Under the pieces are notes generated by a model, which was given only the letters and a program-made list of their open reading frames with translations, searched no databases and was not told the DNA's origin. A stretch of 64,000 nucleotides of DNA, taken from NCBI GenBank assembly GCA_018302765.1, contig JAGVZG010000002.1, forward strand, positions 1 through 64,000, in the 5' to 3' direction. Below, piece by piece: positions 1-64,000 of this stretch. Positions within the stretch are counted from its first letter, which is position 1. Each line of letters opens with the position of its first letter. The translations under genes and the position numbers were made by a program. The DNA is from Candidatus Woesearchaeota archaeon. GTDB taxonomy: Archaea; Nanobdellota; Nanobdellia; SCGC-AAA011-G17; GW2011-AR18.

Positions 1-83
1 ATTTTATTTTAAACACTTTATGATAGGACTTGAAAAGTTCATCATAAGTATTTTGCTACGCATTCATACTTATAGGTTTATCC

Positions 84-103
84 CCCAAGGCAAGACCTTA
101 GGG
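84..103. repeat. Short hairpin CCCAAGG-CAAGA-CCTTAGGG (REP-like)
   Basis: Inverted arms visible in sequence; CCCAAGG(A)CAAGAC recurs at 13313-13326. Confidence 0.35.
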
Positions 104-120
104 TATTGACAAACAATAAA

Positions 121-714
121 ATGGGAAAACAAAAATTTTGTTTTAGATTTTTGATTGTTTTGCTTCTTGTCGCAGTTATTTTTATAAGTGGATGCATTGG
201 ACCATCTCCTGAACCAAAATGTCCAGATTGCCAAAGTCCTAGAACTTGGTCAGCTTGTACAGATGATGCTGTTAAGACACGGACTAATTACAGATGCGGT
301 GCTGAAACAAATTATACTTGCGAAAGCTACATAGAAGAAAAAGCTTGCAGGACAGAGATAAAAATGAAGGGCGCTAGAGGAATTTTAGAAGCTATTGTAT
401 CTCCAACGCTGGATGAAACTGTGAAAGGCGTAATAAAAGTCGAAGCTTTGACAGTGCCAGAAAAAACCGATATGATAAAATTTTTCCTTGCACCGCAGGG
501 AATTCAGCTCGGATCGCAGATGACAGGAGAAGATCTCGCAAATATTAACTTGGAGAGTGATGCAAACGCGGCAGACGGATGGAAGATTTTCTATGATACG
601 ACGAAACTTGAAAATGGATTATACACTGTATTTGTTGGTCTAACATATGAAGGTGCGCCCGATGAAAGCCCATGGCTTGACTATGCCAAGACACAAGTTG
701 TAGTGAAGAATTAA
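121..714 (+). CDS. Putative lipoprotein/secreted protein with Cys-rich segment and Ig-like C-terminal domain
   Basis: Basic N-terminus, hydrophobic stretch and lipobox-like ISGC; many Cys; ATG at 121 preferred to TTG at 106. Confidence 0.55.
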   Translation: MGKQKFCFRFLIVLLLVAVIFISGCIGPSPEPKCPDCQSPRTWSACTDDAVKTRTNYRCGAETNYTCESYIEEKACRTEIKMKGARGILEAIVSPTLDETVKGVIKVEALTVPEKTDMIKFFLAPQGIQLGSQMTGEDLANINLESDANAADGWKIFYDTTKLENGLYTVFVGLTYEGAPDESPWLDYAKTQVVVKN

Positions 715-735
715 TGCCTAAAATTAAATTTCAAT

Positions 736-764
736 AAGAGCGACTCTCCGTTCGCTTCGCTCTT
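736..764. repeat. GC-rich intergenic inverted repeat AAGAGCGA...TCGCTCTT
   Basis: 8-bp perfect arms around a TTCGCTTCGCTC motif in AT-rich intergenic DNA. Confidence 0.4.
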
Positions 765-830
765 CGCCACACGCTACAAGCTCCATTAATTTATAGAAAG
801 ATTATTAAATATAATAAAATTAATCTTGTT

Positions 831-1373
831 ATGGGTGTATTTTCTGCTTTAAAATATCTTATGGTTAAATCTATTATTTCAGAAAAGATCAAAATTCATG
901 TTAGTTTTTTAGACGTTCCTGAAAATTTTCTAAAAGACGCAATCGAATTAGTGATAAATTTGGATTATGTTATATCTGAAGTTGAAATAAGAAATAAAAT
1001 AGAAGACGATCTTAAAATATTTACTTTTGATGTTTTAATTAACTCTGGAAGAAGTTATGAATCAATTAATTTTGATATCGATTATGAAATTGTTTGTGGT
1101 ATACCTATAAGTGGATTAAATAGTTATTTAAGTGGAAGAAAAAACAAACTTCCTCTTTTTGCTCAAGACCCAGAACGTTCAGACAATGAAAAAGTGACTA
1201 TTGTTGTTGACGCTTGTGTTAGCTCTTTATTTTTTATATATGACGATCTAAACAGAAAATTAGTTGTTACAGAATATAAAAAAAGATTAGATGGTTTATT
1301 TGATATTTTGAAAGAAAGCTTAAGAGTTATGCTGGCAGAATATGGAGAACATCAGAAAAATTTGACAGCTTAA
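831..1373 (+). CDS. Hypothetical protein
   Basis: 180-aa ORF, no recognised motif. Confidence 0.5.
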   Translation: MGVFSALKYLMVKSIISEKIKIHVSFLDVPENFLKDAIELVINLDYVISEVEIRNKIEDDLKIFTFDVLINSGRSYESINFDIDYEIVCGIPISGLNSYLSGRKNKLPLFAQDPERSDNEKVTIVVDACVSSLFFIYDDLNRKLVVTEYKKRLDGLFDILKESLRVMLAEYGEHQKNLTA

Positions 1374-1441
1374 TATTTGGGTGCTCTTTATGTCCTAAAG
1401 GCTCTTACTTTTCCTTGCTATTTTTTACGTTTTAACTCAGA

Positions 1442-4117
1442 TTAGTTTCCTCCATAGCCTTCTAATGTAAAGTCTTTCTTAGAAGATTTTTCCTCTTTTT
1501 TAGAATCTACATTATTTTTTTCTAGAAATTCTTTAATTTCTTCTTCGCTTATATTTGAATCATTTTTAATTTCCTGATCATTATCATTAATTATTTCTTT
1601 ATTATCTTCAATAAATTTAATCTCATCAGCTGCATTCTCAATTTCTTCACCATCATTTACTACATCATCTGAAGGTAAAGATTCATCACTTGGCTTAAAA
1701 TCTTCTTTTCTATCTAGGTCACTTTCCTCATTAATAATTCTTGCAACAGTAGCTAAACCGTCTCCTTCTTCCAGATTCATTATTCTTACACCTTGAGTGT
1801 TTCTTCCTATAACAGAAATACCAGAAACAGGTGTTCTAATTATTACACCATTTTTGCTTATTAGCATAATTTCATCGTTTTCACTTATAATTTTTATTCC
1901 TACAACATTCCCATTTTTTTCAGTAATCTTTATGTTTGTTACGCCACTTCCACCCCTGTTAATTAATCTATAGTCATTAACTTCACTTCTCTTTCCATAG
2001 CCCTTCTCAGTAACAGTAAGCAGATAAGGAGCATTAACAATCTCCATACCTACAACTTTAGAATTTCTTACATTAATGCCTCTAACGCCAATGCTGTTTC
2101 TTCCAACAGCATTAACATCGCTTTCCTTAAATCTGACAGCTCTTCCGTCTTTTGTAGCTATTATCATTTGTTTAGTGCCATCAGTCATTTTTACATCAAT
2201 TAACCTATCATTTTCCCTAAGATTTATTCCTATAATTCCTCCCTGCCTTGGCCTTGAATATTCGACTAATGAAGTTTTCTTTATTATCCCATTCTTTGTA
2301 GCCATAACCAGGTAATTATTTTCTTTAAATTCATCAACAGCAACCATTGAAGTTATTTTTTCATCTTGATTTAACTTTAATAAATTTATAACAGCGCTAC
2401 CTCTAGCATATCTTCCTGCTTCTGGTATTTTATATGTTTTCAGCCAGTGAACTACTCCTTTATCTGTAAAAAATAAAATATAACTATGAGTATTAGCTAC
2501 AAACAGGTGCTCTACAAAATCTTCTTCTTTAGTCTCAGTTCCAATTATACCTCTGCCTCCTCTTTTTTGAGCTCTATATGTATCCAGAGACTGCCTTTTT
2601 ATGTATCCAGAGTGCGTTGTTGTTACTACAACTTGTTCTTTCTCAATTAGATCTTCAGTTTCTATATTTTCCTCTTCGCCTTCAATAATTTCTGTCCTTC
2701 TTTTGTCTGAGTATTCATTTTTTATTCCAATTAATTCATCATTAATTATTGCATAAATTTTATTTTCAGAAGCAAGAATCTCTTTCATACCAGAAATGAA
2801 TTTCAATAGTTCATTGTGCTCATCTAAAATTTTCTGTTGCTCTAGAGCTGCTAGCTTGCTTAATTTCATATCAAGTATTGCATTTGCCTGAATTTCTGTC
2901 AAAGCGTAATTAGTAATCAGAACATTTCTGGCATTCTCTATGTCTTTGCTTTTTTTAATTAAGCTGACAACTTCATCAATAGACTTCAATGCAACTAACA
3001 AACCCTGCAGAATATGATCTCTTTCCTCTGCTTTTCTAAGTTCGTACCTTGTTCTTCTTGTAACTACTTCCTTTCTGTGCTTAATAAATTCCAAACACAT
3101 TTCTTTTAAACTTAATACTTTAGGTTCACCATTTACTAAAGCTAAATTAATTATGCCAAAAGTAACTTGCAACTGAGAATTTTTATACAGCTGATTAAGG
3201 ATTAGATTAGGGTCTGAATTCTTTTTCAATTCTATTAAAATTCTTAATCCTTCCTTATCAGATTCGTCTCTTATATCAGAAATGCCTTCAATTATCTTTT
3301 CTTTTACTAAATCTGCAATTTGTTCTATTAATGAAGATTTACTTATCTGATATGGAATTTCTGTAATAATTATATTATTGTCTTCAATTTGAACTTTTGA
3401 CCTTATTATTATTTTTCCCTTTCCAGTCCTATATGCATTTCTAATGCCGTTAGTACCAATTATTTGTGCCCCAGTAGGAAAATCTGGACCCTTAATATGA
3501 ATAAATAATTTCGAATCTTCTACATCTTTATTATCAATTATTTCTATTAGCGCATCACATACTTCAGTTATATTATGTGGCGGAATATTTGTTGCCATTC
3601 CAACAGCTATACCAGAAGAACCATTCATCAGTAAATTTGGGATTTTTGAAGGTAAAACTGTCGGTTCTTTTAAGCTTCCATCAAAATTAGGAACAAAATC
3701 TACAGTGTCCTTGTCTATATCTGCTAAAATTTCTTCTGCTATTTTGTTAAGTTTACATTCAGTATATCTGCTTGCAGCTGCTGCAAAATCTGTAGCGCCA
3801 AAATTCCCTTGACCTTTGACTAAAGTATATCTTAAATTGAAATCCTGCGCCATTCTAACAAGAGCATCATAAATTGCAAGGTCTCCATGTGGATGCAGCT
3901 TACCCATAGTATCTCCCACGACTCTAGCACATTTTTTAAAAGGCTTATTGTATTGTAAACCCATATCATACATTGCAAAAAGAATTCTTCTATGAACTGG
4001 TTTTAATCCATCTCTCACATCAGGCAATGCTCTTCCAACTATAACTGACATAGAATAATCTAGATAAGAATCCTTCATTTCTTTTTCAATTAATGTTGGA
4101 ATAATCTTTTCAGTCAT
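1442..4117 (-). CDS. gyrA: DNA gyrase subunit A
   Basis: RALPDVRDGLKPVHRR, HPHGD, catalytic RYTE, GyrA-box QKRGGRG, beta-pinwheel repeats, acidic tail. Confidence 0.97.
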   Translation of the reverse strand: MTEKIIPTLIEKEMKDSYLDYSMSVIVGRALPDVRDGLKPVHRRILFAMYDMGLQYNKPFKKCARVVGDTMGKLHPHGDLAIYDALVRMAQDFNLRYTLVKGQGNFGATDFAAAASRYTECKLNKIAEEILADIDKDTVDFVPNFDGSLKEPTVLPSKIPNLLMNGSSGIAVGMATNIPPHNITEVCDALIEIIDNKDVEDSKLFIHIKGPDFPTGAQIIGTNGIRNAYRTGKGKIIIRSKVQIEDNNIIITEIPYQISKSSLIEQIADLVKEKIIEGISDIRDESDKEGLRILIELKKNSDPNLILNQLYKNSQLQVTFGIINLALVNGEPKVLSLKEMCLEFIKHRKEVVTRRTRYELRKAEERDHILQGLLVALKSIDEVVSLIKKSKDIENARNVLITNYALTEIQANAILDMKLSKLAALEQQKILDEHNELLKFISGMKEILASENKIYAIINDELIGIKNEYSDKRRTEIIEGEEENIETEDLIEKEQVVVTTTHSGYIKRQSLDTYRAQKRGGRGIIGTETKEEDFVEHLFVANTHSYILFFTDKGVVHWLKTYKIPEAGRYARGSAVINLLKLNQDEKITSMVAVDEFKENNYLVMATKNGIIKKTSLVEYSRPRQGGIIGINLRENDRLIDVKMTDGTKQMIIATKDGRAVRFKESDVNAVGRNSIGVRGINVRNSKVVGMEIVNAPYLLTVTEKGYGKRSEVNDYRLINRGGSGVTNIKITEKNGNVVGIKIISENDEIMLISKNGVIIRTPVSGISVIGRNTQGVRIMNLEEGDGLATVARIINEESDLDRKEDFKPSDESLPSDDVVNDGEEIENAADEIKFIEDNKEIINDNDQEIKNDSNISEEEIKEFLEKNNVDSKKEEKSSKKDFTLEGYGGN

Positions 4118-4118
4118 T

Positions 4119-4643
4119 TTACAAATTTATTCTTGCTCCTTCAGTAAAATATTTAATTTCAGGATTTCTATTATATTTTCTATCTCCAAATAAGTGATCA
4201 ATATCAACCCAAACCTTTCTTCTATTATTTCCTTGAATAACAAAACCAAATTCATTATCAGGATTATGGTCAAATTCAAATCCACCATTTGCAATTAGAT
4301 CTTCTGTTAAAATTCCAACATCAATTTCATTTACAATTCCTACACAAAAGTTAGGAACTCCTTCATTTTTGCTTCTTAATTTTCCTGCATTTTGACAATA
4401 TGCTTCCATTTTTTTCACTTTATTATCTAAATTAGATATACCTTCAGGCATTTCTGGTCTAAATTTCCTAAGTGCAATATATAAACCAGATTCTAATTTA
4501 CCAATTCTATATAGATTTACAGTTCCACCAAATGAAAATTCTTCTAACCTTCCTGACAAAGCTTCATTTGCATTATAAATAATTTCAGACTGTAAAACTA
4601 TCTTAGCTTTTACCATCTGTGATTCTTGAAAATAATCTATCAT
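4119..4643 (-). CDS. Hypothetical protein inside gyrBA operon (possible degenerate kinase-like fold)
   Basis: 174 aa; 1-nt gaps to the gyrB stop and gyrA start; weak kinase-like segments GGTVNLYR, IALRKF, ILTEDL, VWVDID. Confidence 0.65.
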   Translation of the reverse strand: MIDYFQESQMVKAKIVLQSEIIYNANEALSGRLEEFSFGGTVNLYRIGKLESGLYIALRKFRPEMPEGISNLDNKVKKMEAYCQNAGKLRSKNEGVPNFCVGIVNEIDVGILTEDLIANGGFEFDHNPDNEFGFVIQGNNRRKVWVDIDHLFGDRKYNRNPEIKYFTEGARINL

Positions 4644-4644
4644 T

Positions 4645-8142
<3,498 letters not shown>

Positions 8143-8493
8143 TTATCTAGTTTACATGAAAAAGATAAGTTATAAAACTATTTAATACTTTCTTAGCCTA
8201 TAAATGCATTTTATTGCTTTTATAGACTGTATAAAGCCATTTTAACTTGACAAAATTGGCCTCTAAAAACCCTTAAATTTTGGTTAATAAGGCTTCTAGT
8301 ACTGTTTTAAAATTTAATTATTTATTTACTTATAAGTAGTAATTATAATAACATTTATAAATTGTTATATAATGCTAAAATTATGACAATTAGTGAGCTA
8401 AGTTATTTAGTAGATCAAAGAGAAATATATGATTTACCGTACTAGGGCTGGATTAAGGCTAACAGAAAAAGAAGCAGGATTAGAAGGCAGATT

Positions 8494-9969
8494 ATGATTG
8501 AACCTACAGAATCTCGAATTTTTGAATTAGATAATAAAAAATATGTAATTGCTGGAGAAATACCTATAGGAGGACAAGCAAGACTTTTTGATGTAAAAAC
8601 ACCACAAGGAGAAGAAGCTGTCTTAAAACTATACGTTCACGATAGGGAAATGGACTCAGAAAAAGGATTTGATAGAGAAAGAATTATTTTGGAAAAAGCC
8701 AAGAAAGAAGAAAGAACTGACGTACCTTTAATTTTAAATTCAGGAAGAGTAGATCTTGGACCATTAAAAGTTCCAGCAATTGTGACAAAGAAAATCATAG
8801 GAAAAACCTTAGAACAAGTAATAACAAGAGAAACTAATCCAACTACTGAAGATGTTTTAATATTAATTAAATCTGTTGGCAATGCACTAAAATGGGCGCA
8901 TGCAGCAACTAAACCAATATTTCATAGAGATATTTGCCCAGCAAATATAATATTTGATGAAGAAAGTGAAAATTACAAAGTTATGGATTGGGCTGCAGGA
9001 AGATTTGGTTCAGGAGATACTATTACAAATACTCAAGTCTATAAAAGCTTGTATTACACAGCGCCAGAAGTGTATAATGCAAGGAAAGTAATGCCAGCTG
9101 CAGACATTTACAGTTTATCAAAAACAGCTATGGCTTACATTTTAGGCAAAGATGAGTTTGAAGGGACATTTAATGGAGATCCACCTATAGAAACTTTTCA
9201 AAGGTTTAATCTTCCTATTAATTTAGTTAATGCTTTGTTTAAAGCAAGAGAAGAAGAACCTGAGAAGAGGTACCAATCTATTGATGAATTTGTTAAAGCT
9301 TTGAATGAAGAAACCAACTTGGCTGTTAGAGATGAAAATAAAATTGAGAAATATAATGGAAGTGCAAAATATTTTGGTGTTGGTACGGGTTTAGTTGCAC
9401 TAATCTCAGGTTTAACAGGTTTGTTTAATCACAATCCAATGGAAGCCGCTATGCTTGCTGGTACTGCATTAGCAGGGTCTATGACGTCAGCAGTTTCAGT
9501 TGCTTATCATTTCTATGAAAAAAGAAAAATCAGAAAATTAAAAGAAATAGAATTAGAAAAACAACTTGTTGGAACAACTGAACAAAAATTATTTTTAGAT
9601 TATCCAACTCCTAGTTATGCTACTGAGAATTTTGATAGGCGACAATTAATTTCACCGCTAGGTATTAAGCTAGAATTAGGATTAGAAACTCCTGAAAGCA
9701 GATATTGGCATGTTAGAATATCAGTTGATAGTAGAATAATAAAAGAATTAGGGGCCAGCAAACGAAAACATATATACTATACTTTAAAAGACATTGAGGC
9801 CAAACTTAAAAGTCTTGGAATAGAAAAATTTGTTACTGCTTATGACCTAGTGCGTGATAAATTGTTTTATAAAGCAGACTGTAATTTACGTTACTATTAT
9901 GCATTTGAAAGGAATCTTGGATCAAATGGAAAAGTAAGTTATTTAATGTCTCAAGTATATGACTCCTAA
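8494..9969 (+). CDS. Membrane-anchored Hanks-type Ser/Thr protein kinase
   Basis: IGGQARLF, AVLKLY, FHRDICPAN, MDW, YTAPE, DIYSL; two hydrophobic helices after the kinase domain. Confidence 0.85.
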   Translation: MIEPTESRIFELDNKKYVIAGEIPIGGQARLFDVKTPQGEEAVLKLYVHDREMDSEKGFDRERIILEKAKKEERTDVPLILNSGRVDLGPLKVPAIVTKKIIGKTLEQVITRETNPTTEDVLILIKSVGNALKWAHAATKPIFHRDICPANIIFDEESENYKVMDWAAGRFGSGDTITNTQVYKSLYYTAPEVYNARKVMPAADIYSLSKTAMAYILGKDEFEGTFNGDPPIETFQRFNLPINLVNALFKAREEEPEKRYQSIDEFVKALNEETNLAVRDENKIEKYNGSAKYFGVGTGLVALISGLTGLFNHNPMEAAMLAGTALAGSMTSAVSVAYHFYEKRKIRKLKEIELEKQLVGTTEQKLFLDYPTPSYATENFDRRQLISPLGIKLELGLETPESRYWHVRISVDSRIIKELGASKRKHIYYTLKDIEAKLKSLGIEKFVTAYDLVRDKLFYKADCNLRYYYAFERNLGSNGKVSYLMSQVYDS

Positions 9970-10257
9970 TTGGATATGAGTAAATAAATTTTAGGCAAAA
10001 ATTAAGTTTAGAATTTTTGTGCTATGTAATTGTCTTTATGTATAAATAATTAATAAATTATTCAATTCTTTAAATAATTCAGCATCTTCATCAGATCTTA
10101 AAATATTATTAGGCGAACTTGGAATACTTATCCCACTATGTGGTATGGATAAAATCAACTTAGTACCAGCATCAACAGAATTAATATAACTTTGTCCTTC
10201 AGACGTATATATAAATTAAAAATTAATCTTTATAAAGTTTTGTTCTTTATAGTTTTC

Positions 10258-10605
10258 ATGAAAAAAATAATACTAGATACAAACTTCCTAATTTACTGCG
10301 CTAAATTTAGAATAGACTTTTTTTCAGAAATAGACAGGGTATGTTTATTTCCTTACAAAATTTGTGTTTTATCCAGAACAATAGAAGAACTAGAAAAAGT
10401 CAAGCCTAAAGAACTAAGTTTAATAAAAAAATATTTAGAAAAAATTGAAAAAATACAATCAAAAGAAAAACAAGTAGACAAAGAACTTATAGAACTTTCT
10501 AAAGAAGGTTGTATTGTGGCAACGCAAGACTTAGAACTGAAAAAGAAACTTACAAGTCAAGTTATTGTGATAAGACAGAAAAAGTATTTAGAATTAAGAA
10601 ATTAA
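10258..10605 (+). CDS. PIN domain protein (Fcf1/Utp23-like)
   Basis: IILDTNFL, VDKELI, VATQDLEL motifs; ATG at 10258; usual neighbour of rpoE'. Confidence 0.85.
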   Translation: MKKIILDTNFLIYCAKFRIDFFSEIDRVCLFPYKICVLSRTIEELEKVKPKELSLIKKYLEKIEKIQSKEKQVDKELIELSKEGCIVATQDLELKKKLTSQVIVIRQKKYLELRN

Positions 10606-11420
10606 AAATCTAATAATCTTGAATAATCAATTCTATCTAATCTTTCTTTGCCTCTTCCTAGTCTTTCATCTAGCTTTTCAATTTGCGCCCTTAAAGCAAT
10701 TAATTGTATTATTCCCAACGGTACAACTTTTCCCATATTTGTTAAAGTATTATATCTTATCAAACTTTCAACTCTTTCATTTTCTAAAGGCGGTATTTCT
10801 TCAGCCACAACCTTGTAATCGTCGCCATCCCTCTGTAAATTTCTCTTAAAGCTAATTGGGTTAAAAAAGTTTACAACTTTATACAATTCTGAAGAGCATA
10901 AAACATTTTCACCATCAAATTCTAGAGAATATTTATCTTTTTCTGCATTAACATTAAGTGTAAATTTGTATGAAAAAACAACTTCACCAATTCCCATAAT
11001 TCTTCTATAAATATTTTCAATATGTTTAAAGCCACACTCTGCAACTTGAGATGCTCCATTTTCCATTAACTTTAATTGTTTTTTATTTAATGAAAAAGTC
11101 ATGGTAAGGCCACCAGATTTTTGGTTCATAGCTAAACAAGGTACGGACGATACTGATTCAACAAGCGTTTTACTAGTTGTTTTTGTATTTTCTCCCTGTT
11201 CTGCACTATAAAAATTAAACTTTTGAGATTCTGTAGAGAACTTTCCTTCTTGAGAAGAAAGTAAACTTAATCTGTTAACTAGAGCCAAACACAACGCATC
11301 TAATGTTTTAATATATTCTTTAGTAGATTTACCTATTTGTAAAATTATATCTGGAATCTGGAGCTCTATTTACTTTCTAAGCTGACCAAGCAGCTGAACG
11401 TAGTCCATGTTGGGCTGCAT
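10602..11420 (-). pseudogene. Hypothetical gene interrupted by an in-frame TAA at 11370-11372
   Basis: Frame open from ATG 11420 (MQPNMDYVQLLGQLRK*IELQIPD...) into ORF 10602..11294; TATA-like TTTATATA just upstream of the ATG. Confidence 0.5.
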
Positions 11421-11564
11421 TAAAACTAATATATAAATATTGTTGTTATTTAAACTACTGCGTAGTGAAATCTAAATCTCTATAACTAAGCAAACAACAA
11501 TGGATAACGCCAAAGCATTTCCAACCAAAATGTTTAAAAAGCAATTATAAGTACCAATTAAAAA

Positions 11565-12131
11565 ATGTTCTATGAAATAACAGCTAAAAGTCATGTTAGG
11601 GTGCCTCCCGTATTGCTAAAGCAAGACACAAAAGAAGCAGTTCTTCAAATACTGAATGAAACTTTCGAAGGCCATATAAGCAATAGCGTTGGCTTTGTTA
11701 TTTATGTTGTAGAAGTATTAAAAATTGGAGATGGTATTATAATTCCTGGAGATGGCGCTCCTTATTTTGAAACAGAATTTAAGATGATAACTTTTATTCC
11801 TGAAGTACAAGAAGTTTGCCTTGGAAAAATTACAGACATTACAAACTTTGGAGCTTTTATTAATATAGGGCCGGTAGATGGCATGATACATGTTTCACAA
11901 ACAATGGATGACTTCATAAGCTTTAGCAAGTCAAAAGTACTTACAGGAAAAGAAAGTAAAAAAACATTAAAAGTTGGAGACAAGTGCAGAGCAAGAGTTA
12001 TTGCAGTAAGTTATAAAGATCTAGCAAATCCAAAAATAGGCTTGACAATGAGACAACCTTCTTTAGGAAATTTAAAATGGATAGAAGAAGACCTTAAAAA
12101 GGGTAAAAAATCTAAAGATAAGAAAGAATAA
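11565..12131 (+). CDS. rpoE1: DNA-directed RNA polymerase subunit E' (Rpo7)
   Basis: PGDGAPY, GAFINIGPVDGMIHVSQ S1 domain, KIGLTMRQPSLG. Confidence 0.96.
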   Translation: MFYEITAKSHVRVPPVLLKQDTKEAVLQILNETFEGHISNSVGFVIYVVEVLKIGDGIIIPGDGAPYFETEFKMITFIPEVQEVCLGKITDITNFGAFINIGPVDGMIHVSQTMDDFISFSKSKVLTGKESKKTLKVGDKCRARVIAVSYKDLANPKIGLTMRQPSLGNLKWIEEDLKKGKKSKDKKE

Positions 12132-12319
12132 TGGTAAAGAAAAAAGCATGCAAAAGTTGCAAAATATTTGTTAAAGGCAGCGAATGCCCTTTATGCAAAT
12201 CAACTGACTTAACAACTTCATGGAAAGGCCGCATTATAATAATTGATCCAAACAAATCTGAAATAGCAAAAAAATTAGAAATAACTGTAAAGGGCGAGTA
12301 CGCAATAAAAACTAGATAA
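12131..12319 (+). CDS. spt4: Transcription elongation factor Spt4 (RpoE'')
   Basis: CKSC...CPLC zinc ribbon, WKGRIIIIDP, GEYAIK. Confidence 0.95.
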   Translation: MVKKKACKSCKIFVKGSECPLCKSTDLTTSWKGRIIIIDPNKSEIAKKLEITVKGEYAIKTR

Positions 12320-12320
12320 A

Positions 12321-12611
12321 ATGGAAATTGGAAAACTCAAGGAAATAGAAATGCCGCTTCTTGCAAGGAAAAGAATCAAATTTGATCTAGAACATCCTGG
12401 ATCTTCTACTCCTTCAAAACAGGCATTAAAAGAAGAAATAGCAAAAAAGTACGGTACAAAACCTGAGCTTGTTGCAATAAGGCATATATATACTAGGTTT
12501 GGGCTACAAAAAGCAAAAGTGATTGCTAATATTTATGAAGATGAAAAAACATTAAAATATCTTGAGCCTCCTAAAGGCAAAAAATCAGAGCCTAAAAAGG
12601 CAGCTAAATAA
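12321..12611 (+). CDS. rps24e: 30S ribosomal protein S24e
   Basis: PLLARKRI, STPSK, IYTRFG; position between spt4 and rps27ae. Confidence 0.88.
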   Translation: MEIGKLKEIEMPLLARKRIKFDLEHPGSSTPSKQALKEEIAKKYGTKPELVAIRHIYTRFGLQKAKVIANIYEDEKTLKYLEPPKGKKSEPKKAAK

Positions 12612-12658
12612 AACAATGAAATATTTGTGTATAAAAAATTACGGGGAAAATTTTTAGT

Positions 12659-12841
12659 ATGGCAAAGAAAAAAACCAAGAATAAAAAACCAAGTGAACGC
12701 TGGAAAAAATACAAAATATCTGGCAATAATATTGAGAGAGCTAAAACATGCCCTAAGTGTGGACCTGGAATGTTTTTGGCAGTACATAAAGATAGATTAT
12801 ATTGCGGTCATTGTCACTACACAGAATTTTTAAAGAAATAA
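12659..12841 (+). CDS. rps27ae: 30S ribosomal protein S27ae
   Basis: [26 protein letters not shown]. Confidence 0.95.
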
Positions 12842-12883
12842 ATTTAGGTTTTTACGTTTCTTGCAAATGTATCTTTTACAATT

Positions 12884-13294
12884 TCAACTAGATCTGACTG
12901 CGTTGAGTTTAAGATATTTACTAAGACAGAAATGATTGCGCCTTTTTTGCAAACTATCTAAGTACTCAATAATACGGTTTCGTCCAGGCAAGTGCAACAA
13001 AAACACAGGCGTTGAAATATTTTGTGGATTTTTAACAAAATTATTGTAAACATATATTCCATTACGATAGACTTCGGGAGCTTCAAATGGAAAGTCTTCC
13101 GGTAGTTCATCAGTTTGGAAACCTATCCTATACAAATAAAAGAAAGCTGCGTCATACTTTGTTCTTGATTTTTCAATAATATCTTCGCCATATTCACATA
13201 AATCAAATGAACAACCACAATCTTCTCTTAAGAAAAATCTATATGAATTAGTGCGTATTGCCTCGCTGTCAACCCAAAGAGATTTTTTAACCAT
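12884..13294 (-). CDS. Hypothetical protein
   Basis: 136-aa ORF, no recognised motif. Confidence 0.45.
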   Translation of the reverse strand: MVKKSLWVDSEAIRTNSYRFFLREDCGCSFDLCEYGEDIIEKSRTKYDAAFFYLYRIGFQTDELPEDFPFEAPEVYRNGIYVYNNFVKNPQNISTPVFLLHLPGRNRIIEYLDSLQKRRNHFCLSKYLKLNAVRSS

Positions 13295-13312
13295 TGGAAT
13301 TTTTTAATAAAA

Positions 13313-13348
13313 CCCAAGGACAAGACTCCGAAGAATCTTCTCCCTGGG
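13313..13348. repeat. Imperfect intergenic hairpin CCCAAGGA...TCCCTGGG
   Basis: Arms pair with one mismatch; shares CCCAAGG(A)CAAGAC with 84-96. Confidence 0.3.
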
Positions 13349-13572
13349 AAAAAGAGGTGATATATTATAGGAAGTTAACTAATATATAAAGTTTTTGGTT
13401 GGTATCTACTATAAAATGGTAACAAAAATAAACAAATTAATATTTGCCCTTTAGAAGCCATGAAATTTGGCACCCTGACGTCTTTAAACAAAGGCTTTTG
13501 AAAATCTGCTTTATAAATTACTGAAATTTCTGCAAAAGCTTTATAAATGCACCATCTGTTTATTTTCCAAAG

Positions 13573-16500
13573 ATGGTGGTTATCAAAAGACTAATTGCTA
13601 AAGGTTTTAAATCGTTTGCCAACAGAACAGAACTTTTATTCGGAAATGGATTTAACTGTATAATAGGGCCAAACGGATCAGGAAAAACTAATATCAGCGA
13701 CGCTTTATGCTTTGTTCTTGGAAAATCTTCTGCTCATGAAATGAGAGCTGAAAAATCAGCAAATTTAATTTTTAATGGGGGGAAAAAGGGAAGTCCTGCA
13801 AAAGAAGCTGAGGTTACAGTTGAGTTTGACAATTCTGAAGGAAAATTTTCTATAAAGGAAAGAGAAGTAAGGATAACTAGATTAGTAAAACATAATGGTA
13901 CAAGTATTTACAAAATAAATGAAGAAACAAGAACAAGACAACAAATTCTTGAACTACTGAACTCGGCAAAATTAGATCCAGACGGACATAATATAGTTTT
14001 ACAAGGTGACATTGTCTCTCTGGCAGAAATGAAGTCAGTAGAAAGACGCCAAGTAATAGAAGAAATTGCTGGCATTTCAATGTATGAAGAGAAAAAAGAA
14101 AAATGTCTTAGTGAATTGGGAAAAGTAGATGCAAAACTAAATGAAGCTGAAATAATACTGACTGAAAGAGAAGTCAATCTGAGAGAACTAAAAAAAGAAC
14201 GAGACCAAGCTATAAAATATAAGGAAATTCAAGAATCACTGAAAGACCATAAAGCTACTTTTCTAAACCTGCATATAAAGGAAAAACAAGAACGAGTAGA
14301 AGAAACAGAAAAAAGGAAAAAAGAAGCTGAAGATAAAACTGAAAAAATAAATCAGGAAATAAATTCTATAAAAGAATTAATAGGTAAAAATAAAGAAGAA
14401 ATAAATAAAATTAACAATGAGATAGAAGTCAAAAGCGAAAAAGACCAAGTAGTACTTAGAAAATATATAGAAGAATTAAAAACAGAAGTAGTCAAAGCTG
14501 GTTCCAGGCTTGAAGTCTGCCAGAATGAAATAACGAAAATAAAATCAAGAAAAGATCAGCTAAATAATAATATAAAAGAAGTAGAGGAGAAAATAAAAGA
14601 ACTTAAATCTAAAAGGCAAGAAAATGAGCAGGAATTAAAAAAGTCAAACAATGAAGAAAAAGATTTGGAAAAACAATTAATGGAATTTAGGGGAAAAAAT
14701 GGTATAGACACAGATATAAATAAATCTTTGGAGGAAGCTGATAAAGCATTTGATGACATAATTTTAAAAATAAACAAGCTTAATGAAGAGAAACAAAATA
14801 TAATTAGAAGTAAAGATCAAATAGTATTTAAATTAAACTTGGTAGAAGAGAGGCTTAAAACTCTAAAGGAAAGCCAAAAAGAATTGGATGATCTAAAAAA
14901 CAAAAAGAAAAAACTAAAAGATGTTAATGAAGACTTATCTAAATCACTAAACGAAGATTCTTCTTATTCATTACAATTAAATAAGTTAAGACAAGAAATA
15001 TCTCAAAATATAGAAGAACTTGCTAAACAAAGATCAAGGCAAATAGGCATTCAAGAAAGAAGTCTGGGAGATTTAGCTGTAAGAAAAATTGTAGAACTAA
15101 GAAATACAATTAAAGGAATTTATGGAACTGTATCTAGTCTAGGAGAAATAGAAAGCAAGTATTCATTGGCATTAGAAGTTGCAGCAGGCCATAGAATCAA
15201 TAGTATTGTAGTAGATACAGATGCTGTAGCGCAAAAATGTATAGAGCACCTAAAAAATAATAAATTAGGAGTAGCAACATTCTTGCCTTTGAACAAAATA
15301 AAATCCAGAATAATTGAGTCCAATGTAAAAGAAATATTAAACCAAAAAGGCGTTCATGGCTTGGCAGTTGAATTGGTAAGCCACGAGCCGAGGTACAAAG
15401 ATGTATTTTCTTATGTATTGGGCTCAACTGTTATAGTAGATAATTTGGAGACAGCTAGAAAAATCGGCGTTGGTAGAGCAAGAATGGTTACCTTAGAAGG
15501 TGATCTTGTTGAACCTTCTGGAGCAATGGTAGGCGGCTATAGAGTTCAAAAAACAGGCTTTGGGTTTAAAGAGAGAGAAATAAATGAAAATGTAGATAAC
15601 TTAGAAGAGCAATTAAATAAACAAAAAACACTATTTTCCCATGTAGAAAATAAAAAAATAAGTGGTGAAGAACTAATAAGAAATTTAAGAGAAGAAAGGG
15701 CAAATATTGAAGCAGAGATATTGAAAATTGAAAAAGCATTAAACTTGGAGGAAGACACAAGCAATCTAATAAATGGAAAAAAAGAACTTCTTGATGAACA
15801 AAAGAAACTTGAGAAAGAATTAATGATTATAGAATCAAGTATAAAACATGAAACAAAAGAATTAGAAGACACTAAAAGCAAAAAGCAGATACTAAAAGAT
15901 AAACTTGCAGATCCTAGCCTGTCAAAGAATTTGGAAAAATTAGAAGATAAAAGATTAAAGATAAAAGAAAAGTTGCTTGAAATACAAGGCAATATAAAAA
16001 ATATAGATACACAGATTGTATCTATGCTTCTACCAGAAAAAGAAAAAACTGAAAAAATAATTAAACAGCAAGACAAAGAGTATGATGATTTTGTGAGAGA
16101 ATTGGAAAATGTAAAAGAATTGATAAAGAAAAGAGAGCAAGAACTTAAATCAAAGGAACAAGAAGAAAGGAAATTCCTGTCTAATTTTAAAGACATTGTA
16201 ACAAAGAGAAATAAATTAACTGAAAAAATACAGAACTCAGAAACAGACATAGCAAGAGAAGAAGAAAAATTAAAAGGGAGTGAACAAAAGTTAAATAACA
16301 TAAACATTGACAGAGCAAAGGCTGTCGCAGAAAAGGAAGCTTTAGAGAAGGAATTTGAGCCATTTAAAGATGCAAAAATAAAAAGAGGACTAAATCTCGA
16401 AGAATTAAAAATAAAAATACGTGACGACGAGAAAACCCTGAATAGTATAGGAAATGTAAACTTAAGAGCTTTAGAGGTTTATGAACAGATACAGCAAGAG

Positions 16501-17034
16501 TATGATAAAATTTTAGGAAAAGTTGGTAAATTAAAATTTGAAAAAGATGACGTTTTGAAAATGATGACAGAAATAGAAAGCAAAAAAAAGGATATTTTCA
16601 TGAAAACTTATAATGTTATAGTTAAAAATTTCAAAGAAATATTTAATCAGCTGACAACAAAAGGGGAGGCACAAATAACACTTGAGAACCAGGAAAATCC
16701 TTTTGATGGCGGTATTGATATTAATGTAAAAGTCAGCGGTTCTAAATACCTTGACATAAGGAGCTTATCTGGCGGAGAAAAAACTATGGCTGCACTAGCA
16801 TTTATATTTGCAATACAAGAATATGATCCGTCTCCATTCTACTTACTAGATGAAGTAGATGCTGCTTTAGACAAAAGGAACTCAGAATTATTATCTAAAT
16901 TAATACAGAAATATGCACAAAAAGCCCAATACGTTGTAATTAGCCATAATGACAGCATTATTTCAGAAGCAAATTATATTTATGGAGTTTCAATGCAGGA
17001 AAATGTAAGCAAAGTTGTTAGTTTAAAAGTTTAA
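13573..17034 (+). CDS. smc: Chromosome segregation protein SMC
   Basis: Walker A GPNGSGKT, long coiled coils, hinge (GRARMVTLEGD), signature LSGGEK, Walker B LLDEVDAALD. Confidence 0.97.
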   Translation: MVVIKRLIAKGFKSFANRTELLFGNGFNCIIGPNGSGKTNISDALCFVLGKSSAHEMRAEKSANLIFNGGKKGSPAKEAEVTVEFDNSEGKFSIKEREVRITRLVKHNGTSIYKINEETRTRQQILELLNSAKLDPDGHNIVLQGDIVSLAEMKSVERRQVIEEIAGISMYEEKKEKCLSELGKVDAKLNEAEIILTEREVNLRELKKERDQAIKYKEIQESLKDHKATFLNLHIKEKQERVEETEKRKKEAEDKTEKINQEINSIKELIGKNKEEINKINNEIEVKSEKDQVVLRKYIEELKTEVVKAGSRLEVCQNEITKIKSRKDQLNNNIKEVEEKIKELKSKRQENEQELKKSNNEEKDLEKQLMEFRGKNGIDTDINKSLEEADKAFDDIILKINKLNEEKQNIIRSKDQIVFKLNLVEERLKTLKESQKELDDLKNKKKKLKDVNEDLSKSLNEDSSYSLQLNKLRQEISQNIEELAKQRSRQIGIQERSLGDLAVRKIVELRNTIKGIYGTVSSLGEIESKYSLALEVAAGHRINSIVVDTDAVAQKCIEHLKNNKLGVATFLPLNKIKSRIIESNVKEILNQKGVHGLAVELVSHEPRYKDVFSYVLGSTVIVDNLETARKIGVGRARMVTLEGDLVEPSGAMVGGYRVQKTGFGFKEREINENVDNLEEQLNKQKTLFSHVENKKISGEELIRNLREERANIEAEILKIEKALNLEEDTSNLINGKKELLDEQKKLEKELMIIESSIKHETKELEDTKSKKQILKDKLADPSLSKNLEKLEDKRLKIKEKLLEIQGNIKNIDTQIVSMLLPEKEKTEKIIKQQDKEYDDFVRELENVKELIKKREQELKSKEQEERKFLSNFKDIVTKRNKLTEKIQNSETDIAREEEKLKGSEQKLNNINIDRAKAVAEKEALEKEFEPFKDAKIKRGLNLEELKIKIRDDEKTLNSIGNVNLRALEVYEQIQQEYDKILGKVGKLKFEKDDVLKMMTEIESKKKDIFMKTYNVIVKNFKEIFNQLTTKGEAQITLENQENPFDGGIDINVKVSGSKYLDIRSLSGGEKTMAALAFIFAIQEYDPSPFYLLDEVDAALDKRNSELLSKLIQKYAQKAQYVVISHNDSIISEANYIYGVSMQENVSKVVSLKV

Positions 17035-19032
17035 TTATTCTTCAACTTTATCTTTTATATCTTCAACATCTTCGCTGGATTTATTTTTTATCTTCTTAGA
17101 ACTTTTTTTATCCTTGCTACTAAATATAACAACTAATAAAATTATCACTAGTATTGTTATAACTATGCCTAAAATATAATATTTATATTTACCAATAGAA
17201 CTTTTATCATTATTAACTTTGATAACACTTGTAACATTATTAAACTGAATTCTTTCCTCTTCACTTACAAAAGCTTTTCTAATAAAAGACTTAAATTTCT
17301 GCCAGTATGATATTTCATCTACTGGTTTTTTACCATTGTCTAAACTTGTTTTTAATGGCTGTGCTATTTGTGTAGTTTTTTCTTTTACATTTGTAATTTC
17401 TATATTAAATTTCTTAGTAGTTAATAATGGCCCATTCTTAACATTCAATGACACTACACTGTCATAACTGCCTAATTTTACATTTATATTTGGAGCAACA
17501 TAAATATAAACTATTTCACTTCTTCCAGGATCAATACTTACAGCACTTGGAGCCAAAGTCGAGAATGTTGCCGCGTTACCGCTTAAAAATAAACTAAACT
17601 CTGCCTTTCTTACACCATTGTTTTTAATTTCTATAGGAACTGCAGTACTTGAATCATAATAAACAACCAAATTTGTATATTTGGTTTCTATACTTGGCTT
17701 ATAGCAATTTTCTGCATCTTTGACATCTATACTTAATTCATCAATGTCATTGGCTGAGACAGAACTATCGTCAGTTGCAACAGCTCTTAATTTTACATCA
17801 TATTCCTGGTCTTTTACTGAATCTATAGGAGATGCTTTAACCACAACTTTCTTCTGTTCCTTAGGATCTAGTGTAAATACTCTGTCTTTTTCATCAAGCA
17901 CTATCCAAGAAGGCGCCTCTAGTTCTAATCTATAACTTTTTTTCACCTCACCATCATTTGTGATTAACGCTTCATAATTATTTACTGCGCCTTTGCATGC
18001 ATCTACTTTATCGTACAGAAATTTAACATCTACAGAATGGCATTTTCTAACAGTTATACCAAAGTCTGTTACAGATTTTGCATTTCCTTTCTCTGGAACA
18101 ACAGTAAGTCTTATCCCATAATCCCCAGCAGAACCATAATTTGGGGCAAATATTAGATTAAATGTTCTAGCTTCCTGATCTTTTAGGACAAATTCATTCT
18201 TTTCAACTCTTACCCAAACTGGGCCATCAATATTTATCTTGTAGCTGTTTAATGTTGTTCCACTATTTTTTAAATTTAAAGGTATAACAACATAACTTCT
18301 GTCGCATAAATTATAAGTATTATTGCCGCTAACTTTTAAATTAAAATCATAACAAGAATTAACATTTAAAAATATAGGCAATGATTCCCTCACTCTGCCG
18401 CTCTCGCTCTCTGATATTAAAGTAAGAACATAATCACTTGGATCAACTGGAGAATTTACAAACAACAAAATAGTTTTGCTTTCTTTCTTTCCCAATACCA
18501 ATAGGTTATCACTTAAACTTGCTCTTGGCGCAAGATTTCCATTTAAACTTAAACGAAAAGTTTCTGAATATTCACCATTATTAGTTAAAGTTATACTATA
18601 TTGTATTGGATCATTTGGACAAGATGTTTTTGAGTTAGGCAAAGCAGACAGACTTACACTATAACAATTCTTTACTACAACATCATGGCTTACAGTTTTA
18701 GTGTCATCTGCAGCACTTGCCTCAATCTGCAAATTATAAGTGCCTGGTTCAGCTGACTGACTTGGTGTAATATATGTAAAAACTGTCTTTTGTTCTCCAG
18801 CACTTAAAATAAAACCACTAGGAACTACTGTTGCCCAAGAAGAAGCACTGCCTTTTAAATTTATAGTGTATTCCTTAACAAGATTATTATCATTTTTTAT
18901 TATATGTGTAAATTGCCCGGTCTCTCTAGGACATAAATTATCACTTAAACCTTGAGGAGTAATTTCTACAGCATTGACAATAGATAAAATTAAAAGAAAA
19001 CCAATAAATAAAATTATACTTCTTCCTTGCAT
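17035..19032 (-). CDS. Cell-surface protein with tandem Ig-like (NEW3/CARDB-like) repeats and C-terminal TM anchor
   Basis: Signal peptide, repeated N.G....Y.L/I...P.W units, C-terminal hydrophobic helix then basic tail. Confidence 0.7.
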   Translation of the reverse strand: MQGRSIILFIGFLLILSIVNAVEITPQGLSDNLCPRETGQFTHIIKNDNNLVKEYTINLKGSASSWATVVPSGFILSAGEQKTVFTYITPSQSAEPGTYNLQIEASAADDTKTVSHDVVVKNCYSVSLSALPNSKTSCPNDPIQYSITLTNNGEYSETFRLSLNGNLAPRASLSDNLLVLGKKESKTILLFVNSPVDPSDYVLTLISESESGRVRESLPIFLNVNSCYDFNLKVSGNNTYNLCDRSYVVIPLNLKNSGTTLNSYKINIDGPVWVRVEKNEFVLKDQEARTFNLIFAPNYGSAGDYGIRLTVVPEKGNAKSVTDFGITVRKCHSVDVKFLYDKVDACKGAVNNYEALITNDGEVKKSYRLELEAPSWIVLDEKDRVFTLDPKEQKKVVVKASPIDSVKDQEYDVKLRAVATDDSSVSANDIDELSIDVKDAENCYKPSIETKYTNLVVYYDSSTAVPIEIKNNGVRKAEFSLFLSGNAATFSTLAPSAVSIDPGRSEIVYIYVAPNINVKLGSYDSVVSLNVKNGPLLTTKKFNIEITNVKEKTTQIAQPLKTSLDNGKKPVDEISYWQKFKSFIRKAFVSEEERIQFNNVTSVIKVNNDKSSIGKYKYYILGIVITILVIILLVVIFSSKDKKSSKKIKNKSSEDVEDIKDKVEE

Positions 19033-19053
19033 TAAAAAACACCTTTTTTGTGC

Positions 19054-20394
19054 TTAGTAATAAGTCTGTCCTTCAATACCTTTATCGTCTCTTGAGGAAA
19101 GTTTCTTTACAAGCACTACTACAACTAGCAATACTAAAACCACTAGCAATACTAAAAATGCCCATGTGAATGCTGTCTTTAAATTTAATTCTTTATTTTT
19201 ATTTTCAAGTACTTCAACGCTTAAACTTTTCTCTGCAACTAAAGCATTATCGGACATTACTTTTACTGTAAAAGTCTTTATGCCTTTCATTCCAGGCTTA
19301 GGCGCTACATAAACATAAGCATCAGATGCACTATTTGATTGCACTACTAAAGTACCTGGATCAACTTTTGAATTTGCCCAGTCACTTACTCCGACTAAAT
19401 CAAATGTATAAGCTATAGTCTGCTGACCTAGATTGCCTAAACTTAATTTGAATACTGCTCCATTTCCTTCTTCCAATCTTTGAGCTTGGCTATCTACATT
19501 TAAAGTAGTTACTGGCTTTGAAGGCTGAGCTGGAGGAACAACAACTTGAGTTCCTTTAACATGCATTTTGTATGTTTTTTGTTCAACACTTCTTCCCCTA
19601 TTATATTCAAGCATTACAACAACATTGTAATCCCCTTCTTGTGTATTCTGAGGTACCATCAATAATAAGTCATTTGATGTTGCTGCGTCTTTAGCTTCTG
19701 AATCATCTTTATCAGATTCTACTGTATTTAATCTATCAACATACTCGCTTGTTTGTACTCCCAATGCAGGCATAGCAACAGTAACTTTTATACTGTTTTC
19801 AACATTATCGCCTAAATTCTCTAGTCTTACATTAGCAAATAATGGCTGACCTGCTTGTACATTATTTGTAGGATTAAATATAACATCAAAAACATTCAAT
19901 CTATGTCTTACTTCTTGTATTCTTACAGAATACCTAACAATAACAAGGTCATCATCATCTTTCAATTCTACATTTAATGTTAAATCATCACTTGAAGGCA
20001 TATCTTCTGGAAGCCTAAATCTTAATACTTTTCTGTATTGCACTCCAGGTTCAACTTCAAAAGGACCTTCAACGTCTCTTACGTCATCATATTCATATCC
20101 ATTTATTTCAGCAGAAACTTTAGTATCATAACAACGATTGTTATTTCCTGAACTACATTTACCATAAGGATTTCCTGTAAAATAAACCTCAACAACAACT
20201 TCTTCTTCTCTCTCTAAATAAACAGGTGAAAAGTCGTTAACTCTCTGATTGTTTACTTCTACTTTATTTACAGTAACAAATGGCTCTTCTAAATTACTAA
20301 AGCCATTATCAATAGCAAGTACGCTTGTAACAGCGCTAGTTGTAAATAAAACCAAAGTTAGTATAATCAATGCAAACAATCTCAAACTTTTCAT
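19054..20394 (-). CDS. Cell-surface (S-layer-like) protein with Ig-like domains and C-terminal TM anchor
   Basis: Signal peptide, beta-rich Ig-like segments, C-terminal TM helix. Confidence 0.7.
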   Translation of the reverse strand: MKSLRLFALIILTLVLFTTSAVTSVLAIDNGFSNLEEPFVTVNKVEVNNQRVNDFSPVYLEREEEVVVEVYFTGNPYGKCSSGNNNRCYDTKVSAEINGYEYDDVRDVEGPFEVEPGVQYRKVLRFRLPEDMPSSDDLTLNVELKDDDDLVIVRYSVRIQEVRHRLNVFDVIFNPTNNVQAGQPLFANVRLENLGDNVENSIKVTVAMPALGVQTSEYVDRLNTVESDKDDSEAKDAATSNDLLLMVPQNTQEGDYNVVVMLEYNRGRSVEQKTYKMHVKGTQVVVPPAQPSKPVTTLNVDSQAQRLEEGNGAVFKLSLGNLGQQTIAYTFDLVGVSDWANSKVDPGTLVVQSNSASDAYVYVAPKPGMKGIKTFTVKVMSDNALVAEKSLSVEVLENKNKELNLKTAFTWAFLVLLVVLVLLVVVVLVKKLSSRDDKGIEGQTYY

Positions 20395-20483
20395 CTTAAT
20401 TTTCCCCCCATAAAAAACACTACAAATTGTGTTACCATTTTGGAGTCGTTACTTATTTATAAACCTTTTGGTAGCAAATAAAT

Positions 20484-22601
20484 TCAAGCAACAACGAAAT
20501 CCCAAAATGCATTATTATTGCTATTTACTAAATCATCCTCTTCCATAACTTCTAATTTTGCCAGATGCAATCCAGAAGCAGCATTTGTCGGAATTTCTAA
20601 ATTAAGCATTACCCACTTCACCTGCTTTGCTTCTAAATTAACATTTCTTACAACGTAAACATAATTAAATTCAGGCACTCTTAATCTTAAGTCAACTGTT
20701 TCATCAACATTTCCTTCATTTACCAATTTTGTAAGCAAAGCAATATTTTCTCCTTTTGAATATATGAACTTATAGTTTAATGGCATCAATCTTCCAACTC
20801 TAATGTCTCTCTGCTCTACTTTTTTAGATCCATGCTCTACTCTTTGTTTATCATAATCTGGGCCTCTATCAACATTTCCGGCATTTAATACTAAAGATTT
20901 ACTGCCTGTTGCACCTTTGTCATCTGTAACTGTAAGTGTAACAGTATATAATCCTGGATTTATGTAAGTGTGTTTTGTAACTTGGTTTGTATTTATTGTT
21001 TCATCTCCGAAATCCCATTTGTATGCAACTATAAAACCATCAGGATCAAAACTTCTCAAGGCTTTAAATTCCAATGGAAATCCTAAAAATGCAATATCAT
21101 TGCTTACGTCAATAACAGCTACAGGATTTCTATTACCTAAATTATCGTCTAATACATTAATTGTTATTGTGTCTTCTCCTTTTAATCCATCATTATCAAA
21201 TATTACTAAATCTACTTTGTATTGACCTGATTGAGTGTAAGCATGGGAACGTATTAAATCAGCAGGATTTATAGGGCCTCCAAAAGTAATATGTACTCCA
21301 GTGGATCCATCACCAAAACTCCAACTATAACTCACAATATTTCCATCAGGATCAGAACTTTGGCCCCAATTAAATGTTACAGCTTCTCCAACACCAACAG
21401 TAAACTTATCTGCACTTATTTTAGCTATTGGAGGCAACTGATTAGCAACATTTGCAGGATTAACAACTATAAATTTTGTATCCCTAATTGTAGAGCCTTT
21501 ATCATCCATTACTTCTAATGAAACAGCATAAACGCCAGGATTTTGATAAACAACCTGAACTACAGGACCATTAGTTGTCCTTCCGTCTCCCAAGTCCCAA
21601 TTATAATTTACAATATTTCCATCAGGATCAAAACTCTTAGTTCCAATTAATTGAAAAGGAATACCTGCAAAAATATTAGCAACGCTTGTCTCTATTATAG
21701 GAACTGGCAGTTGATTAGGCCTTGGATTAACTGTAATTATTAAAGTATCGCTGCTTGTTAAGCCATCATTATCAGTTACTGTTAATCTAGCAATATACAC
21801 ACCTTCAGGGCTATATGAATGTTGAACAACTAATCCAGATGCAGAAGTGCCATCGCCGAATTCCCAATTATAATTTACAATATTTCCATCAGGATCAAAA
21901 CTTTGATCTCCTCTGAATGTTATAGCTTCTCCAATAATAGCAATAAATTTATCTGCACTTATTTTAGCTACTGGAGGAAAAAGATTATCTTGACCGACAA
22001 AATTAATAACAATCCTATCTGTAACAAAATTCACTCCGTCATTAACATTTAATATAACATTATACGTACCTGCCCTATTATACTTGTGTGCTGGAACTAA
22101 AGTATTGCTTAGGCCACTAGAACCATCGCCGAAATCCCAGCTAATAACCAAATTATTATTTTCAGGATCGTTAGCAACAGCTGTAAACTGAACTGTAGTT
22201 CCTGTCAAAAAACTTGAACCATCGCTAGGAGAGGTAATATCAATAACAGGTGGCCTGTTCTGCTGAGGTGGCAAATTGTCTGATGCCACATTTACACTTG
22301 CAGTGCCAACGAAAAATTGGCCTGGAGCGAAAACAGCACACACTATATAATCCCTAGGGTTTGTTCTTGAAGAAGGATAAACCCATGTATTTCCTATTGT
22401 CCTATCTTGTGCACCATTTATGTACCATAAAAATAAGTATCTTCCAAGATCACTAAGAGCAACGTTGTCCAAATTGCACTTCAAATCATCGCTGTCTTTT
22501 GGAGATGAAGGAGTTATAGAAACTTGGGTAGCAGCAGATACTGCTAATGAGAATAACAATAAACTACACAAAATTAAAAATAAAAGTCTAACAGCTTTCA
22601 T
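20484..22601 (-). CDS. Secreted PKD-repeat surface protein
   Basis: About five PKD units (SFDPDGNIV.Y.WDFGDG...HTY..PG.Y.V.L.VTD..G); signal peptide. Confidence 0.88.
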   Translation of the reverse strand: MKAVRLLFLILCSLLLFSLAVSAATQVSITPSSPKDSDDLKCNLDNVALSDLGRYLFLWYINGAQDRTIGNTWVYPSSRTNPRDYIVCAVFAPGQFFVGTASVNVASDNLPPQQNRPPVIDITSPSDGSSFLTGTTVQFTAVANDPENNNLVISWDFGDGSSGLSNTLVPAHKYNRAGTYNVILNVNDGVNFVTDRIVINFVGQDNLFPPVAKISADKFIAIIGEAITFRGDQSFDPDGNIVNYNWEFGDGTSASGLVVQHSYSPEGVYIARLTVTDNDGLTSSDTLIITVNPRPNQLPVPIIETSVANIFAGIPFQLIGTKSFDPDGNIVNYNWDLGDGRTTNGPVVQVVYQNPGVYAVSLEVMDDKGSTIRDTKFIVVNPANVANQLPPIAKISADKFTVGVGEAVTFNWGQSSDPDGNIVSYSWSFGDGSTGVHITFGGPINPADLIRSHAYTQSGQYKVDLVIFDNDGLKGEDTITINVLDDNLGNRNPVAVIDVSNDIAFLGFPLEFKALRSFDPDGFIVAYKWDFGDETINTNQVTKHTYINPGLYTVTLTVTDDKGATGSKSLVLNAGNVDRGPDYDKQRVEHGSKKVEQRDIRVGRLMPLNYKFIYSKGENIALLTKLVNEGNVDETVDLRLRVPEFNYVYVVRNVNLEAKQVKWVMLNLEIPTNAASGLHLAKLEVMEEDDLVNSNNNAFWDFVVA
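21596..21902. repeat. Identical 40-bp intragenic direct repeat (21596-21635 and 21863-21902) in the PKD gene
   Basis: cccaattataatttacaatatttccatcaggatcaaaact present twice; a related copy lies near 21275-21300. Confidence 0.85.
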
Positions 22602-22853
22602 GAAAGTTTTAATGTTATCACTATTATATAAATTTTTCTATATGTATCTATTTGTAAGTAATAACAATAGTTGTTATAGAAACGCGGTAAAAATATAAAT
22701 ACTAATTTTAGGTTTTTATTTACGGCAATAAGAAATATTAATGTTTTTAAGTGATATTTATAATATAACTTTGATATTAAAATATATTCTAATAATAATT
22801 ATCAATTGTATTTTAAATAATAAATCTAAAAAATGATAAGCATATAAAAAAGA

Positions 22854-22987
22854 TGGGGACGCAGGGATTTGAACCCTGATCCAACGGTATCTTCATCGAA
22901 GCGACATACCGTTTTTATATCATTGCTTTTCAGCTCATCGCTCCATTACTGGAGCCGTTAATTCTAGCCAGGTTAAACTACGCCCCC
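22854..22987 (-). tRNA. tRNA-Trp(CCA) with 60-nt intron at 37/38
   Basis: Acceptor GGGGGCG/CGTCCCC-A; anticodon stem AACGG/CCGTT; loop CT-CCA-G|A; T-arm CAGGG-TTCAAAT-CCCTG; mature 74 nt. Confidence 0.95.
22889..22948 (-). ncRNA. tRNA-Trp intron, putative box C/D guide RNA
   Basis: Tracts antisense to tRNA positions 31-36 (TGGAGC) and 38-43 (AACGGT); K-turn-like ATGA-GCT-GAAA-AGC-AAT-GA. Confidence 0.6.
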
Positions 22988-23077
22988 ATTAGATATTCTG
23001 ATAAAATATTATTATTTAAAACATTCTATTTATTGTTTAACATGTAGGTTTTTATAGGCAATAATTACAATTATTAT

Positions 23078-23734
23078 ATGATAAAACATCTAAACATAGA
23101 AATTAAACTAATTAGAAAAAAGTGTAAAAAATATCAAAATCCAATAGTTACTGAAATTGCAGACTTAACAAAAAGTCCTTTCAAAGTTTTAATTTCCTGT
23201 TTATTGAGTTTGAGAACAAAAGATGCAGTTACAGCAAAAGCATCTAGAAGGCTATTTGATGTTGCAGACACGCCAGAAAAAATTTTGAAATTAGACATAA
23301 AAGAAATTGAAAAATTGATTTATCCTGTTGGTTTTTACAAAACTAAAGCAAAAAGACTAAATGAAATATGTAAAGTTTTAATTGAAAATTATCATGGAAA
23401 AGTTCCAAACAAAGAAGAAGAACTTCTTAAACTTAAAGGCGTTGGCAGAAAAACAATGAACATAGTCATGACTTATGGTTTTCATAGTGCAAAACATATT
23501 GCAGTTGATACGCATGTTCATAGGATATCAAATAGATTGGAGTGGGTTAAAACTAAAAAACCAGAAGAAACAGAACAAGAATTACTGAAAGCAATTCCTA
23601 AAAAACACTGGCATGATATAAACAATGATTTAGTTATGTTTGGACAAAATATATGTGTGCCTATAAGCCCATTTTGCTCCAAGTGTCCTGTAAATAAATA
23701 TTGTCCAAAAATTGGAGTTACTAGAAACAGATAA
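23078..23734 (+). CDS. nth: Endonuclease III
   Basis: HhH LKGVGRKT, AVDTHVHRISNR, Fe-S motif CVPISPFCSKCPVNKYC. Confidence 0.95.
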   Translation: MIKHLNIEIKLIRKKCKKYQNPIVTEIADLTKSPFKVLISCLLSLRTKDAVTAKASRRLFDVADTPEKILKLDIKEIEKLIYPVGFYKTKAKRLNEICKVLIENYHGKVPNKEEELLKLKGVGRKTMNIVMTYGFHSAKHIAVDTHVHRISNRLEWVKTKKPEETEQELLKAIPKKHWHDINNDLVMFGQNICVPISPFCSKCPVNKYCPKIGVTRNR

Positions 23735-23797
23735 ATTAAGTAATAATTAATTTCTCTTCTTTGTTGAAATAAATTCTAATATATTGTACAATAGAAA

Positions 23798-24766
23798 TTA
23801 TTTACTGGAAAAATAATTTATACAGCACCCATTATCTCCAACGTCATATCTAATAGGAATTAATTCATCTTCTATTGTTTCTTCAACATCTGACATATAA
23901 GAACTTAAAACATCAACTCCAAATTTCTTTGATAATTCTATTAGTGTGGCTTTGCTACATCCACTTAGTAACGCAATAATCCTTTCTTCAATATCAGATT
24001 GAGAAGGATCTATTTGCTTGTTTCTTTTTGCTGCATCTTCAAGAGCAATCAAGCACCCCAATTTATGTTCTATTGTTGATAATTCTAAAGGCATAGCTAT
24101 ATCTAATTTATTTATTGTTTTCCTTCCTAAACTAAATCTTGGCAAAGCTTCTATAACTTTATGATCTTTTATTGTTTTGTATGATACATTGCTTTTAGCC
24201 ATTATTGAAGCTAATTCTTCAGCACTGCGTCTTTTATCATCTTTCAAGTAATCATAATCTGGCAATGAAGCATCTAAAAATCTTATTCTCTCCAGTCTCT
24301 TAGCTGAAGGATTAAAATAAACAACGTCTCCAATGAAACCATTAAGCAATCTTTCGTGCAATGTATTTTTAATATGTCTTGCTCTTTCATCAGCTGGAAT
24401 AACTGCTCTTGCCTTATGTCTTTTATAAGTGCTTCCTGCCCATCTAAAGAAACCTGAATCTCCGCCTTTATATTGCATATGCATTGCAGAAATTCCACTT
24501 TCATTAGCTGCTCTTAATAAACCAACTGGATCTGCCTTAGTTGGAAATGTATCTACATTTACAACAACCAAATATCCTCTTCTATTATCTTCTGGCAAAT
24601 TATTTTTCTCAGCATATATATTTCTCTTGCTTTGCTCATTTAATATTGAATTTACACTAGAACCAAACTTATAGCCAATTTCAACTCTTGCAAATTCACC
24701 AGTAGATTTTAGCTGATCAGCTATAAACTCTTGTGCTTCATGCATTAAATGATCATTTTTGGTCAT
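23798..24766 (-). CDS. Hypothetical protein
   Basis: 322-aa ORF, no recognised motif. Confidence 0.55.
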   Translation of the reverse strand: MTKNDHLMHEAQEFIADQLKSTGEFARVEIGYKFGSSVNSILNEQSKRNIYAEKNNLPEDNRRGYLVVVNVDTFPTKADPVGLLRAANESGISAMHMQYKGGDSGFFRWAGSTYKRHKARAVIPADERARHIKNTLHERLLNGFIGDVVYFNPSAKRLERIRFLDASLPDYDYLKDDKRRSAEELASIMAKSNVSYKTIKDHKVIEALPRFSLGRKTINKLDIAMPLELSTIEHKLGCLIALEDAAKRNKQIDPSQSDIEERIIALLSGCSKATLIELSKKFGVDVLSSYMSDVEETIEDELIPIRYDVGDNGCCINYFSSK

Positions 24767-24979
24767 AAAAAAATTAAGGTATTCTTATTTATATATTTTA
24801 CTACTGAGAAGTGTATATTTATTTTCTCTTAACTAATTTTTGGTTTAAATGATTGGATTTTATATGTGCTTCAACAGAGTTTATATATTTATTACAGTAA
24901 GGACATTTTCCTTTCGTTGCTTTCTTAAGATATTTTCTTCCTCTAATTTTTATATTTATTTTTCTTGGCATTTCTGAAT

Positions 24980-25924
24980 TTATTTTTTCTTGTGTTTGAA
25001 CTCTTCTATATAGTCACTTGCTTCTAGAGCAGCCATGCAGCCAGTTCCTGCAGCAGTAACAGCCTGCATATACCTATAGTCATGAACATCTCCTGCTGCA
25101 AATACACCTTCAACGCTTGTTTTTATAATATCATTGACAACAATATAACCATGATCATCTAATTCTATATTTCCTTTCAAGAAAGCTGTATTTGGCTTGT
25201 GCCCTATTGCAACAAATGCACCATCACATTTTAGTTCACTGAGTTTATTACTCTGTAAATTTTTTAATTTAACAGATTCTAGTTTGTTTGTTCCTAAAAA
25301 TTCCTCAACTACAGAATTCCATATCCACTTAATATTCTTAGTGTTCTTTGATTTTTCTTCCAGAGCAGCCTGAGCTTTTAATTTATCTCTTCTATGAACT
25401 ACAGTTACAGTTTTACACAATTTAGCTAAGAATAAAGCTTCTCTCATCGCTGTATCTCCGCCGCCTATTACAATAACATCTTTTCCTTTGAAAAACATCC
25501 CATCACATACTGCGCATGCACTAACTCCTTTTCCAATTAACTTTTTTTCAGACGACAATCCAAGCCACTTTGCACTTGCTCCTGTAGCAATTATAACTGA
25601 TTTTGCATAAAATTCTTTATCTTCTACAAACAATCTCAAAGGATTTTTCTTGAAGTCCACGCCAGTAACATTTTCATCTAGAAATTCTACTCCTAAAAGT
25701 TCAGCCTGCTTTCTCATTTTTTGCATTAATTCCGGACCCTGAATCCCTCCAGGAAATCCAGGAAAGTCATCAACATCTGTTGTAATCATAAGCTGACCAC
25801 CAGGAGTACTTCCTCCAATAACCAAAGTCTTTAGATTTGCTCTTATTGCATATATAGAAGCTGTTAAACCTGCTGGGCCAGAACCAATAATAATTATATC
25901 ATACTCTTTTTTACTCATAAACAA
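24980..25924 (-). CDS. trxB: Thioredoxin reductase
   Basis: IIGSGPAGLTA, GVSACAVCDG redox CxxC, GGGDTA, GVFAAGD. Confidence 0.96.
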   Translation of the reverse strand: MFMSKKEYDIIIIGSGPAGLTASIYAIRANLKTLVIGGSTPGGQLMITTDVDDFPGFPGGIQGPELMQKMRKQAELLGVEFLDENVTGVDFKKNPLRLFVEDKEFYAKSVIIATGASAKWLGLSSEKKLIGKGVSACAVCDGMFFKGKDVIVIGGGDTAMREALFLAKLCKTVTVVHRRDKLKAQAALEEKSKNTKNIKWIWNSVVEEFLGTNKLESVKLKNLQSNKLSELKCDGAFVAIGHKPNTAFLKGNIELDDHGYIVVNDIIKTSVEGVFAAGDVHDYRYMQAVTAAGTGCMAALEASDYIEEFKHKKK

Positions 25925-26044
25925 AATAAAAAGACATTTACTATATAAAATTAATGTTTAATTTTAGATAGTTTCTACATTTTATTAGTTTATAATATAT
26001 TAACTTGAGTACTATGATAATTAGCAGACTATAAAACTATTTTT

Positions 26045-26611
26045 TTATTTTTCTGAACATCCACAACCTTGGCCACATCCGCCATGAGAATTTGGATTGT
26101 CTATTTTAAAGCCACTTCCTCTTTCATTTTCTACATAATCAATTTCAGTGCCTTTAACAATATTTACAAACTCTTTTTCAACAAATATTTTTATATTATT
26201 ATTAATGAAAATTTCTTCATTTTCACTTGGCTTATCAGCAAAATCCAAATTATATTGTAGTGTACTGCCTGTGTCAACAATGCTTAATCTTATGCTATAA
26301 CCTTCTAGCTTTTCTTCTTTCATAAATTCTTTAAACTTCTTTGCTGCATTTTGAGTAATTGAAACTACGTTTTCAATTCTTTTATCTTTATTTTCTATTG
26401 TTTTGTTTATATCATTGACTAGTTTTTCAATAGTCTTTTCATCTATGCCATGGCCTAAGCAACCATTTTCTATAGTTTCAAATGGATTAACTGCACATCC
26501 AACACAGTGCAGACCATAGCTTAACATAACTGAAGTTGTTTCGGGATATTTATTAACTACTTCTCCTATAGTCATATCTTTAGTTACTAGTTGTTTTGTT
26601 TGTACTACCAT
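26045..26611 (-). CDS. DUF1858-like domain fused to HesB/IscA-like Fe-S carrier domain
   Basis: ITKDMTIGEV...GLHCVGC...ETIENGCLGHG then ITQNAAKK...IDY...GFKIDNPN..GCGQGCGC. Confidence 0.75.
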   Translation of the reverse strand: MVVQTKQLVTKDMTIGEVVNKYPETTSVMLSYGLHCVGCAVNPFETIENGCLGHGIDEKTIEKLVNDINKTIENKDKRIENVVSITQNAAKKFKEFMKEEKLEGYSIRLSIVDTGSTLQYNLDFADKPSENEEIFINNNIKIFVEKEFVNIVKGTEIDYVENERGSGFKIDNPNSHGGCGQGCGCSEK

Positions 26612-26642
26612 AGTATTAAAATTAATAATAAGTTAATAAAAC

Positions 26643-26996
26643 TTACTTTTGAAAAAAATCTCTAATATTATATTGTGAATTATTTGTTAAGACATTTATT
26701 TCGTATCTGTCTTCTCTTTCAATTCTAATAGATTGTTGAGGACAATGCATTACTATAGGTTGCGATCTTAATGCTGCCAAATCAACAACATTGCCATGAT
26801 CATCAATGAATTCACATCGTCTAACTTCAACAGTCCTGCTTCCAAGCCTATAAATCTCAGTTCCATCTGATTTAGTTTCAACGTATTGTGGCATGAAAAT
26901 TGATCTACTTAATACAGGAACTCTTCCTCCAAATATTTCTATTCTTCCTAATTCATTTTCTAAATCAAAACTACTAATATTTCTAAATCCTTTCAT
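26643..26996 (-). CDS. Hypothetical protein
   Basis: 117-aa ORF in a run of co-oriented orphan ORFs. Confidence 0.45.
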   Translation of the reverse strand: MKGFRNISSFDLENELGRIEIFGGRVPVLSRSIFMPQYVETKSDGTEIYRLGSRTVEVRRCEFIDDHGNVVDLAALRSQPIVMHCPQQSIRIEREDRYEINVLTNNSQYNIRDFFQK

Positions 26997-26998
26997 TT

Positions 26999-27193
26999 TT
27001 AATCCTCTCCTTTAGCAACTAAATCTTCTAAACCAGATGAAATATTATCTTTTGTAAAATTACTTAAATATCTACTTTCATATTCAAATTCATAACCTAT
27101 AGGGCTCTTCTTTTTATAAACTCTTTCTAATCTACCAAATATTTCAGCAAGTTCTTCTCTTACTATATCATGATATTTATTACACTGCATCAT
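26999..27193 (-). CDS. Hypothetical small protein
   Basis: 64-aa ORF tightly spaced to the next ORF. Confidence 0.4.
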   Translation of the reverse strand: MMQCNKYHDIVREELAEIFGRLERVYKKKSPIGYEFEYESRYLSNFTKDNISSGLEDLVAKGED

Positions 27194-27270
27194 TTTATAA
27201 TATTACAAACTTAACTTATTTATATATCTTTTGTTTATTTATTACTAGTTAGTAATAATATAATCTAAAA

Positions 27271-27687
27271 TTATTTTCTTTCCAATCTTCTCATTGTAAC
27301 CAATATATAACTTAGTTTTTTTATAAGAGTTTTATAGCCTGACCTTTCGTATTCCATTCTTATATTTTCATCACTTGTAACCACATATACTTTACTTTTT
27401 GGTATTTCATTCATTTCTACAACATCATTTACTTTTCCTTCAAGACTATCTACAAAAAAAACATCAACACTGGAAATAATTTCCCTACAGCCGCTAAATC
27501 CTCTATATATTTTATCCTTATCAAAACCTTTTAATGATAAATATTCTACTGCACCATTAAAAACTACGTCTTGATTTGCTTCAGTAATTGGTTCAACAAA
27601 AGACACGTGTAAGTCATAACTTCTCAAAAGTCCACTATAAACTTCTACAATATCTGTTGCACCATCTTCTATGACTAAAACTTTCAT
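27271..27687 (-). CDS. Hypothetical protein, receiver (REC)-like
   Basis: MKVLVIED start, later VFFVD strand and VYVVTS. Confidence 0.4.
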   Translation of the reverse strand: MKVLVIEDGATDIVEVYSGLLRSYDLHVSFVEPITEANQDVVFNGAVEYLSLKGFDKDKIYRGFSGCREIISSVDVFFVDSLEGKVNDVVEMNEIPKSKVYVVTSDENIRMEYERSGYKTLIKKLSYILVTMRRLERK

Positions 27688-27724
27688 AAGAAAAATATTA
27701 AAAGAAAAAATAATAAAGCTTGCT

Positions 27725-27916
27725 TTATAGTGCCTTATAATTTATGTATATTAAAAAAGCCAAGGCAATCAATGCCAAATAGCTAACCCACATTGGAACA
27801 ATCCAGTTTCCAAACTTTGCACTATAATTGCTTACTATTCTAAATAAATGCAACAAAAAAATCAAACTAAAAACAACTATATTTATAGCCAATGCTAGTT
27901 TTGTATACTTGACCAT
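27725..27916 (-). CDS. Small two-TM membrane protein
   Basis: 63 aa with two hydrophobic helices. Confidence 0.55.
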   Translation of the reverse strand: MVKYTKLALAINIVVFSLIFLLHLFRIVSNYSAKFGNWIVPMWVSYLALIALAFLIYINYKAL

Positions 27917-28004
27917 GTAGATTTAATATTAGTTATTATATTTAAATTTATTTAACATTAAATCAAAAGTATTATAAATAATTACCATTTAATAGTGGTG
28001 TAAA

Positions 28005-29255
28005 ATGATTGCAGAAATACATGAAAGACTCCTTGCTACAATTAATGAATTTGAACAAGATACAATAAATGGAAAAATTTCTTTAGTAGTACCTGTTAAA
28101 TTTTTTAGTACATTTTTTAGTACTTGCGGTCCAGATGATAATACAGCAAGTTCTTATAATTTCCCTAAAATAAATGATGAGCCTGTTGTTAGAATTGGTA
28201 GAATAGATTTAGATTTGTCTGGCTTGGAAGGCATATTAAAACATAGAAGTATAAAATATAAAAATCCTTACAAACTAAATGCACTTAGAATTAATGAGGT
28301 AACTTCAAAAACTTTTGATTCTGGAAAAGACCAACTCGTTTATCATATAAATGGCACTTTATTTCAATCAAGAGATTATGGTAGCGGCATACCTGCTGAA
28401 TTTCCTAGTAACTACTCTGTTTTAGAATATAGCTTAGATGTTGATGAAGTACTATGTGACTTATCTTATCATACAGAAGAATTTCTAAAATCAAGCAATT
28501 TTATAAGATTGAAAGACAGAAAATTTATTGTTGATGGCAAACCGCAATCAATTGGTGTTATTAGCCAAACTAATTTAGGGTTCTATATAGATATACCAGC
28601 ACAATCTACAGTATACAATTTATCACTTGATAAAATAAATTTAAGAAGGCCAGGATGCCTTGTTGTAAGCGGCGATGCTGAGTTTTATGTTGAAGATGGT
28701 CCAAGATTTAAAAATGATTCAATAACATTAAAAGATGTCTGTTTGCCTCTTGAATATTTGTTAATTGACGAAAATTATTTATATACGAGAAGAGCAAAGT
28801 CAAGAAGATTTTATTGGTTAGTTGGAGCAGCTGCAGCTTTGACATCTGTAATTGTCTTAGCTGATAAATTTTTATTTGATTCTATTTCCACTGATAATAA
28901 ACCAAAAGAAACTGTTCAAGTTCCAATTAATAATCAACATTACAATAAAGATAGAAAAACAGTAAGAGAACATGCCCAACAATTTATACCAAATAATTTA
29001 GGATATTTTAATTATTCAATGTCAAGAGGAAATGGAGTTGATATATTTATTTATACAGTTAAAAGTGGAGATGGGATAATAAGAATAGGAAATTCTTTTA
29101 ATTTTTTAGATAAAGCTGCTGGTGATAATTATTCAGAAATTTCATATGATACTGCGAAAGGTTATAATCCAAACATAGTAAATGCAAATGGTAATCCAAT
29201 CAATAATTTAGTTCCTAAAAGAAAAATATTTATAAACGCCAAAAGAAGACAATAA
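28005..29255 (+). CDS. Membrane-anchored protein with C-terminal LysM-like domain
   Basis: Single TM (WLVGAAAALTSVIVLA) then YTVKSGD...YNPNI...N.L....I. Confidence 0.5.
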   Translation: MIAEIHERLLATINEFEQDTINGKISLVVPVKFFSTFFSTCGPDDNTASSYNFPKINDEPVVRIGRIDLDLSGLEGILKHRSIKYKNPYKLNALRINEVTSKTFDSGKDQLVYHINGTLFQSRDYGSGIPAEFPSNYSVLEYSLDVDEVLCDLSYHTEEFLKSSNFIRLKDRKFIVDGKPQSIGVISQTNLGFYIDIPAQSTVYNLSLDKINLRRPGCLVVSGDAEFYVEDGPRFKNDSITLKDVCLPLEYLLIDENYLYTRRAKSRRFYWLVGAAAALTSVIVLADKFLFDSISTDNKPKETVQVPINNQHYNKDRKTVREHAQQFIPNNLGYFNYSMSRGNGVDIFIYTVKSGDGIIRIGNSFNFLDKAAGDNYSEISYDTAKGYNPNIVNANGNPINNLVPKRKIFINAKRRQ

Positions 29256-29266
29256 ATTTAGATAAA

Positions 29267-29590
29267 ATGACAGAACATCCAGTAGAACAATTAAGATATG
29301 TAGCTGATGATGAATTAGGTATATATTGTGAAGCATTATTAATTAGGTGTGGAAAAAAAGTATATTATGTCATGCACAGAGGGCGTGGAAATTATAATGG
29401 AGAAAGGCCTGTTTTTGTTCATGAAAAAATTGTTTTTTCTGAGAAAGAAAGTTTGTTAAATGATTTTCCTGGACTTTATACTAGTGGATGGAAAGAAACA
29501 AATGCAAGATGTGATTATGATGTACCTTTAGCAGAATTTCAAGCTGCTAGAAAAAGAGGATTGCAAGGCAGATTAGAAAGAATGTTATAA
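29267..29590 (+). CDS. Hypothetical protein
   Basis: 107-aa ORF. Confidence 0.45.
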   Translation: MTEHPVEQLRYVADDELGIYCEALLIRCGKKVYYVMHRGRGNYNGERPVFVHEKIVFSEKESLLNDFPGLYTSGWKETNARCDYDVPLAEFQAARKRGLQGRLERML

Positions 29591-29613
29591 TTTCAATTTC
29601 TTAATTATTTTTA

Positions 29614-31071
29614 TTATGAAGGAAGATTAAGAACGGTGCTTTTTATTCTTGTCATAGCTTCTATACTGTATTTTATTCCTTGAGTTCCTATGCCGCTGCT
29701 TTTTATACAACTAAATGGAAAATTGTCTGGCCCCCTATCACTTCTTCCATTAATTTGAACTGTTCCTACTTCCAATTTTGAGGCGATATCAAATGCTTTG
29801 TTAATGTTATTTGTAAAAATTCCAGTTTGCAATCCATATTCAGAATCGTTTGCAACCTTTATAGCTTCTTTTTCATCTTTAATTCTGATTATTACAGCAA
29901 CAGGCCCAAACTGCTCTTCGTGATATAATCTGCACTTGCTTGTAACATTATCAAATATTGTTGCTCCCCAGAAATTTCTTTCTCTAAACTTGCACATTAA
30001 CTTCTTGGCCCCATTATTGTTTGCATCATCAATCAATTCCTGTATATTATCAGCAGCTTCATTATTTATCAAAGGAGTAATATAAGCATCTTCCTCAGGT
30101 TTGCCATGCTTAAGCTTATCTGCTTCTTTAACAAACTTATCAATAAACTTATCAGCTATAGAATTAATCAAGATAATTCTTTTAACAGCAGTGCATCTTT
30201 GTCCTGAATATGAAAAACAACCGCTTACGCATTCTCTCACAGCAAGATCTAAATCAGCATCTTCTAAAACAATAACAGCATCTTTTCCTCCCAGTTCTAA
30301 AAGCAAATGTTTCATTCCGGCTAAATTAGCAATTCTCTTTCCTACTTTTGTACTCCCAGTAAATGCTATCATGTCTACGTCTTTATGTTTAACTAAATAA
30401 TCTCCAATCTCACTGCTATTGCCTGTAACAACATTAAGCACACCAGGAGGAACTCCTGCTTCCAGAAATAACTCAGCAATATGCAAAACAGAAATAGCGC
30501 CTTGAGTACTTGGTTTTAAAACAACAGAATTTCCTGCAATTAAAGCAGGAGCAATTTTGCTGCAGCTTAGATTTACAGGATAATTAAAAGGGCTGATTGC
30601 CAAAACAACACCTATTGGGACTCTGCCAACAAGGGCTCTTTTTTTCCTTTCACATTTGTAAAAACATTCACCTTCTAATAATTCCCCATTCATTCTTAAT
30701 CCTTCTTCAGCAGTTGATCTTATCAAATCAGCAGTTCTCTCCACTTCTGTAATTGACAACGATCTGGCTTTGGCAATTTCTTTAATTAATTGGTTTGCAA
30801 TTACTTCTTTATTTTTTGATAAAAGCTCAGATGCTTTATTTAGTATTTCAGCCCTGGCACTTACAGGAAGTTCTGCCCATTTCTTCTGTGCTTTTTTTGC
30901 AGTACTTAAAACATTGTCAACTTCTTTTTGATTTACTGCTTGTATTTTTCCCAGCAAAGAATTATCTACAGGAGAATTAATACCAATTGTTTTTTCAGAG
31001 CTTGAAAATACCCATTTTCCATCAACTAAATACTTGTAATTATTTCCCTCTTTGATATAAGCAAATGGCAT
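29614..31071 (-). CDS. gapN: NADP-dependent non-phosphorylating glyceraldehyde-3-phosphate dehydrogenase (ALDH family)
   Basis: ISPFNYPVNL, FTGST, LELGGKD, SGQRCTA, EEQFGP, RGPDNFPF; ALDH family is certain, GAPN specificity is likely. Confidence 0.8.
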   Translation of the reverse strand: MPFAYIKEGNNYKYLVDGKWVFSSSEKTIGINSPVDNSLLGKIQAVNQKEVDNVLSTAKKAQKKWAELPVSARAEILNKASELLSKNKEVIANQLIKEIAKARSLSITEVERTADLIRSTAEEGLRMNGELLEGECFYKCERKKRALVGRVPIGVVLAISPFNYPVNLSCSKIAPALIAGNSVVLKPSTQGAISVLHIAELFLEAGVPPGVLNVVTGNSSEIGDYLVKHKDVDMIAFTGSTKVGKRIANLAGMKHLLLELGGKDAVIVLEDADLDLAVRECVSGCFSYSGQRCTAVKRIILINSIADKFIDKFVKEADKLKHGKPEEDAYITPLINNEAADNIQELIDDANNNGAKKLMCKFRERNFWGATIFDNVTSKCRLYHEEQFGPVAVIIRIKDEKEAIKVANDSEYGLQTGIFTNNINKAFDIASKLEVGTVQINGRSDRGPDNFPFSCIKSSGIGTQGIKYSIEAMTRIKSTVLNLPS

Positions 31072-31152
31072 AACAAGATGCTAGTTATTTTTATTAAATA
31101 ATTTTATATTCACTTTGTAATGATTAAAATATATTCTCATTTAGAATTATTT

Positions 31153-31464
31153 CTATTTTTTATTGTAAATAATCATTGCTGTCCCCAATGACATTCCAAG
31201 AAAACCACCTAAAATATAAATATTAGATATATATTTAGTAACTTCATTAAGAGCAGTTCTGTATTCATGAAAACTAAAACGTAATTCTTCAAAGCTATTA
31301 GCAATGTCGTTTCTTATATCATTAGAATCTGTCAAGCATTCTAAACTATAAACATTTTCCCTGTTCTCTATTTTTGGAATATTAAATCTAATGTTTAGTC
31401 CTGATAATGCTGTAACTGTTCCAACTCCAAAAAATAATACTGCAGCTAAATTTTTTAATTTCAT
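31153..31464 (-). CDS. Hypothetical membrane protein
   Basis: 103 aa with N- and C-terminal hydrophobic segments. Confidence 0.45.
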   Translation of the reverse strand: MKLKNLAAVLFFGVGTVTALSGLNIRFNIPKIENRENVYSLECLTDSNDIRNDIANSFEELRFSFHEYRTALNEVTKYISNIYILGGFLGMSLGTAMIIYNKK

Positions 31465-31622
31465 AAAAAATATGAAATAAACTATTCTATTTAAACTTTT
31501 CTATTATTTAACTACTAATAAATAACAACAATATAATAAAACCTAAAATTGTGCTTAGTTAAAAATTCAAACTAAACGACTGCAAAGAAACCTTTAAAAG
31601 CATCATATTTTTCTCTCATTGA

Positions 31623-32042
31623 ATGATAATAGACGGAACAAATTTAATATTGGGAAGATTAGCAACGTTCGCTGCCAAAAAGGCTCTTGAAGGTGAATCA
31701 GTTATAATAGTAAATAGTGAGAAAGTAATTCTTACAGGCAATAAGAATTTATTAATAAGAGAATTTATAGAAAAACAACATATGGGTCATGCTTACAAAG
31801 GCCCTTTTTATCCAAAGATGCCAGATCGTATAGTAAAAAGAACAATAAGAGGAATGCTTCCTTACAAACAGGAGCGTGGAAGAAAAGCATTCAAACGTAT
31901 AAAATGCTTTATTGGCTTACCTGAATCTTACAAGAATCAGAAACTGGAAACAGTTCCTAAGTCAGGTTATAGCAAATTAAAAACATTAAATTTTATAACA
32001 GTGAATGATCTAGCTAAAGCAGTTGGTAAGGGTGTTGCTTAA
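31623..32042 (+). CDS. rpl13: 50S ribosomal protein L13
   Basis: IIDGTNLILGRLA, GPFYPKMPDRIVKRTIRGMLPYK. Confidence 0.96.
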   Translation: MIIDGTNLILGRLATFAAKKALEGESVIIVNSEKVILTGNKNLLIREFIEKQHMGHAYKGPFYPKMPDRIVKRTIRGMLPYKQERGRKAFKRIKCFIGLPESYKNQKLETVPKSGYSKLKTLNFITVNDLAKAVGKGVA

Positions 32043-32441
32043 ATGGTAAAAAAAATTATTCAAACAATTGGTAAGAGAAAAAGTGCAATAGCGAAAGCTA
32101 CACTATCTGCAGGCAAAGGCGTTGTCCGTATTAATCATCAGCTTCTTGATAGTATAAAACCAGAACTATTAAAACAAAGATTAATGGAACCTTTATTATT
32201 ATCAGATGATAATTGGCAGAAAGTAGACATTAATGTCATTGTTAATGGTGGCGGAGTTCAGGGACAAACTGAAGCTGCAAGACTTGCAATTGCTAGGGCT
32301 TTAGTTGAGTTTAATAAAAAACTAAAAAAACCTTTCTTGGATTATGACAGACATTTACTTATAGCTGATGTTCGCTTTAAAGAAACTCGTAAACCAAATG
32401 ATTCTAAAGCTAGAAGTGCAAGACAAAAAAGTTACCGTTAA
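32043..32441 (+). CDS. rps9: 30S ribosomal protein S9
   Basis: GKRKSAIA, GGGVQGQ, YDRHLL, ARSARQKSYR. Confidence 0.97.
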   Translation: MVKKIIQTIGKRKSAIAKATLSAGKGVVRINHQLLDSIKPELLKQRLMEPLLLSDDNWQKVDINVIVNGGGVQGQTEAARLAIARALVEFNKKLKKPFLDYDRHLLIADVRFKETRKPNDSKARSARQKSYR

Positions 32442-32473
32442 AAAAAAGAGCTTTAATAATTTTCTTATTTAAT

Positions 32474-32887
32474 TTATTTTTTTCTATAAAATACTTTAAA
32501 ATATAATCTTTTATCTTTTGAAAATATTCTAAAATGCGGCTTTCCAATAATCTTCTCTTTATCAACTTTAAATTTTTTTATTGGAGTAAAATCTTTAAAT
32601 GACCTGAGAGTAAAATTTTCAAATTCTCCTTCCTCAATTTTTCTTTTTATCACAGCCAATCCTGTAGTAGTTAGCTCATAAGTTCCAGGAATAGGAAAAG
32701 AAGCAAATGCAGCAAACCTCATAGCTTCAGCTTTAGCTCCATAGCCAAAACTTTTTCTTTTTGTATTGCCTTTTTCTTTATATAATTTATAATATTCATA
32801 AAATACCCAACCTGGCAACAACCATCTAACATTCTTAACTTTTTTTACTTTGTTTAAGGAATTTCTTATCTTAGAGAATTTTTCCAT
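32474..32887 (-). CDS. Hypothetical basic protein
   Basis: 137-aa ORF. Confidence 0.45.
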   Translation of the reverse strand: MEKFSKIRNSLNKVKKVKNVRWLLPGWVFYEYYKLYKEKGNTKRKSFGYGAKAEAMRFAAFASFPIPGTYELTTTGLAVIKRKIEEGEFENFTLRSFKDFTPIKKFKVDKEKIIGKPHFRIFSKDKRLYFKVFYRKK

Positions 32888-32921
32888 ATTAATTTACAAT
32901 GGTTTAAACTTATATAATTAT

Positions 32922-33635
32922 TTATTCAACATTCCTTAATTTTCCAAAGTCATAAACCTTATCTTTTTCTACAACATAAGCCTGAAAATTTCTTAAATCC
33001 TGCTGCAAAAATGGACTTAATAATTTACCTCTTAAAATATCAGTTCCGACAGTTAAAGTATTGAATGAAGGCAAAACAATCAAATTTTTATCTAAATATT
33101 TTCCTTTTAAAAAACATTTAAATACTTCATATTTACTTTTTTCTCTAAGTCCAATAGCAGGATGCTCATGACCTATAATTATTAATTTGCTTTTTCTGAA
33201 ATCTTCATTGTCAATTATCTCATCACCATGGCATATTAAAATATCATCAATTTTATAGTATTCAGAAAGTTCAATACCTTTCTTCTTAGCTATAAAAGGC
33301 AGTGTAACATCATGATTTCCTTTTATTATAATTAATTTTTTAGAACGTTTCAAAAACAAGTCAATTATTTTTAATATGTTATTCCATTCTGTATTATTTA
33401 TAACACCAAACTCATGCTTTAAATCCCCTGTTACAACAACAGTTTCTGTTTCTTTGTTTTTTAATATATTATCTATTCTTTCATAAGTATCCTTGAACTG
33501 TATTTTAGGAATTAATACTCCTCTTTGATTTAAAGACTCTTCATAACCTAGATGTACGTCTGCAATAATTAAAGTCTTATATTTTTTAATATACAAACAC
33601 AAGTCTACAATTTCTATGTCCTTATAAAAGCCCAT
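32922..33635 (-). CDS. Calcineurin-like metallophosphoesterase
   Basis: ADVHLG, GDLKH, GNHD, CHGD, GHEHP motifs. Confidence 0.88.
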   Translation of the reverse strand: MGFYKDIEIVDLCLYIKKYKTLIIADVHLGYEESLNQRGVLIPKIQFKDTYERIDNILKNKETETVVVTGDLKHEFGVINNTEWNNILKIIDLFLKRSKKLIIIKGNHDVTLPFIAKKKGIELSEYYKIDDILICHGDEIIDNEDFRKSKLIIIGHEHPAIGLREKSKYEVFKCFLKGKYLDKNLIVLPSFNTLTVGTDILRGKLLSPFLQQDLRNFQAYVVEKDKVYDFGKLRNVE

Positions 33636-33685
33636 ACGTATATTACAATAACAAGACTTTTAAAAATTCCTATAATAATTTTTCT

Positions 33686-34303
33686 ATGAATGCACTTGAT
33701 GAAATTAAAATTGTATTAGAAAGTTATACTTTAGATAGAGTTAATACTAGAGTTTATTCATTTCCTGTATTAGTTGTCCCTTTTCGTGCAAGATTTGGCT
33801 ATGAACTTACTAAAGTGTATGATGAAGGAAAGAAAGATTATAATATTGTAGTTGGTCTGCAACAAGGAGTATCTATTAGTGAACCTAGAGAAATTCTTGA
33901 ATTGTTATACATTCCAGAGTTTTTAATTCAAGATGAAGAACTAGCAAGAAAATCAGGTAAAATATATAGCAAAGGAAATTTAGTAGCTTTCTCTAGAGAT
34001 GATATGAATACTCTTTTTACTACATGTATTAAAAAACGGAAACCACTAGAATTTGGATATCTTGCAAGTGAAGAAGAAAGAGAATTATGTTCTTCTTTGT
34101 ATGATTTAGATGGAAATGAAAAAATCCAAATGCTAAAAACAAATGCAGAATGGAGAGGAAAGTCTAGAGACTGTAGTAAAGTATTATTGTCTGTATGGAT
34201 AAAAAAATTTTCAAATCAAAAGAATTATCCAAGAGATAAAGATCCACAGCTTTATGATGCAATAACAAACATAGCAGAATTATTCATACAAGAAATGAAT
34301 TAA
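33686..34303 (+). CDS. Hypothetical protein
   Basis: 205-aa ORF. Confidence 0.5.
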   Translation: MNALDEIKIVLESYTLDRVNTRVYSFPVLVVPFRARFGYELTKVYDEGKKDYNIVVGLQQGVSISEPREILELLYIPEFLIQDEELARKSGKIYSKGNLVAFSRDDMNTLFTTCIKKRKPLEFGYLASEEERELCSSLYDLDGNEKIQMLKTNAEWRGKSRDCSKVLLSVWIKKFSNQKNYPRDKDPQLYDAITNIAELFIQEMN

Positions 34304-34649
34304 TTTTTAGGTAATTTATTAATCCTTCTATATGTCTTAACTTAGTTTTAAATAATAAATTTCTAAGTTTATTATGCAGTTTAACTCCTCTTCTTTGTAA
34401 CTGATGTCTTAATTTATTAAATAATTTTTTACCTTCAGAATCCAAATCTGTTAATATAACAATGTCTTTTCCATTAATACTTTCTATAATTTCAAATATG
34501 GGCTTATTCTTAAGAAATATAACATTAGTTATACCTAATTCATTTAGAGCTTTTTTATCTTTCTTACCTTCAACTATGACTAAGTAATTATTTTGTTTAA
34601 TTTTAGAAATCTCTTCTTTAATATTATCATTATTAGTCTTCAAATTCAT
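34284..34649 (-). CDS. Small TOPRIM domain protein
   Basis: VIVEGKKD and ILTDLDSEG motifs. Confidence 0.85.
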   Translation of the reverse strand: MNLKTNNDNIKEEISKIKQNNYLVIVEGKKDKKALNELGITNVIFLKNKPIFEIIESINGKDIVILTDLDSEGKKLFNKLRHQLQRRGVKLHNKLRNLLFKTKLRHIEGLINYLKINSFLV

Positions 34650-35166
34650 TTTCTAAGGCCTTTGCAATTGCTTCTCCAAATTTTTTTGCTGCACTTGGCC
34701 CTTTAGCGCTAATTACCCTTCCAGAAACCTCAACATCACTTCCAGTGTACACTCCACTATTTTTTTCAACTAATTCTTCTGTATCTTGCCAGCCAGTAGC
34801 ATTTTTTCCTTTGAATATTCCTGCATTAGCTAAAGTACCAGAACCTAAGCATATAGAAGCAATAATCTTGCCTTTCAAGTAAGCTTCTTTTGCAATACTA
34901 TGTGCTGTTTTATTATTCCAGTAGATAGTTGATCCTTGTCCTCCAACAAAAATTATTGCATCATAATTATTAACTTCTATTTTGTCTAAGGTTAATGCTG
35001 AAGTAACTTTTGCTCCAAGCATTCCAGTACATGTATTTGTTGTAGTGCTGGCAACAACAGTTTTTGCTTTATGGTTTTCTAAAATTCTTCTTGGCTCAAA
35101 TAATTCTTCATCTCTAAAATTTTTAGGTGCAATTATGAACAAAACTACTTTTCCAGACAAATCCAT
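34633..35166 (-). CDS. DJ-1/PfpI family protein
   Basis: FRDEEL, YDAIIFVGGQG, nucleophile elbow ASICLG. Confidence 0.9.
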   Translation of the reverse strand: MDLSGKVVLFIIAPKNFRDEELFEPRRILENHKAKTVVASTTTNTCTGMLGAKVTSALTLDKIEVNNYDAIIFVGGQGSTIYWNNKTAHSIAKEAYLKGKIIASICLGSGTLANAGIFKGKNATGWQDTEELVEKNSGVYTGSDVEVSGRVISAKGPSAAKKFGEAIAKALENEFED

Positions 35167-35318
35167 AAATATCTTTAGATTTAATAATATTTAAAACTAA
35201 CTGAAAACCAATAAATTTATTGATATTCCTTGTTCGATCTAATGCCTTTTTCGCTAATTAAATTTCCAAATATATTAGATCAGAAAACTATAAATAGAAT
35301 AAAAGCTAAGATAATACT

Positions 35319-35840
35319 ATGAAAAGATATAAAATAAAGAATTATATTTATACAATACCTAACTTCATTACTTTGTTCAGATTTCTACTAATACCATTTA
35401 TTTTATATTTTATAGTAAAAGACAGAATGATTATTGTCTTAACTTTATTTGCTATTTCAACATTATCAGACATGTTTGATGGTTTGTTAGCAAGAAAACT
35501 AAATCAATCTAGCTATTATGGTGGGATGTTTGATGCTCTAACAGACACTATTTTAATATTGACAACAATAACGTTTTCTTATCTGACAAACCATATATCT
35601 GCAGTAGTTTTAGTGGCTTTGCTAGCGCCTAAAATAATAACATTCTTATTACTAACTTTCTTACATAAGGCAGAATACAAACCAACAATATTTTCTAGAC
35701 TATCTTCTTTATTTTTTTATTTGTCAATACCTATTTTTTTATTAGACATCCATACTGCAATAGAATACTTATTAATAGCTATAATTTATGTTTTATCTTT
35801 AATACACTGGACAAAATTGTTTATTTTAAGATTTAAGTAA
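35319..35840 (+). CDS. CDP-alcohol phosphatidyltransferase family protein
   Basis: TIPNFITLFR and D..DG.LAR......G...D...D signature; multiple TM helices. Confidence 0.85.
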   Translation: MKRYKIKNYIYTIPNFITLFRFLLIPFILYFIVKDRMIIVLTLFAISTLSDMFDGLLARKLNQSSYYGGMFDALTDTILILTTITFSYLTNHISAVVLVALLAPKIITFLLLTFLHKAEYKPTIFSRLSSLFFYLSIPIFLLDIHTAIEYLLIAIIYVLSLIHWTKLFILRFK

Positions 35841-35847
35841 TTTTATG

Positions 35848-36147
35848 TTAGCAACAAAGAAAATTTGCATCACAATCATTAACTTTACAATAAATAATTT
35901 CTCCTTGTGTCCAATCGACAATAGGGTAACATAATTGTTTTGGAAATTTTATTGTTTTCCCTGAAGAATCATAGGTCCTAACAATATTACAGGAATCATC
36001 ATTACAATCAATCTCTAAAATATATTCATTATATTTACATGTTCCATGGGCTGACATCCTATTAAAGACGTCGTATGTAATAAAAGCTTCTAATCTAAAA
36101 GGATTTAAAATGCAAGAAAATAATACTAAAGCACTTAATTTTTTCAT
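35848..36147 (-). CDS. Small secreted Cys-rich hypothetical protein
   Basis: Signal-peptide-like start, several Cys. Confidence 0.4.
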   Translation of the reverse strand: MKKLSALVLFSCILNPFRLEAFITYDVFNRMSAHGTCKYNEYILEIDCNDDSCNIVRTYDSSGKTIKFPKQLCYPIVDWTQGEIIYCKVNDCDANFLCC

Positions 36148-36155
36148 ATTAAAAA

Positions 36156-36518
36156 CTAACCTAAAATTCTAACTTTTTTACCTTTAGGATTGTCTTTCAT
36201 TAACTGCTGTATTAATATTGCTTTGCCTAATTTATTTATTTTTTCCTTAGCTTTTTCAGAAAATCTGTAAGCAGCAACAGTAACTTTCTTATTTAAATCA
36301 CCTTGTGAGAGAATTTTTCCAGGAACAACTATAAATTCTCCTTCTTTAGAATATTTATCTATTTTATATAAATTAACTTCTCTTCTCTGTCTTGTAGGAC
36401 TTTCTAGATACCTAGCAACAGCCTTCCAAACTTTTACTTTTTCTTTAGTTGACAAACTCTTAAGATCTGCTATTAACTTTTTTAATTCCAATGTTGTTGG
36501 ACCTGTTCTCTTTCCCAT
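36156..36518 (-). CDS. rpl18e: 50S ribosomal protein L18e
   Basis: RRE.NL.KI, VVPGKILSQG, VTVAAYRFSEKA. Confidence 0.93.
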   Translation of the reverse strand: MGKRTGPTTLELKKLIADLKSLSTKEKVKVWKAVARYLESPTRQRREVNLYKIDKYSKEGEFIVVPGKILSQGDLNKKVTVAAYRFSEKAKEKINKLGKAILIQQLMKDNPKGKKVRILG

Positions 36519-36567
36519 AGTTTTGGTTTTTTATTTTAATTTATAAGGCTTTCTAATAGTTTTGGCA

Positions 36568-36603
36568 TGTGTAGTCCGGTGACATATGTCACCGGACTAC
36601 ACA
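36568..36603. repeat. Perfect 36-bp palindrome TGTGTAGTCCGGTGACAT|ATGTCACCGGACTACACA
   Basis: 18-bp arms, no mismatch, no spacer. Confidence 0.95.
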
Positions 36604-36625
36604 CTTGCTCTTTATTAGTGGCAAG
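36604..36625. repeat. 22-bp direct repeat, left copy (CTTGCTCTTTATTAGTGGCAAG)
   Basis: 21/22 identical to 37775-37796; internal dyad CTTGC...GCAAG. Confidence 0.9.
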
Positions 36626-36682
36626 ACAGAAAGAAAGTTTTATATATTACTATTTGTAATAGTATTATTGTAAAATGTAATA

Positions 36683-37249
36683 ATGAAAAGCGAAATCAAG
36701 ATCTTAAAACTATTAATTAGTAGAAAAGAAGAAAATTTTACAATTAAGAAAATAGCTGAGAATACAAAAATTAATTACAGAATAGCCTACGAAACAATAA
36801 TCTTACTCGAGAAAGAAGGATTAATCAGTATAAATAAATCAGGGAATTCAAAAATTTGTAAATTTACAAACAAATTTAACAGCAAAGTATTTGATGCAGA
36901 ATACGAAAGAAAGCAGGAATTATTCAAAAATAAAGATTTTTTAGTAATTCACAACAGGCTTGCTGAGCTTAAATTCTCTTTTATCGTAATGTTGTTTGGT
37001 TCACATGTAAAAGGAAAGGCTAACAAACACTCTGATATAGATATTTTGGCTATTGGCGGGAATGAAAAAGAGATAAGAATGACACTTTCTTTGTTTCCAG
37101 AAAAATCACACTTGACATATATCACTTACGAAGAATTTATTCATATGGAACGAAGCAAAGAATTTTCAGTAGTAAGCGAAGCACTTAAAAATAATATAGT
37201 CTTGATTGGGATAGAAGAATACTACAGGTTGTTAAAAAATGCTGAATGA
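36683..37249 (+). CDS. wHTH plus minimal nucleotidyltransferase (MNT), putative antitoxin
   Basis: N-terminal wHTH; LFGSHVKG...SDIDIL Pol-beta NTase motif; overlaps the HEPN gene. Confidence 0.88.
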   Translation: MKSEIKILKLLISRKEENFTIKKIAENTKINYRIAYETIILLEKEGLISINKSGNSKICKFTNKFNSKVFDAEYERKQELFKNKDFLVIHNRLAELKFSFIVMLFGSHVKGKANKHSDIDILAIGGNEKEIRMTLSLFPEKSHLTYITYEEFIHMERSKEFSVVSEALKNNIVLIGIEEYYRLLKNAE

Positions 37250-37769
37250 AGAAAGAATCAAAGAGGCTGAAGTTAATGTCAGGTCTTATTTAAGGGATGG
37301 GCTGCTCAAAAAGACAGACACTAATAAAGACGTGATGAAAATATTAATGTCAAATGGAAAAGAAAGTTTAAGGGTTGCTGAAGAGATACAGCAAAAAGGC
37401 ATATCTGATTTATGGGTGATAGTATGTTCTTATTATTCAATGTATTATTATGCAAATGCAGTCCTAATGAACTTTGGTTACAAAGTAGGAGATAAAATTG
37501 TTCATAAAGTAACTGCTGATGCAATAATTGTTTATATTAGAAGTAAATTAAAAGAATCTCTAATTGAAGAATATGAAAAAACAAAGGATGAAGCTCTTAA
37601 CCTTGCTGGAATAAAGGCAGATGCTTTGATAGAATCATTGGATTTTGAAAGAAATAAGAGGAGTTTCATACAATATAAGACAATTGATGTTGAAAAACAT
37701 TCAAAAGCCAAGACTTCTTTAGAAAGAGCAAAAGAATTCACAAAAGAAATGGAAAAACTACTTATCTAA
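37239..37769 (+). CDS. HEPN domain protein, putative toxin
   Basis: SYYSMYY.A.A.L, KIVHKV, RNKRSFIQY; paired with MNT. Confidence 0.82.
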   Translation: MLNEERIKEAEVNVRSYLRDGLLKKTDTNKDVMKILMSNGKESLRVAEEIQQKGISDLWVIVCSYYSMYYYANAVLMNFGYKVGDKIVHKVTADAIIVYIRSKLKESLIEEYEKTKDEALNLAGIKADALIESLDFERNKRSFIQYKTIDVEKHSKAKTSLERAKEFTKEMEKLLI

Positions 37770-37774
37770 AAAGT

Positions 37775-37796
37775 CTTGCTCTTTATTAGTAGCAAG
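37775..37796. repeat. 22-bp direct repeat, right copy (CTTGCTCTTTATTAGTAGCAAG)
   Basis: 5 nt after the HEPN stop; 21/22 identical to 36604-36625. Confidence 0.9.
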
Positions 37797-37935
37797 CTGT
37801 TGTCTCAAAAATCCTAAATTGACTCCGTAGTTGCTCCAAAATTGTTAATGATATTTATAACTTATTTTTCTTTAGTAGTTGTATGAAATTAAAAAACATG
37901 CAAATTATGTGAAAGAAGAATTGAATCTTATGAAA

Positions 37936-38217
37936 TTACAATTTGGATAATTGTTTATTATCATTAAAAGCCGCTTCAAGTACTCGATCATCTTCAATTT
38001 CTTTTTTTATTTTGTATAATTGAGCCTCACGAAATTTATTTTCATTTAATACATTCTCAAGTTCGAACTTTGTTTTTATTAACTTACTTAGCTCAGTTAA
38101 GATTTCAGGAGTAAATATTCCTTTCTTATTTAAAATTCTAAGAATATTAGTGTTATAACTTAGCATAACTGCAGAGCCTTCTAGCACAGCTAAAACCTTT
38201 TCATAACTTTTTGCCAT
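37936..38217 (-). CDS. Hypothetical protein
   Basis: 93-aa ORF directly downstream of tRNA-Leu. Confidence 0.45.
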   Translation of the reverse strand: MAKSYEKVLAVLEGSAVMLSYNTNILRILNKKGIFTPEILTELSKLIKTKFELENVLNENKFREAQLYKIKKEIEDDRVLEAAFNDNKQLSKL

Positions 38218-38299
38218 AAGAATTCTTATTTAAACTTATTTATAAATTGTGTCCGACAGAGAAACGCTCTTGCTTGAAGGTATAATGCGGGGAACAGGA

Positions 38300-38336
38300 T
38301 TTTCGTATTTGTTTAAACTTTTTCTAAAAGTTTGTT
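38300..38336 (-). other. tRNA intron 2 (37 nt, T-loop position 59/60)
   Basis: Central helix TTCG/CGAA, bulges AA|A and AA|T; outer helix relaxed (internal hairpin AAACTTTT/AAAAGTTT). Confidence 0.75.
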
Positions 38337-38374
38337 TTCGAACCTGCGTAGACCTAAGCCACTAGGTCCTTAGC

Positions 38375-38406
38375 TTAGCTTTCTAATCATTCAATTCTGA
38401 TTAAAT
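38375..38406 (-). other. tRNA intron 1 (32 nt, position 30/31)
   Basis: BHB: central helix GGCT/AGCT, bulges AG|A and AA|G, outer helix TTTAATCA/TGATTAGAA with one bulged A. Confidence 0.8.
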
Positions 38407-38474
38407 CTAGCCCGTTTGGCCACTCCGGCATCCCCGCTTTATTTATAACAATAAAATTTTATTTATTAATTTAT

Positions 38475-39521
38475 CTAATAAATTTTAGTATAAGGTTTTG
38501 TAATACTTCTATCAGGATATAAAACTTTAAGAGCATTAATTATTTTAGCCTCTATACTTCTTCTATTTTTTATAACAGTTCCATAATTTTTTTCACCTAC
38601 ATCTAAACTCTCGGCAATATAATTTCTTTCAAAACCATAGTCTTCAAATTCATAAATTTGACTGGCTAAACTGTAAGTTATTCTTTTACCAGATACAAGT
38701 TTAGAAATATTTCTAGTACGCCCATTATTATGATGTTTAAAATAGCACGCAACAACATGGTCTTTTATACCCAGGAAATAGGCAATATCTTCAGTACTTA
38801 TAGAAATATTCAATGCTCTTTCTAATGCTTCTTTTTTATACTGTGGCGTAACTTTTCTTTCTCTAGATCCATACATTGGATCTAATCCCACTCCCTTAAG
38901 AATATCACTTACGCTGGATGGATGCAGCTGCCCTTCAGCAAGATCTTCTAAAGAAACCTTAACTTTTTTACCTAAAGCATTATAATAATTTCTAAAAACT
39001 TTTATCAATATATCCCAGGAATGCATTCCCTTTTTAATTCTTCTTTTATTAGTACGATATTCTACAGCTTTTTCATATTCTGGACCAGCCTTATTAGCTT
39101 CTTCAAGTAAATAATATCTTATTGTGTCATATAAAAACTGTTTTTTAGATATTTCTAGTGATTCTTTTTTTAATCTTTCATACCTTTTATTTTTTTCATA
39201 AAGTTTTCTATTCTTTAACCAATTATTATGTTGTCCACTGCCAATTATATAATACAATATTCCCTGTGATGAAATGCCAATCCTATTCTTAATTTCTCTT
39301 AGATTCAAACCTTCATCTATTAACGTATCAATTTCTGGCCTAAATCTATATGGAATTACGTCTTCAGGCAGCTCTATTTCCTCTTCAGTAAAAACCTTAC
39401 TTAGAGTACTTGCTCTTAATCCTGTTAATCTGCATAATTCTTCTACAGATCTTGTTCCTCTACCTAATGCTTCTTTTATAATTTGAGCTGCTTTGTCTCT
39501 TAATTTTGGTCTTCCCAACAT
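38475..39521 (-). CDS. Hypothetical protein with several HTH-like segments
   Basis: SVEELCRLTGLRASTLSKV, NLREIKNRIGISSQGI, STEDIAYFLGI. Confidence 0.55.
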   Translation of the reverse strand: MLGRPKLRDKAAQIIKEALGRGTRSVEELCRLTGLRASTLSKVFTEEEIELPEDVIPYRFRPEIDTLIDEGLNLREIKNRIGISSQGILYYIIGSGQHNNWLKNRKLYEKNKRYERLKKESLEISKKQFLYDTIRYYLLEEANKAGPEYEKAVEYRTNKRRIKKGMHSWDILIKVFRNYYNALGKKVKVSLEDLAEGQLHPSSVSDILKGVGLDPMYGSRERKVTPQYKKEALERALNISISTEDIAYFLGIKDHVVACYFKHHNNGRTRNISKLVSGKRITYSLASQIYEFEDYGFERNYIAESLDVGEKNYGTVIKNRRSIEAKIINALKVLYPDRSITKPYTKIY

Positions 39522-39631
39522 TACTATAACAAAAATAAAACAAATTATAAATCTTGTTATTTGTTACTACTATAAAATAATTTCATTATAAGGCTAGTTA
39601 AATATAAAAATACATAGTTAACTAAAAGATC

Positions 39632-41323
39632 ATGAACGAATTAATCTATAAGCATGCACTTCATAATGCAGTAAAATATGAAGGAAAAGCCAACTTAGGA
39701 GCAATTATAGGAAAAGTTCTTGCTGAAGATCCAGATTTAAAATCCAACATGAAGTCATTAGGAAAGGAAGTTGCAGACATAATTAAAAAAGTAAACTCTA
39801 TGAAACTAAAAGACCAAATTGAGGAATTAGAAAAAATTGCTCCTGAACTTTTAGAAGAAAAAAATATTGTAGAAGAAAGAAGGCTGCCGCCATTGCCAAA
39901 TGTTAAAGACCATGTGATTTTAAGAGTTGCTCCATATCCATCTGGACCATTGCATATAGGAAATGCAAAACAAATTATAATCAATGATGAGTATGCAAAA
40001 ATCTACAAAGGCAAATTATTATTAGTAATAGATGATACTATCGGGAGCGAAGAAAAAAATATAGAGCCTGAAGCTTATGACTTAATTCCTGACGGACTTA
40101 AATGGCTAAATGTTAGTTTTGATAGTAATATTGTTTACAAATCAGATAGACTAGAAATTTATTATAAACATGCTGAAGATCTGATAAGAAAAGGAATGGC
40201 TTATACATGTAAATGCTCATCTGAGAAACTTAGGGAAAACAGGGCAAACAGAATAGAATGTTTATGCAGAAAAAATAAAGTTTCTGATATTTTAGAAGAA
40301 TGGCATGAAGTGCTGAAAGACAAGTACAAACAAGGTGAAATAGCTTTGAGATTAAAAACAAGCATGCAGCACCCCAATCCTGCATTTAGAGACAGAGTTT
40401 TATTTAGAATATCTGAAAGGGTACATCCTAGAGTTGAAAATAAATACAAAGTATGGCCAATGCTTGAATTTTCCTGGGCTGTTGATGATTACTTACTAAA
40501 AATAACTCATGTAATAAGAGGAAAAGAATTAATGATAGAAAGTGATATGGAGAGATTTATTTGGGAGATTTTTGGATGGAAAGGCCCAGAATTAATGCAT
40601 ACAGGATTATTAACTATAGAAGGCGTGAAACTAAGTAAAAGTAAAAGTAAAAGCGAAGTAAAATCAGGCAAATATTTTGGATGGGATGATCCCAGAACTT
40701 GGAGTCTACAGTCTTTAAGAAGAAGGGGCTTTAAAGTAGAAGCTATAAGAAGTTTTTGTTTAAGTTTTGGAGTTAATGAGAATGAATCTACTGTTTCTGT
40801 TGATAAATTCTATGCAGAAAATAGAAAGCTGGTAGAATCTGAAGCAAATAGATATTTCTTAGTTGAAGATTCAGTAGAAGTAGAAATAGAGGATGCACCT
40901 AAAACAGAAATTGAATTAAAATTACATCCAGATTTTCCAGAAAGGGGCTTTAGAAATTATATAACAAATGGCATGTTTCATATTTCAAGAAAAGATTTTA
41001 ATAATATAGAAGATGGTAAAATAAATAGGCTAATGGATTGTATGAATTTTATTAAGAAAGGAAATAAATTCATGTTCCATAGTTTAGAATATGAGAAGTT
41101 TAGAGATGCGAAAAATAAGGGCATGATAATACATTATGTTCCTAAGGATAATTGTGTTGGTTTTGAAGTATTGATGGATAATGGAGAAATAATTAATGGT
41201 GTTGCTGAAGATCAGATTAAAAATTTAAAAATTGATGATGTAATTCAAGCTGAAAGGAGATTTTTCTGCCGCTTAGATGCTGTACAAAATGATGTTTATA
41301 AATTCTGGTTTACGCACAAGTAA
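39632..41323 (+). CDS. gltX: Glutamyl-tRNA synthetase (archaeal type)
   Basis: RVAPYPSGPLHIGN, WPMLEFSWAVDD, ITHVIRGKE, KLSKS, WDDPR. Confidence 0.95.
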   Translation: MNELIYKHALHNAVKYEGKANLGAIIGKVLAEDPDLKSNMKSLGKEVADIIKKVNSMKLKDQIEELEKIAPELLEEKNIVEERRLPPLPNVKDHVILRVAPYPSGPLHIGNAKQIIINDEYAKIYKGKLLLVIDDTIGSEEKNIEPEAYDLIPDGLKWLNVSFDSNIVYKSDRLEIYYKHAEDLIRKGMAYTCKCSSEKLRENRANRIECLCRKNKVSDILEEWHEVLKDKYKQGEIALRLKTSMQHPNPAFRDRVLFRISERVHPRVENKYKVWPMLEFSWAVDDYLLKITHVIRGKELMIESDMERFIWEIFGWKGPELMHTGLLTIEGVKLSKSKSKSEVKSGKYFGWDDPRTWSLQSLRRRGFKVEAIRSFCLSFGVNENESTVSVDKFYAENRKLVESEANRYFLVEDSVEVEIEDAPKTEIELKLHPDFPERGFRNYITNGMFHISRKDFNNIEDGKINRLMDCMNFIKKGNKFMFHSLEYEKFRDAKNKGMIIHYVPKDNCVGFEVLMDNGEIINGVAEDQIKNLKIDDVIQAERRFFCRLDAVQNDVYKFWFTHK

Positions 41324-41408
41324 TTCTTTATTATTCTTGATAAATTGGATTTGGACTTATAATATATTGATTAACAAGCTTTAAAATTTTTTCCTAAATA
41401 GCATATTT

Positions 41409-41933
41409 ATGTTAAAGGTATTAACTATTCCACAAATTTTAGCAGAATTAGATATTTCTAAAAGCAATAATGTTGAAGGATTGATTGGCGTAGAAGCTTT
41501 AATAGCAGCTGCAGATTTGAGAGGACGTCAAAATAATCATCTTGAACTACTTTTGGAAGATAACTCTGGTTTAGTTGTAAATTATCAATGCCTAGGTGAA
41601 GATTATGTTAAGATGCAAGAAGTATTAAGATATGGTATTTCATACAACGTACCAGTAAAAGTTGTAGGAAAAGTATATAGGCGTGCAGCAGAAAGTGTTC
41701 CGCACATGAAAGCAGAAAGTGTGTCTATAAGGTTAAATTTTAATTATGATGATCCAAGACCTGACTTTGTAAATAAGTTAATGGGAACAGAGAAAAAAAC
41801 CATAAATGGTTATAACACTAAAATTATAAGAATTGATAAAGAAAATTTTGTTTTTTATGCCCCTGATGGTAAAATTACACCTAGCTCATTTGGAATCTCT
41901 TTTTTATTTACAACTGAAAAAGATCAATCCTGA
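41409..41933 (+). CDS. Hypothetical protein (possible OB-fold N-terminus)
   Basis: 174-aa ORF with beta-rich segment ending PVKVVGKVY. Confidence 0.45.
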   Translation: MLKVLTIPQILAELDISKSNNVEGLIGVEALIAAADLRGRQNNHLELLLEDNSGLVVNYQCLGEDYVKMQEVLRYGISYNVPVKVVGKVYRRAAESVPHMKAESVSIRLNFNYDDPRPDFVNKLMGTEKKTINGYNTKIIRIDKENFVFYAPDGKITPSSFGISFLFTTEKDQS

Positions 41934-42220
41934 ATGTATTTTTCTGTATTTTCAAGACACTTTTTAGCCCTGTTTAACTCTTTTTCCAAATATTTTACAT
42001 GATCTTCTCTGCTTACTAGTTTATTGTCTTTAACCCATCTTAAAATTTCTTCTGGATTTTTAGAGCTAAAATCTTTATTTATGATATTTTTTCCAAATCT
42101 TGCTTTTGAATGAGTGTATTTTATCTCTTCGTATTTACAAAAAGCTATTTCTATCTCTTTTTTATCTTGATTAATCCTTATTAAAAAATAACCCACTGGA
42201 TCTAAAATTAACTCTGACAT
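41924..42220 (-). CDS. DUF4346-like small protein
   Basis: DPVGYFLI...VSREDHVKYL..EL..A......YIQD pattern. Confidence 0.65.
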   Translation of the reverse strand: MSELILDPVGYFLIRINQDKKEIEIAFCKYEEIKYTHSKARFGKNIINKDFSSKNPEEILRWVKDNKLVSREDHVKYLEKELNRAKKCLENTEKYIQD

Positions 42221-42298
42221 GTAAATAAATAAATTAGTTTTATTTATAAAATTATTTACACAGAAAACTTAATATAGAGCTTTACAGAAAAATAAGTA

Positions 42299-43375
42299 AT
42301 GGACATTGAAGATAAAATAAATATAATAAAAAGCCTTGCAGCAGAAATAGTAACAGAAGAAGAGCTAAGAGAACTATTAAAAACAAAGAGACAAATAATT
42401 GCATATGACGGTTTTGAACCTTCAGGCCAAATACATATTGCACAAGGACTAATGAGAACAATTACTGTAAATAAATTGACTTCTACAGGAATAAAATTTA
42501 GATTCTGGGTAGCAGATTGGTTTGCAATGTTAAATAATAAATTTGATGGAGATATGGGTAAAATAAGATTAGTTGGTGAATACTTTATAGAAGTATGGAA
42601 GGCCTGTGGCTTAAATATGAAAAATGTAGAATTTATCTGGACTTCTGACTTTATAAAAAAACATCCTGAATACTGGGAGACTGTTCTTAGGTTGTCAATG
42701 CATGCTTCTGTTCAGAGAGTATTAAGGTGCGGTCAAATAATGGGCAGAGAAGATAGTGTAAACAATCCTGCAGCACAAATACTTTATCCTTTAATGCAGG
42801 CTGCAGACATACATCATTTAGAAGCAGACATTGCGCAACTTGGGTTAGATCAAAGAAAAGTAAATATGCTGGCAAGAGAAGTATTTCCAAAACTTGGCTT
42901 TAAACCTCCTGTTGTTATTTCCCACCATATGCTACTGGGATTACAATTTACTGAATCTAATTTAGAAGGCATAGAGAAGAAAATAGCTATAAAAATGTCA
43001 AAGTCCAAGCCAGAGACAGCTATTTTCATGACAGATTCAAAAGAAGAGATTTTTAGAAAATTCTCTAAGGCCTATTGCCCAGAAGGCCAAGAACAAGATA
43101 ATCCTATATTGGAATACGCGAAATACATAGTGTTTGAAAAATGCAATAAAATTACAATAGAAAGACCTGCAAAATTTGGAGGTAATTTAACAGTAAAAAG
43201 TTATGATGGATTGAGGGATTTATTTATAGATAAAAAAATACATCCAATGGATCTAAAGAACTGTATAGCCAAATATATTAATGAACTGCTGGAACCTGTA
43301 AGACAACACTTTGAAAATAACAAAAAAGCAAAAGAGCTTAAAGAAAAAGTCCTAAGTTTTAAAGTAACTAGATAA
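42299..43375 (+). CDS. tyrS: Tyrosyl-tRNA synthetase (archaeal type)
   Basis: YDGFEPSGQIHIAQG, YPLMQAADI, GLDQRK, KMSKS, HPMDLK. Confidence 0.95.
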   Translation: MDIEDKINIIKSLAAEIVTEEELRELLKTKRQIIAYDGFEPSGQIHIAQGLMRTITVNKLTSTGIKFRFWVADWFAMLNNKFDGDMGKIRLVGEYFIEVWKACGLNMKNVEFIWTSDFIKKHPEYWETVLRLSMHASVQRVLRCGQIMGREDSVNNPAAQILYPLMQAADIHHLEADIAQLGLDQRKVNMLAREVFPKLGFKPPVVISHHMLLGLQFTESNLEGIEKKIAIKMSKSKPETAIFMTDSKEEIFRKFSKAYCPEGQEQDNPILEYAKYIVFEKCNKITIERPAKFGGNLTVKSYDGLRDLFIDKKIHPMDLKNCIAKYINELLEPVRQHFENNKKAKELKEKVLSFKVTR

Positions 43376-43436
43376 ATTCAAATAAATATAGAACTACAAT
43401 AAATTTTATAAATAGTATCTTAACACTAAATTTCTT

Positions 43437-43766
43437 ATGACAGATGTAATCCCAATAAATATAAGAAAAGATAGAGTAACAATAGAAAGAATATTAGATG
43501 AACTAAGTTCTACAACCATAGCTACAATAAAAGAAATGTTAATTCAAGAAGGTTTTGAAGTACGTGGACAGCATGGAGGACAAATTCATGTTCAAAATCC
43601 TTTGGAAAGTCATCCAGTATACTGTAAGAGACTTTTACCTGTTGGCTATTTAGGAGTAGATCTTGATGAAGGACAGAGTTATTTTGAATTAGTTAACATA
43701 GAATATACAAGCCTTAGTAGGTATCATGATAAACTAAGAGAAATTCCTTTACGTTTAGGAAATTAA
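43437..43766 (+). CDS. Hypothetical protein
   Basis: 109-aa ORF. Confidence 0.45.
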   Translation: MTDVIPINIRKDRVTIERILDELSSTTIATIKEMLIQEGFEVRGQHGGQIHVQNPLESHPVYCKRLLPVGYLGVDLDEGQSYFELVNIEYTSLSRYHDKLREIPLRLGN

Positions 43767-45967
43767 ATTGTTTTTAATTGTTCTATTGCATTATATAATA
43801 TTAAATAGGGACAATTCTTTTTATGATAATAATCTTGGTGCTTGGCTTCTATTCTTTTAATTGCTTTTTGAGCACTGTTTAAAGATGAAACCATTACATC
43901 CCTCTTGTTATTTTTAACCTGACTATAAATTTCCAAAGTCCTGATAATTATAGAGTTTAGAAAAGCTAGTTCATATTCAGAAATATTGATATCTATATGG
44001 TCATCTGAATATTCGGCAAAACTATTAAAGTGTTTAAGCGCCACCCTGTCTAGTTCATTGTCATCAAGACATTGATATTGGTTTAGTAAATTTGCTGTGT
44101 CAAATGTCAATGGAACCAATCTTCCTTCTTCTAAGTCCAAAGCTACAACACCGCCAAATTCATCAAATTTCCAATTTCCTGGATGCCCATCTTTATTATA
44201 CACTTTTTTTATGTTAGATAAAGAATCATTTAATTGAGCTAGATTAAAATAAACAGCATCAACTAGATGCATAGGGACATCAACTGAATTTAACCTTTCT
44301 CTAATTGTATCTAAATAACTTCTTTCAGCAATATTTTCTGTATCAAATCTTGCATGGATCAATCCCATGAAATCAGCTACAGCATAGAAATCATCAACTT
44401 TTGCCCTGCCTTCCCTTATTCTGTCTGCCAGAAGATCTCCAGCAACCATTTCCATAATGTAATAATTCTTATCCTGTATTTTTATAACACCAACCGGAAC
44501 AGGAACATCACGATCTTCAAAATCAGAAGTTATTTCTGCAATATTTTCTGTAGTTCTAATTTCCCCCTCTAAGTCTTTAACATTTCCGTGTTTGGCAATA
44601 ACTTCCTCTTTTAAAAGATCATTATCAAATCTTGCAACAATGTGCTTATTTCCTAAAATGTCTTGCAAACAATTATTATTTTCTAAAATTTTGTAAACTG
44701 CTCTGATTTTCTGTGCCCTTCCAGAATGTTTGTATCCTAAAACATCTAAAACCTTCCCATACATATAAACCAAATTAGCATCTTCAGGATTGTTGTCAAC
44801 AGCAGACTTCATCTCATCAACAGCAGAAACATCTTTATTTAACAAATTAATAAATACCTTATTGATAATTGAAACCTCGTCATGCTTTCTACAGAATAAA
44901 CTCTTTATAGACCTTATTAATTTATTCAATATGAAAGTTCTTCTAAAGAAATCAGCATAGCTTATATGCTCTGATTTTTTTGAAAATAATCTTAATGCTC
45001 TTCTATAGCATCTAAAAGCATTATCTCTTTCTTCGTTTTCATAATAGTTATTACCAAGCTCTACAAGATCTTCTATAGTTTTCTCTATGCTATTTTGTAA
45101 ATTAACTATTTTCTCCTGGTAATGCAATGCTTTTCTTTTATTGCCAATAGCGGAATGATATAATCTTGCAGCCCTGTAACTATAGTCTTTTAATGTTGTT
45201 GGATGCAAAGCAGAAGTAATAACTAATAGGCTTCCAAATGTAACAGCAGTTTCAACCCCGGCTCTAGCTGCAGTAGAAGCAATAGCTCCCGGATGACTTA
45301 ATATATCTTCTAATAAATTTCCAGTTAAAAATCCTTGATATGAAGTTATTCTGCGTTGTGATCTAAACAAGTACGTTGTATAAAAATAATACAAGAAAGC
45401 TAAGCTAGATATTGCTGCAGGAGCAATATTATAAATTAACCCTCCAATAGAACTTTTTACCCTTCTGATTCCTTTTCTTATTTTTCTTAAGTTATTAAGT
45501 CCTCTGCTTGCAGCTTCAGTTAATATTCCTGCCTGAACAGCATGCGCTACTGTCAAGCTCTCTACTCCTCCAGGAACAACGTCAGCCATTTCATATTCCC
45601 CATAATAAGTAGCTAATCCTGCAATAGTAGTTCCAATCAAAGCCGCAATTTTCGGGTTATGCAAAAACCAATTGTAAATGCCTTTTGTTGCAAACTTTCT
45701 AGCTTCCAAAACATATTCTTTTATTAAACCAAGAACTGCGTATACTCCATAAGAAGATGCAAGATTAATTTGAGCAATAGGAATAATTTCTGGGTATCTT
45801 GACCTTATGTATTCAGCTACTAAAAAAGCAATACTTGAGGTAGCAATAGGGTGTCTTGATAATGGATGATCTAGAAAATATTTTATTTTAGAGCCTAATC
45901 TTCTGCTAAGTGCTAATTCATGCTCGAAATCTTCCCTAACTATATCTTCGAGAAATTTAGTCTGCAT
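43763..45967 (-). CDS. Multi-TM protein with TPR-like helices and C-terminal APH/choline-kinase-like phosphotransferase domain
   Basis: N-terminal TM helices; ELGNNYY...AFRCYRRAL; YIMEMV, HKDG-like NKDGHPGNW, ALDLE, FDTANL. Confidence 0.6.
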   Translation of the reverse strand: MQTKFLEDIVREDFEHELALSRRLGSKIKYFLDHPLSRHPIATSSIAFLVAEYIRSRYPEIIPIAQINLASSYGVYAVLGLIKEYVLEARKFATKGIYNWFLHNPKIAALIGTTIAGLATYYGEYEMADVVPGGVESLTVAHAVQAGILTEAASRGLNNLRKIRKGIRRVKSSIGGLIYNIAPAAISSLAFLYYFYTTYLFRSQRRITSYQGFLTGNLLEDILSHPGAIASTAARAGVETAVTFGSLLVITSALHPTTLKDYSYRAARLYHSAIGNKRKALHYQEKIVNLQNSIEKTIEDLVELGNNYYENEERDNAFRCYRRALRLFSKKSEHISYADFFRRTFILNKLIRSIKSLFCRKHDEVSIINKVFINLLNKDVSAVDEMKSAVDNNPEDANLVYMYGKVLDVLGYKHSGRAQKIRAVYKILENNNCLQDILGNKHIVARFDNDLLKEEVIAKHGNVKDLEGEIRTTENIAEITSDFEDRDVPVPVGVIKIQDKNYYIMEMVAGDLLADRIREGRAKVDDFYAVADFMGLIHARFDTENIAERSYLDTIRERLNSVDVPMHLVDAVYFNLAQLNDSLSNIKKVYNKDGHPGNWKFDEFGGVVALDLEEGRLVPLTFDTANLLNQYQCLDDNELDRVALKHFNSFAEYSDDHIDINISEYELAFLNSIIIRTLEIYSQVKNNKRDVMVSSLNSAQKAIKRIEAKHQDYYHKKNCPYLILYNAIEQLKTI

Positions 45968-46021
45968 TAAATTTTGAAATTACAATGAAGTTAAAGATAT
46001 TATTAAGTTTCAATATATAGT

Positions 46022-46789
46022 TTATTTTGCAGCAATTAGCCATAAAATATCAAAATAATTTCTAAAACCGTCTGCCACATCTTTTTCTCTTATTATTGTA
46101 AATATTGGCTCATCTTTCCAAACAACAATAGATATATTATTTCCATAAATATATACAGACATATTAATATTATTTTTGTTATTGAGATATTTTACTTCAG
46201 ACAGAGGAACATCTTTAACAAAATTTTTATTTTTTGAGTTTATGTCAAGCAGCATTTTAATTTTAATCTTCTTCTCTGCTCTCCTTGAATTAAATCTGGA
46301 AAAATATAGGTTTATTATTTCATTTGATTCCATTAGCTTTCCCATAAATAATATTTCCCTGCTTTCTTTAATTTGATCATCAAAAATAGTTTTCAAAGCT
46401 TGTTTACCTCTGAAAAACAAGACTTCATTTTTTGTTTTTGTAGATTTATATAGTCCTTTAATCTCAGGCAGTATTGCCTTAATTGTTTCTTCCTTCTCTT
46501 TTAAAATTTCTAATAGTCTTTCAGGATTTACAGCCTCAAAATTTCTTTTATTTTCTATAATTATATTACTAACTAATCCTTTGGTTCTTAATCTATATAA
46601 AATATCATAGGCAGTTCTTCTATGAATTCCTGTTTCCTTTGCTATAACCCCCGCCAAAGAAGGACCTTTTATTACCAATGTCAAATATATCTTAGCTTCA
46701 ACTGAAGTTAATCCCATTTCCTCTAGCTCCTTTTGCATAGCATTATTAAAATTAATATACAATATAAATCTTGTGGTGAAATATAGCAC
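46022..46789 (-). CDS. TrmB-family transcriptional regulator
   Basis: GLTSVEAKIYLTL, IAKETGIHRRTAYDIL, FEAVNPERL; real start probably MQKELEEMG. Confidence 0.85.
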   Translation of the reverse strand: MLYFTTRFILYINFNNAMQKELEEMGLTSVEAKIYLTLVIKGPSLAGVIAKETGIHRRTAYDILYRLRTKGLVSNIIIENKRNFEAVNPERLLEILKEKEETIKAILPEIKGLYKSTKTKNEVLFFRGKQALKTIFDDQIKESREILFMGKLMESNEIINLYFSRFNSRRAEKKIKIKMLLDINSKNKNFVKDVPLSEVKYLNNKNNINMSVYIYGNNISIVVWKDEPIFTIIREKDVADGFRNYFDILWLIAAK

Positions 46790-46827
46790 CTCAAATATTT
46801 AAATAAACAAGTTAATAAACAAATTGT

Positions 46828-48189
46828 ATGGCAACAGAATCAAGAATAGAAACACCTGAACCAATACCACGAATTTACGGTTTGGCAACAAGAACAAGTT
46901 CAAATGTTCATATAGTTTATCCTATTTCAGCTTTTTTGACTGCAACAGTCCAGCTTGCCACCCAAGAAGAACTTTCCAGAGACGTTGCTCAATGGCAAAA
47001 ATATAGGAAGTGGTTAAGAGAAAGAACAGAAAAATGTGAACATACAAGACCTGATTCTCCAGTTTTCAAGCTGGGTAAAAAGGCAAGCAAGCTTGTTGAT
47101 GCCGATCCAGCAGAGGCTAAAGAAGCAATTCTAGAGGCAATAGTTAGAGATGAGGATGCAATGAACTTGTGGGTAAAAGACAGATATGAAGAAGCTCTTG
47201 AAAGTCCAAAACCATATTATAAAATAATGAACTTAACATCTGGCGTTGCCTCAAAGAGCAATTCTAGAGGAAGAAGTGCACATAGACTCGTTTCAATTGC
47301 AAATCCAAATTTAACAAGAGGCGGAAGCTTGGGCATTCAAGAATTAAACTGCGGATGCGAGGACTCTTTCTATAATGGATTAAGAAGCAAACAAAATGCA
47401 GTTTTCTGTCATCATAGCGCAGCATTATTACTAGCTTATCATGCTACTGTAACAGGAAGAGACAAACTTGTAAAATTAGCATTCACTAAAGAAATACCAG
47501 ATGATCCAGCACTTCCATTTGATATTACACCATATAATACAAGATCAACAGCTTATCTAAATATAGATTTCTTAGTAGCGAGATACGTTGAAAGAACTAG
47601 TTTATTTGAAATAAACAGGAAGTTAGCTAGATTAGGACATCTGTTATTTACGCCAGCAGTAAACACAATGCTAAGAGACGGTAGAATGTGGTTTGAAGTT
47701 GTAAGAAATGGACTAAAAAAAGTAAAAGAAAGTCCAAGATACATGGCTGATACGTTTGGGTTATTAACAAGGGTAAAAGAAACCTTGAGAGCTGAAGGCT
47801 ACAGGGGTGTTGGCTACTGCATTGAATATGAAGGAACACCTTATGAAGCAATAACTCAGAGATGGACAAGTGAAGATAAAAAAGAAGGAATATCTTTAGT
47901 TTATACAGAAAGTCTACCTCTGCACTATGTACGCAGAAGATTTATAGACGGAGAAACAGACAACTATGGAGATGCAAAATTTAGATTAACAAGTGAAAAA
48001 AAAGAGCTGCTTTCTTCACATCCATACTCCAGAATTGGTAAAGAATATGAAGACATAGATGACATGACTAGAAGAAGATCTAGAACTAAAGTTATATTGC
48101 CAGGAAATCCAAAAGCCAGGAACAGTATTGCTGTACCTACATCAGTTACAAAAAGACAAAGAGAAGTTTTTGATTCACTAGTTAAATAA
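46828..48189 (+). CDS. SWIM zinc-finger-containing hypothetical protein
   Basis: CGCEDSFY...FCHHSAA fits CxC-x(n)-CxH. Confidence 0.55.
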   Translation: MATESRIETPEPIPRIYGLATRTSSNVHIVYPISAFLTATVQLATQEELSRDVAQWQKYRKWLRERTEKCEHTRPDSPVFKLGKKASKLVDADPAEAKEAILEAIVRDEDAMNLWVKDRYEEALESPKPYYKIMNLTSGVASKSNSRGRSAHRLVSIANPNLTRGGSLGIQELNCGCEDSFYNGLRSKQNAVFCHHSAALLLAYHATVTGRDKLVKLAFTKEIPDDPALPFDITPYNTRSTAYLNIDFLVARYVERTSLFEINRKLARLGHLLFTPAVNTMLRDGRMWFEVVRNGLKKVKESPRYMADTFGLLTRVKETLRAEGYRGVGYCIEYEGTPYEAITQRWTSEDKKEGISLVYTESLPLHYVRRRFIDGETDNYGDAKFRLTSEKKELLSSHPYSRIGKEYEDIDDMTRRRSRTKVILPGNPKARNSIAVPTSVTKRQREVFDSLVK

Positions 48190-48772
48190 TTCTTAATAAA
48201 TAAATAGCTAGGCCTGAAAACAAAGGTATTGTAAGATTATCATTTACTACAAAGTTCTTATACCTTAATTCAATAGATTCTACTATCATACCTATTACTG
48301 CTCCAAAAAATGCTTCTTTATAGTTTACAAAAATAACAGCACCGACAAAAGACAAAATAATTCCTGCTATGGTTCCTTCAATTAATTTCTTTTTGTTCAA
48401 TGGGTGCTTAATTCTCCCAAAATGTATTCCTATTAATGAACCAACAGCATCTCCTATTGATAAAATCATAATTGATGCGAGAGCTGTATTTTTTTCAAAT
48501 AAAATTAAAGATAATAAACAACCAGCTATAAAATATATTGCACCATTGCCTGGCTTATTTTTCAAATCATCCTTTCTATCCATTTGTTTTAATAACCAGT
48601 AGAAAACAGGAATTTCAATTTTTTTATTTAGAAGTGAAGTTATTATTCCTAATATTAGAATTATTCCAAGAATTAATGAATTAAATATTCCTAAATCAAC
48701 CAGTATTACTATAATCAAGCCACATATTAAATGAAAAAGTTTTCTTTTAACTTCTAGTTCGTTAAACTGCAT
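48182..48772 (-). CDS. Dolichol/phytol/diacylglycerol kinase-like membrane protein (CTP-dependent)
   Basis: RKLFHL, LSIGDAVGSLIG..FG, KK.IEGT, DNLTIPL. Confidence 0.82.
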   Translation of the reverse strand: MQFNELEVKRKLFHLICGLIIVILVDLGIFNSLILGIILILGIITSLLNKKIEIPVFYWLLKQMDRKDDLKNKPGNGAIYFIAGCLLSLILFEKNTALASIMILSIGDAVGSLIGIHFGRIKHPLNKKKLIEGTIAGIILSFVGAVIFVNYKEAFFGAVIGMIVESIELRYKNFVVNDNLTIPLFSGLAIYLLRII

Positions 48773-48821
48773 GATTATATATTGATAAAAAATTATTTAA
48801 AAGTAACTTGTTTGTTTACTA

Positions 48822-49331
48822 TTAATCTTTATTACGTTTTAATATACTCTCAAGACCGCTTCTTGCATTTCTTACATCGTTTCCTATAGAACTGCCACTT
48901 CTATAACCTTTTGCAGCTTCTATTCCAAGTTCAGCAGTCATTGCACCATCTAATAAAACACTGCCGAAATTTCCACTAGCAAAATTAGACAATGCAAAGT
49001 ATCCATATAAAACTGCACCAGTTACTTTGGCTAATCTTATGTATGGATTATGAGCTAAATCTGGATAAAAAAATATCTCAGTAAGCCTTTCACTACCACA
49101 AATAACAGCACCCCAAAAATTAGCAACACTTGTTAACGGCCTTAATAATATATTTGCTCCATATAAAATACTTGGTCTAATAGTGTCGTCTTTAGTTGCT
49201 TTAACTAAATAGCCTCCTGTATTTTTAACATAATGACCTAAGTTTGTTCGTCTTTTTACAATTCTTGTCATAAAAAATATAATTATAGGACATTTATAAA
49301 TGTTTTTATTATTACTACTAAAAAGATACAA
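48822..49331 (-). CDS. Hypothetical membrane protein
   Basis: Hydrophobic segments; likely start MTRIVKRR. Confidence 0.45.
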   Translation of the reverse strand: MYLFSSNNKNIYKCPIIIFFMTRIVKRRTNLGHYVKNTGGYLVKATKDDTIRPSILYGANILLRPLTSVANFWGAVICGSERLTEIFFYPDLAHNPYIRLAKVTGAVLYGYFALSNFASGNFGSVLLDGAMTAELGIEAAKGYRSGSSIGNDVRNARSGLESILKRNKD

Positions 49332-49398
49332 TAATATTATTAATTTGTAACTCTTATGAAATAGTAACTTTTATATATAACTATGTTTTACAAAAAAG

Positions 49399-51075
49399 AT
49401 GGGGAAAAAATTTTATCTTTCATTATTTATAGTTTTCTTAATGGCATTAATGCTAAATTCTTTAATAGTTTCAGCAGCTCCTACAATAATAGATACTTGC
49501 ACAATTATAGATAAACCTGGAGACTATGAACTTACAGCTGATATTATAGGTAATACTCTTATAAATCCTCTTATATTAAATCCATTTGGTGCAGGTTGGT
49601 TTTGCATTGGGATAGCTTCTTCAGACGTTAATTTGAATTGTAATGGGTATTCTATAGACAGATCAGGACCGGGTCTAACAGGTCTTCGGGGTCTAATGGG
49701 TATTTACTTAGCCCGCGAAAATGCCTTACCAAATGGAGGAATAAGTAATGTTTCAATTTCTAACTGCAAAGTGATAAATTATGAGGATGGTATTTATTTT
49801 GATGATGGTGTAAATCATACTCAAATTATAGGGAACACTGTTAAAAGTAATTATCGCGGTATTCTGGTTCAGGGTTCTCATAATACAATAAGTTATAATA
49901 CTGTTAAAGGTAACTATGAGGTTGGCATTAGAATTTATGGCGGCACATATTCTCATAGTGTATTTAATACAGTAAGTCTTAATTCTATTTCTTGGACAGG
50001 GAGAAATAAACATGAACGTGGAAAGGGTATTTCCCTAGGGGGCGTTGGTGTAAATAAAACAAGCATTTATCTCAACAAAATTTATGATAATGTGTGGGGA
50101 ATTTATGTAGCTGATGGGTCTTCTCATAACGATATTGGACTTAATGAAATTTATAAAAATGAAAGAGGGGTTTTTCTTAGAAGCATTTCACCATATTATT
50201 ACAATACCGGCAATAATTTTCTTGAGAATTCAATAAGGGACAATGTGGAAGGTGTTTTTGTTCAAGATGGATTGAATGCCTTATTTCATAAAAATAAAGT
50301 TTATGGAAATGATTTTGGTTTTGCAATTGTTAAAGACATAACTAATAGTCATGGCGATGGGTGGTCTAGAGTAGGCCCTATTAGTGTTTCTCTAAAAGAA
50401 AATGAAATTTATAACAACAAACAAGGTTTCAATGTTACAAGGGTTGCTCCTAGCGGTACAAATTCTTTATTTACTATGAGTGAGGATCATTTTTATAACA
50501 ATGATAAAGATTTGGTTGTTGATAGTGGCAACTACGGTACTATAATTAATGACACTGCAACTGACATGACTAATAATTATAAAACTTATTTACTTTTAAA
50601 TAAAGTTGTATTTGACAGCCCTCCTGGAAAAAGACATAAGTTTACTACACTTTCTATGTTAGAGGATTTAGATGAAATTATTTCAAGCCGTAAGAATGAT
50701 TTTACTTATTCAATATCCTGGTCTAATCAACCAGCACCTACACCTATTGATTTTAAATCTTTTGCTGATAAATTTATTTCAGTTGAGACTACTAAAGGCA
50801 GTCCACAAATAGATAAAATGGTATGGCATTGGAAAGACAGTGAAGTAGGCAATATTTACAAAGAAAATAGTTTTGATATTTATAACTATTTTTCCAGCTG
50901 GAATAAAATGCCAGCTACCTTAGATATAACTACAAATACTTTAACTTTAAATAACTTAATTGAACCTCATGGTGTTTATGGTATTTTAGAATTCAGGTTG
51001 CCAAGAAGACCAGGTCCTTGTACGTTATCAAAACTATCTTCATCTGAGTGTATAAAAATTGAAGAAACTGTTTAA
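49399..51075 (+). CDS. Secreted parallel beta-helix (NosD/PbH1-like) protein
   Basis: Signal peptide; repeated N.I..N..GI.L turns. Confidence 0.8.
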   Translation: MGKKFYLSLFIVFLMALMLNSLIVSAAPTIIDTCTIIDKPGDYELTADIIGNTLINPLILNPFGAGWFCIGIASSDVNLNCNGYSIDRSGPGLTGLRGLMGIYLARENALPNGGISNVSISNCKVINYEDGIYFDDGVNHTQIIGNTVKSNYRGILVQGSHNTISYNTVKGNYEVGIRIYGGTYSHSVFNTVSLNSISWTGRNKHERGKGISLGGVGVNKTSIYLNKIYDNVWGIYVADGSSHNDIGLNEIYKNERGVFLRSISPYYYNTGNNFLENSIRDNVEGVFVQDGLNALFHKNKVYGNDFGFAIVKDITNSHGDGWSRVGPISVSLKENEIYNNKQGFNVTRVAPSGTNSLFTMSEDHFYNNDKDLVVDSGNYGTIINDTATDMTNNYKTYLLLNKVVFDSPPGKRHKFTTLSMLEDLDEIISSRKNDFTYSISWSNQPAPTPIDFKSFADKFISVETTKGSPQIDKMVWHWKDSEVGNIYKENSFDIYNYFSSWNKMPATLDITTNTLTLNNLIEPHGVYGILEFRLPRRPGPCTLSKLSSSECIKIEETV

Positions 51076-51125
51076 AGAATTCTGCATTAAAAATGTTTAT
51101 ATAATAATATTTCAATATATTTCTT

Positions 51126-52844
51126 ATGAAAAACCAAGAGGTGGCTGAAATACTTTTCAAAGTAGCTGATTTGCTAGAGTTGCAAGATGAGATAAGATTC
51201 AAATACTTGGCTTATAGAAAAGCAGCCCAAACAATAGAAAGATTATCCCAAGACATACTAGAGATTTATAAAAAAGGAGGAATAAAAGCATTAGAAGAAA
51301 TACCTTCTATTGGCTCAGGAATAGCTGAAAAAATAGAAGAGATATTAAAAACTGGAAAATTAAATTATCTAGAAGAATTAAAAAGTAAAATTCCTATTGA
51401 TGTTGATTCTTTAATGGGTGTAGAAGGTCTTGGATCAAAAAGAATAGGAACACTATATAAAAAACTAAAAATAAAAAACATTAAAGATTTAGAAGGAGCA
51501 GCAAAACAAGGAAAAATAAAAAACATTCCAGGATTTGGAACTAAAGTAGAAGAAAACATTCTAAAAGCAATTGAATTTTCTAGAACAGCTAAACAGAGGT
51601 TTGTATTAGGTTTTGTCTGGCCTACAATTCTAGAATTAGAAAAGAAAATTAAGTCTATTAAATATGTTCATAGAATTGAGATATGCGGCAGTGTTAGAAG
51701 AAGAAAGGAAACTATTGCAGACCTAGATATTTTAACAATAAGCAATAATCCTGTAAAAGTAATTGATACTTTTACTAAACTAGAGGAGGTAAAAAGAATA
51801 TTAGCAAAAGGCGGTACAAAAAGCACAGTTATTTTAAGAAACAATATGCAGGTTGATCTAAGAGTTCTCCCAAAAGAAAGCTTTGGCGCTGCAATGCAAT
51901 ATTTTATAGGAGATAAAAATCATAATGTAAAATTAAGAAGAATAGCAATTTCCAAAGGCTATAAACTCAGCGAATATGGCTTGTTCAAAGAAAAAAAAGC
52001 AATAGCTGCAGAAGATGAAGAAGAGATTTATAAATCTTTAGGATTAGATTATATTGAACCAGAAATGAGAGAGGATTCTGGAGAAATAGAATTGGCAATG
52101 AAGCATAAAATTCCAAAATTAATTCAATTAAGTGATATAAAAGGAGATCTTCATATGCATACAAACCAAAGTGATGGCTTAAATACTATGGAAGAAATGA
52201 TAGAAAAAGCAATTTCTTTAGGCAGAAAATATATTGCAATAAGCGATCATACTGGATTTTTACAAGTTGCTCATGGCTTAAATGAAAGGCAGTTATTAAA
52301 ACAAAAAGAGAACACAGAAAAAATGAAGAAAAAATATGGCAATAAAATTACAGTTTTAAGCGGGTGCGAAGTAAACATTAAGGACAATGGAAAACCAGAT
52401 ATTAGAGACTCTATTTTAAAGCAGCTTGATGTTGTAACTGCAAGCATCCATACAGGATTTAAAGGCTCTGAAGAAAAAACCACTAAAAGGACAATTGCAG
52501 CAATGGAAAATCCAAATGTTGACATTATAGGACATCCAACAGGGAGAGTACTGCAAAAAAGAAACCCTTTTGCTATTAACTTAAATAATGTCTTTGAAAA
52601 GGCAAGAGAAACAGGAACTTGTCTAGAGATAAATTCATTTCCTACTAGGCTAGATCTAAAAGACATTCATATTAAAGAAGCTATTAAAAATAAAATCAAA
52701 TTAGTTATATCAACAGACTCCCATGAAGTCTTGCATCAAGAATTTATGCAGTTTGGAGTTTGGCAGGCAAGAAGAGGCTGGGCAGAAGCTAAGAATATTC
52801 TAAATACTTTGCATCTAGATAAATTTTTAAAAAATCTAAAATGA
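51126..52844 (+). CDS. polX: DNA polymerase X with C-terminal PHP domain
   Basis: AYRKAA, GSVRRRKETIADLDIL, QVDLRV, DLHMHT..SDG, ISDH, HPTGR, STDSH. Confidence 0.95.
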   Translation: MKNQEVAEILFKVADLLELQDEIRFKYLAYRKAAQTIERLSQDILEIYKKGGIKALEEIPSIGSGIAEKIEEILKTGKLNYLEELKSKIPIDVDSLMGVEGLGSKRIGTLYKKLKIKNIKDLEGAAKQGKIKNIPGFGTKVEENILKAIEFSRTAKQRFVLGFVWPTILELEKKIKSIKYVHRIEICGSVRRRKETIADLDILTISNNPVKVIDTFTKLEEVKRILAKGGTKSTVILRNNMQVDLRVLPKESFGAAMQYFIGDKNHNVKLRRIAISKGYKLSEYGLFKEKKAIAAEDEEEIYKSLGLDYIEPEMREDSGEIELAMKHKIPKLIQLSDIKGDLHMHTNQSDGLNTMEEMIEKAISLGRKYIAISDHTGFLQVAHGLNERQLLKQKENTEKMKKKYGNKITVLSGCEVNIKDNGKPDIRDSILKQLDVVTASIHTGFKGSEEKTTKRTIAAMENPNVDIIGHPTGRVLQKRNPFAINLNNVFEKARETGTCLEINSFPTRLDLKDIHIKEAIKNKIKLVISTDSHEVLHQEFMQFGVWQARRGWAEAKNILNTLHLDKFLKNLK

Positions 52845-53435
52845 CTAAGGTTTATGTCTACTTCTAAGTTTAGCAAACCATTTCTTAACGTCTCTTTGAA
52901 TCTGGTCTTTATGGTCTGGATTTCTTATTTTTAATTCAACACCTTGGATTCTATGCTTAGACAAAGTAACTTCTACATTATTATAAGTGTATTTTCCATC
53001 TGCGCTTGAATATTTAGACAAAACAATATTTGCCCTGTCTAATTCATAACCGGCTTGCTGCAATAGTGCTGTATGTATTCCTTTAAAATAATCAAAGCCA
53101 TTGCTTAAATCTATATAAACTTCAGCATCTCTTCCTCCAATAACCATAAGCTCTAATACTTTCTGTTCGTCTTTTCTGAAAGCCACTCTTCTATTAGCAG
53201 TAATTAGTCCACTTTTATCATATTGAACTCTTTGTATAGCAAAAGGAATAATTCCCTGACTACAACATTCTTCTATGTATTGATCTACATAGTGTTTAGA
53301 AGCCCCAAGCAGAGGCATTTCTATACCTTCAGCTACAAAAATGGCTTCTCCAGACAAAGGAGTTAGCCTTAAAGTTTTTAAAGTATCATAAAATAAGTCC
53401 TGCGAAACAATAGGTATTTTGTCTGAGTAAATCAT
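52845..53435 (-). CDS. Hypothetical protein
   Basis: 196-aa ORF. Confidence 0.5.
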   Translation of the reverse strand: MIYSDKIPIVSQDLFYDTLKTLRLTPLSGEAIFVAEGIEMPLLGASKHYVDQYIEECCSQGIIPFAIQRVQYDKSGLITANRRVAFRKDEQKVLELMVIGGRDAEVYIDLSNGFDYFKGIHTALLQQAGYELDRANIVLSKYSSADGKYTYNNVEVTLSKHRIQGVELKIRNPDHKDQIQRDVKKWFAKLRSRHKP

Positions 53436-53603
53436 TTTTATTTATCCAAGGAAAAACTGGAAAATTAAATCACCCCTTATATATTATAATTAATGATAAA
53501 ATTTTATAAATGTTTTTGTTTCTCTAGAATATTAAGTAAAATACTAAAATATCTATTATAAAATCATAATAAATTATATAAACCTAGTAAAAATTAAAAT
53601 TGT

Positions 53604-54251
53604 ATGTATTATAAAGATTTAGATTATTTAAAACAAGCTTATTCTCAGAGAAAAGAAATAATACAAAATAGATTAAAATATTTCAAAAGTGTCTGGAATG
53701 AAGACGAAAAAAGAATATTTGCTGAATTATGCTTTTGCTTGTTGACACCGCAAAGCAAAGCAAAACTATGTGATGCTGCAATACAAAATCTAGTAAAAAC
53801 AAACCTATTATTTACTGGAAAGGAACAGGACATTAAAGATTATCTAATAGGTGTAAGGTTTAATAATAATAAATCTAGGTATATTACTGAAGCGAGAAAT
53901 ATGTTTACTAAAGACGGTAAAATTTTTATAAAAGACAAGATTAAACAATTTGACAATGAGTTAGAACTTAGGAATTGGCTAGTGGAAAATGTTAATGGTA
54001 TTGGATTGAAAGAGGCTGGGCATTTTATGCGCAATATAGGAATGTATGAAAATGTATCAATTTTAGACAGGCATATTTTAAAAAATTTACATAAACATGG
54101 TGTAATAGATGAAATTCCAAACCCTTTAACAAAAAAACAATACTTGGAAATAGAAGAAAAAATGAAATTATTTTGCAAAGAGGTTGGAATTGGTATTGAA
54201 GAAATAGACTTATTGTTCTGGTCAGAAGAGACAGGAGAAGTATTTAAGTAA
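53604..54251 (+). CDS. ogg: 8-oxoguanine DNA glycosylase/AP lyase (Ogg2-type)
   Basis: ELCFCLLTPQS, GVRF, GIGLKEAGHFMRNIG, ILDRHI, DLLFW. Confidence 0.88.
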   Translation: MYYKDLDYLKQAYSQRKEIIQNRLKYFKSVWNEDEKRIFAELCFCLLTPQSKAKLCDAAIQNLVKTNLLFTGKEQDIKDYLIGVRFNNNKSRYITEARNMFTKDGKIFIKDKIKQFDNELELRNWLVENVNGIGLKEAGHFMRNIGMYENVSILDRHILKNLHKHGVIDEIPNPLTKKQYLEIEEKMKLFCKEVGIGIEEIDLLFWSEETGEVFK

Positions 54252-55374
54252 AACTATTTATTGTTTTTATTAATTCATTTTCAAACCATTCTTCTTTATC
54301 AAATGGAACAAAACAACCAGCAGCAGTTTCGTGCCCACCACCTACACCAAGTTTAATTAAAATATTTCCAAGATTATAATCAGCTTTTTTTGTTCTTAAT
54401 GAATATTTTATAACATTTTTATTAATATCTTTTCCTCTCATAGCAATAACAATACCATATTCAGATTCATCTAGCATAATACTAGAGAACTTGCTCATAA
54501 ATCCACTTTTATGCATTCTTACATTATAAAATACCACATTACCTACTACTTTTTTATACTTGTCAAAATTTTTTCTTTCTTCATCAATTAAATTAGATAA
54601 TGTTAGATAATTTTTATTTAAATATTTAACACTTGGGTTTTCTGAACCATTGATAAGTTCTTCAAATCTAAATTCCTTATTTTCTAAAATTAGTTTTATT
54701 AAACTCTCATTTCCTGTTTCTTCTTCAATAATAAAAGGAGCCCAAAACATCAAGCTTAAATCAAAAAATTTGGTTTTTTTATTTCCAGCATAATAAATAT
54801 TATACCTGTCTAATTTATTTTCCTTTACTAAATTAATAAGCTCTGGAAATAAATTTCTGTAATCTAAAACTACAGAATTAATTTTATTCCTGCAATTATC
54901 AACCAGGTAATCGCAAACAGTACCTATAGCACTTATGTCTCTCCCAAATTTTACAGTTTCAGGCAATGCCATATAAACAATATCTGAAGTATTTACATTT
55001 GTTAAATTAGAACTTCTTGGGCTAAGATAAATAATTTCATCAAATTGTGTTAAATCTGTATATTGGATTGCATACCAATCAAAGGCAAGAATTTTTTGTA
55101 TATTGTTTTTTCTTAATTCATCTATTTGTTCTTTTTTAAGCCCATTTCTATTACCTTTAAAATTTGGAATTTTCTTGTGATATAATCCGTAAATAATAAC
55201 AGAAGTTATTCCATCTGGATCTTCATCACTAATTATTAGATCATAGTCCTCAACCAAATATATCCTAACTATTTTATAAAATTCCTCTAAATTATGAGCA
55301 GTAATAACCCTAACATTATTAAATTTATCAAATTCTACACTTAATTGATGGTGATCTACTATAACTAACTTCAT
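54244..55374 (-). CDS. DHH-family phosphoesterase (DHHA1 C-terminus)
   Basis: SDEDPDGITS, YSLR, GGGHETAAG; the DHH triad itself is not conserved in the expected place. Confidence 0.65.
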   Translation of the reverse strand: MKLVIVDHHQLSVEFDKFNNVRVITAHNLEEFYKIVRIYLVEDYDLIISDEDPDGITSVIIYGLYHKKIPNFKGNRNGLKKEQIDELRKNNIQKILAFDWYAIQYTDLTQFDEIIYLSPRSSNLTNVNTSDIVYMALPETVKFGRDISAIGTVCDYLVDNCRNKINSVVLDYRNLFPELINLVKENKLDRYNIYYAGNKKTKFFDLSLMFWAPFIIEEETGNESLIKLILENKEFRFEELINGSENPSVKYLNKNYLTLSNLIDEERKNFDKYKKVVGNVVFYNVRMHKSGFMSKFSSIMLDESEYGIVIAMRGKDINKNVIKYSLRTKKADYNLGNILIKLGVGGGHETAAGCFVPFDKEEWFENELIKTINSFT

Positions 55375-55511
55375 AAAATTTTAATTGAGTTTTAATATAA
55401 AAAACCTACTAAAATCAGAACAGTTTTAAATTTTGATAGAACATTATACTCATTTTTAAAATATATTTTAATCAATCTAAAAATTTAAAAGGATATATAG
55501 AAACCAAATTT

Positions 55512-56141
55512 ATGGGTTGGAATGAAGATTATAGTGTATATAAACATACTTATCTAGACGGCTTGTTATTGCTTGATGGTAACGTTTGTTTTAGTGATAG
55601 AGATTTGAGAAATGTCTACATTCCAACTTTACAATTAATGAAAGTTCATGAAGATCATCCTATAAAACTTACTTACGGAGGAAGAATATCTCTAAAACCA
55701 GAAGGAGATGAAAGATTAATAATGCAAATATGTAAAGATCCTGACCAAAATCTTTATGATGGTATTTCTATTTTATTTTGTCCTCCAAGTTATGATTTCC
55801 CAGAAGGTAAACAAAAATTAGTTGCTAAACAGGGATTTGAATTTTCTGATAATACAAAAGGAGACTTAACAGTAGGTTATGCAGAAGGAAGGGAACTTCC
55901 ACTTGGATGCGAAGGAATAAATACTGTTGTTCAGATACTGCCACCAATTGTATATTCTTATATTGTAAATTTCCTGGGAAGCAAACCCACAATATTTTAT
56001 TCAGAAAGATATTCTGAAAGTGGCTTCAAACCTTTAGGCAGAATAAATTTAGAAAAAGATCTTCTTGGTGTTTCAGACGTAACAACAGAGATGATTAAAA
56101 AATTAGAAGATAGATTCAAAATGCCTCTTTTAAAAAAATAA
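55512..56141 (+). CDS. Hypothetical protein
   Basis: 209-aa ORF. Confidence 0.5.
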   Translation: MGWNEDYSVYKHTYLDGLLLLDGNVCFSDRDLRNVYIPTLQLMKVHEDHPIKLTYGGRISLKPEGDERLIMQICKDPDQNLYDGISILFCPPSYDFPEGKQKLVAKQGFEFSDNTKGDLTVGYAEGRELPLGCEGINTVVQILPPIVYSYIVNFLGSKPTIFYSERYSESGFKPLGRINLEKDLLGVSDVTTEMIKKLEDRFKMPLLKK

Positions 56142-56144
56142 ATC

Positions 56145-56999
56145 TTAAATTTTATTTCCTATCAACAGGTCTTCAATTTTTTCCAGGTCATTAATTCTAT
56201 TTTCTATTGGCAGAGCATTGCTGTGCAAATTCCAGAAAACTTTCTCTAGCCATTCCACCCATTCTTTGTCATAAATATTGTATATGAGGTAAACATCCTT
56301 ATTAATTTCATTATCTTTATAGTCACTTTTTTTCTTTTCATCCCTTAATCTAATAATTTTATCATCTATTACAAATCCCCTTAATGGCTGCTCAATATGC
56401 CTTACTTCTACAGCATCGTAGCCAATTAGATTATTAAGCTCCAAAATTTTTTTTATGTTTGCTATAGAAGCTATATCTACCCTACACAGGATTTTTATGT
56501 TAATTCTTTTTCTTGCTAGTTCTACAATAATATCAATCAATCTTTTTCCATTCTCTGTATTATTAATAAATGATATATTACCTGAGAAAATAAACAACTG
56601 TCTTGATGTATTTTTTATAAGATCTATTAATTTTTGTTCATCTGCTTTGTCATTAGGCATAACAAAAGCGTCCTTTTTATTGTGGTCAACTAAACTATAT
56701 ATATCAAAAGGGTTGAAATCCTGCTTTTTCTTCCCAGTTTTTATTTTATCTAGTAATATTTGCTGAGCTGTACTAGCTCTCATGCCTTCCAAATTAGCCC
56801 AATAAACAATCTTTAAAGCTCCTCTGGTACCACCTCTAAATGTTTTTATCTTAATTGTTCCATATTTTTCTATCATATAATTTAGATACTTGTCAGCTGT
56901 TACCCAGCTTACTTTTAGCAGTTCAGAAATTTCTTTAACAGCTCTGGGCTGTTTATAAACAAATTCATTGACTGCTTTTATAGCGTCAGGAGTAAGCAT
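56145..56999 (-). CDS. wHTH plus TrmB/PLD-like domain protein
   Basis: VKEISELLKVSWVTADKYL wHTH; LFIFSGN, INIKILC, LRGFVIDDK C-terminal fold. Confidence 0.6.
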   Translation of the reverse strand: MLTPDAIKAVNEFVYKQPRAVKEISELLKVSWVTADKYLNYMIEKYGTIKIKTFRGGTRGALKIVYWANLEGMRASTAQQILLDKIKTGKKKQDFNPFDIYSLVDHNKKDAFVMPNDKADEQKLIDLIKNTSRQLFIFSGNISFINNTENGKRLIDIIVELARKRINIKILCRVDIASIANIKKILELNNLIGYDAVEVRHIEQPLRGFVIDDKIIRLRDEKKKSDYKDNEINKDVYLIYNIYDKEWVEWLEKVFWNLHSNALPIENRINDLEKIEDLLIGNKI

Positions 57000-57076
57000 A
57001 TTATTCTAAAACTTAAACACTATATAAGTTTTTTGATGGTTAATTACTATATTTACTAAAACACTTACATACTTAT

Positions 57077-58030
57077 ATGGATTTAGCAGTATGTGACCAA
57101 TATAAAAAAGTTAAATTACAAGTACAAATACACACAAAAGAATTAACAGATTATTTGCACAGCATAGAACATTCTTTGCAATTATTAGAAGATACTAATA
57201 AAAGAAAAGATGTAACTTCTATTTTACTGGAGTTTACAAAAACGTCACAGTTATCTCTACTTGGAGATGAAGCTAAAACTTTAGATGTAGTACTAGAAAA
57301 TTTACTGGATTTAAGAAGGGCTAAAAGACCGTTATATAAAAGGTTTAAAATAAAAGTAGGTGAAAAAATAAGAGATATATCTGTACCACAAAAATCATTA
57401 GAATTATTTCTTAAATATTATGTTTCGCCACTTATAGATCATGCAAAGTGCCATGCTCAATCACATGGTGGTGAAGTGGGATGTACTCCAAAGTACAGCA
57501 TTAAATCTATCTTACCTGTTGAATTTGTTTTGTCATTTGATCTTAAAGATGCTTATAAAAATATAGACTTGCAGTATATATTTGATTTTTATTATGATTT
57601 AATATTTGAAAAAACAAAAGACGTTGAGAAAAGCAAGCAAACTGCTGGATTTTTAGCTGGAGTATCAACTGTTTATTATGCAGATCGTGGATATGCACTT
57701 CCACAAGGATCACCAATATGTTCAAAATTATTTAACAGAGTATTGCTTCCTATTGATAATTTACTATACAAATATTCTTTAGAAATCGGTCTGGATTATG
57801 TAAGATGGGTAGATGACTTTATTTTTAGCTCTAGTGATTGTGGTTTAACATTAGACAAATTTGTTAAAACTTTAGATATTGTCAGAAATTATTTTCCTAT
57901 ATCTGAGAATAAAACATACTTTCAAAGAAAACATCCGGTATATCTTTTAGGACATAAAATTGTTGGCACAGATATAAGTGAGGCGACAACAGAGGAGTTG
58001 GAAACAAGACGCCAAATTAATTTATCATGA
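57077..58030 (+). CDS. Reverse transcriptase, retron-like but divergent
   Basis: YKRFKIK...RDISVP, SHGG, FDLKDAY, LPQGSPICSKLFN, catalytic YVRWVDD (57797-57817), YLLG. Confidence 0.88.
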   Translation: MDLAVCDQYKKVKLQVQIHTKELTDYLHSIEHSLQLLEDTNKRKDVTSILLEFTKTSQLSLLGDEAKTLDVVLENLLDLRRAKRPLYKRFKIKVGEKIRDISVPQKSLELFLKYYVSPLIDHAKCHAQSHGGEVGCTPKYSIKSILPVEFVLSFDLKDAYKNIDLQYIFDFYYDLIFEKTKDVEKSKQTAGFLAGVSTVYYADRGYALPQGSPICSKLFNRVLLPIDNLLYKYSLEIGLDYVRWVDDFIFSSSDCGLTLDKFVKTLDIVRNYFPISENKTYFQRKHPVYLLGHKIVGTDISEATTEELETRRQINLS

Positions 58031-58076
58031 TATAATTAGATTAATCAGCCTATATGCAAATAGAACATGGATAAAT

Positions 58077-58400
58077 ATGAAAAGTAGAACTAATGATATA
58101 GAAAGCAAATATAGAGTTAAAAAATCATATTCACAAGTTAAACAAAACATAGAACTTTCTTATCTTAGAAGCTTGGATATTGATACAAAAATATTATTGT
58201 CTTTTTATCTATTTGGAGAAATCCCTCAAGTTTTAGTTGCTTTTATAGTAGGCGTTAAACAAGAAACTGTTTCTAGAAGTGTTAAAAGACTAAAGAAAGA
58301 AGGTAAAATAGAAACTATTGGCAGAAAAAAACAACTATATGGAAGTGTTGCTAAAGATTACAAGATTGAACTAAGTGAACTATCTGCTTTATTAATATAA
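58077..58400 (+). CDS. Small winged-HTH protein downstream of the RT
   Basis: IPQVLVAFIVGVKQETVSRSVKRLKKEGKI; ATG at 58077 in frame with the 57978 ORF. Confidence 0.7.
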   Translation: MKSRTNDIESKYRVKKSYSQVKQNIELSYLRSLDIDTKILLSFYLFGEIPQVLVAFIVGVKQETVSRSVKRLKKEGKIETIGRKKQLYGSVAKDYKIELSELSALLI

Positions 58401-58446
58401 AAATTAACAAAAACATTAAAATATCCAATAGATACTATATTTTACA

Positions 58447-60444
58447 ATGTTAATATTTACAAAAGAGGATTTATCATTAGACAAAGCCAAGGAAAAGGAG
58501 TGGATTATAACAAATGGCTTAGGAAGTTATTCCTCATCTACAGTTATTGGATTAAATACTAGAAAGTACCATGGATTGCTTGTTGCTGCATTAAAAAAAC
58601 CATTAAATAGAAATCTGTTATTAAGCAAATTTGAGGAAGAGGTTATAATAGAAAACAGGTCTTACAAGTTAGGAATAAATAAATATCCTGAAGTTTATTA
58701 CCCACAAGGCAATGATTATTTAGAGGGTTTTGTATTTGGTATTTATCCTACTTTTAATTATAAAGTTGAAAATATAGACATAATAAAATCAATCTGCATG
58801 ATTGCAAATAACAATGCAGTTGTTGTTTCTTATAAAATAATCTCAGAAAAACCATTTAGATTAAAAGTTATGCCATTAATTAATTGCAGGGAATTTCATA
58901 GTATTACTAAAGAACCAGGCTGGGTATTTAATCAATCAGCAGGGCAAAGAACAACAGTTATCAGGCCAAGCTATGAAGGATCTCCAGCAATAATTATGGG
59001 CTGTGATAAAGGCGTATACAAACAAAAAGGCTTGTGGTTTTACAATATGGAGTATGAACAAGAAGTACTAAGGGGCTATGATTACACAGAAAATCATTTT
59101 TGTCCTGGAGAATTTATTGTTGATATAAAAAAAGGAAATAGCATTGTAAATTTTTTAGTTGTTGGGGACAATGCTGATGAAGCTTACATATCATTTGACA
59201 ATTTATATTCTTCAGATGAGAAAGAATACAAAAAATTCTTTGAATATGAAATCAATAGGATAAAATCACTGGTAAAAACATGCTATTCTTTTAATAGTAT
59301 AAAACAAGATGTTTTACTGCCTTACTTATTGCAGGCTTCAGATCAGTTTATAGTAAAAAATCCAACAACAGACAGCAAATCAGTAATTGCTGGTTATCAT
59401 TGGTTTGATGATTATGGAAGAGACGCTCTTATTTCACTTCCAGGAATTTGTTTAACTACTGGAAGAATCAATGAAGCCAAGGAACTGCTACTGCATTATG
59501 CAAGGCAATGTAAGAATGGATTAATACCTAACAGAACAAAAGATAGTGGAGATGTAGAATATTCTTCAGTTGATACATCACTTTGGTTTATTTATGCAAC
59601 TTACAAATTCTACAAATACACAAATAATTTAGATTTTATAAGATTAAATCTGTGGAGTAAAATAAAGGAAATAATAAATTACTATAAATTTAGTACAGGT
59701 TTTGGAATTGAAATGAAGCAAGATGGTTTAATTTCTACAAATTCTGATTTACCTTTGACTTGGATGGATACAAAGTACACACTAAGGAAAGGTAAGTGTG
59801 TTGAGATAAATGCTTTATGGTACAATGCATTAAAAATTTCAGAGCTATTTGCTAAAAGATTTAAAGAAGATTTTGAAGAATATTTAGTTATTAGCAACTT
59901 AGTAAAAAAATCATTTGGTGATAAATTCTGGAATCATGAAGAGAATTGTTTATATGACAGAATTGAAAATAATTTTAAGGATGCAAGTATAAGACCAAAC
60001 CAGGTATTTGCTATTTCATTACCATTTAGTATTTTAAATCTAAAAAAAGAATACTTTGTTGTTAAAAAAATTACAGAAGACCTGCTTACACCATATGGAT
60101 TAAGAAGCTTAAGCAATAAAGACAAAAATTATATTGGGGTTTATAAAGGAAATCAAGAAGAAAGAGACAAAGCTTATCATAATGGGACTTCATGGGGCTG
60201 GCTATTAGGCCCTTATATTACAGCTTATTTAAAAATTCATGACTATTCTAAAAAAGGAAAAGAAGAAGCAACTGAAAAAATAATAAAAAACATTGTGCAT
60301 AGTTTGAAAGACTATGGCATAGGAACCATTTCTGAAATATACGATGGAGATTTTCCTTATACTTCAAGAGGATGTATAAGCCAGGCTTGGAGCGTAGCTG
60401 AGATAACAAGGGCATATGTTGAAGATATATTAAAAAACCAGTAA
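58447..60444 (+). CDS. Glycogen debranching enzyme (amylo-alpha-1,6-glucosidase, archaeal type)
   Basis: EWIITNGLGSY, TRKYHGLL, IAGYHWF, LTWMD, RPNQ, YHNG, CISQAWSVAE. Confidence 0.93.
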   Translation: MLIFTKEDLSLDKAKEKEWIITNGLGSYSSSTVIGLNTRKYHGLLVAALKKPLNRNLLLSKFEEEVIIENRSYKLGINKYPEVYYPQGNDYLEGFVFGIYPTFNYKVENIDIIKSICMIANNNAVVVSYKIISEKPFRLKVMPLINCREFHSITKEPGWVFNQSAGQRTTVIRPSYEGSPAIIMGCDKGVYKQKGLWFYNMEYEQEVLRGYDYTENHFCPGEFIVDIKKGNSIVNFLVVGDNADEAYISFDNLYSSDEKEYKKFFEYEINRIKSLVKTCYSFNSIKQDVLLPYLLQASDQFIVKNPTTDSKSVIAGYHWFDDYGRDALISLPGICLTTGRINEAKELLLHYARQCKNGLIPNRTKDSGDVEYSSVDTSLWFIYATYKFYKYTNNLDFIRLNLWSKIKEIINYYKFSTGFGIEMKQDGLISTNSDLPLTWMDTKYTLRKGKCVEINALWYNALKISELFAKRFKEDFEEYLVISNLVKKSFGDKFWNHEENCLYDRIENNFKDASIRPNQVFAISLPFSILNLKKEYFVVKKITEDLLTPYGLRSLSNKDKNYIGVYKGNQEERDKAYHNGTSWGWLLGPYITAYLKIHDYSKKGKEEATEKIIKNIVHSLKDYGIGTISEIYDGDFPYTSRGCISQAWSVAEITRAYVEDILKNQ

Positions 60445-60606
60445 ACATAAGCTGTAATGTTAGCTACACCAAATAATATGGCAAAGCTAAATATAAATAT
60501 AAGAATTAAAAAAAATATTTATTGTCTTTTAGATACGTCCAATAAAACCTAATGCTGCCCACGAACAAATGCGAAAATTTAAATTATGAATAAATAACAA
60601 ACAATT

Positions 60607-61098
60607 ATGTATGATCCAAAAAAAGCACACTATATTGTTGTAACAGGAATAATTATTAAACATGAAAAATTTTTAATTACAAAAAGAGCGCCAACTGAAA
60701 AAGCATTTCCAAACCAATGGACTGTTCCGGGCGGGAAATTAGAATTAGATGACTACGCAAAAAGACCAAAAGACACTTCTGCCCATTGGTATAATATTTT
60801 TGAAGACTTGTTAAAAAGAGAAGTTATGGAAGAAGTTGGTTTGACTATGAAAAATATTCGTTATTTAACAAGTCTTTCATACATTCGTTCTGATAATATA
60901 CCTACAATTATTGTTAGTCTTTTTGCTGACTACCATGAAGGAGAAGTTAAACTTTGTCCTGCCCTTACAGAATACGCTTGGGTAACTCTCAAAGAAGCAA
61001 AGAATTATGAATTAATTGAAGGCATATATGAAGAATTGGAAATGCTTGATAAAATCCTTAAAGGAAAAGAAGTTAGGGTTTGGCAAAAGAAAGAATAG
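60607..61098 (+). CDS. NUDIX hydrolase
   Basis: WTVPGGKLE...LKREVMEEVGL Nudix box with insertion. Confidence 0.88.
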   Translation: MYDPKKAHYIVVTGIIIKHEKFLITKRAPTEKAFPNQWTVPGGKLELDDYAKRPKDTSAHWYNIFEDLLKREVMEEVGLTMKNIRYLTSLSYIRSDNIPTIIVSLFADYHEGEVKLCPALTEYAWVTLKEAKNYELIEGIYEELEMLDKILKGKEVRVWQKKE

Positions 61099-61270
61099 GT
61101 GCATGTGTTTTTCACTCTAATTTAGTGCCATCGCTACTTGTTCACTTTGTTCGCACCGAAATTTTCTCATATGCAGTGTAGGAAAAGAAATTAACAAGAA
61201 TTATATGTACTGCTTACTTAACAGCTCAAGTAAACAAAAACATTATATATAATCAGAAATTAATAATTTC

Positions 61271-62110
61271 ATGAGCATTGGAAGCTTAGCTAAAAAAGCA
61301 GGTTTAGGCTTATTATTAATTTTTGGAGCGCCGGCTGTAGTTGCTGGAGGACTTAAGCTTGCAGAAATGTACTTAGCAAACTTAGACAAAAAAGACCAGG
61401 AAGCATTCAAAGCTGCAATGGCTTCTTATGACAACGCTGTAGAAGCATATAACAGAAGCGACTATAGGGCTGCAAGAACACATTTAGAAAACACAAGAAC
61501 TTTATTGAAAAGTCTTAGAATGGTTCAGGACAAAAAAACTATTGACAATTTTGTTAATATGTTGGATTGCATGGTAAATGCACAAGAGCAAATAGATAAA
61601 GAAAAATACAGAGAGGCATTAGACTGGATAATTAAAGCTAAAGAATATTTAAAAGGTATAGAATTTTCAGACCTAACTAAGTATGACAATTTATACCAAA
61701 AACTAAGAGAATTAGAAAGACTTGTAGGAGAAGGTATAAAAGAAAAGAAAGTAGAAGAAAATATGAAAAAAGTTTCTCCATTGTATAAAAAAGCACTTGC
61801 TGCATTTAAAAAAAACAGATTTAAGATAGCAATGGATTTTTCATATCAGGCATTAGTTATAATGAAAAAATCTAAAGTAGAAGATGATACTGGCTTAGTT
61901 AAAAAATTTGGTGATCTTGCTACGCTATGTAAATTAATACAGGAAAAAATAATACAAGGTAATTATGGAACTGCTATGAGGTGGGTTGAAGATGGAATAA
62001 GAATTGTAAATTCTGCAGGCTTTCCGGCAGATGACAAAGACATGATACTTGAAAAATTATTAGATTTCAGATCTACAATAGAATCTGCAGGAGCACGCGC
62101 AGAGCTTTAA
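61271..62110 (+). CDS. Membrane-anchored helical-repeat (TPR-like) protein
   Basis: N-terminal TM helix; two internally similar helical halves. Confidence 0.55.
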   Translation: MSIGSLAKKAGLGLLLIFGAPAVVAGGLKLAEMYLANLDKKDQEAFKAAMASYDNAVEAYNRSDYRAARTHLENTRTLLKSLRMVQDKKTIDNFVNMLDCMVNAQEQIDKEKYREALDWIIKAKEYLKGIEFSDLTKYDNLYQKLRELERLVGEGIKEKKVEENMKKVSPLYKKALAAFKKNRFKIAMDFSYQALVIMKKSKVEDDTGLVKKFGDLATLCKLIQEKIIQGNYGTAMRWVEDGIRIVNSAGFPADDKDMILEKLLDFRSTIESAGARAEL

Positions 62111-62130
62111 CAATATTTATATACATATTA

Positions 62131-62946
62131 GTGGATTTAAATATAAAAAAGATGGTTAATATACAACATAAGATAAATGAATTATTAACAAATAATAAAG
62201 CATTATTTCTAGCGCTAGACCAAGGTCTGGAACATGGCCCAAAAGATTTTAATCTTACAACAATAAATCCAGAATATGTCTTTAATTTAGCGAGAGATGA
62301 AAAATTTAATGCTATAATATTACAAAAAGGTTTAGCTATTAGATATCATGAAAACTACAGATATAAAATTCCATTAATCCTTAAATTAAATGGCAAAACA
62401 GGTTTAGGTCACAGAGAGCCTTATTCTCCACAGATATGCAGTGTGAAGAAAGCAGTGAAGCTAGGAGCTGATGCTGTTGGTTATACTATATATTTTGGTT
62501 CTCCTTACGAACCAGAAATGTTTAAGGAATTTTCAAAAATTGAAGAAGAAGCACATGACTATGGATTGCCTGTTGTTTTATGGGCATATCCGAGAGGCTC
62601 TGGAGTAGAAGAAAGTAGTACTGACACTTTAGCTTATGCTGCAAGAGCTTCATTGGAACTTGGTGCTGACTTTATAAAAATAAAATACAACGGAGATTCA
62701 GAAGGCTATAAGTGGATTGTAAAAAGTTCTGGAAATTCAAAATTGTTTGCTGCTGGAGGTGAGAAAAAAGATGTAAAGGACTTTCTTTCTGATGTTTACA
62801 ATGTTATGAAGGCTGGAGCATCTGGGGTTGCTATTGGAAGAAATGTATGGCAGTCTGAACATCCATTAAAGATATCTGATGCAGTAAAAGCAATTGTGTT
62901 TGGCAATAAAACTGTAGAACAAGCCTTGAAGCTAATTAAAAAATGA
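62131..62946 (+). CDS. fba: Class I (DhnA-type) fructose-bisphosphate aldolase
   Basis: LALDQGLEHGP, ILKLNGKT, GADAVGYTIY, WAYPRG, Schiff-base IKIKY, GRNVWQ. Confidence 0.92.
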   Translation: MDLNIKKMVNIQHKINELLTNNKALFLALDQGLEHGPKDFNLTTINPEYVFNLARDEKFNAIILQKGLAIRYHENYRYKIPLILKLNGKTGLGHREPYSPQICSVKKAVKLGADAVGYTIYFGSPYEPEMFKEFSKIEEEAHDYGLPVVLWAYPRGSGVEESSTDTLAYAARASLELGADFIKIKYNGDSEGYKWIVKSSGNSKLFAAGGEKKDVKDFLSDVYNVMKAGASGVAIGRNVWQSEHPLKISDAVKAIVFGNKTVEQALKLIKK

Positions 62947-63386
62947 AAACATTTATTGGTGCAGATCATGCTGGTTTTAAGTTAAAGGAAAAATTAAAAC
63001 CTTATTTAACTAAATTAAAATATCAAGTTATAGACTTTGGAAATAAGAAATATCAAGAAAATGATGACTACCCTATTTATGGAAATAGAGTAGCAAAAGC
63101 TGTGGCCAAAAATAAAAATTCTTTTGGAATTCTAATCTGCGGATCTGGCCAAGGTGTTTGCATTGTAGCAAATAAAGTTAAAGGAATAAGAGCAGCATTA
63201 GCTGAAGATACAAGAGATGCTTATTTAGCTAGAAGAGATGATAATTGTAATATAATATGTTTGCAGGGAAGATACACTAATTTAGACAAAGCAAAAATAA
63301 TTGTAAAAATGTTTTTGGAAACTAAATTCAAAGCACTGAAAAGATACAAAAGAAGAATCAATGAGATTAAAAAATTGGAAAAATAA
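62943..63386 (+). CDS. rpiB: Ribose-5-phosphate isomerase B
   Basis: GADHAGF, DDYP, ICGSGQG, ANKVKGIRAA, RYKRRI. Confidence 0.95.
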   Translation: MKTFIGADHAGFKLKEKLKPYLTKLKYQVIDFGNKKYQENDDYPIYGNRVAKAVAKNKNSFGILICGSGQGVCIVANKVKGIRAALAEDTRDAYLARRDDNCNIICLQGRYTNLDKAKIIVKMFLETKFKALKRYKRRINEIKKLEK

Positions 63387-63441
63387 TTGTGTTATATAAA
63401 ATACGGTTGTTACATAAAAATAATAGTTGTAGGAAAAATAT

Positions 63442-64000
63442 ATGAAATACAAAATAATTCCAACATTGATATCAAAAAATCAAAATGAATTGGATGATTT
63501 AATTAATAAGTATGAAAAACATTTTAATTATTTTCAAGTTGATATTATGGATGGAAAATTTGTGAAAAATAAAAGTAACTGGTTTAAATTTAAACTGCCT
63601 CAAAATCTTAAATATGAAGCACATTTAATGATAAATAATCCTGAAGAATGGATCAAGGAAAATTATAATCAATTTGATGTCTTAATTGTAAATTTTGAGA
63701 AAGTAAAAAAACCATTAGAATTGATTAAATTTGTAAAAAGCAAAAATAAGAAATTTGGTTTTGCTCTGAATCCTGAAACTCCCATTATGCTTGTTTTACC
63801 TTACTTAAAATATTTGGATCACATTCTAATATTAACAGTACATCCTGGAATGTATGGGGCTAGATTTTTAATTAAAACTTTAAACAAAATAGAAAGCTTG
63901 AGAATGAATTATAAAGGTAATATAGAAGTTGATGGCCATATTAACCCTAAAACAATTAAATTATGCAAAAATAATGGAGCAAATTTATTTGCCATTGGTT
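63442..64000 (+). CDS. rpe: Ribulose-phosphate 3-epimerase (runs off the window end)
   Basis: Translated by hand from ATG 63442: QVDIMDGKFV, EAHLMI, NPETP, LTVHPG.YG, VDG; absent from the ORF track because no stop is reached. Confidence 0.9.
   Translation, partial: MKYKIIPTLISKNQNELDDLINKYEKHFNYFQVDIMDGKFVKNKSNWFKFKLPQNLKYEAHLMINNPEEWIKENYNQFDVLIVNFEKVKKPLELIKFVKSKNKKFGFALNPETPIMLVLPYLKYLDHILILTVHPGMYGARFLIKTLNKIESLRMNYKGNIEVDGHINPKTIKLCKNNGANLFAIG

Follow-up and report, generated by a model that had tools for sequence, protein, structure and literature searches.

A minimal, probably retron-related reverse transcriptase gene in the chromosome of a DPANN archaeon

Introduction

To our knowledge, what is known of prokaryotic reverse transcriptases (RTs) outside mobile introns is nearly all bacterial. 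DGRs make up about 80% of the RTs of DPANN archaea (PMC8632793), and a literature search for described retron-like RTs from DPANN archaea or Woesearchaeota found none. The window analyzed here, a 64,000-nt stretch of Candidatus Woesearchaeota DNA, carries an RT gene with a helix-turn-helix (HTH) gene behind it, and the question is what kind of system this locus represents. A preliminary description, made from the letters alone, proposed an unclassified archaeal RT system in which the two genes work together, possibly in defence. In our study the RT lineage stood up well and the pairing did not. The reading that we give about an even chance of being correct is an intact, minimal, retron-related DPANN RT, encoded by a stand-alone gene whose template is not beside it. 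It would not be a canonical retron, because an adjoining msr-msd, a conserved effector gene and an msr-binding thumb are missing.

Results and Discussion

Properties of the RT

The RT ORF lies at 57077..58030 on the forward strand and encodes 317 residues, which were recognized by Pfam RVT_1 with 41 bits (cut-off 29.6). The intact frame and the motifs FDLKDAY, LPQGSP and YVRWVDD of the preliminary description were all recovered, with FDLKD at residue 154, LPQGSP at 208, RWVDD at 243 and YLLGH at 289. The catalytic residues R99, D155, Q210/G211, D246, D247 and K279 were all intact, and judging by its sequence the enzyme is probably active. The AF2 model of the protein had a pLDDT of 92. In the fold comparison, residues 39-307 of this model aligned with residues 19-260 of the 314 residues of Ec86, and residues 261-314 of Ec86 had no counterpart. 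Furthermore, the protein stopped only 25 residues beyond the primer-grip motif YLLGH, in agreement with the earlier remark that a group II maturase tail is absent. On this model, the window RT is a minimal enzyme, consisting of fingers and palm without a thumb.

Three deviations from familiar motifs had been pointed out. The Trp in the YxDD loop was indeed present, but it was a family-wide feature (96% of 57 members) and also occurred in some bacterial type-VI-like retron RTs. The sequence SIKSI at the place of the retron NAxxH motif of region X was likewise found, but it was peculiar to the window copy; the family consensus was SLxxH, and 56 of the 57 members (98%) had His145, with Ile in the window copy only. 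In the retron motif, no residue is more conserved than this His (PMC7736814). As for the replacement of the region Y motif VTG, the triplet in the window and in the family was LLG, with the Gly kept in 98% of the members.

Look-alikes of the RT in the ESM Atlas were generic RVT_1 clusters of CPR bacteria and phages, and they were uninformative.

Distribution and Selection of the RT Family

At E<1e-10, the RT family comprised about 80 sequence clusters, followed by a gap to generic retron-like RTs. Every source-named member came from a MAG of Woesearchaeota, Nanoarchaeota or Pacearchaeota, so titled, which together with the 1.02-Mb size of the window genome (rated 100% complete) fits the DPANN origin supposed earlier. 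The family is discrete and restricted to DPANN archaea. It was monophyletic against bacterial retron-like outgroups in a tree with a small bacterial sample (SH-aLRT 100). In the family alignment of 57 members, R99, D155, G211, R221, R243, D246, D247 and K279 were invariant, and the N-terminus was conserved as protein across the family. For unsaturated pairs dN/dS was 0.2-0.4, so that by this measure the family is under purifying selection. The archaeal RT lineage was thereby substantiated as a DPANN lineage, and the decayed relic, named beforehand as an outcome that would speak against it, was not seen at the level of the family.

No GC anomaly or flanking tRNA was found around the RT gene, and IMG/VR contained only distant RTs and no family member. 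Because of these results, the family is regarded from its sequence context as chromosomal, not viral or mobile.

Upstream Regulator and Intergenic Region

The gene C2 (56145..56999, reverse strand) diverges from the RT gene and encodes 284 residues, with an N-terminal winged helix and a C-terminal PLD-fold domain. The preliminary description left it out, but it was the conserved neighbour. Among the 47 distinct RT loci, collected with a profile built from 16 family sequences, C2 was found upstream of the RT in 23, at a distance of no more than four genes and usually directly divergent. This adjacency was seen in five or more outer contexts and on basal as well as derived branches of the RT tree; a second RT subclade adjoined TsaD/Kae1 and had no C2. 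For the AF2 model of C2 (pLDDT 82), the top Foldseek matches were TrmBL2 chains (E 8e-10), followed by Nuc/PLD-fold proteins. Over the full length of the chain the TM to TrmBL2 reached only about 0.4, as the domains are oriented differently, and no sequence match of C2 to Pfam TrmB models or PDB sequences was found.

C2 was 83% identical between the window and its close relative L001, and the RTs of these two loci were about 50% identical. Moreover, 47 of the order's 201 genomes had C2, and most of these lacked the RT. In about 40 RT-less genomes C2 and its operator were present, and the slot held an AAA_28 kinase, CYTH or radical SAM gene. In an RT-less genome of the window's family (G109), small ORFs beside C2 were considered as candidate remnants of an RT, but this genome gave no match to the RT query at E 1e-5. 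A complex prediction for the RT and C2 scored 0.01, below the mark, and speaks neither for nor against binding. C2 is probably a local transcriptional regulator with an exchangeable target slot, and its linkage to the RT could be inherited synteny rather than function.

The two genes share a divergent promoter/operator region (57000..57076, no strand assigned), and the 77-nt gap reported earlier was exact (56999 to 57077). It contained a first AACAC box at 57013-57023, which abuts the palindromic TATATA at 57021-57026, a TATA-like TATATT at 57048-57053, and a second AACAC box at 57057-57066, 11 nt ahead of the RT start codon. The bipartite AACAC motif was conserved in C2-RT intergenic regions where the RTs were only 35-50% identical, and RT-less genomes had it upstream of C2 as well. 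C2 would thus be expected to bind DNA at the AACAC boxes. A scan for bacterial-type promoters and terminators returned counts equal to those of shuffles and was uninformative for an archaeon.

Downstream HTH Gene

The downstream winged-helix (wHTH) ORF described previously was confirmed at 58077..58400 on the forward strand (107 residues, ATG at 58077), in the orientation of the RT and separated from its stop by 46 nt. Gene callers favoured a form of 140 residues, starting at GTG 57978 and overlapping the RT end. The match to Pfam HTH_24 was 22.6 bits, barely above the cut-off of 21.9, and that to HTH_Crp_2 was 23.3 bits. Homologues were found neither in the 46 other RT loci nor in five RT-bearing genomes, and among 5.8 billion proteins the only match was the protein itself. 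In addition, the gene 3' of the RT varied between loci. By these searches, the wHTH gene is a single-genome orphan in a variable position and not a partner of the RT. Conservation of the RT-HTH pair in DPANN genomes had been put forward as a test of the proposed system, and the RT homologues never co-occurred with the HTH gene, so that this part of the proposal fails. The attraction of the original finding rested on a pairing that is an accident of one genome.

Relationship to Retrons and Other RT Classes

Retron RT models scored the window RT at 57-69 bits, and all 57 aligned members matched many of these models at between 1e-20 and 1e-28; in neither case did one model dominate. The family profile matched Ec86 RT with an E of 1e-22 and gave 50-84 bits on solved retron RTs, compared with at most 36 bits on group II, DRT2 and AbiK enzymes. 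The fold comparison (VIA Z) agreed with this. The Z values of the RT model were 19-21 for retron RTs, with an rmsd of 2.7-3.5 over about 235 residues, compared with 15-16.5 for group II RTs, 15.4 for DRT2, 14.9 for DGR and 14.6 for AbiA. The window RT reached 24 bits with the Drt2 model, whose cut-off is 390; its best 25 PADLOC matches included no DRT or Abi model, and there was no fused domain. Both profiles and model point to retron RTs as the nearest relatives of the family, not to group II, DGR, Abi or DRT enzymes.

The RT matches no described retron type. It scored 67 bits on the St85-family retron model (cut-off 235), far under every type-specific model, and 59.9 bits on the RT_VI model, which was not above the other retron types. 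The family scored alike across the types, and in the tree it branched as a clade separate from the few bacterial retron-like RTs sampled. The designation "retron-like, unclassified" was therefore apt.

Proposed Function

In the reading that we favour, the conserved unit would be the RT gene alone, placed in a promoter-proximal slot divergent from the TrmBL2-like C2, and the downstream wHTH gene would be an orphan of this one genome that came to lie at a variable position. The unit to consider is then the RT with its upstream regulator and the intergenic region, not the downstream HTH gene. RT transcription would most likely be set by C2, because the two AACAC boxes bracket the RT TATA element. 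The expressed enzyme would copy a template encoded elsewhere, either cellular or invading RNA or a genomic RNA acting in trans. An RNA for the RT may be encoded in trans, and a thumbless polymerase may need a separate partner. The role would more likely be related to conflict or stress than essential. A defence role is possible; no defence island, effector, viral or mobile context was found at the RT locus.

A more far-reaching form of this reading is tentative, and we would give it a clearly smaller chance. It holds that DPANN archaea kept a thumbless, retron-derived polymerase by vertical descent across deep divergences, with no dedicated ncRNA or effector gene and switched by a TrmBL2-like protein of chromatin or regulation, as a new functional class of domesticated RT. 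If true, it would imply cDNA synthesis on non-cognate RNA induced by infection or stress, or a repair polymerase, and it would be the first domesticated RT with a defined archaeal regulatory circuit.

Alternative Explanations

The alternatives are taken here in descending order of probability. The first is a domesticated RT for DNA maintenance or repair, which would act on ends or gaps with no dedicated RNA. The model for it is the group-II-like enzyme G2L4, and a solved G2L4 RT was among the structural matches (Z 15). The gene stands alone, without ncRNA or effector, in a stable chromosomal place, as would suit such a role. The surroundings were also suggestive. Most loci had a topoisomerase and a metallophosphoesterase nearby; PolX, Ogg and a RecJ-like or RNase T-like exonuclease were near the RT in the window's family, and MCM and a PolX fragment were found in the TsaD group. 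In the window itself the neighbours were a glycogen debranching enzyme, a PolX-type polymerase (by homology to L001), Ogg and a RecJ-like protein, which agrees with the housekeeping setting described earlier. However, in DPANN genomes, where information-processing genes are dense, neighbours from DNA metabolism are weak evidence. Moreover, the RT was patchy, occurring in 8 of the 201 genomes of the order; it evolved faster than a neighbour gene (dN/dS 0.07-0.13 for the latter), and broken copies were found at L020 and L106. As far as is known, the retron relatives are all defence systems. A repair role is thus considered unlikely.

The second alternative is a true cryptic retron akin to type VI, with its RNA in the 5' coding region, in a neighbouring ORF or in trans, and with an HTH protein (the wHTH or C2) as antitoxin or partner in abortive-infection defence. 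Besides the retron affinity of the enzyme, the loop Y[ST]RW[VI]DD favours it, being common to the DPANN family and a subset of bacterial type-VI-like RTs. There is also a precedent, since the type VI ncRNAs were at first missed and overlap a coding sequence ("hybrid RNA"), and the type VI HTH protein co-purifies with the RT (bioRxiv 10.1101/2025.10.22.683967; 10.64898/2026.04.27.721009). In the window, a 301-nt stretch that runs across the upstream gap into the 5' coding region had a fold z of -2.2 to -2.7. However, the same region gave +0.29, +0.83 and -0.33 in the closest relatives L001, L019 and L022, and over 15 loci the mean z was only -0.8, where internal segments gave +0.4 and 0.0. The window fold, unmatched by the nearest relatives, was rejected as a conserved RNA.

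The other searches gave nothing in favour of a retron RNA. The fold of the 77-nt upstream region was not significant on either strand (z -1.05 and +0.29), and the intergenic pieces, including the 46-nt downstream gap, had z between -1.05 and +0.95. A covariance-model search of the flanks, as proposed at the outset, was made as an Rfam scan of 54-61 kb, and no match was found at E up to 1, intron domains included. In compact RT loci the RT stood alone, and the non-coding DNA amounted to only about 100 nt; at L036, for example, the C2-RT gap was 108 nt and the RT stop overlapped the next gene by 4 nt. No contiguous msr-msd with inverted repeats was present at the RT locus, which had been the earlier impression as well. 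The small ORF that precedes the RT in TsaD-type loci might have been an ncRNA in disguise, but this was rejected, since it encodes a conserved basic protein with synonymous variation.

The protein evidence was similar. The bacterial RTs with the RWxDD loop scored 170-227 bits on RT_VI and were preceded by a Cro/C1 HTH gene, in some cases with a small ORF ahead of it, whereas the window RT was no nearer to type VI than to other types. The type VI layout, with an upstream Cro/C1 HTH of 91-110 residues and often a small protein of 75-79 residues, was not seen in the window, and neither a Cro/C1 HTH nor a small toxin-like ORF was conserved beside the RT in the 47 loci. The wHTH is an ORFan. The missing thumb also counts against a retron, as the thumb recognizes the msr and directs each retron RT to its own (PMC7736814). 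We consider a cryptic retron quite unlikely.

The third alternative is that the window copy is a decaying relic, an open frame with an impaired enzyme, and that the family is functional elsewhere. The copy deviated at 4 of the 46 highly conserved columns: Ile145 replaces the His that matches the key His of retron NAxxH, Cys replaces Trp136 (88% conserved), Leu replaces Phe62, and Cys replaces Ser215. Because of these changes, that of His145 included, the window enzyme may be impaired. It also had no acidic C-terminal tail, which most members possess, and a genome of the same taxonomic family (G149, locus L020) carried pseudogenized RT copies, in which an in-frame TGA and a split of the frame were found. 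On the other side, the frame of 317 codons was intact, and all 8 invariant and 42 of the 46 highly conserved columns were kept. The closest relatives L001 and L019 also had a short C-terminus, and the rough dN/dS to L001 was 0.33, with synonymous sites saturated. Decay of the window copy is thus judged improbable.

Finally, a DGR or group II intron RT with its RNA or TR elsewhere in the genome is hardly credible: DGRs dominate the RTs of DPANN archaea and the window genome carries one on another contig (C26), but next to that DGR lies an RT of its own, from a group-II/DGR-like lineage, the group II model TIGR04416 gave the window RT 17.9 bits (cut-off 300) compared with 67 bits from the retron model, the folds were closer to retron RTs, and only chance-level AT-rich matches to a TR/VR pair or flanking inverted repeats were found within 50-64 kb. 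In this respect, too, the first assessment of the locus, including its missing TR/VR pair and maturase tail, was sound.

Comparison with Known Systems

The RT family differs from the DGR-dominated inventory of DPANN archaea in being a retron-related enzyme cut down to fingers and palm, and it offers a very small scaffold for RT enzymology. If it is active, retron-type enzymes would work with a template encoded elsewhere, or would have acquired a non-retron use in archaea.

Type VI retrons consist of a small toxic protein, a Cro/C1 HTH antitoxin and an RT, as in Retron-Vpa2 and Retron-Sen3. They are known to carry an HTH protein, and their ncRNA was at first overlooked (PMC7736814; bioRxiv 10.64898/2026.04.27.721009). 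The HTH of the window is of another kind, being a winged helix, downstream and an ORFan, whereas that of type VI is a conserved upstream Cro/C1 protein. Types VIII and XI have RTs of the retron clade, but their search for an ncRNA module gave none (PMC7736814). Their effector is a protease or an esterase, carried by the RT or adjoining it, whereas the DPANN family had neither a fused nor a conserved effector. For C2, the closest known system by predicted fold is the TrmB/TrmBL2 family, with the same architecture of a winged helix and a PLD-like C-terminal domain.

The best match of the RT family by profile and fold was to the retron RTs, namely Ec86, Eco2/Ec67, Ec78/Eco7, Ec83 and Eco8. The layout of the RT2-RT3 region (G..G.S....xx..H) was common to both, and the RT7 Gly was conserved. 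In contrast to these enzymes, the family had no thumb (region Y helices), LLG instead of VTG, and SLxxH for NAxxH, with even the His absent from the window copy. Compared with retrons as systems, it had neither a contiguous msr-msd nor a conserved effector. Unlike bacterial retrons, it belongs to DPANN hosts and holds a stable, syntenic place among housekeeping genes.

Reading Frames and Genomic Setting

The reverse transcriptase (RT) gene was open in frame +2 of the forward strand from an ATG at 57077 to a stop at 58028-58030 and encoded 317 aa, and the winged-helix (wHTH) gene ran on the same strand from an ATG at 58077, 46 nt past the RT stop, to 58400 (107 aa). These positions agreed with the preliminary description, as did the motifs FDLKD, LPQGSP, and RWVDD, which began at residues 154, 208, and 243, respectively; YLLGH began at residue 289. 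RT residues 148-295 matched Pfam RVT_1 with 41 bits (cut-off 29.6). The wHTH protein lay marginally above the Pfam HTH_24 cut-off (22.6 bits vs 21.9) and showed a weak likeness to the C-terminal HTH of CasR/Csa3-type proteins. An alternative wHTH frame of 140 aa, starting from a GTG at 57978 and overlapping the RT end, was the version recorded by gene callers.

The genome comprised 1.02 Mb in 28 contigs and was rated 100% complete. The named RT relatives were all from MAGs of Woesearchaeota, Nanoarchaeota, and Pacearchaeota, which confirmed the proposed DPANN setting. The GC content of the RT region was even (27-31%) and no tRNA flanked it, so there was no island signature. Moreover, no mobile-element features were found around the RT, and IMG/VR contained no member of its family.

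Two further RVT_1 genes of this genome belonged to the group-II/DGR-like lineage. One of them (about 680-1594 of locus L142, on the 2.9-kb contig C26) lay just downstream of two repeats, L142:3-55 and L142:382-434, which were 79% identical; each mismatch was an adenine in the TR-like copy at 382-434. The target gene was cut off on this short contig (L142:1-1594). This element is a textbook DGR, including an RT of its own, and is not related to the 317-aa RT. The other match, on contig C10 at about 88629-89468 (L143:979-1818, minus strand; 44 bits), covered the C-terminal half of the domain only, in a 279-aa frame. Group II and UG-type models gave its highest scores, and the gene may encode a truncated RT.

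Affinity of the RT Family

An exhaustive phmmer search at E<1e-10 yielded about 80 representative clusters of the RT family, mostly of 290-390 aa, followed after a gap by generic bacterial retron-like proteins. The window RT matched many PADLOC retron RT models (III-A, II-A, X, IX, and VI) with 57-69 bits, and the 57 aligned family members gave best E values of about 1e-28 on 'RT_other', 'RT_outgroup', and 'RT_VI', none of which was dominant. The window RT stayed below the cut-offs of three NCBIfam models: St85 retron (67 bits vs 235), group II RT/maturase (17.9 vs 300), and Drt2 (24 vs 390). With the family profile, all solved retron RTs scored 50-84 bits, and group II RTs, DRT2, AbiK, Cas-RT, DRT9, and Drt3a did not exceed 36 bits. 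With the AlphaFold model built from the family alignment (pLDDT 92, pTM 0.90), Foldseek ranked retron RTs first (Ec86, E 7e-14). In VIA-align, the model reached Z 19-21 against retron RTs (rmsd 2.7-3.5 over about 235 residues). The values were lower for group II RTs (15-16.5), DRT2 (15.4), a DGR RT (14.9), and AbiA (14.6). In a quick maximum-likelihood tree with six bacterial retron-like sequences as the outgroup, the family formed a single clade (SH-aLRT 100) separate from them.

Profile, fold, and tree results therefore showed that the RT is retron-related, lies outside the group II and DGR lineages, and fits none of the described retron types. The retron likeness and the separation from group II claimed earlier were upheld. 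The sequence and fold comparisons established the family itself and its affinity to retron RTs. Though retron-like, the family differs from known retrons, and no DPANN retron-like RT family was described in the literature searched.

Anatomy of the RT

Eight columns were invariant in the family alignment (R99, D155, G211, R221, R243, D246, D247, and K279), the set that would be expected in an active polymerase, and the alignment indicated an intact active site. The Trp of RWVDD is a family trait, since it occurred in 96% of the members. Retron RTs have been defined by two motifs and a contiguous ncRNA; the His of NAxxH is the most conserved residue of region X, and the Gly of VTG, in RT7, that of region Y (Mestre et al., PMC7736814). 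In the present family, region X read SLxxH, with His in 56 of 57 members, and the RT7 triplet read YLLG, with Gly in 98%. The window RT alone had Ile at position 145 and also departed from the family at Trp136, Phe62, and Ser215. Given the loss of His145, this copy may be impaired.

The RT chain stopped 25 residues beyond YLLGH. The model aligned to residues 19-260 of the 314 residues of Ec86 and contained no counterpart of the Ec86 thumb, which is missing from the predicted structure. The N-terminal 20-80 residues were conserved as protein across the family, which identifies this region as protein-coding rather than as a concealed RNA gene. Most family members had an acidic C-terminal tail ending in hydrophobic-x-Phe (...EL-VF, ...SI-PF, ...DD-WF; columns 401-462 of the family alignment A2), reminiscent of short C-terminal docking motifs; the tail was absent from the window RT and its closest relatives.

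Distribution and Selection

Eight of 201 genomes sampled from the order had the RT, as did 4 of 21 from its own family; genome G171 had two paralogues. In G149 (L020:2583-3402), an in-frame TGA split the frame in two, and another copy (L106:4929-5914) was split into 160- and 123-aa pieces, so the RT decays in some lineages. For pairs with unsaturated synonymous sites, dN/dS was 0.21-0.40 for the RT vs 0.07-0.13 for the divergent upstream gene C2 (56145-56999, minus strand, 284 aa). The dN/dS values, patchiness, and broken copies thus indicate a functional yet dispensable family that evolves faster than its neighbour C2, and for the family as a whole the dN/dS argues against the relic under relaxed selection considered earlier.

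Genes Downstream of the RT

Among 47 distinct RT loci compared, from genomes and metagenomes, the gene after the RT varied nearly everywhere. The commonest was a convergent metallophosphoesterase whose stop overlapped the RT stop, and other loci had unrelated proteins of 145, 223, 260, and 387 aa. At the locus of the closest full-length RT relative (L001:5969-6397), the RT was directly followed by a small metallopeptidase resembling M78/ImmA-IrrE (22 bits, at the cut-off) and then by a 105-aa coiled-coil protein, which also occurs in G149. No wHTH homologue was found in the other RT loci compared or in five RT-bearing genomes, and a search of a 5.8-billion-protein collection matched the protein itself alone. 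The wHTH gene is an orphan and not the RT partner; the proposed RT-HTH pair was not conserved in the RT loci and genomes compared.

Search for an RNA Partner

An Rfam scan of 54-61 kb (E up to 1) found nothing, no TR/VR-like or flanking inverted repeats stood out, and the 77-nt gap before the RT, the 46-nt gap after it, and the gap between the HTH gene and the glycogen debranching enzyme (GDE) folded no better than shuffles. In the window, the 301-nt stretch of upstream gap and first 224 nt of coding sequence had a fold z of -2.2 to -2.7. This fold was not common to the nearest relatives (L001 +0.29, L019 +0.83, L022 -0.33; family mean -0.8). In compact loci such as L036, the non-coding DNA was the 108-nt divergent promoter only, and the RT and the following gene shared 4 nt. 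For the family, these results exclude an msr-msd of ordinary size next to the RT, in line with the earlier remark on lack of room. Locus comparison indicated neither an adjoining RNA gene nor a conserved effector beside the RT. A partner RNA may be encoded elsewhere or, like that of type VI retrons (bioRxiv 10.1101/2025.10.22.683967), overlap a coding region.

A candidate non-coding RNA upstream of the RT in TsaD/Kae1-type loci was rejected; the stretch was the gene of a small, very basic conserved protein (MGKIxVKK...GHLYYVD..GNVCEA.MARGGKKK...) just 5' of the RT (L003:4714-4899, L006:4738-4896, and L004:4519-4641).

C2 and the Divergent Promoter

In 23 of 47 loci, C2 was one of the four genes preceding the RT, mostly as its immediate divergent neighbour, and it held this position in at least five outer contexts: with the GDE in the window's family, in the commonest order of topoisomerase, C2, RT, and metallophosphoesterase, beside a YchF-type GTPase, and in two further settings. 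The linkage looks ancestral, because C2-adjacent loci occurred at the base of the RT tree, in the window's family, as well as in the large derived clade. C2 had no convincing Pfam match. Its model (pLDDT 82) was closest to the archaeal chromatin/regulator protein TrmBL2 (E 8e-10), then to PLD/Nuc-fold domains, which points to an N-terminal winged helix and a C-terminal PLD-like domain. Just upstream of C2 was a DNA-repair-type gene run (51126-55374). It encoded an Ogg-type glycosylase (53604-54251), a RecJ-like DHH protein (54244-55374), and a 572-aa protein with a PHP domain, identified as a PolX-type polymerase by homology with L001.

A bipartite motif was conserved in the C2-RT intergenic region. 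It combined an ACAACAC-type box with a TATA element and a further ACAAC box, and frequently had an internal TGACA-N7-TGTCA palindrome. The window boxes were at 57013-57023 and 57057-57066 and bracketed TATA-like elements at 57021-57026 and 57048-57053. The motif was kept between loci with RTs at 35-50% identity only and also occurred upstream of C2 in RT-less genomes. It spanned several GTDB families, in RT-bearing and RT-less loci alike (window 57013-57066; L023, L036, L038, L039, L058-L061, and L063), as a candidate operator of an uncharacterised DPANN regulator. C2 was present in 47 of the 201 genomes of the order vs 8 for the RT. Genes in the C2-divergent slot of RT-less genomes included an AAA_28 kinase, CYTH, and two radical-SAM genes. 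At some RT loci, C2 and the RT were separated by an AAA_28 kinase, CYTH, or cytidylyltransferase-like protein in translational coupling with the RT. Such slot genes were of nucleotide/NAD type, including the NadR-like AAA_28 kinase (L058:5275-7925, L066:1272-3901, L084:3948-4896, L091:4593-5045, L019:5350-5898, and L097:4340-4924). C2 and the motif thus recur beside the RT; we interpret the motif as a putative C2 operator within this divergent promoter, and the RT as one cargo among several in a slot that C2 would regulate.

Possible Role

Most likely, the RT is a minimal retron-derived polymerase that lacks the thumb and is passed on within DPANN chromosomes; it would be expressed from a promoter probably controlled by the TrmBL2-like C2 and would act on a template not encoded beside it. 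As to the biological role, which like the nature of the template we infer, a function in DNA maintenance is a serious alternative, consistent with the stable location of the RT near genes for topoisomerase, PolX, Ogg, an exonuclease, and MCM. Retron ancestry, patchiness, faster evolution, paralogy, and decay lead us to favour an accessory function in conflict or stress.

Comparison with Retrons

Bacterial RTs of Acidobacteriota, Armatimonadota, Ignavibacteria, and a Chromatiales MAG (L043-L050) shared the Trp of the Y[ST]RW[VI]DD loop. Their scores with the type VI retron model (RT_VI) were 170-227 bits, and they had a Cro/C1 HTH gene just upstream, which in L047 and L049 was preceded by a 78-79-aa ORF, the type VI layout. 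Type VI retrons share an HTH theme and, in some members, the WxDD loop with the present locus, but the gene layout differs. Retron types VIII and XI also have no recognisable ncRNA, but possess protease or esterase effectors (PMC7736814). Overall, the RT resembles retron RTs but differs in NAxxH (in the window copy), VTG and thumb, contiguous ncRNA, and associated effector.
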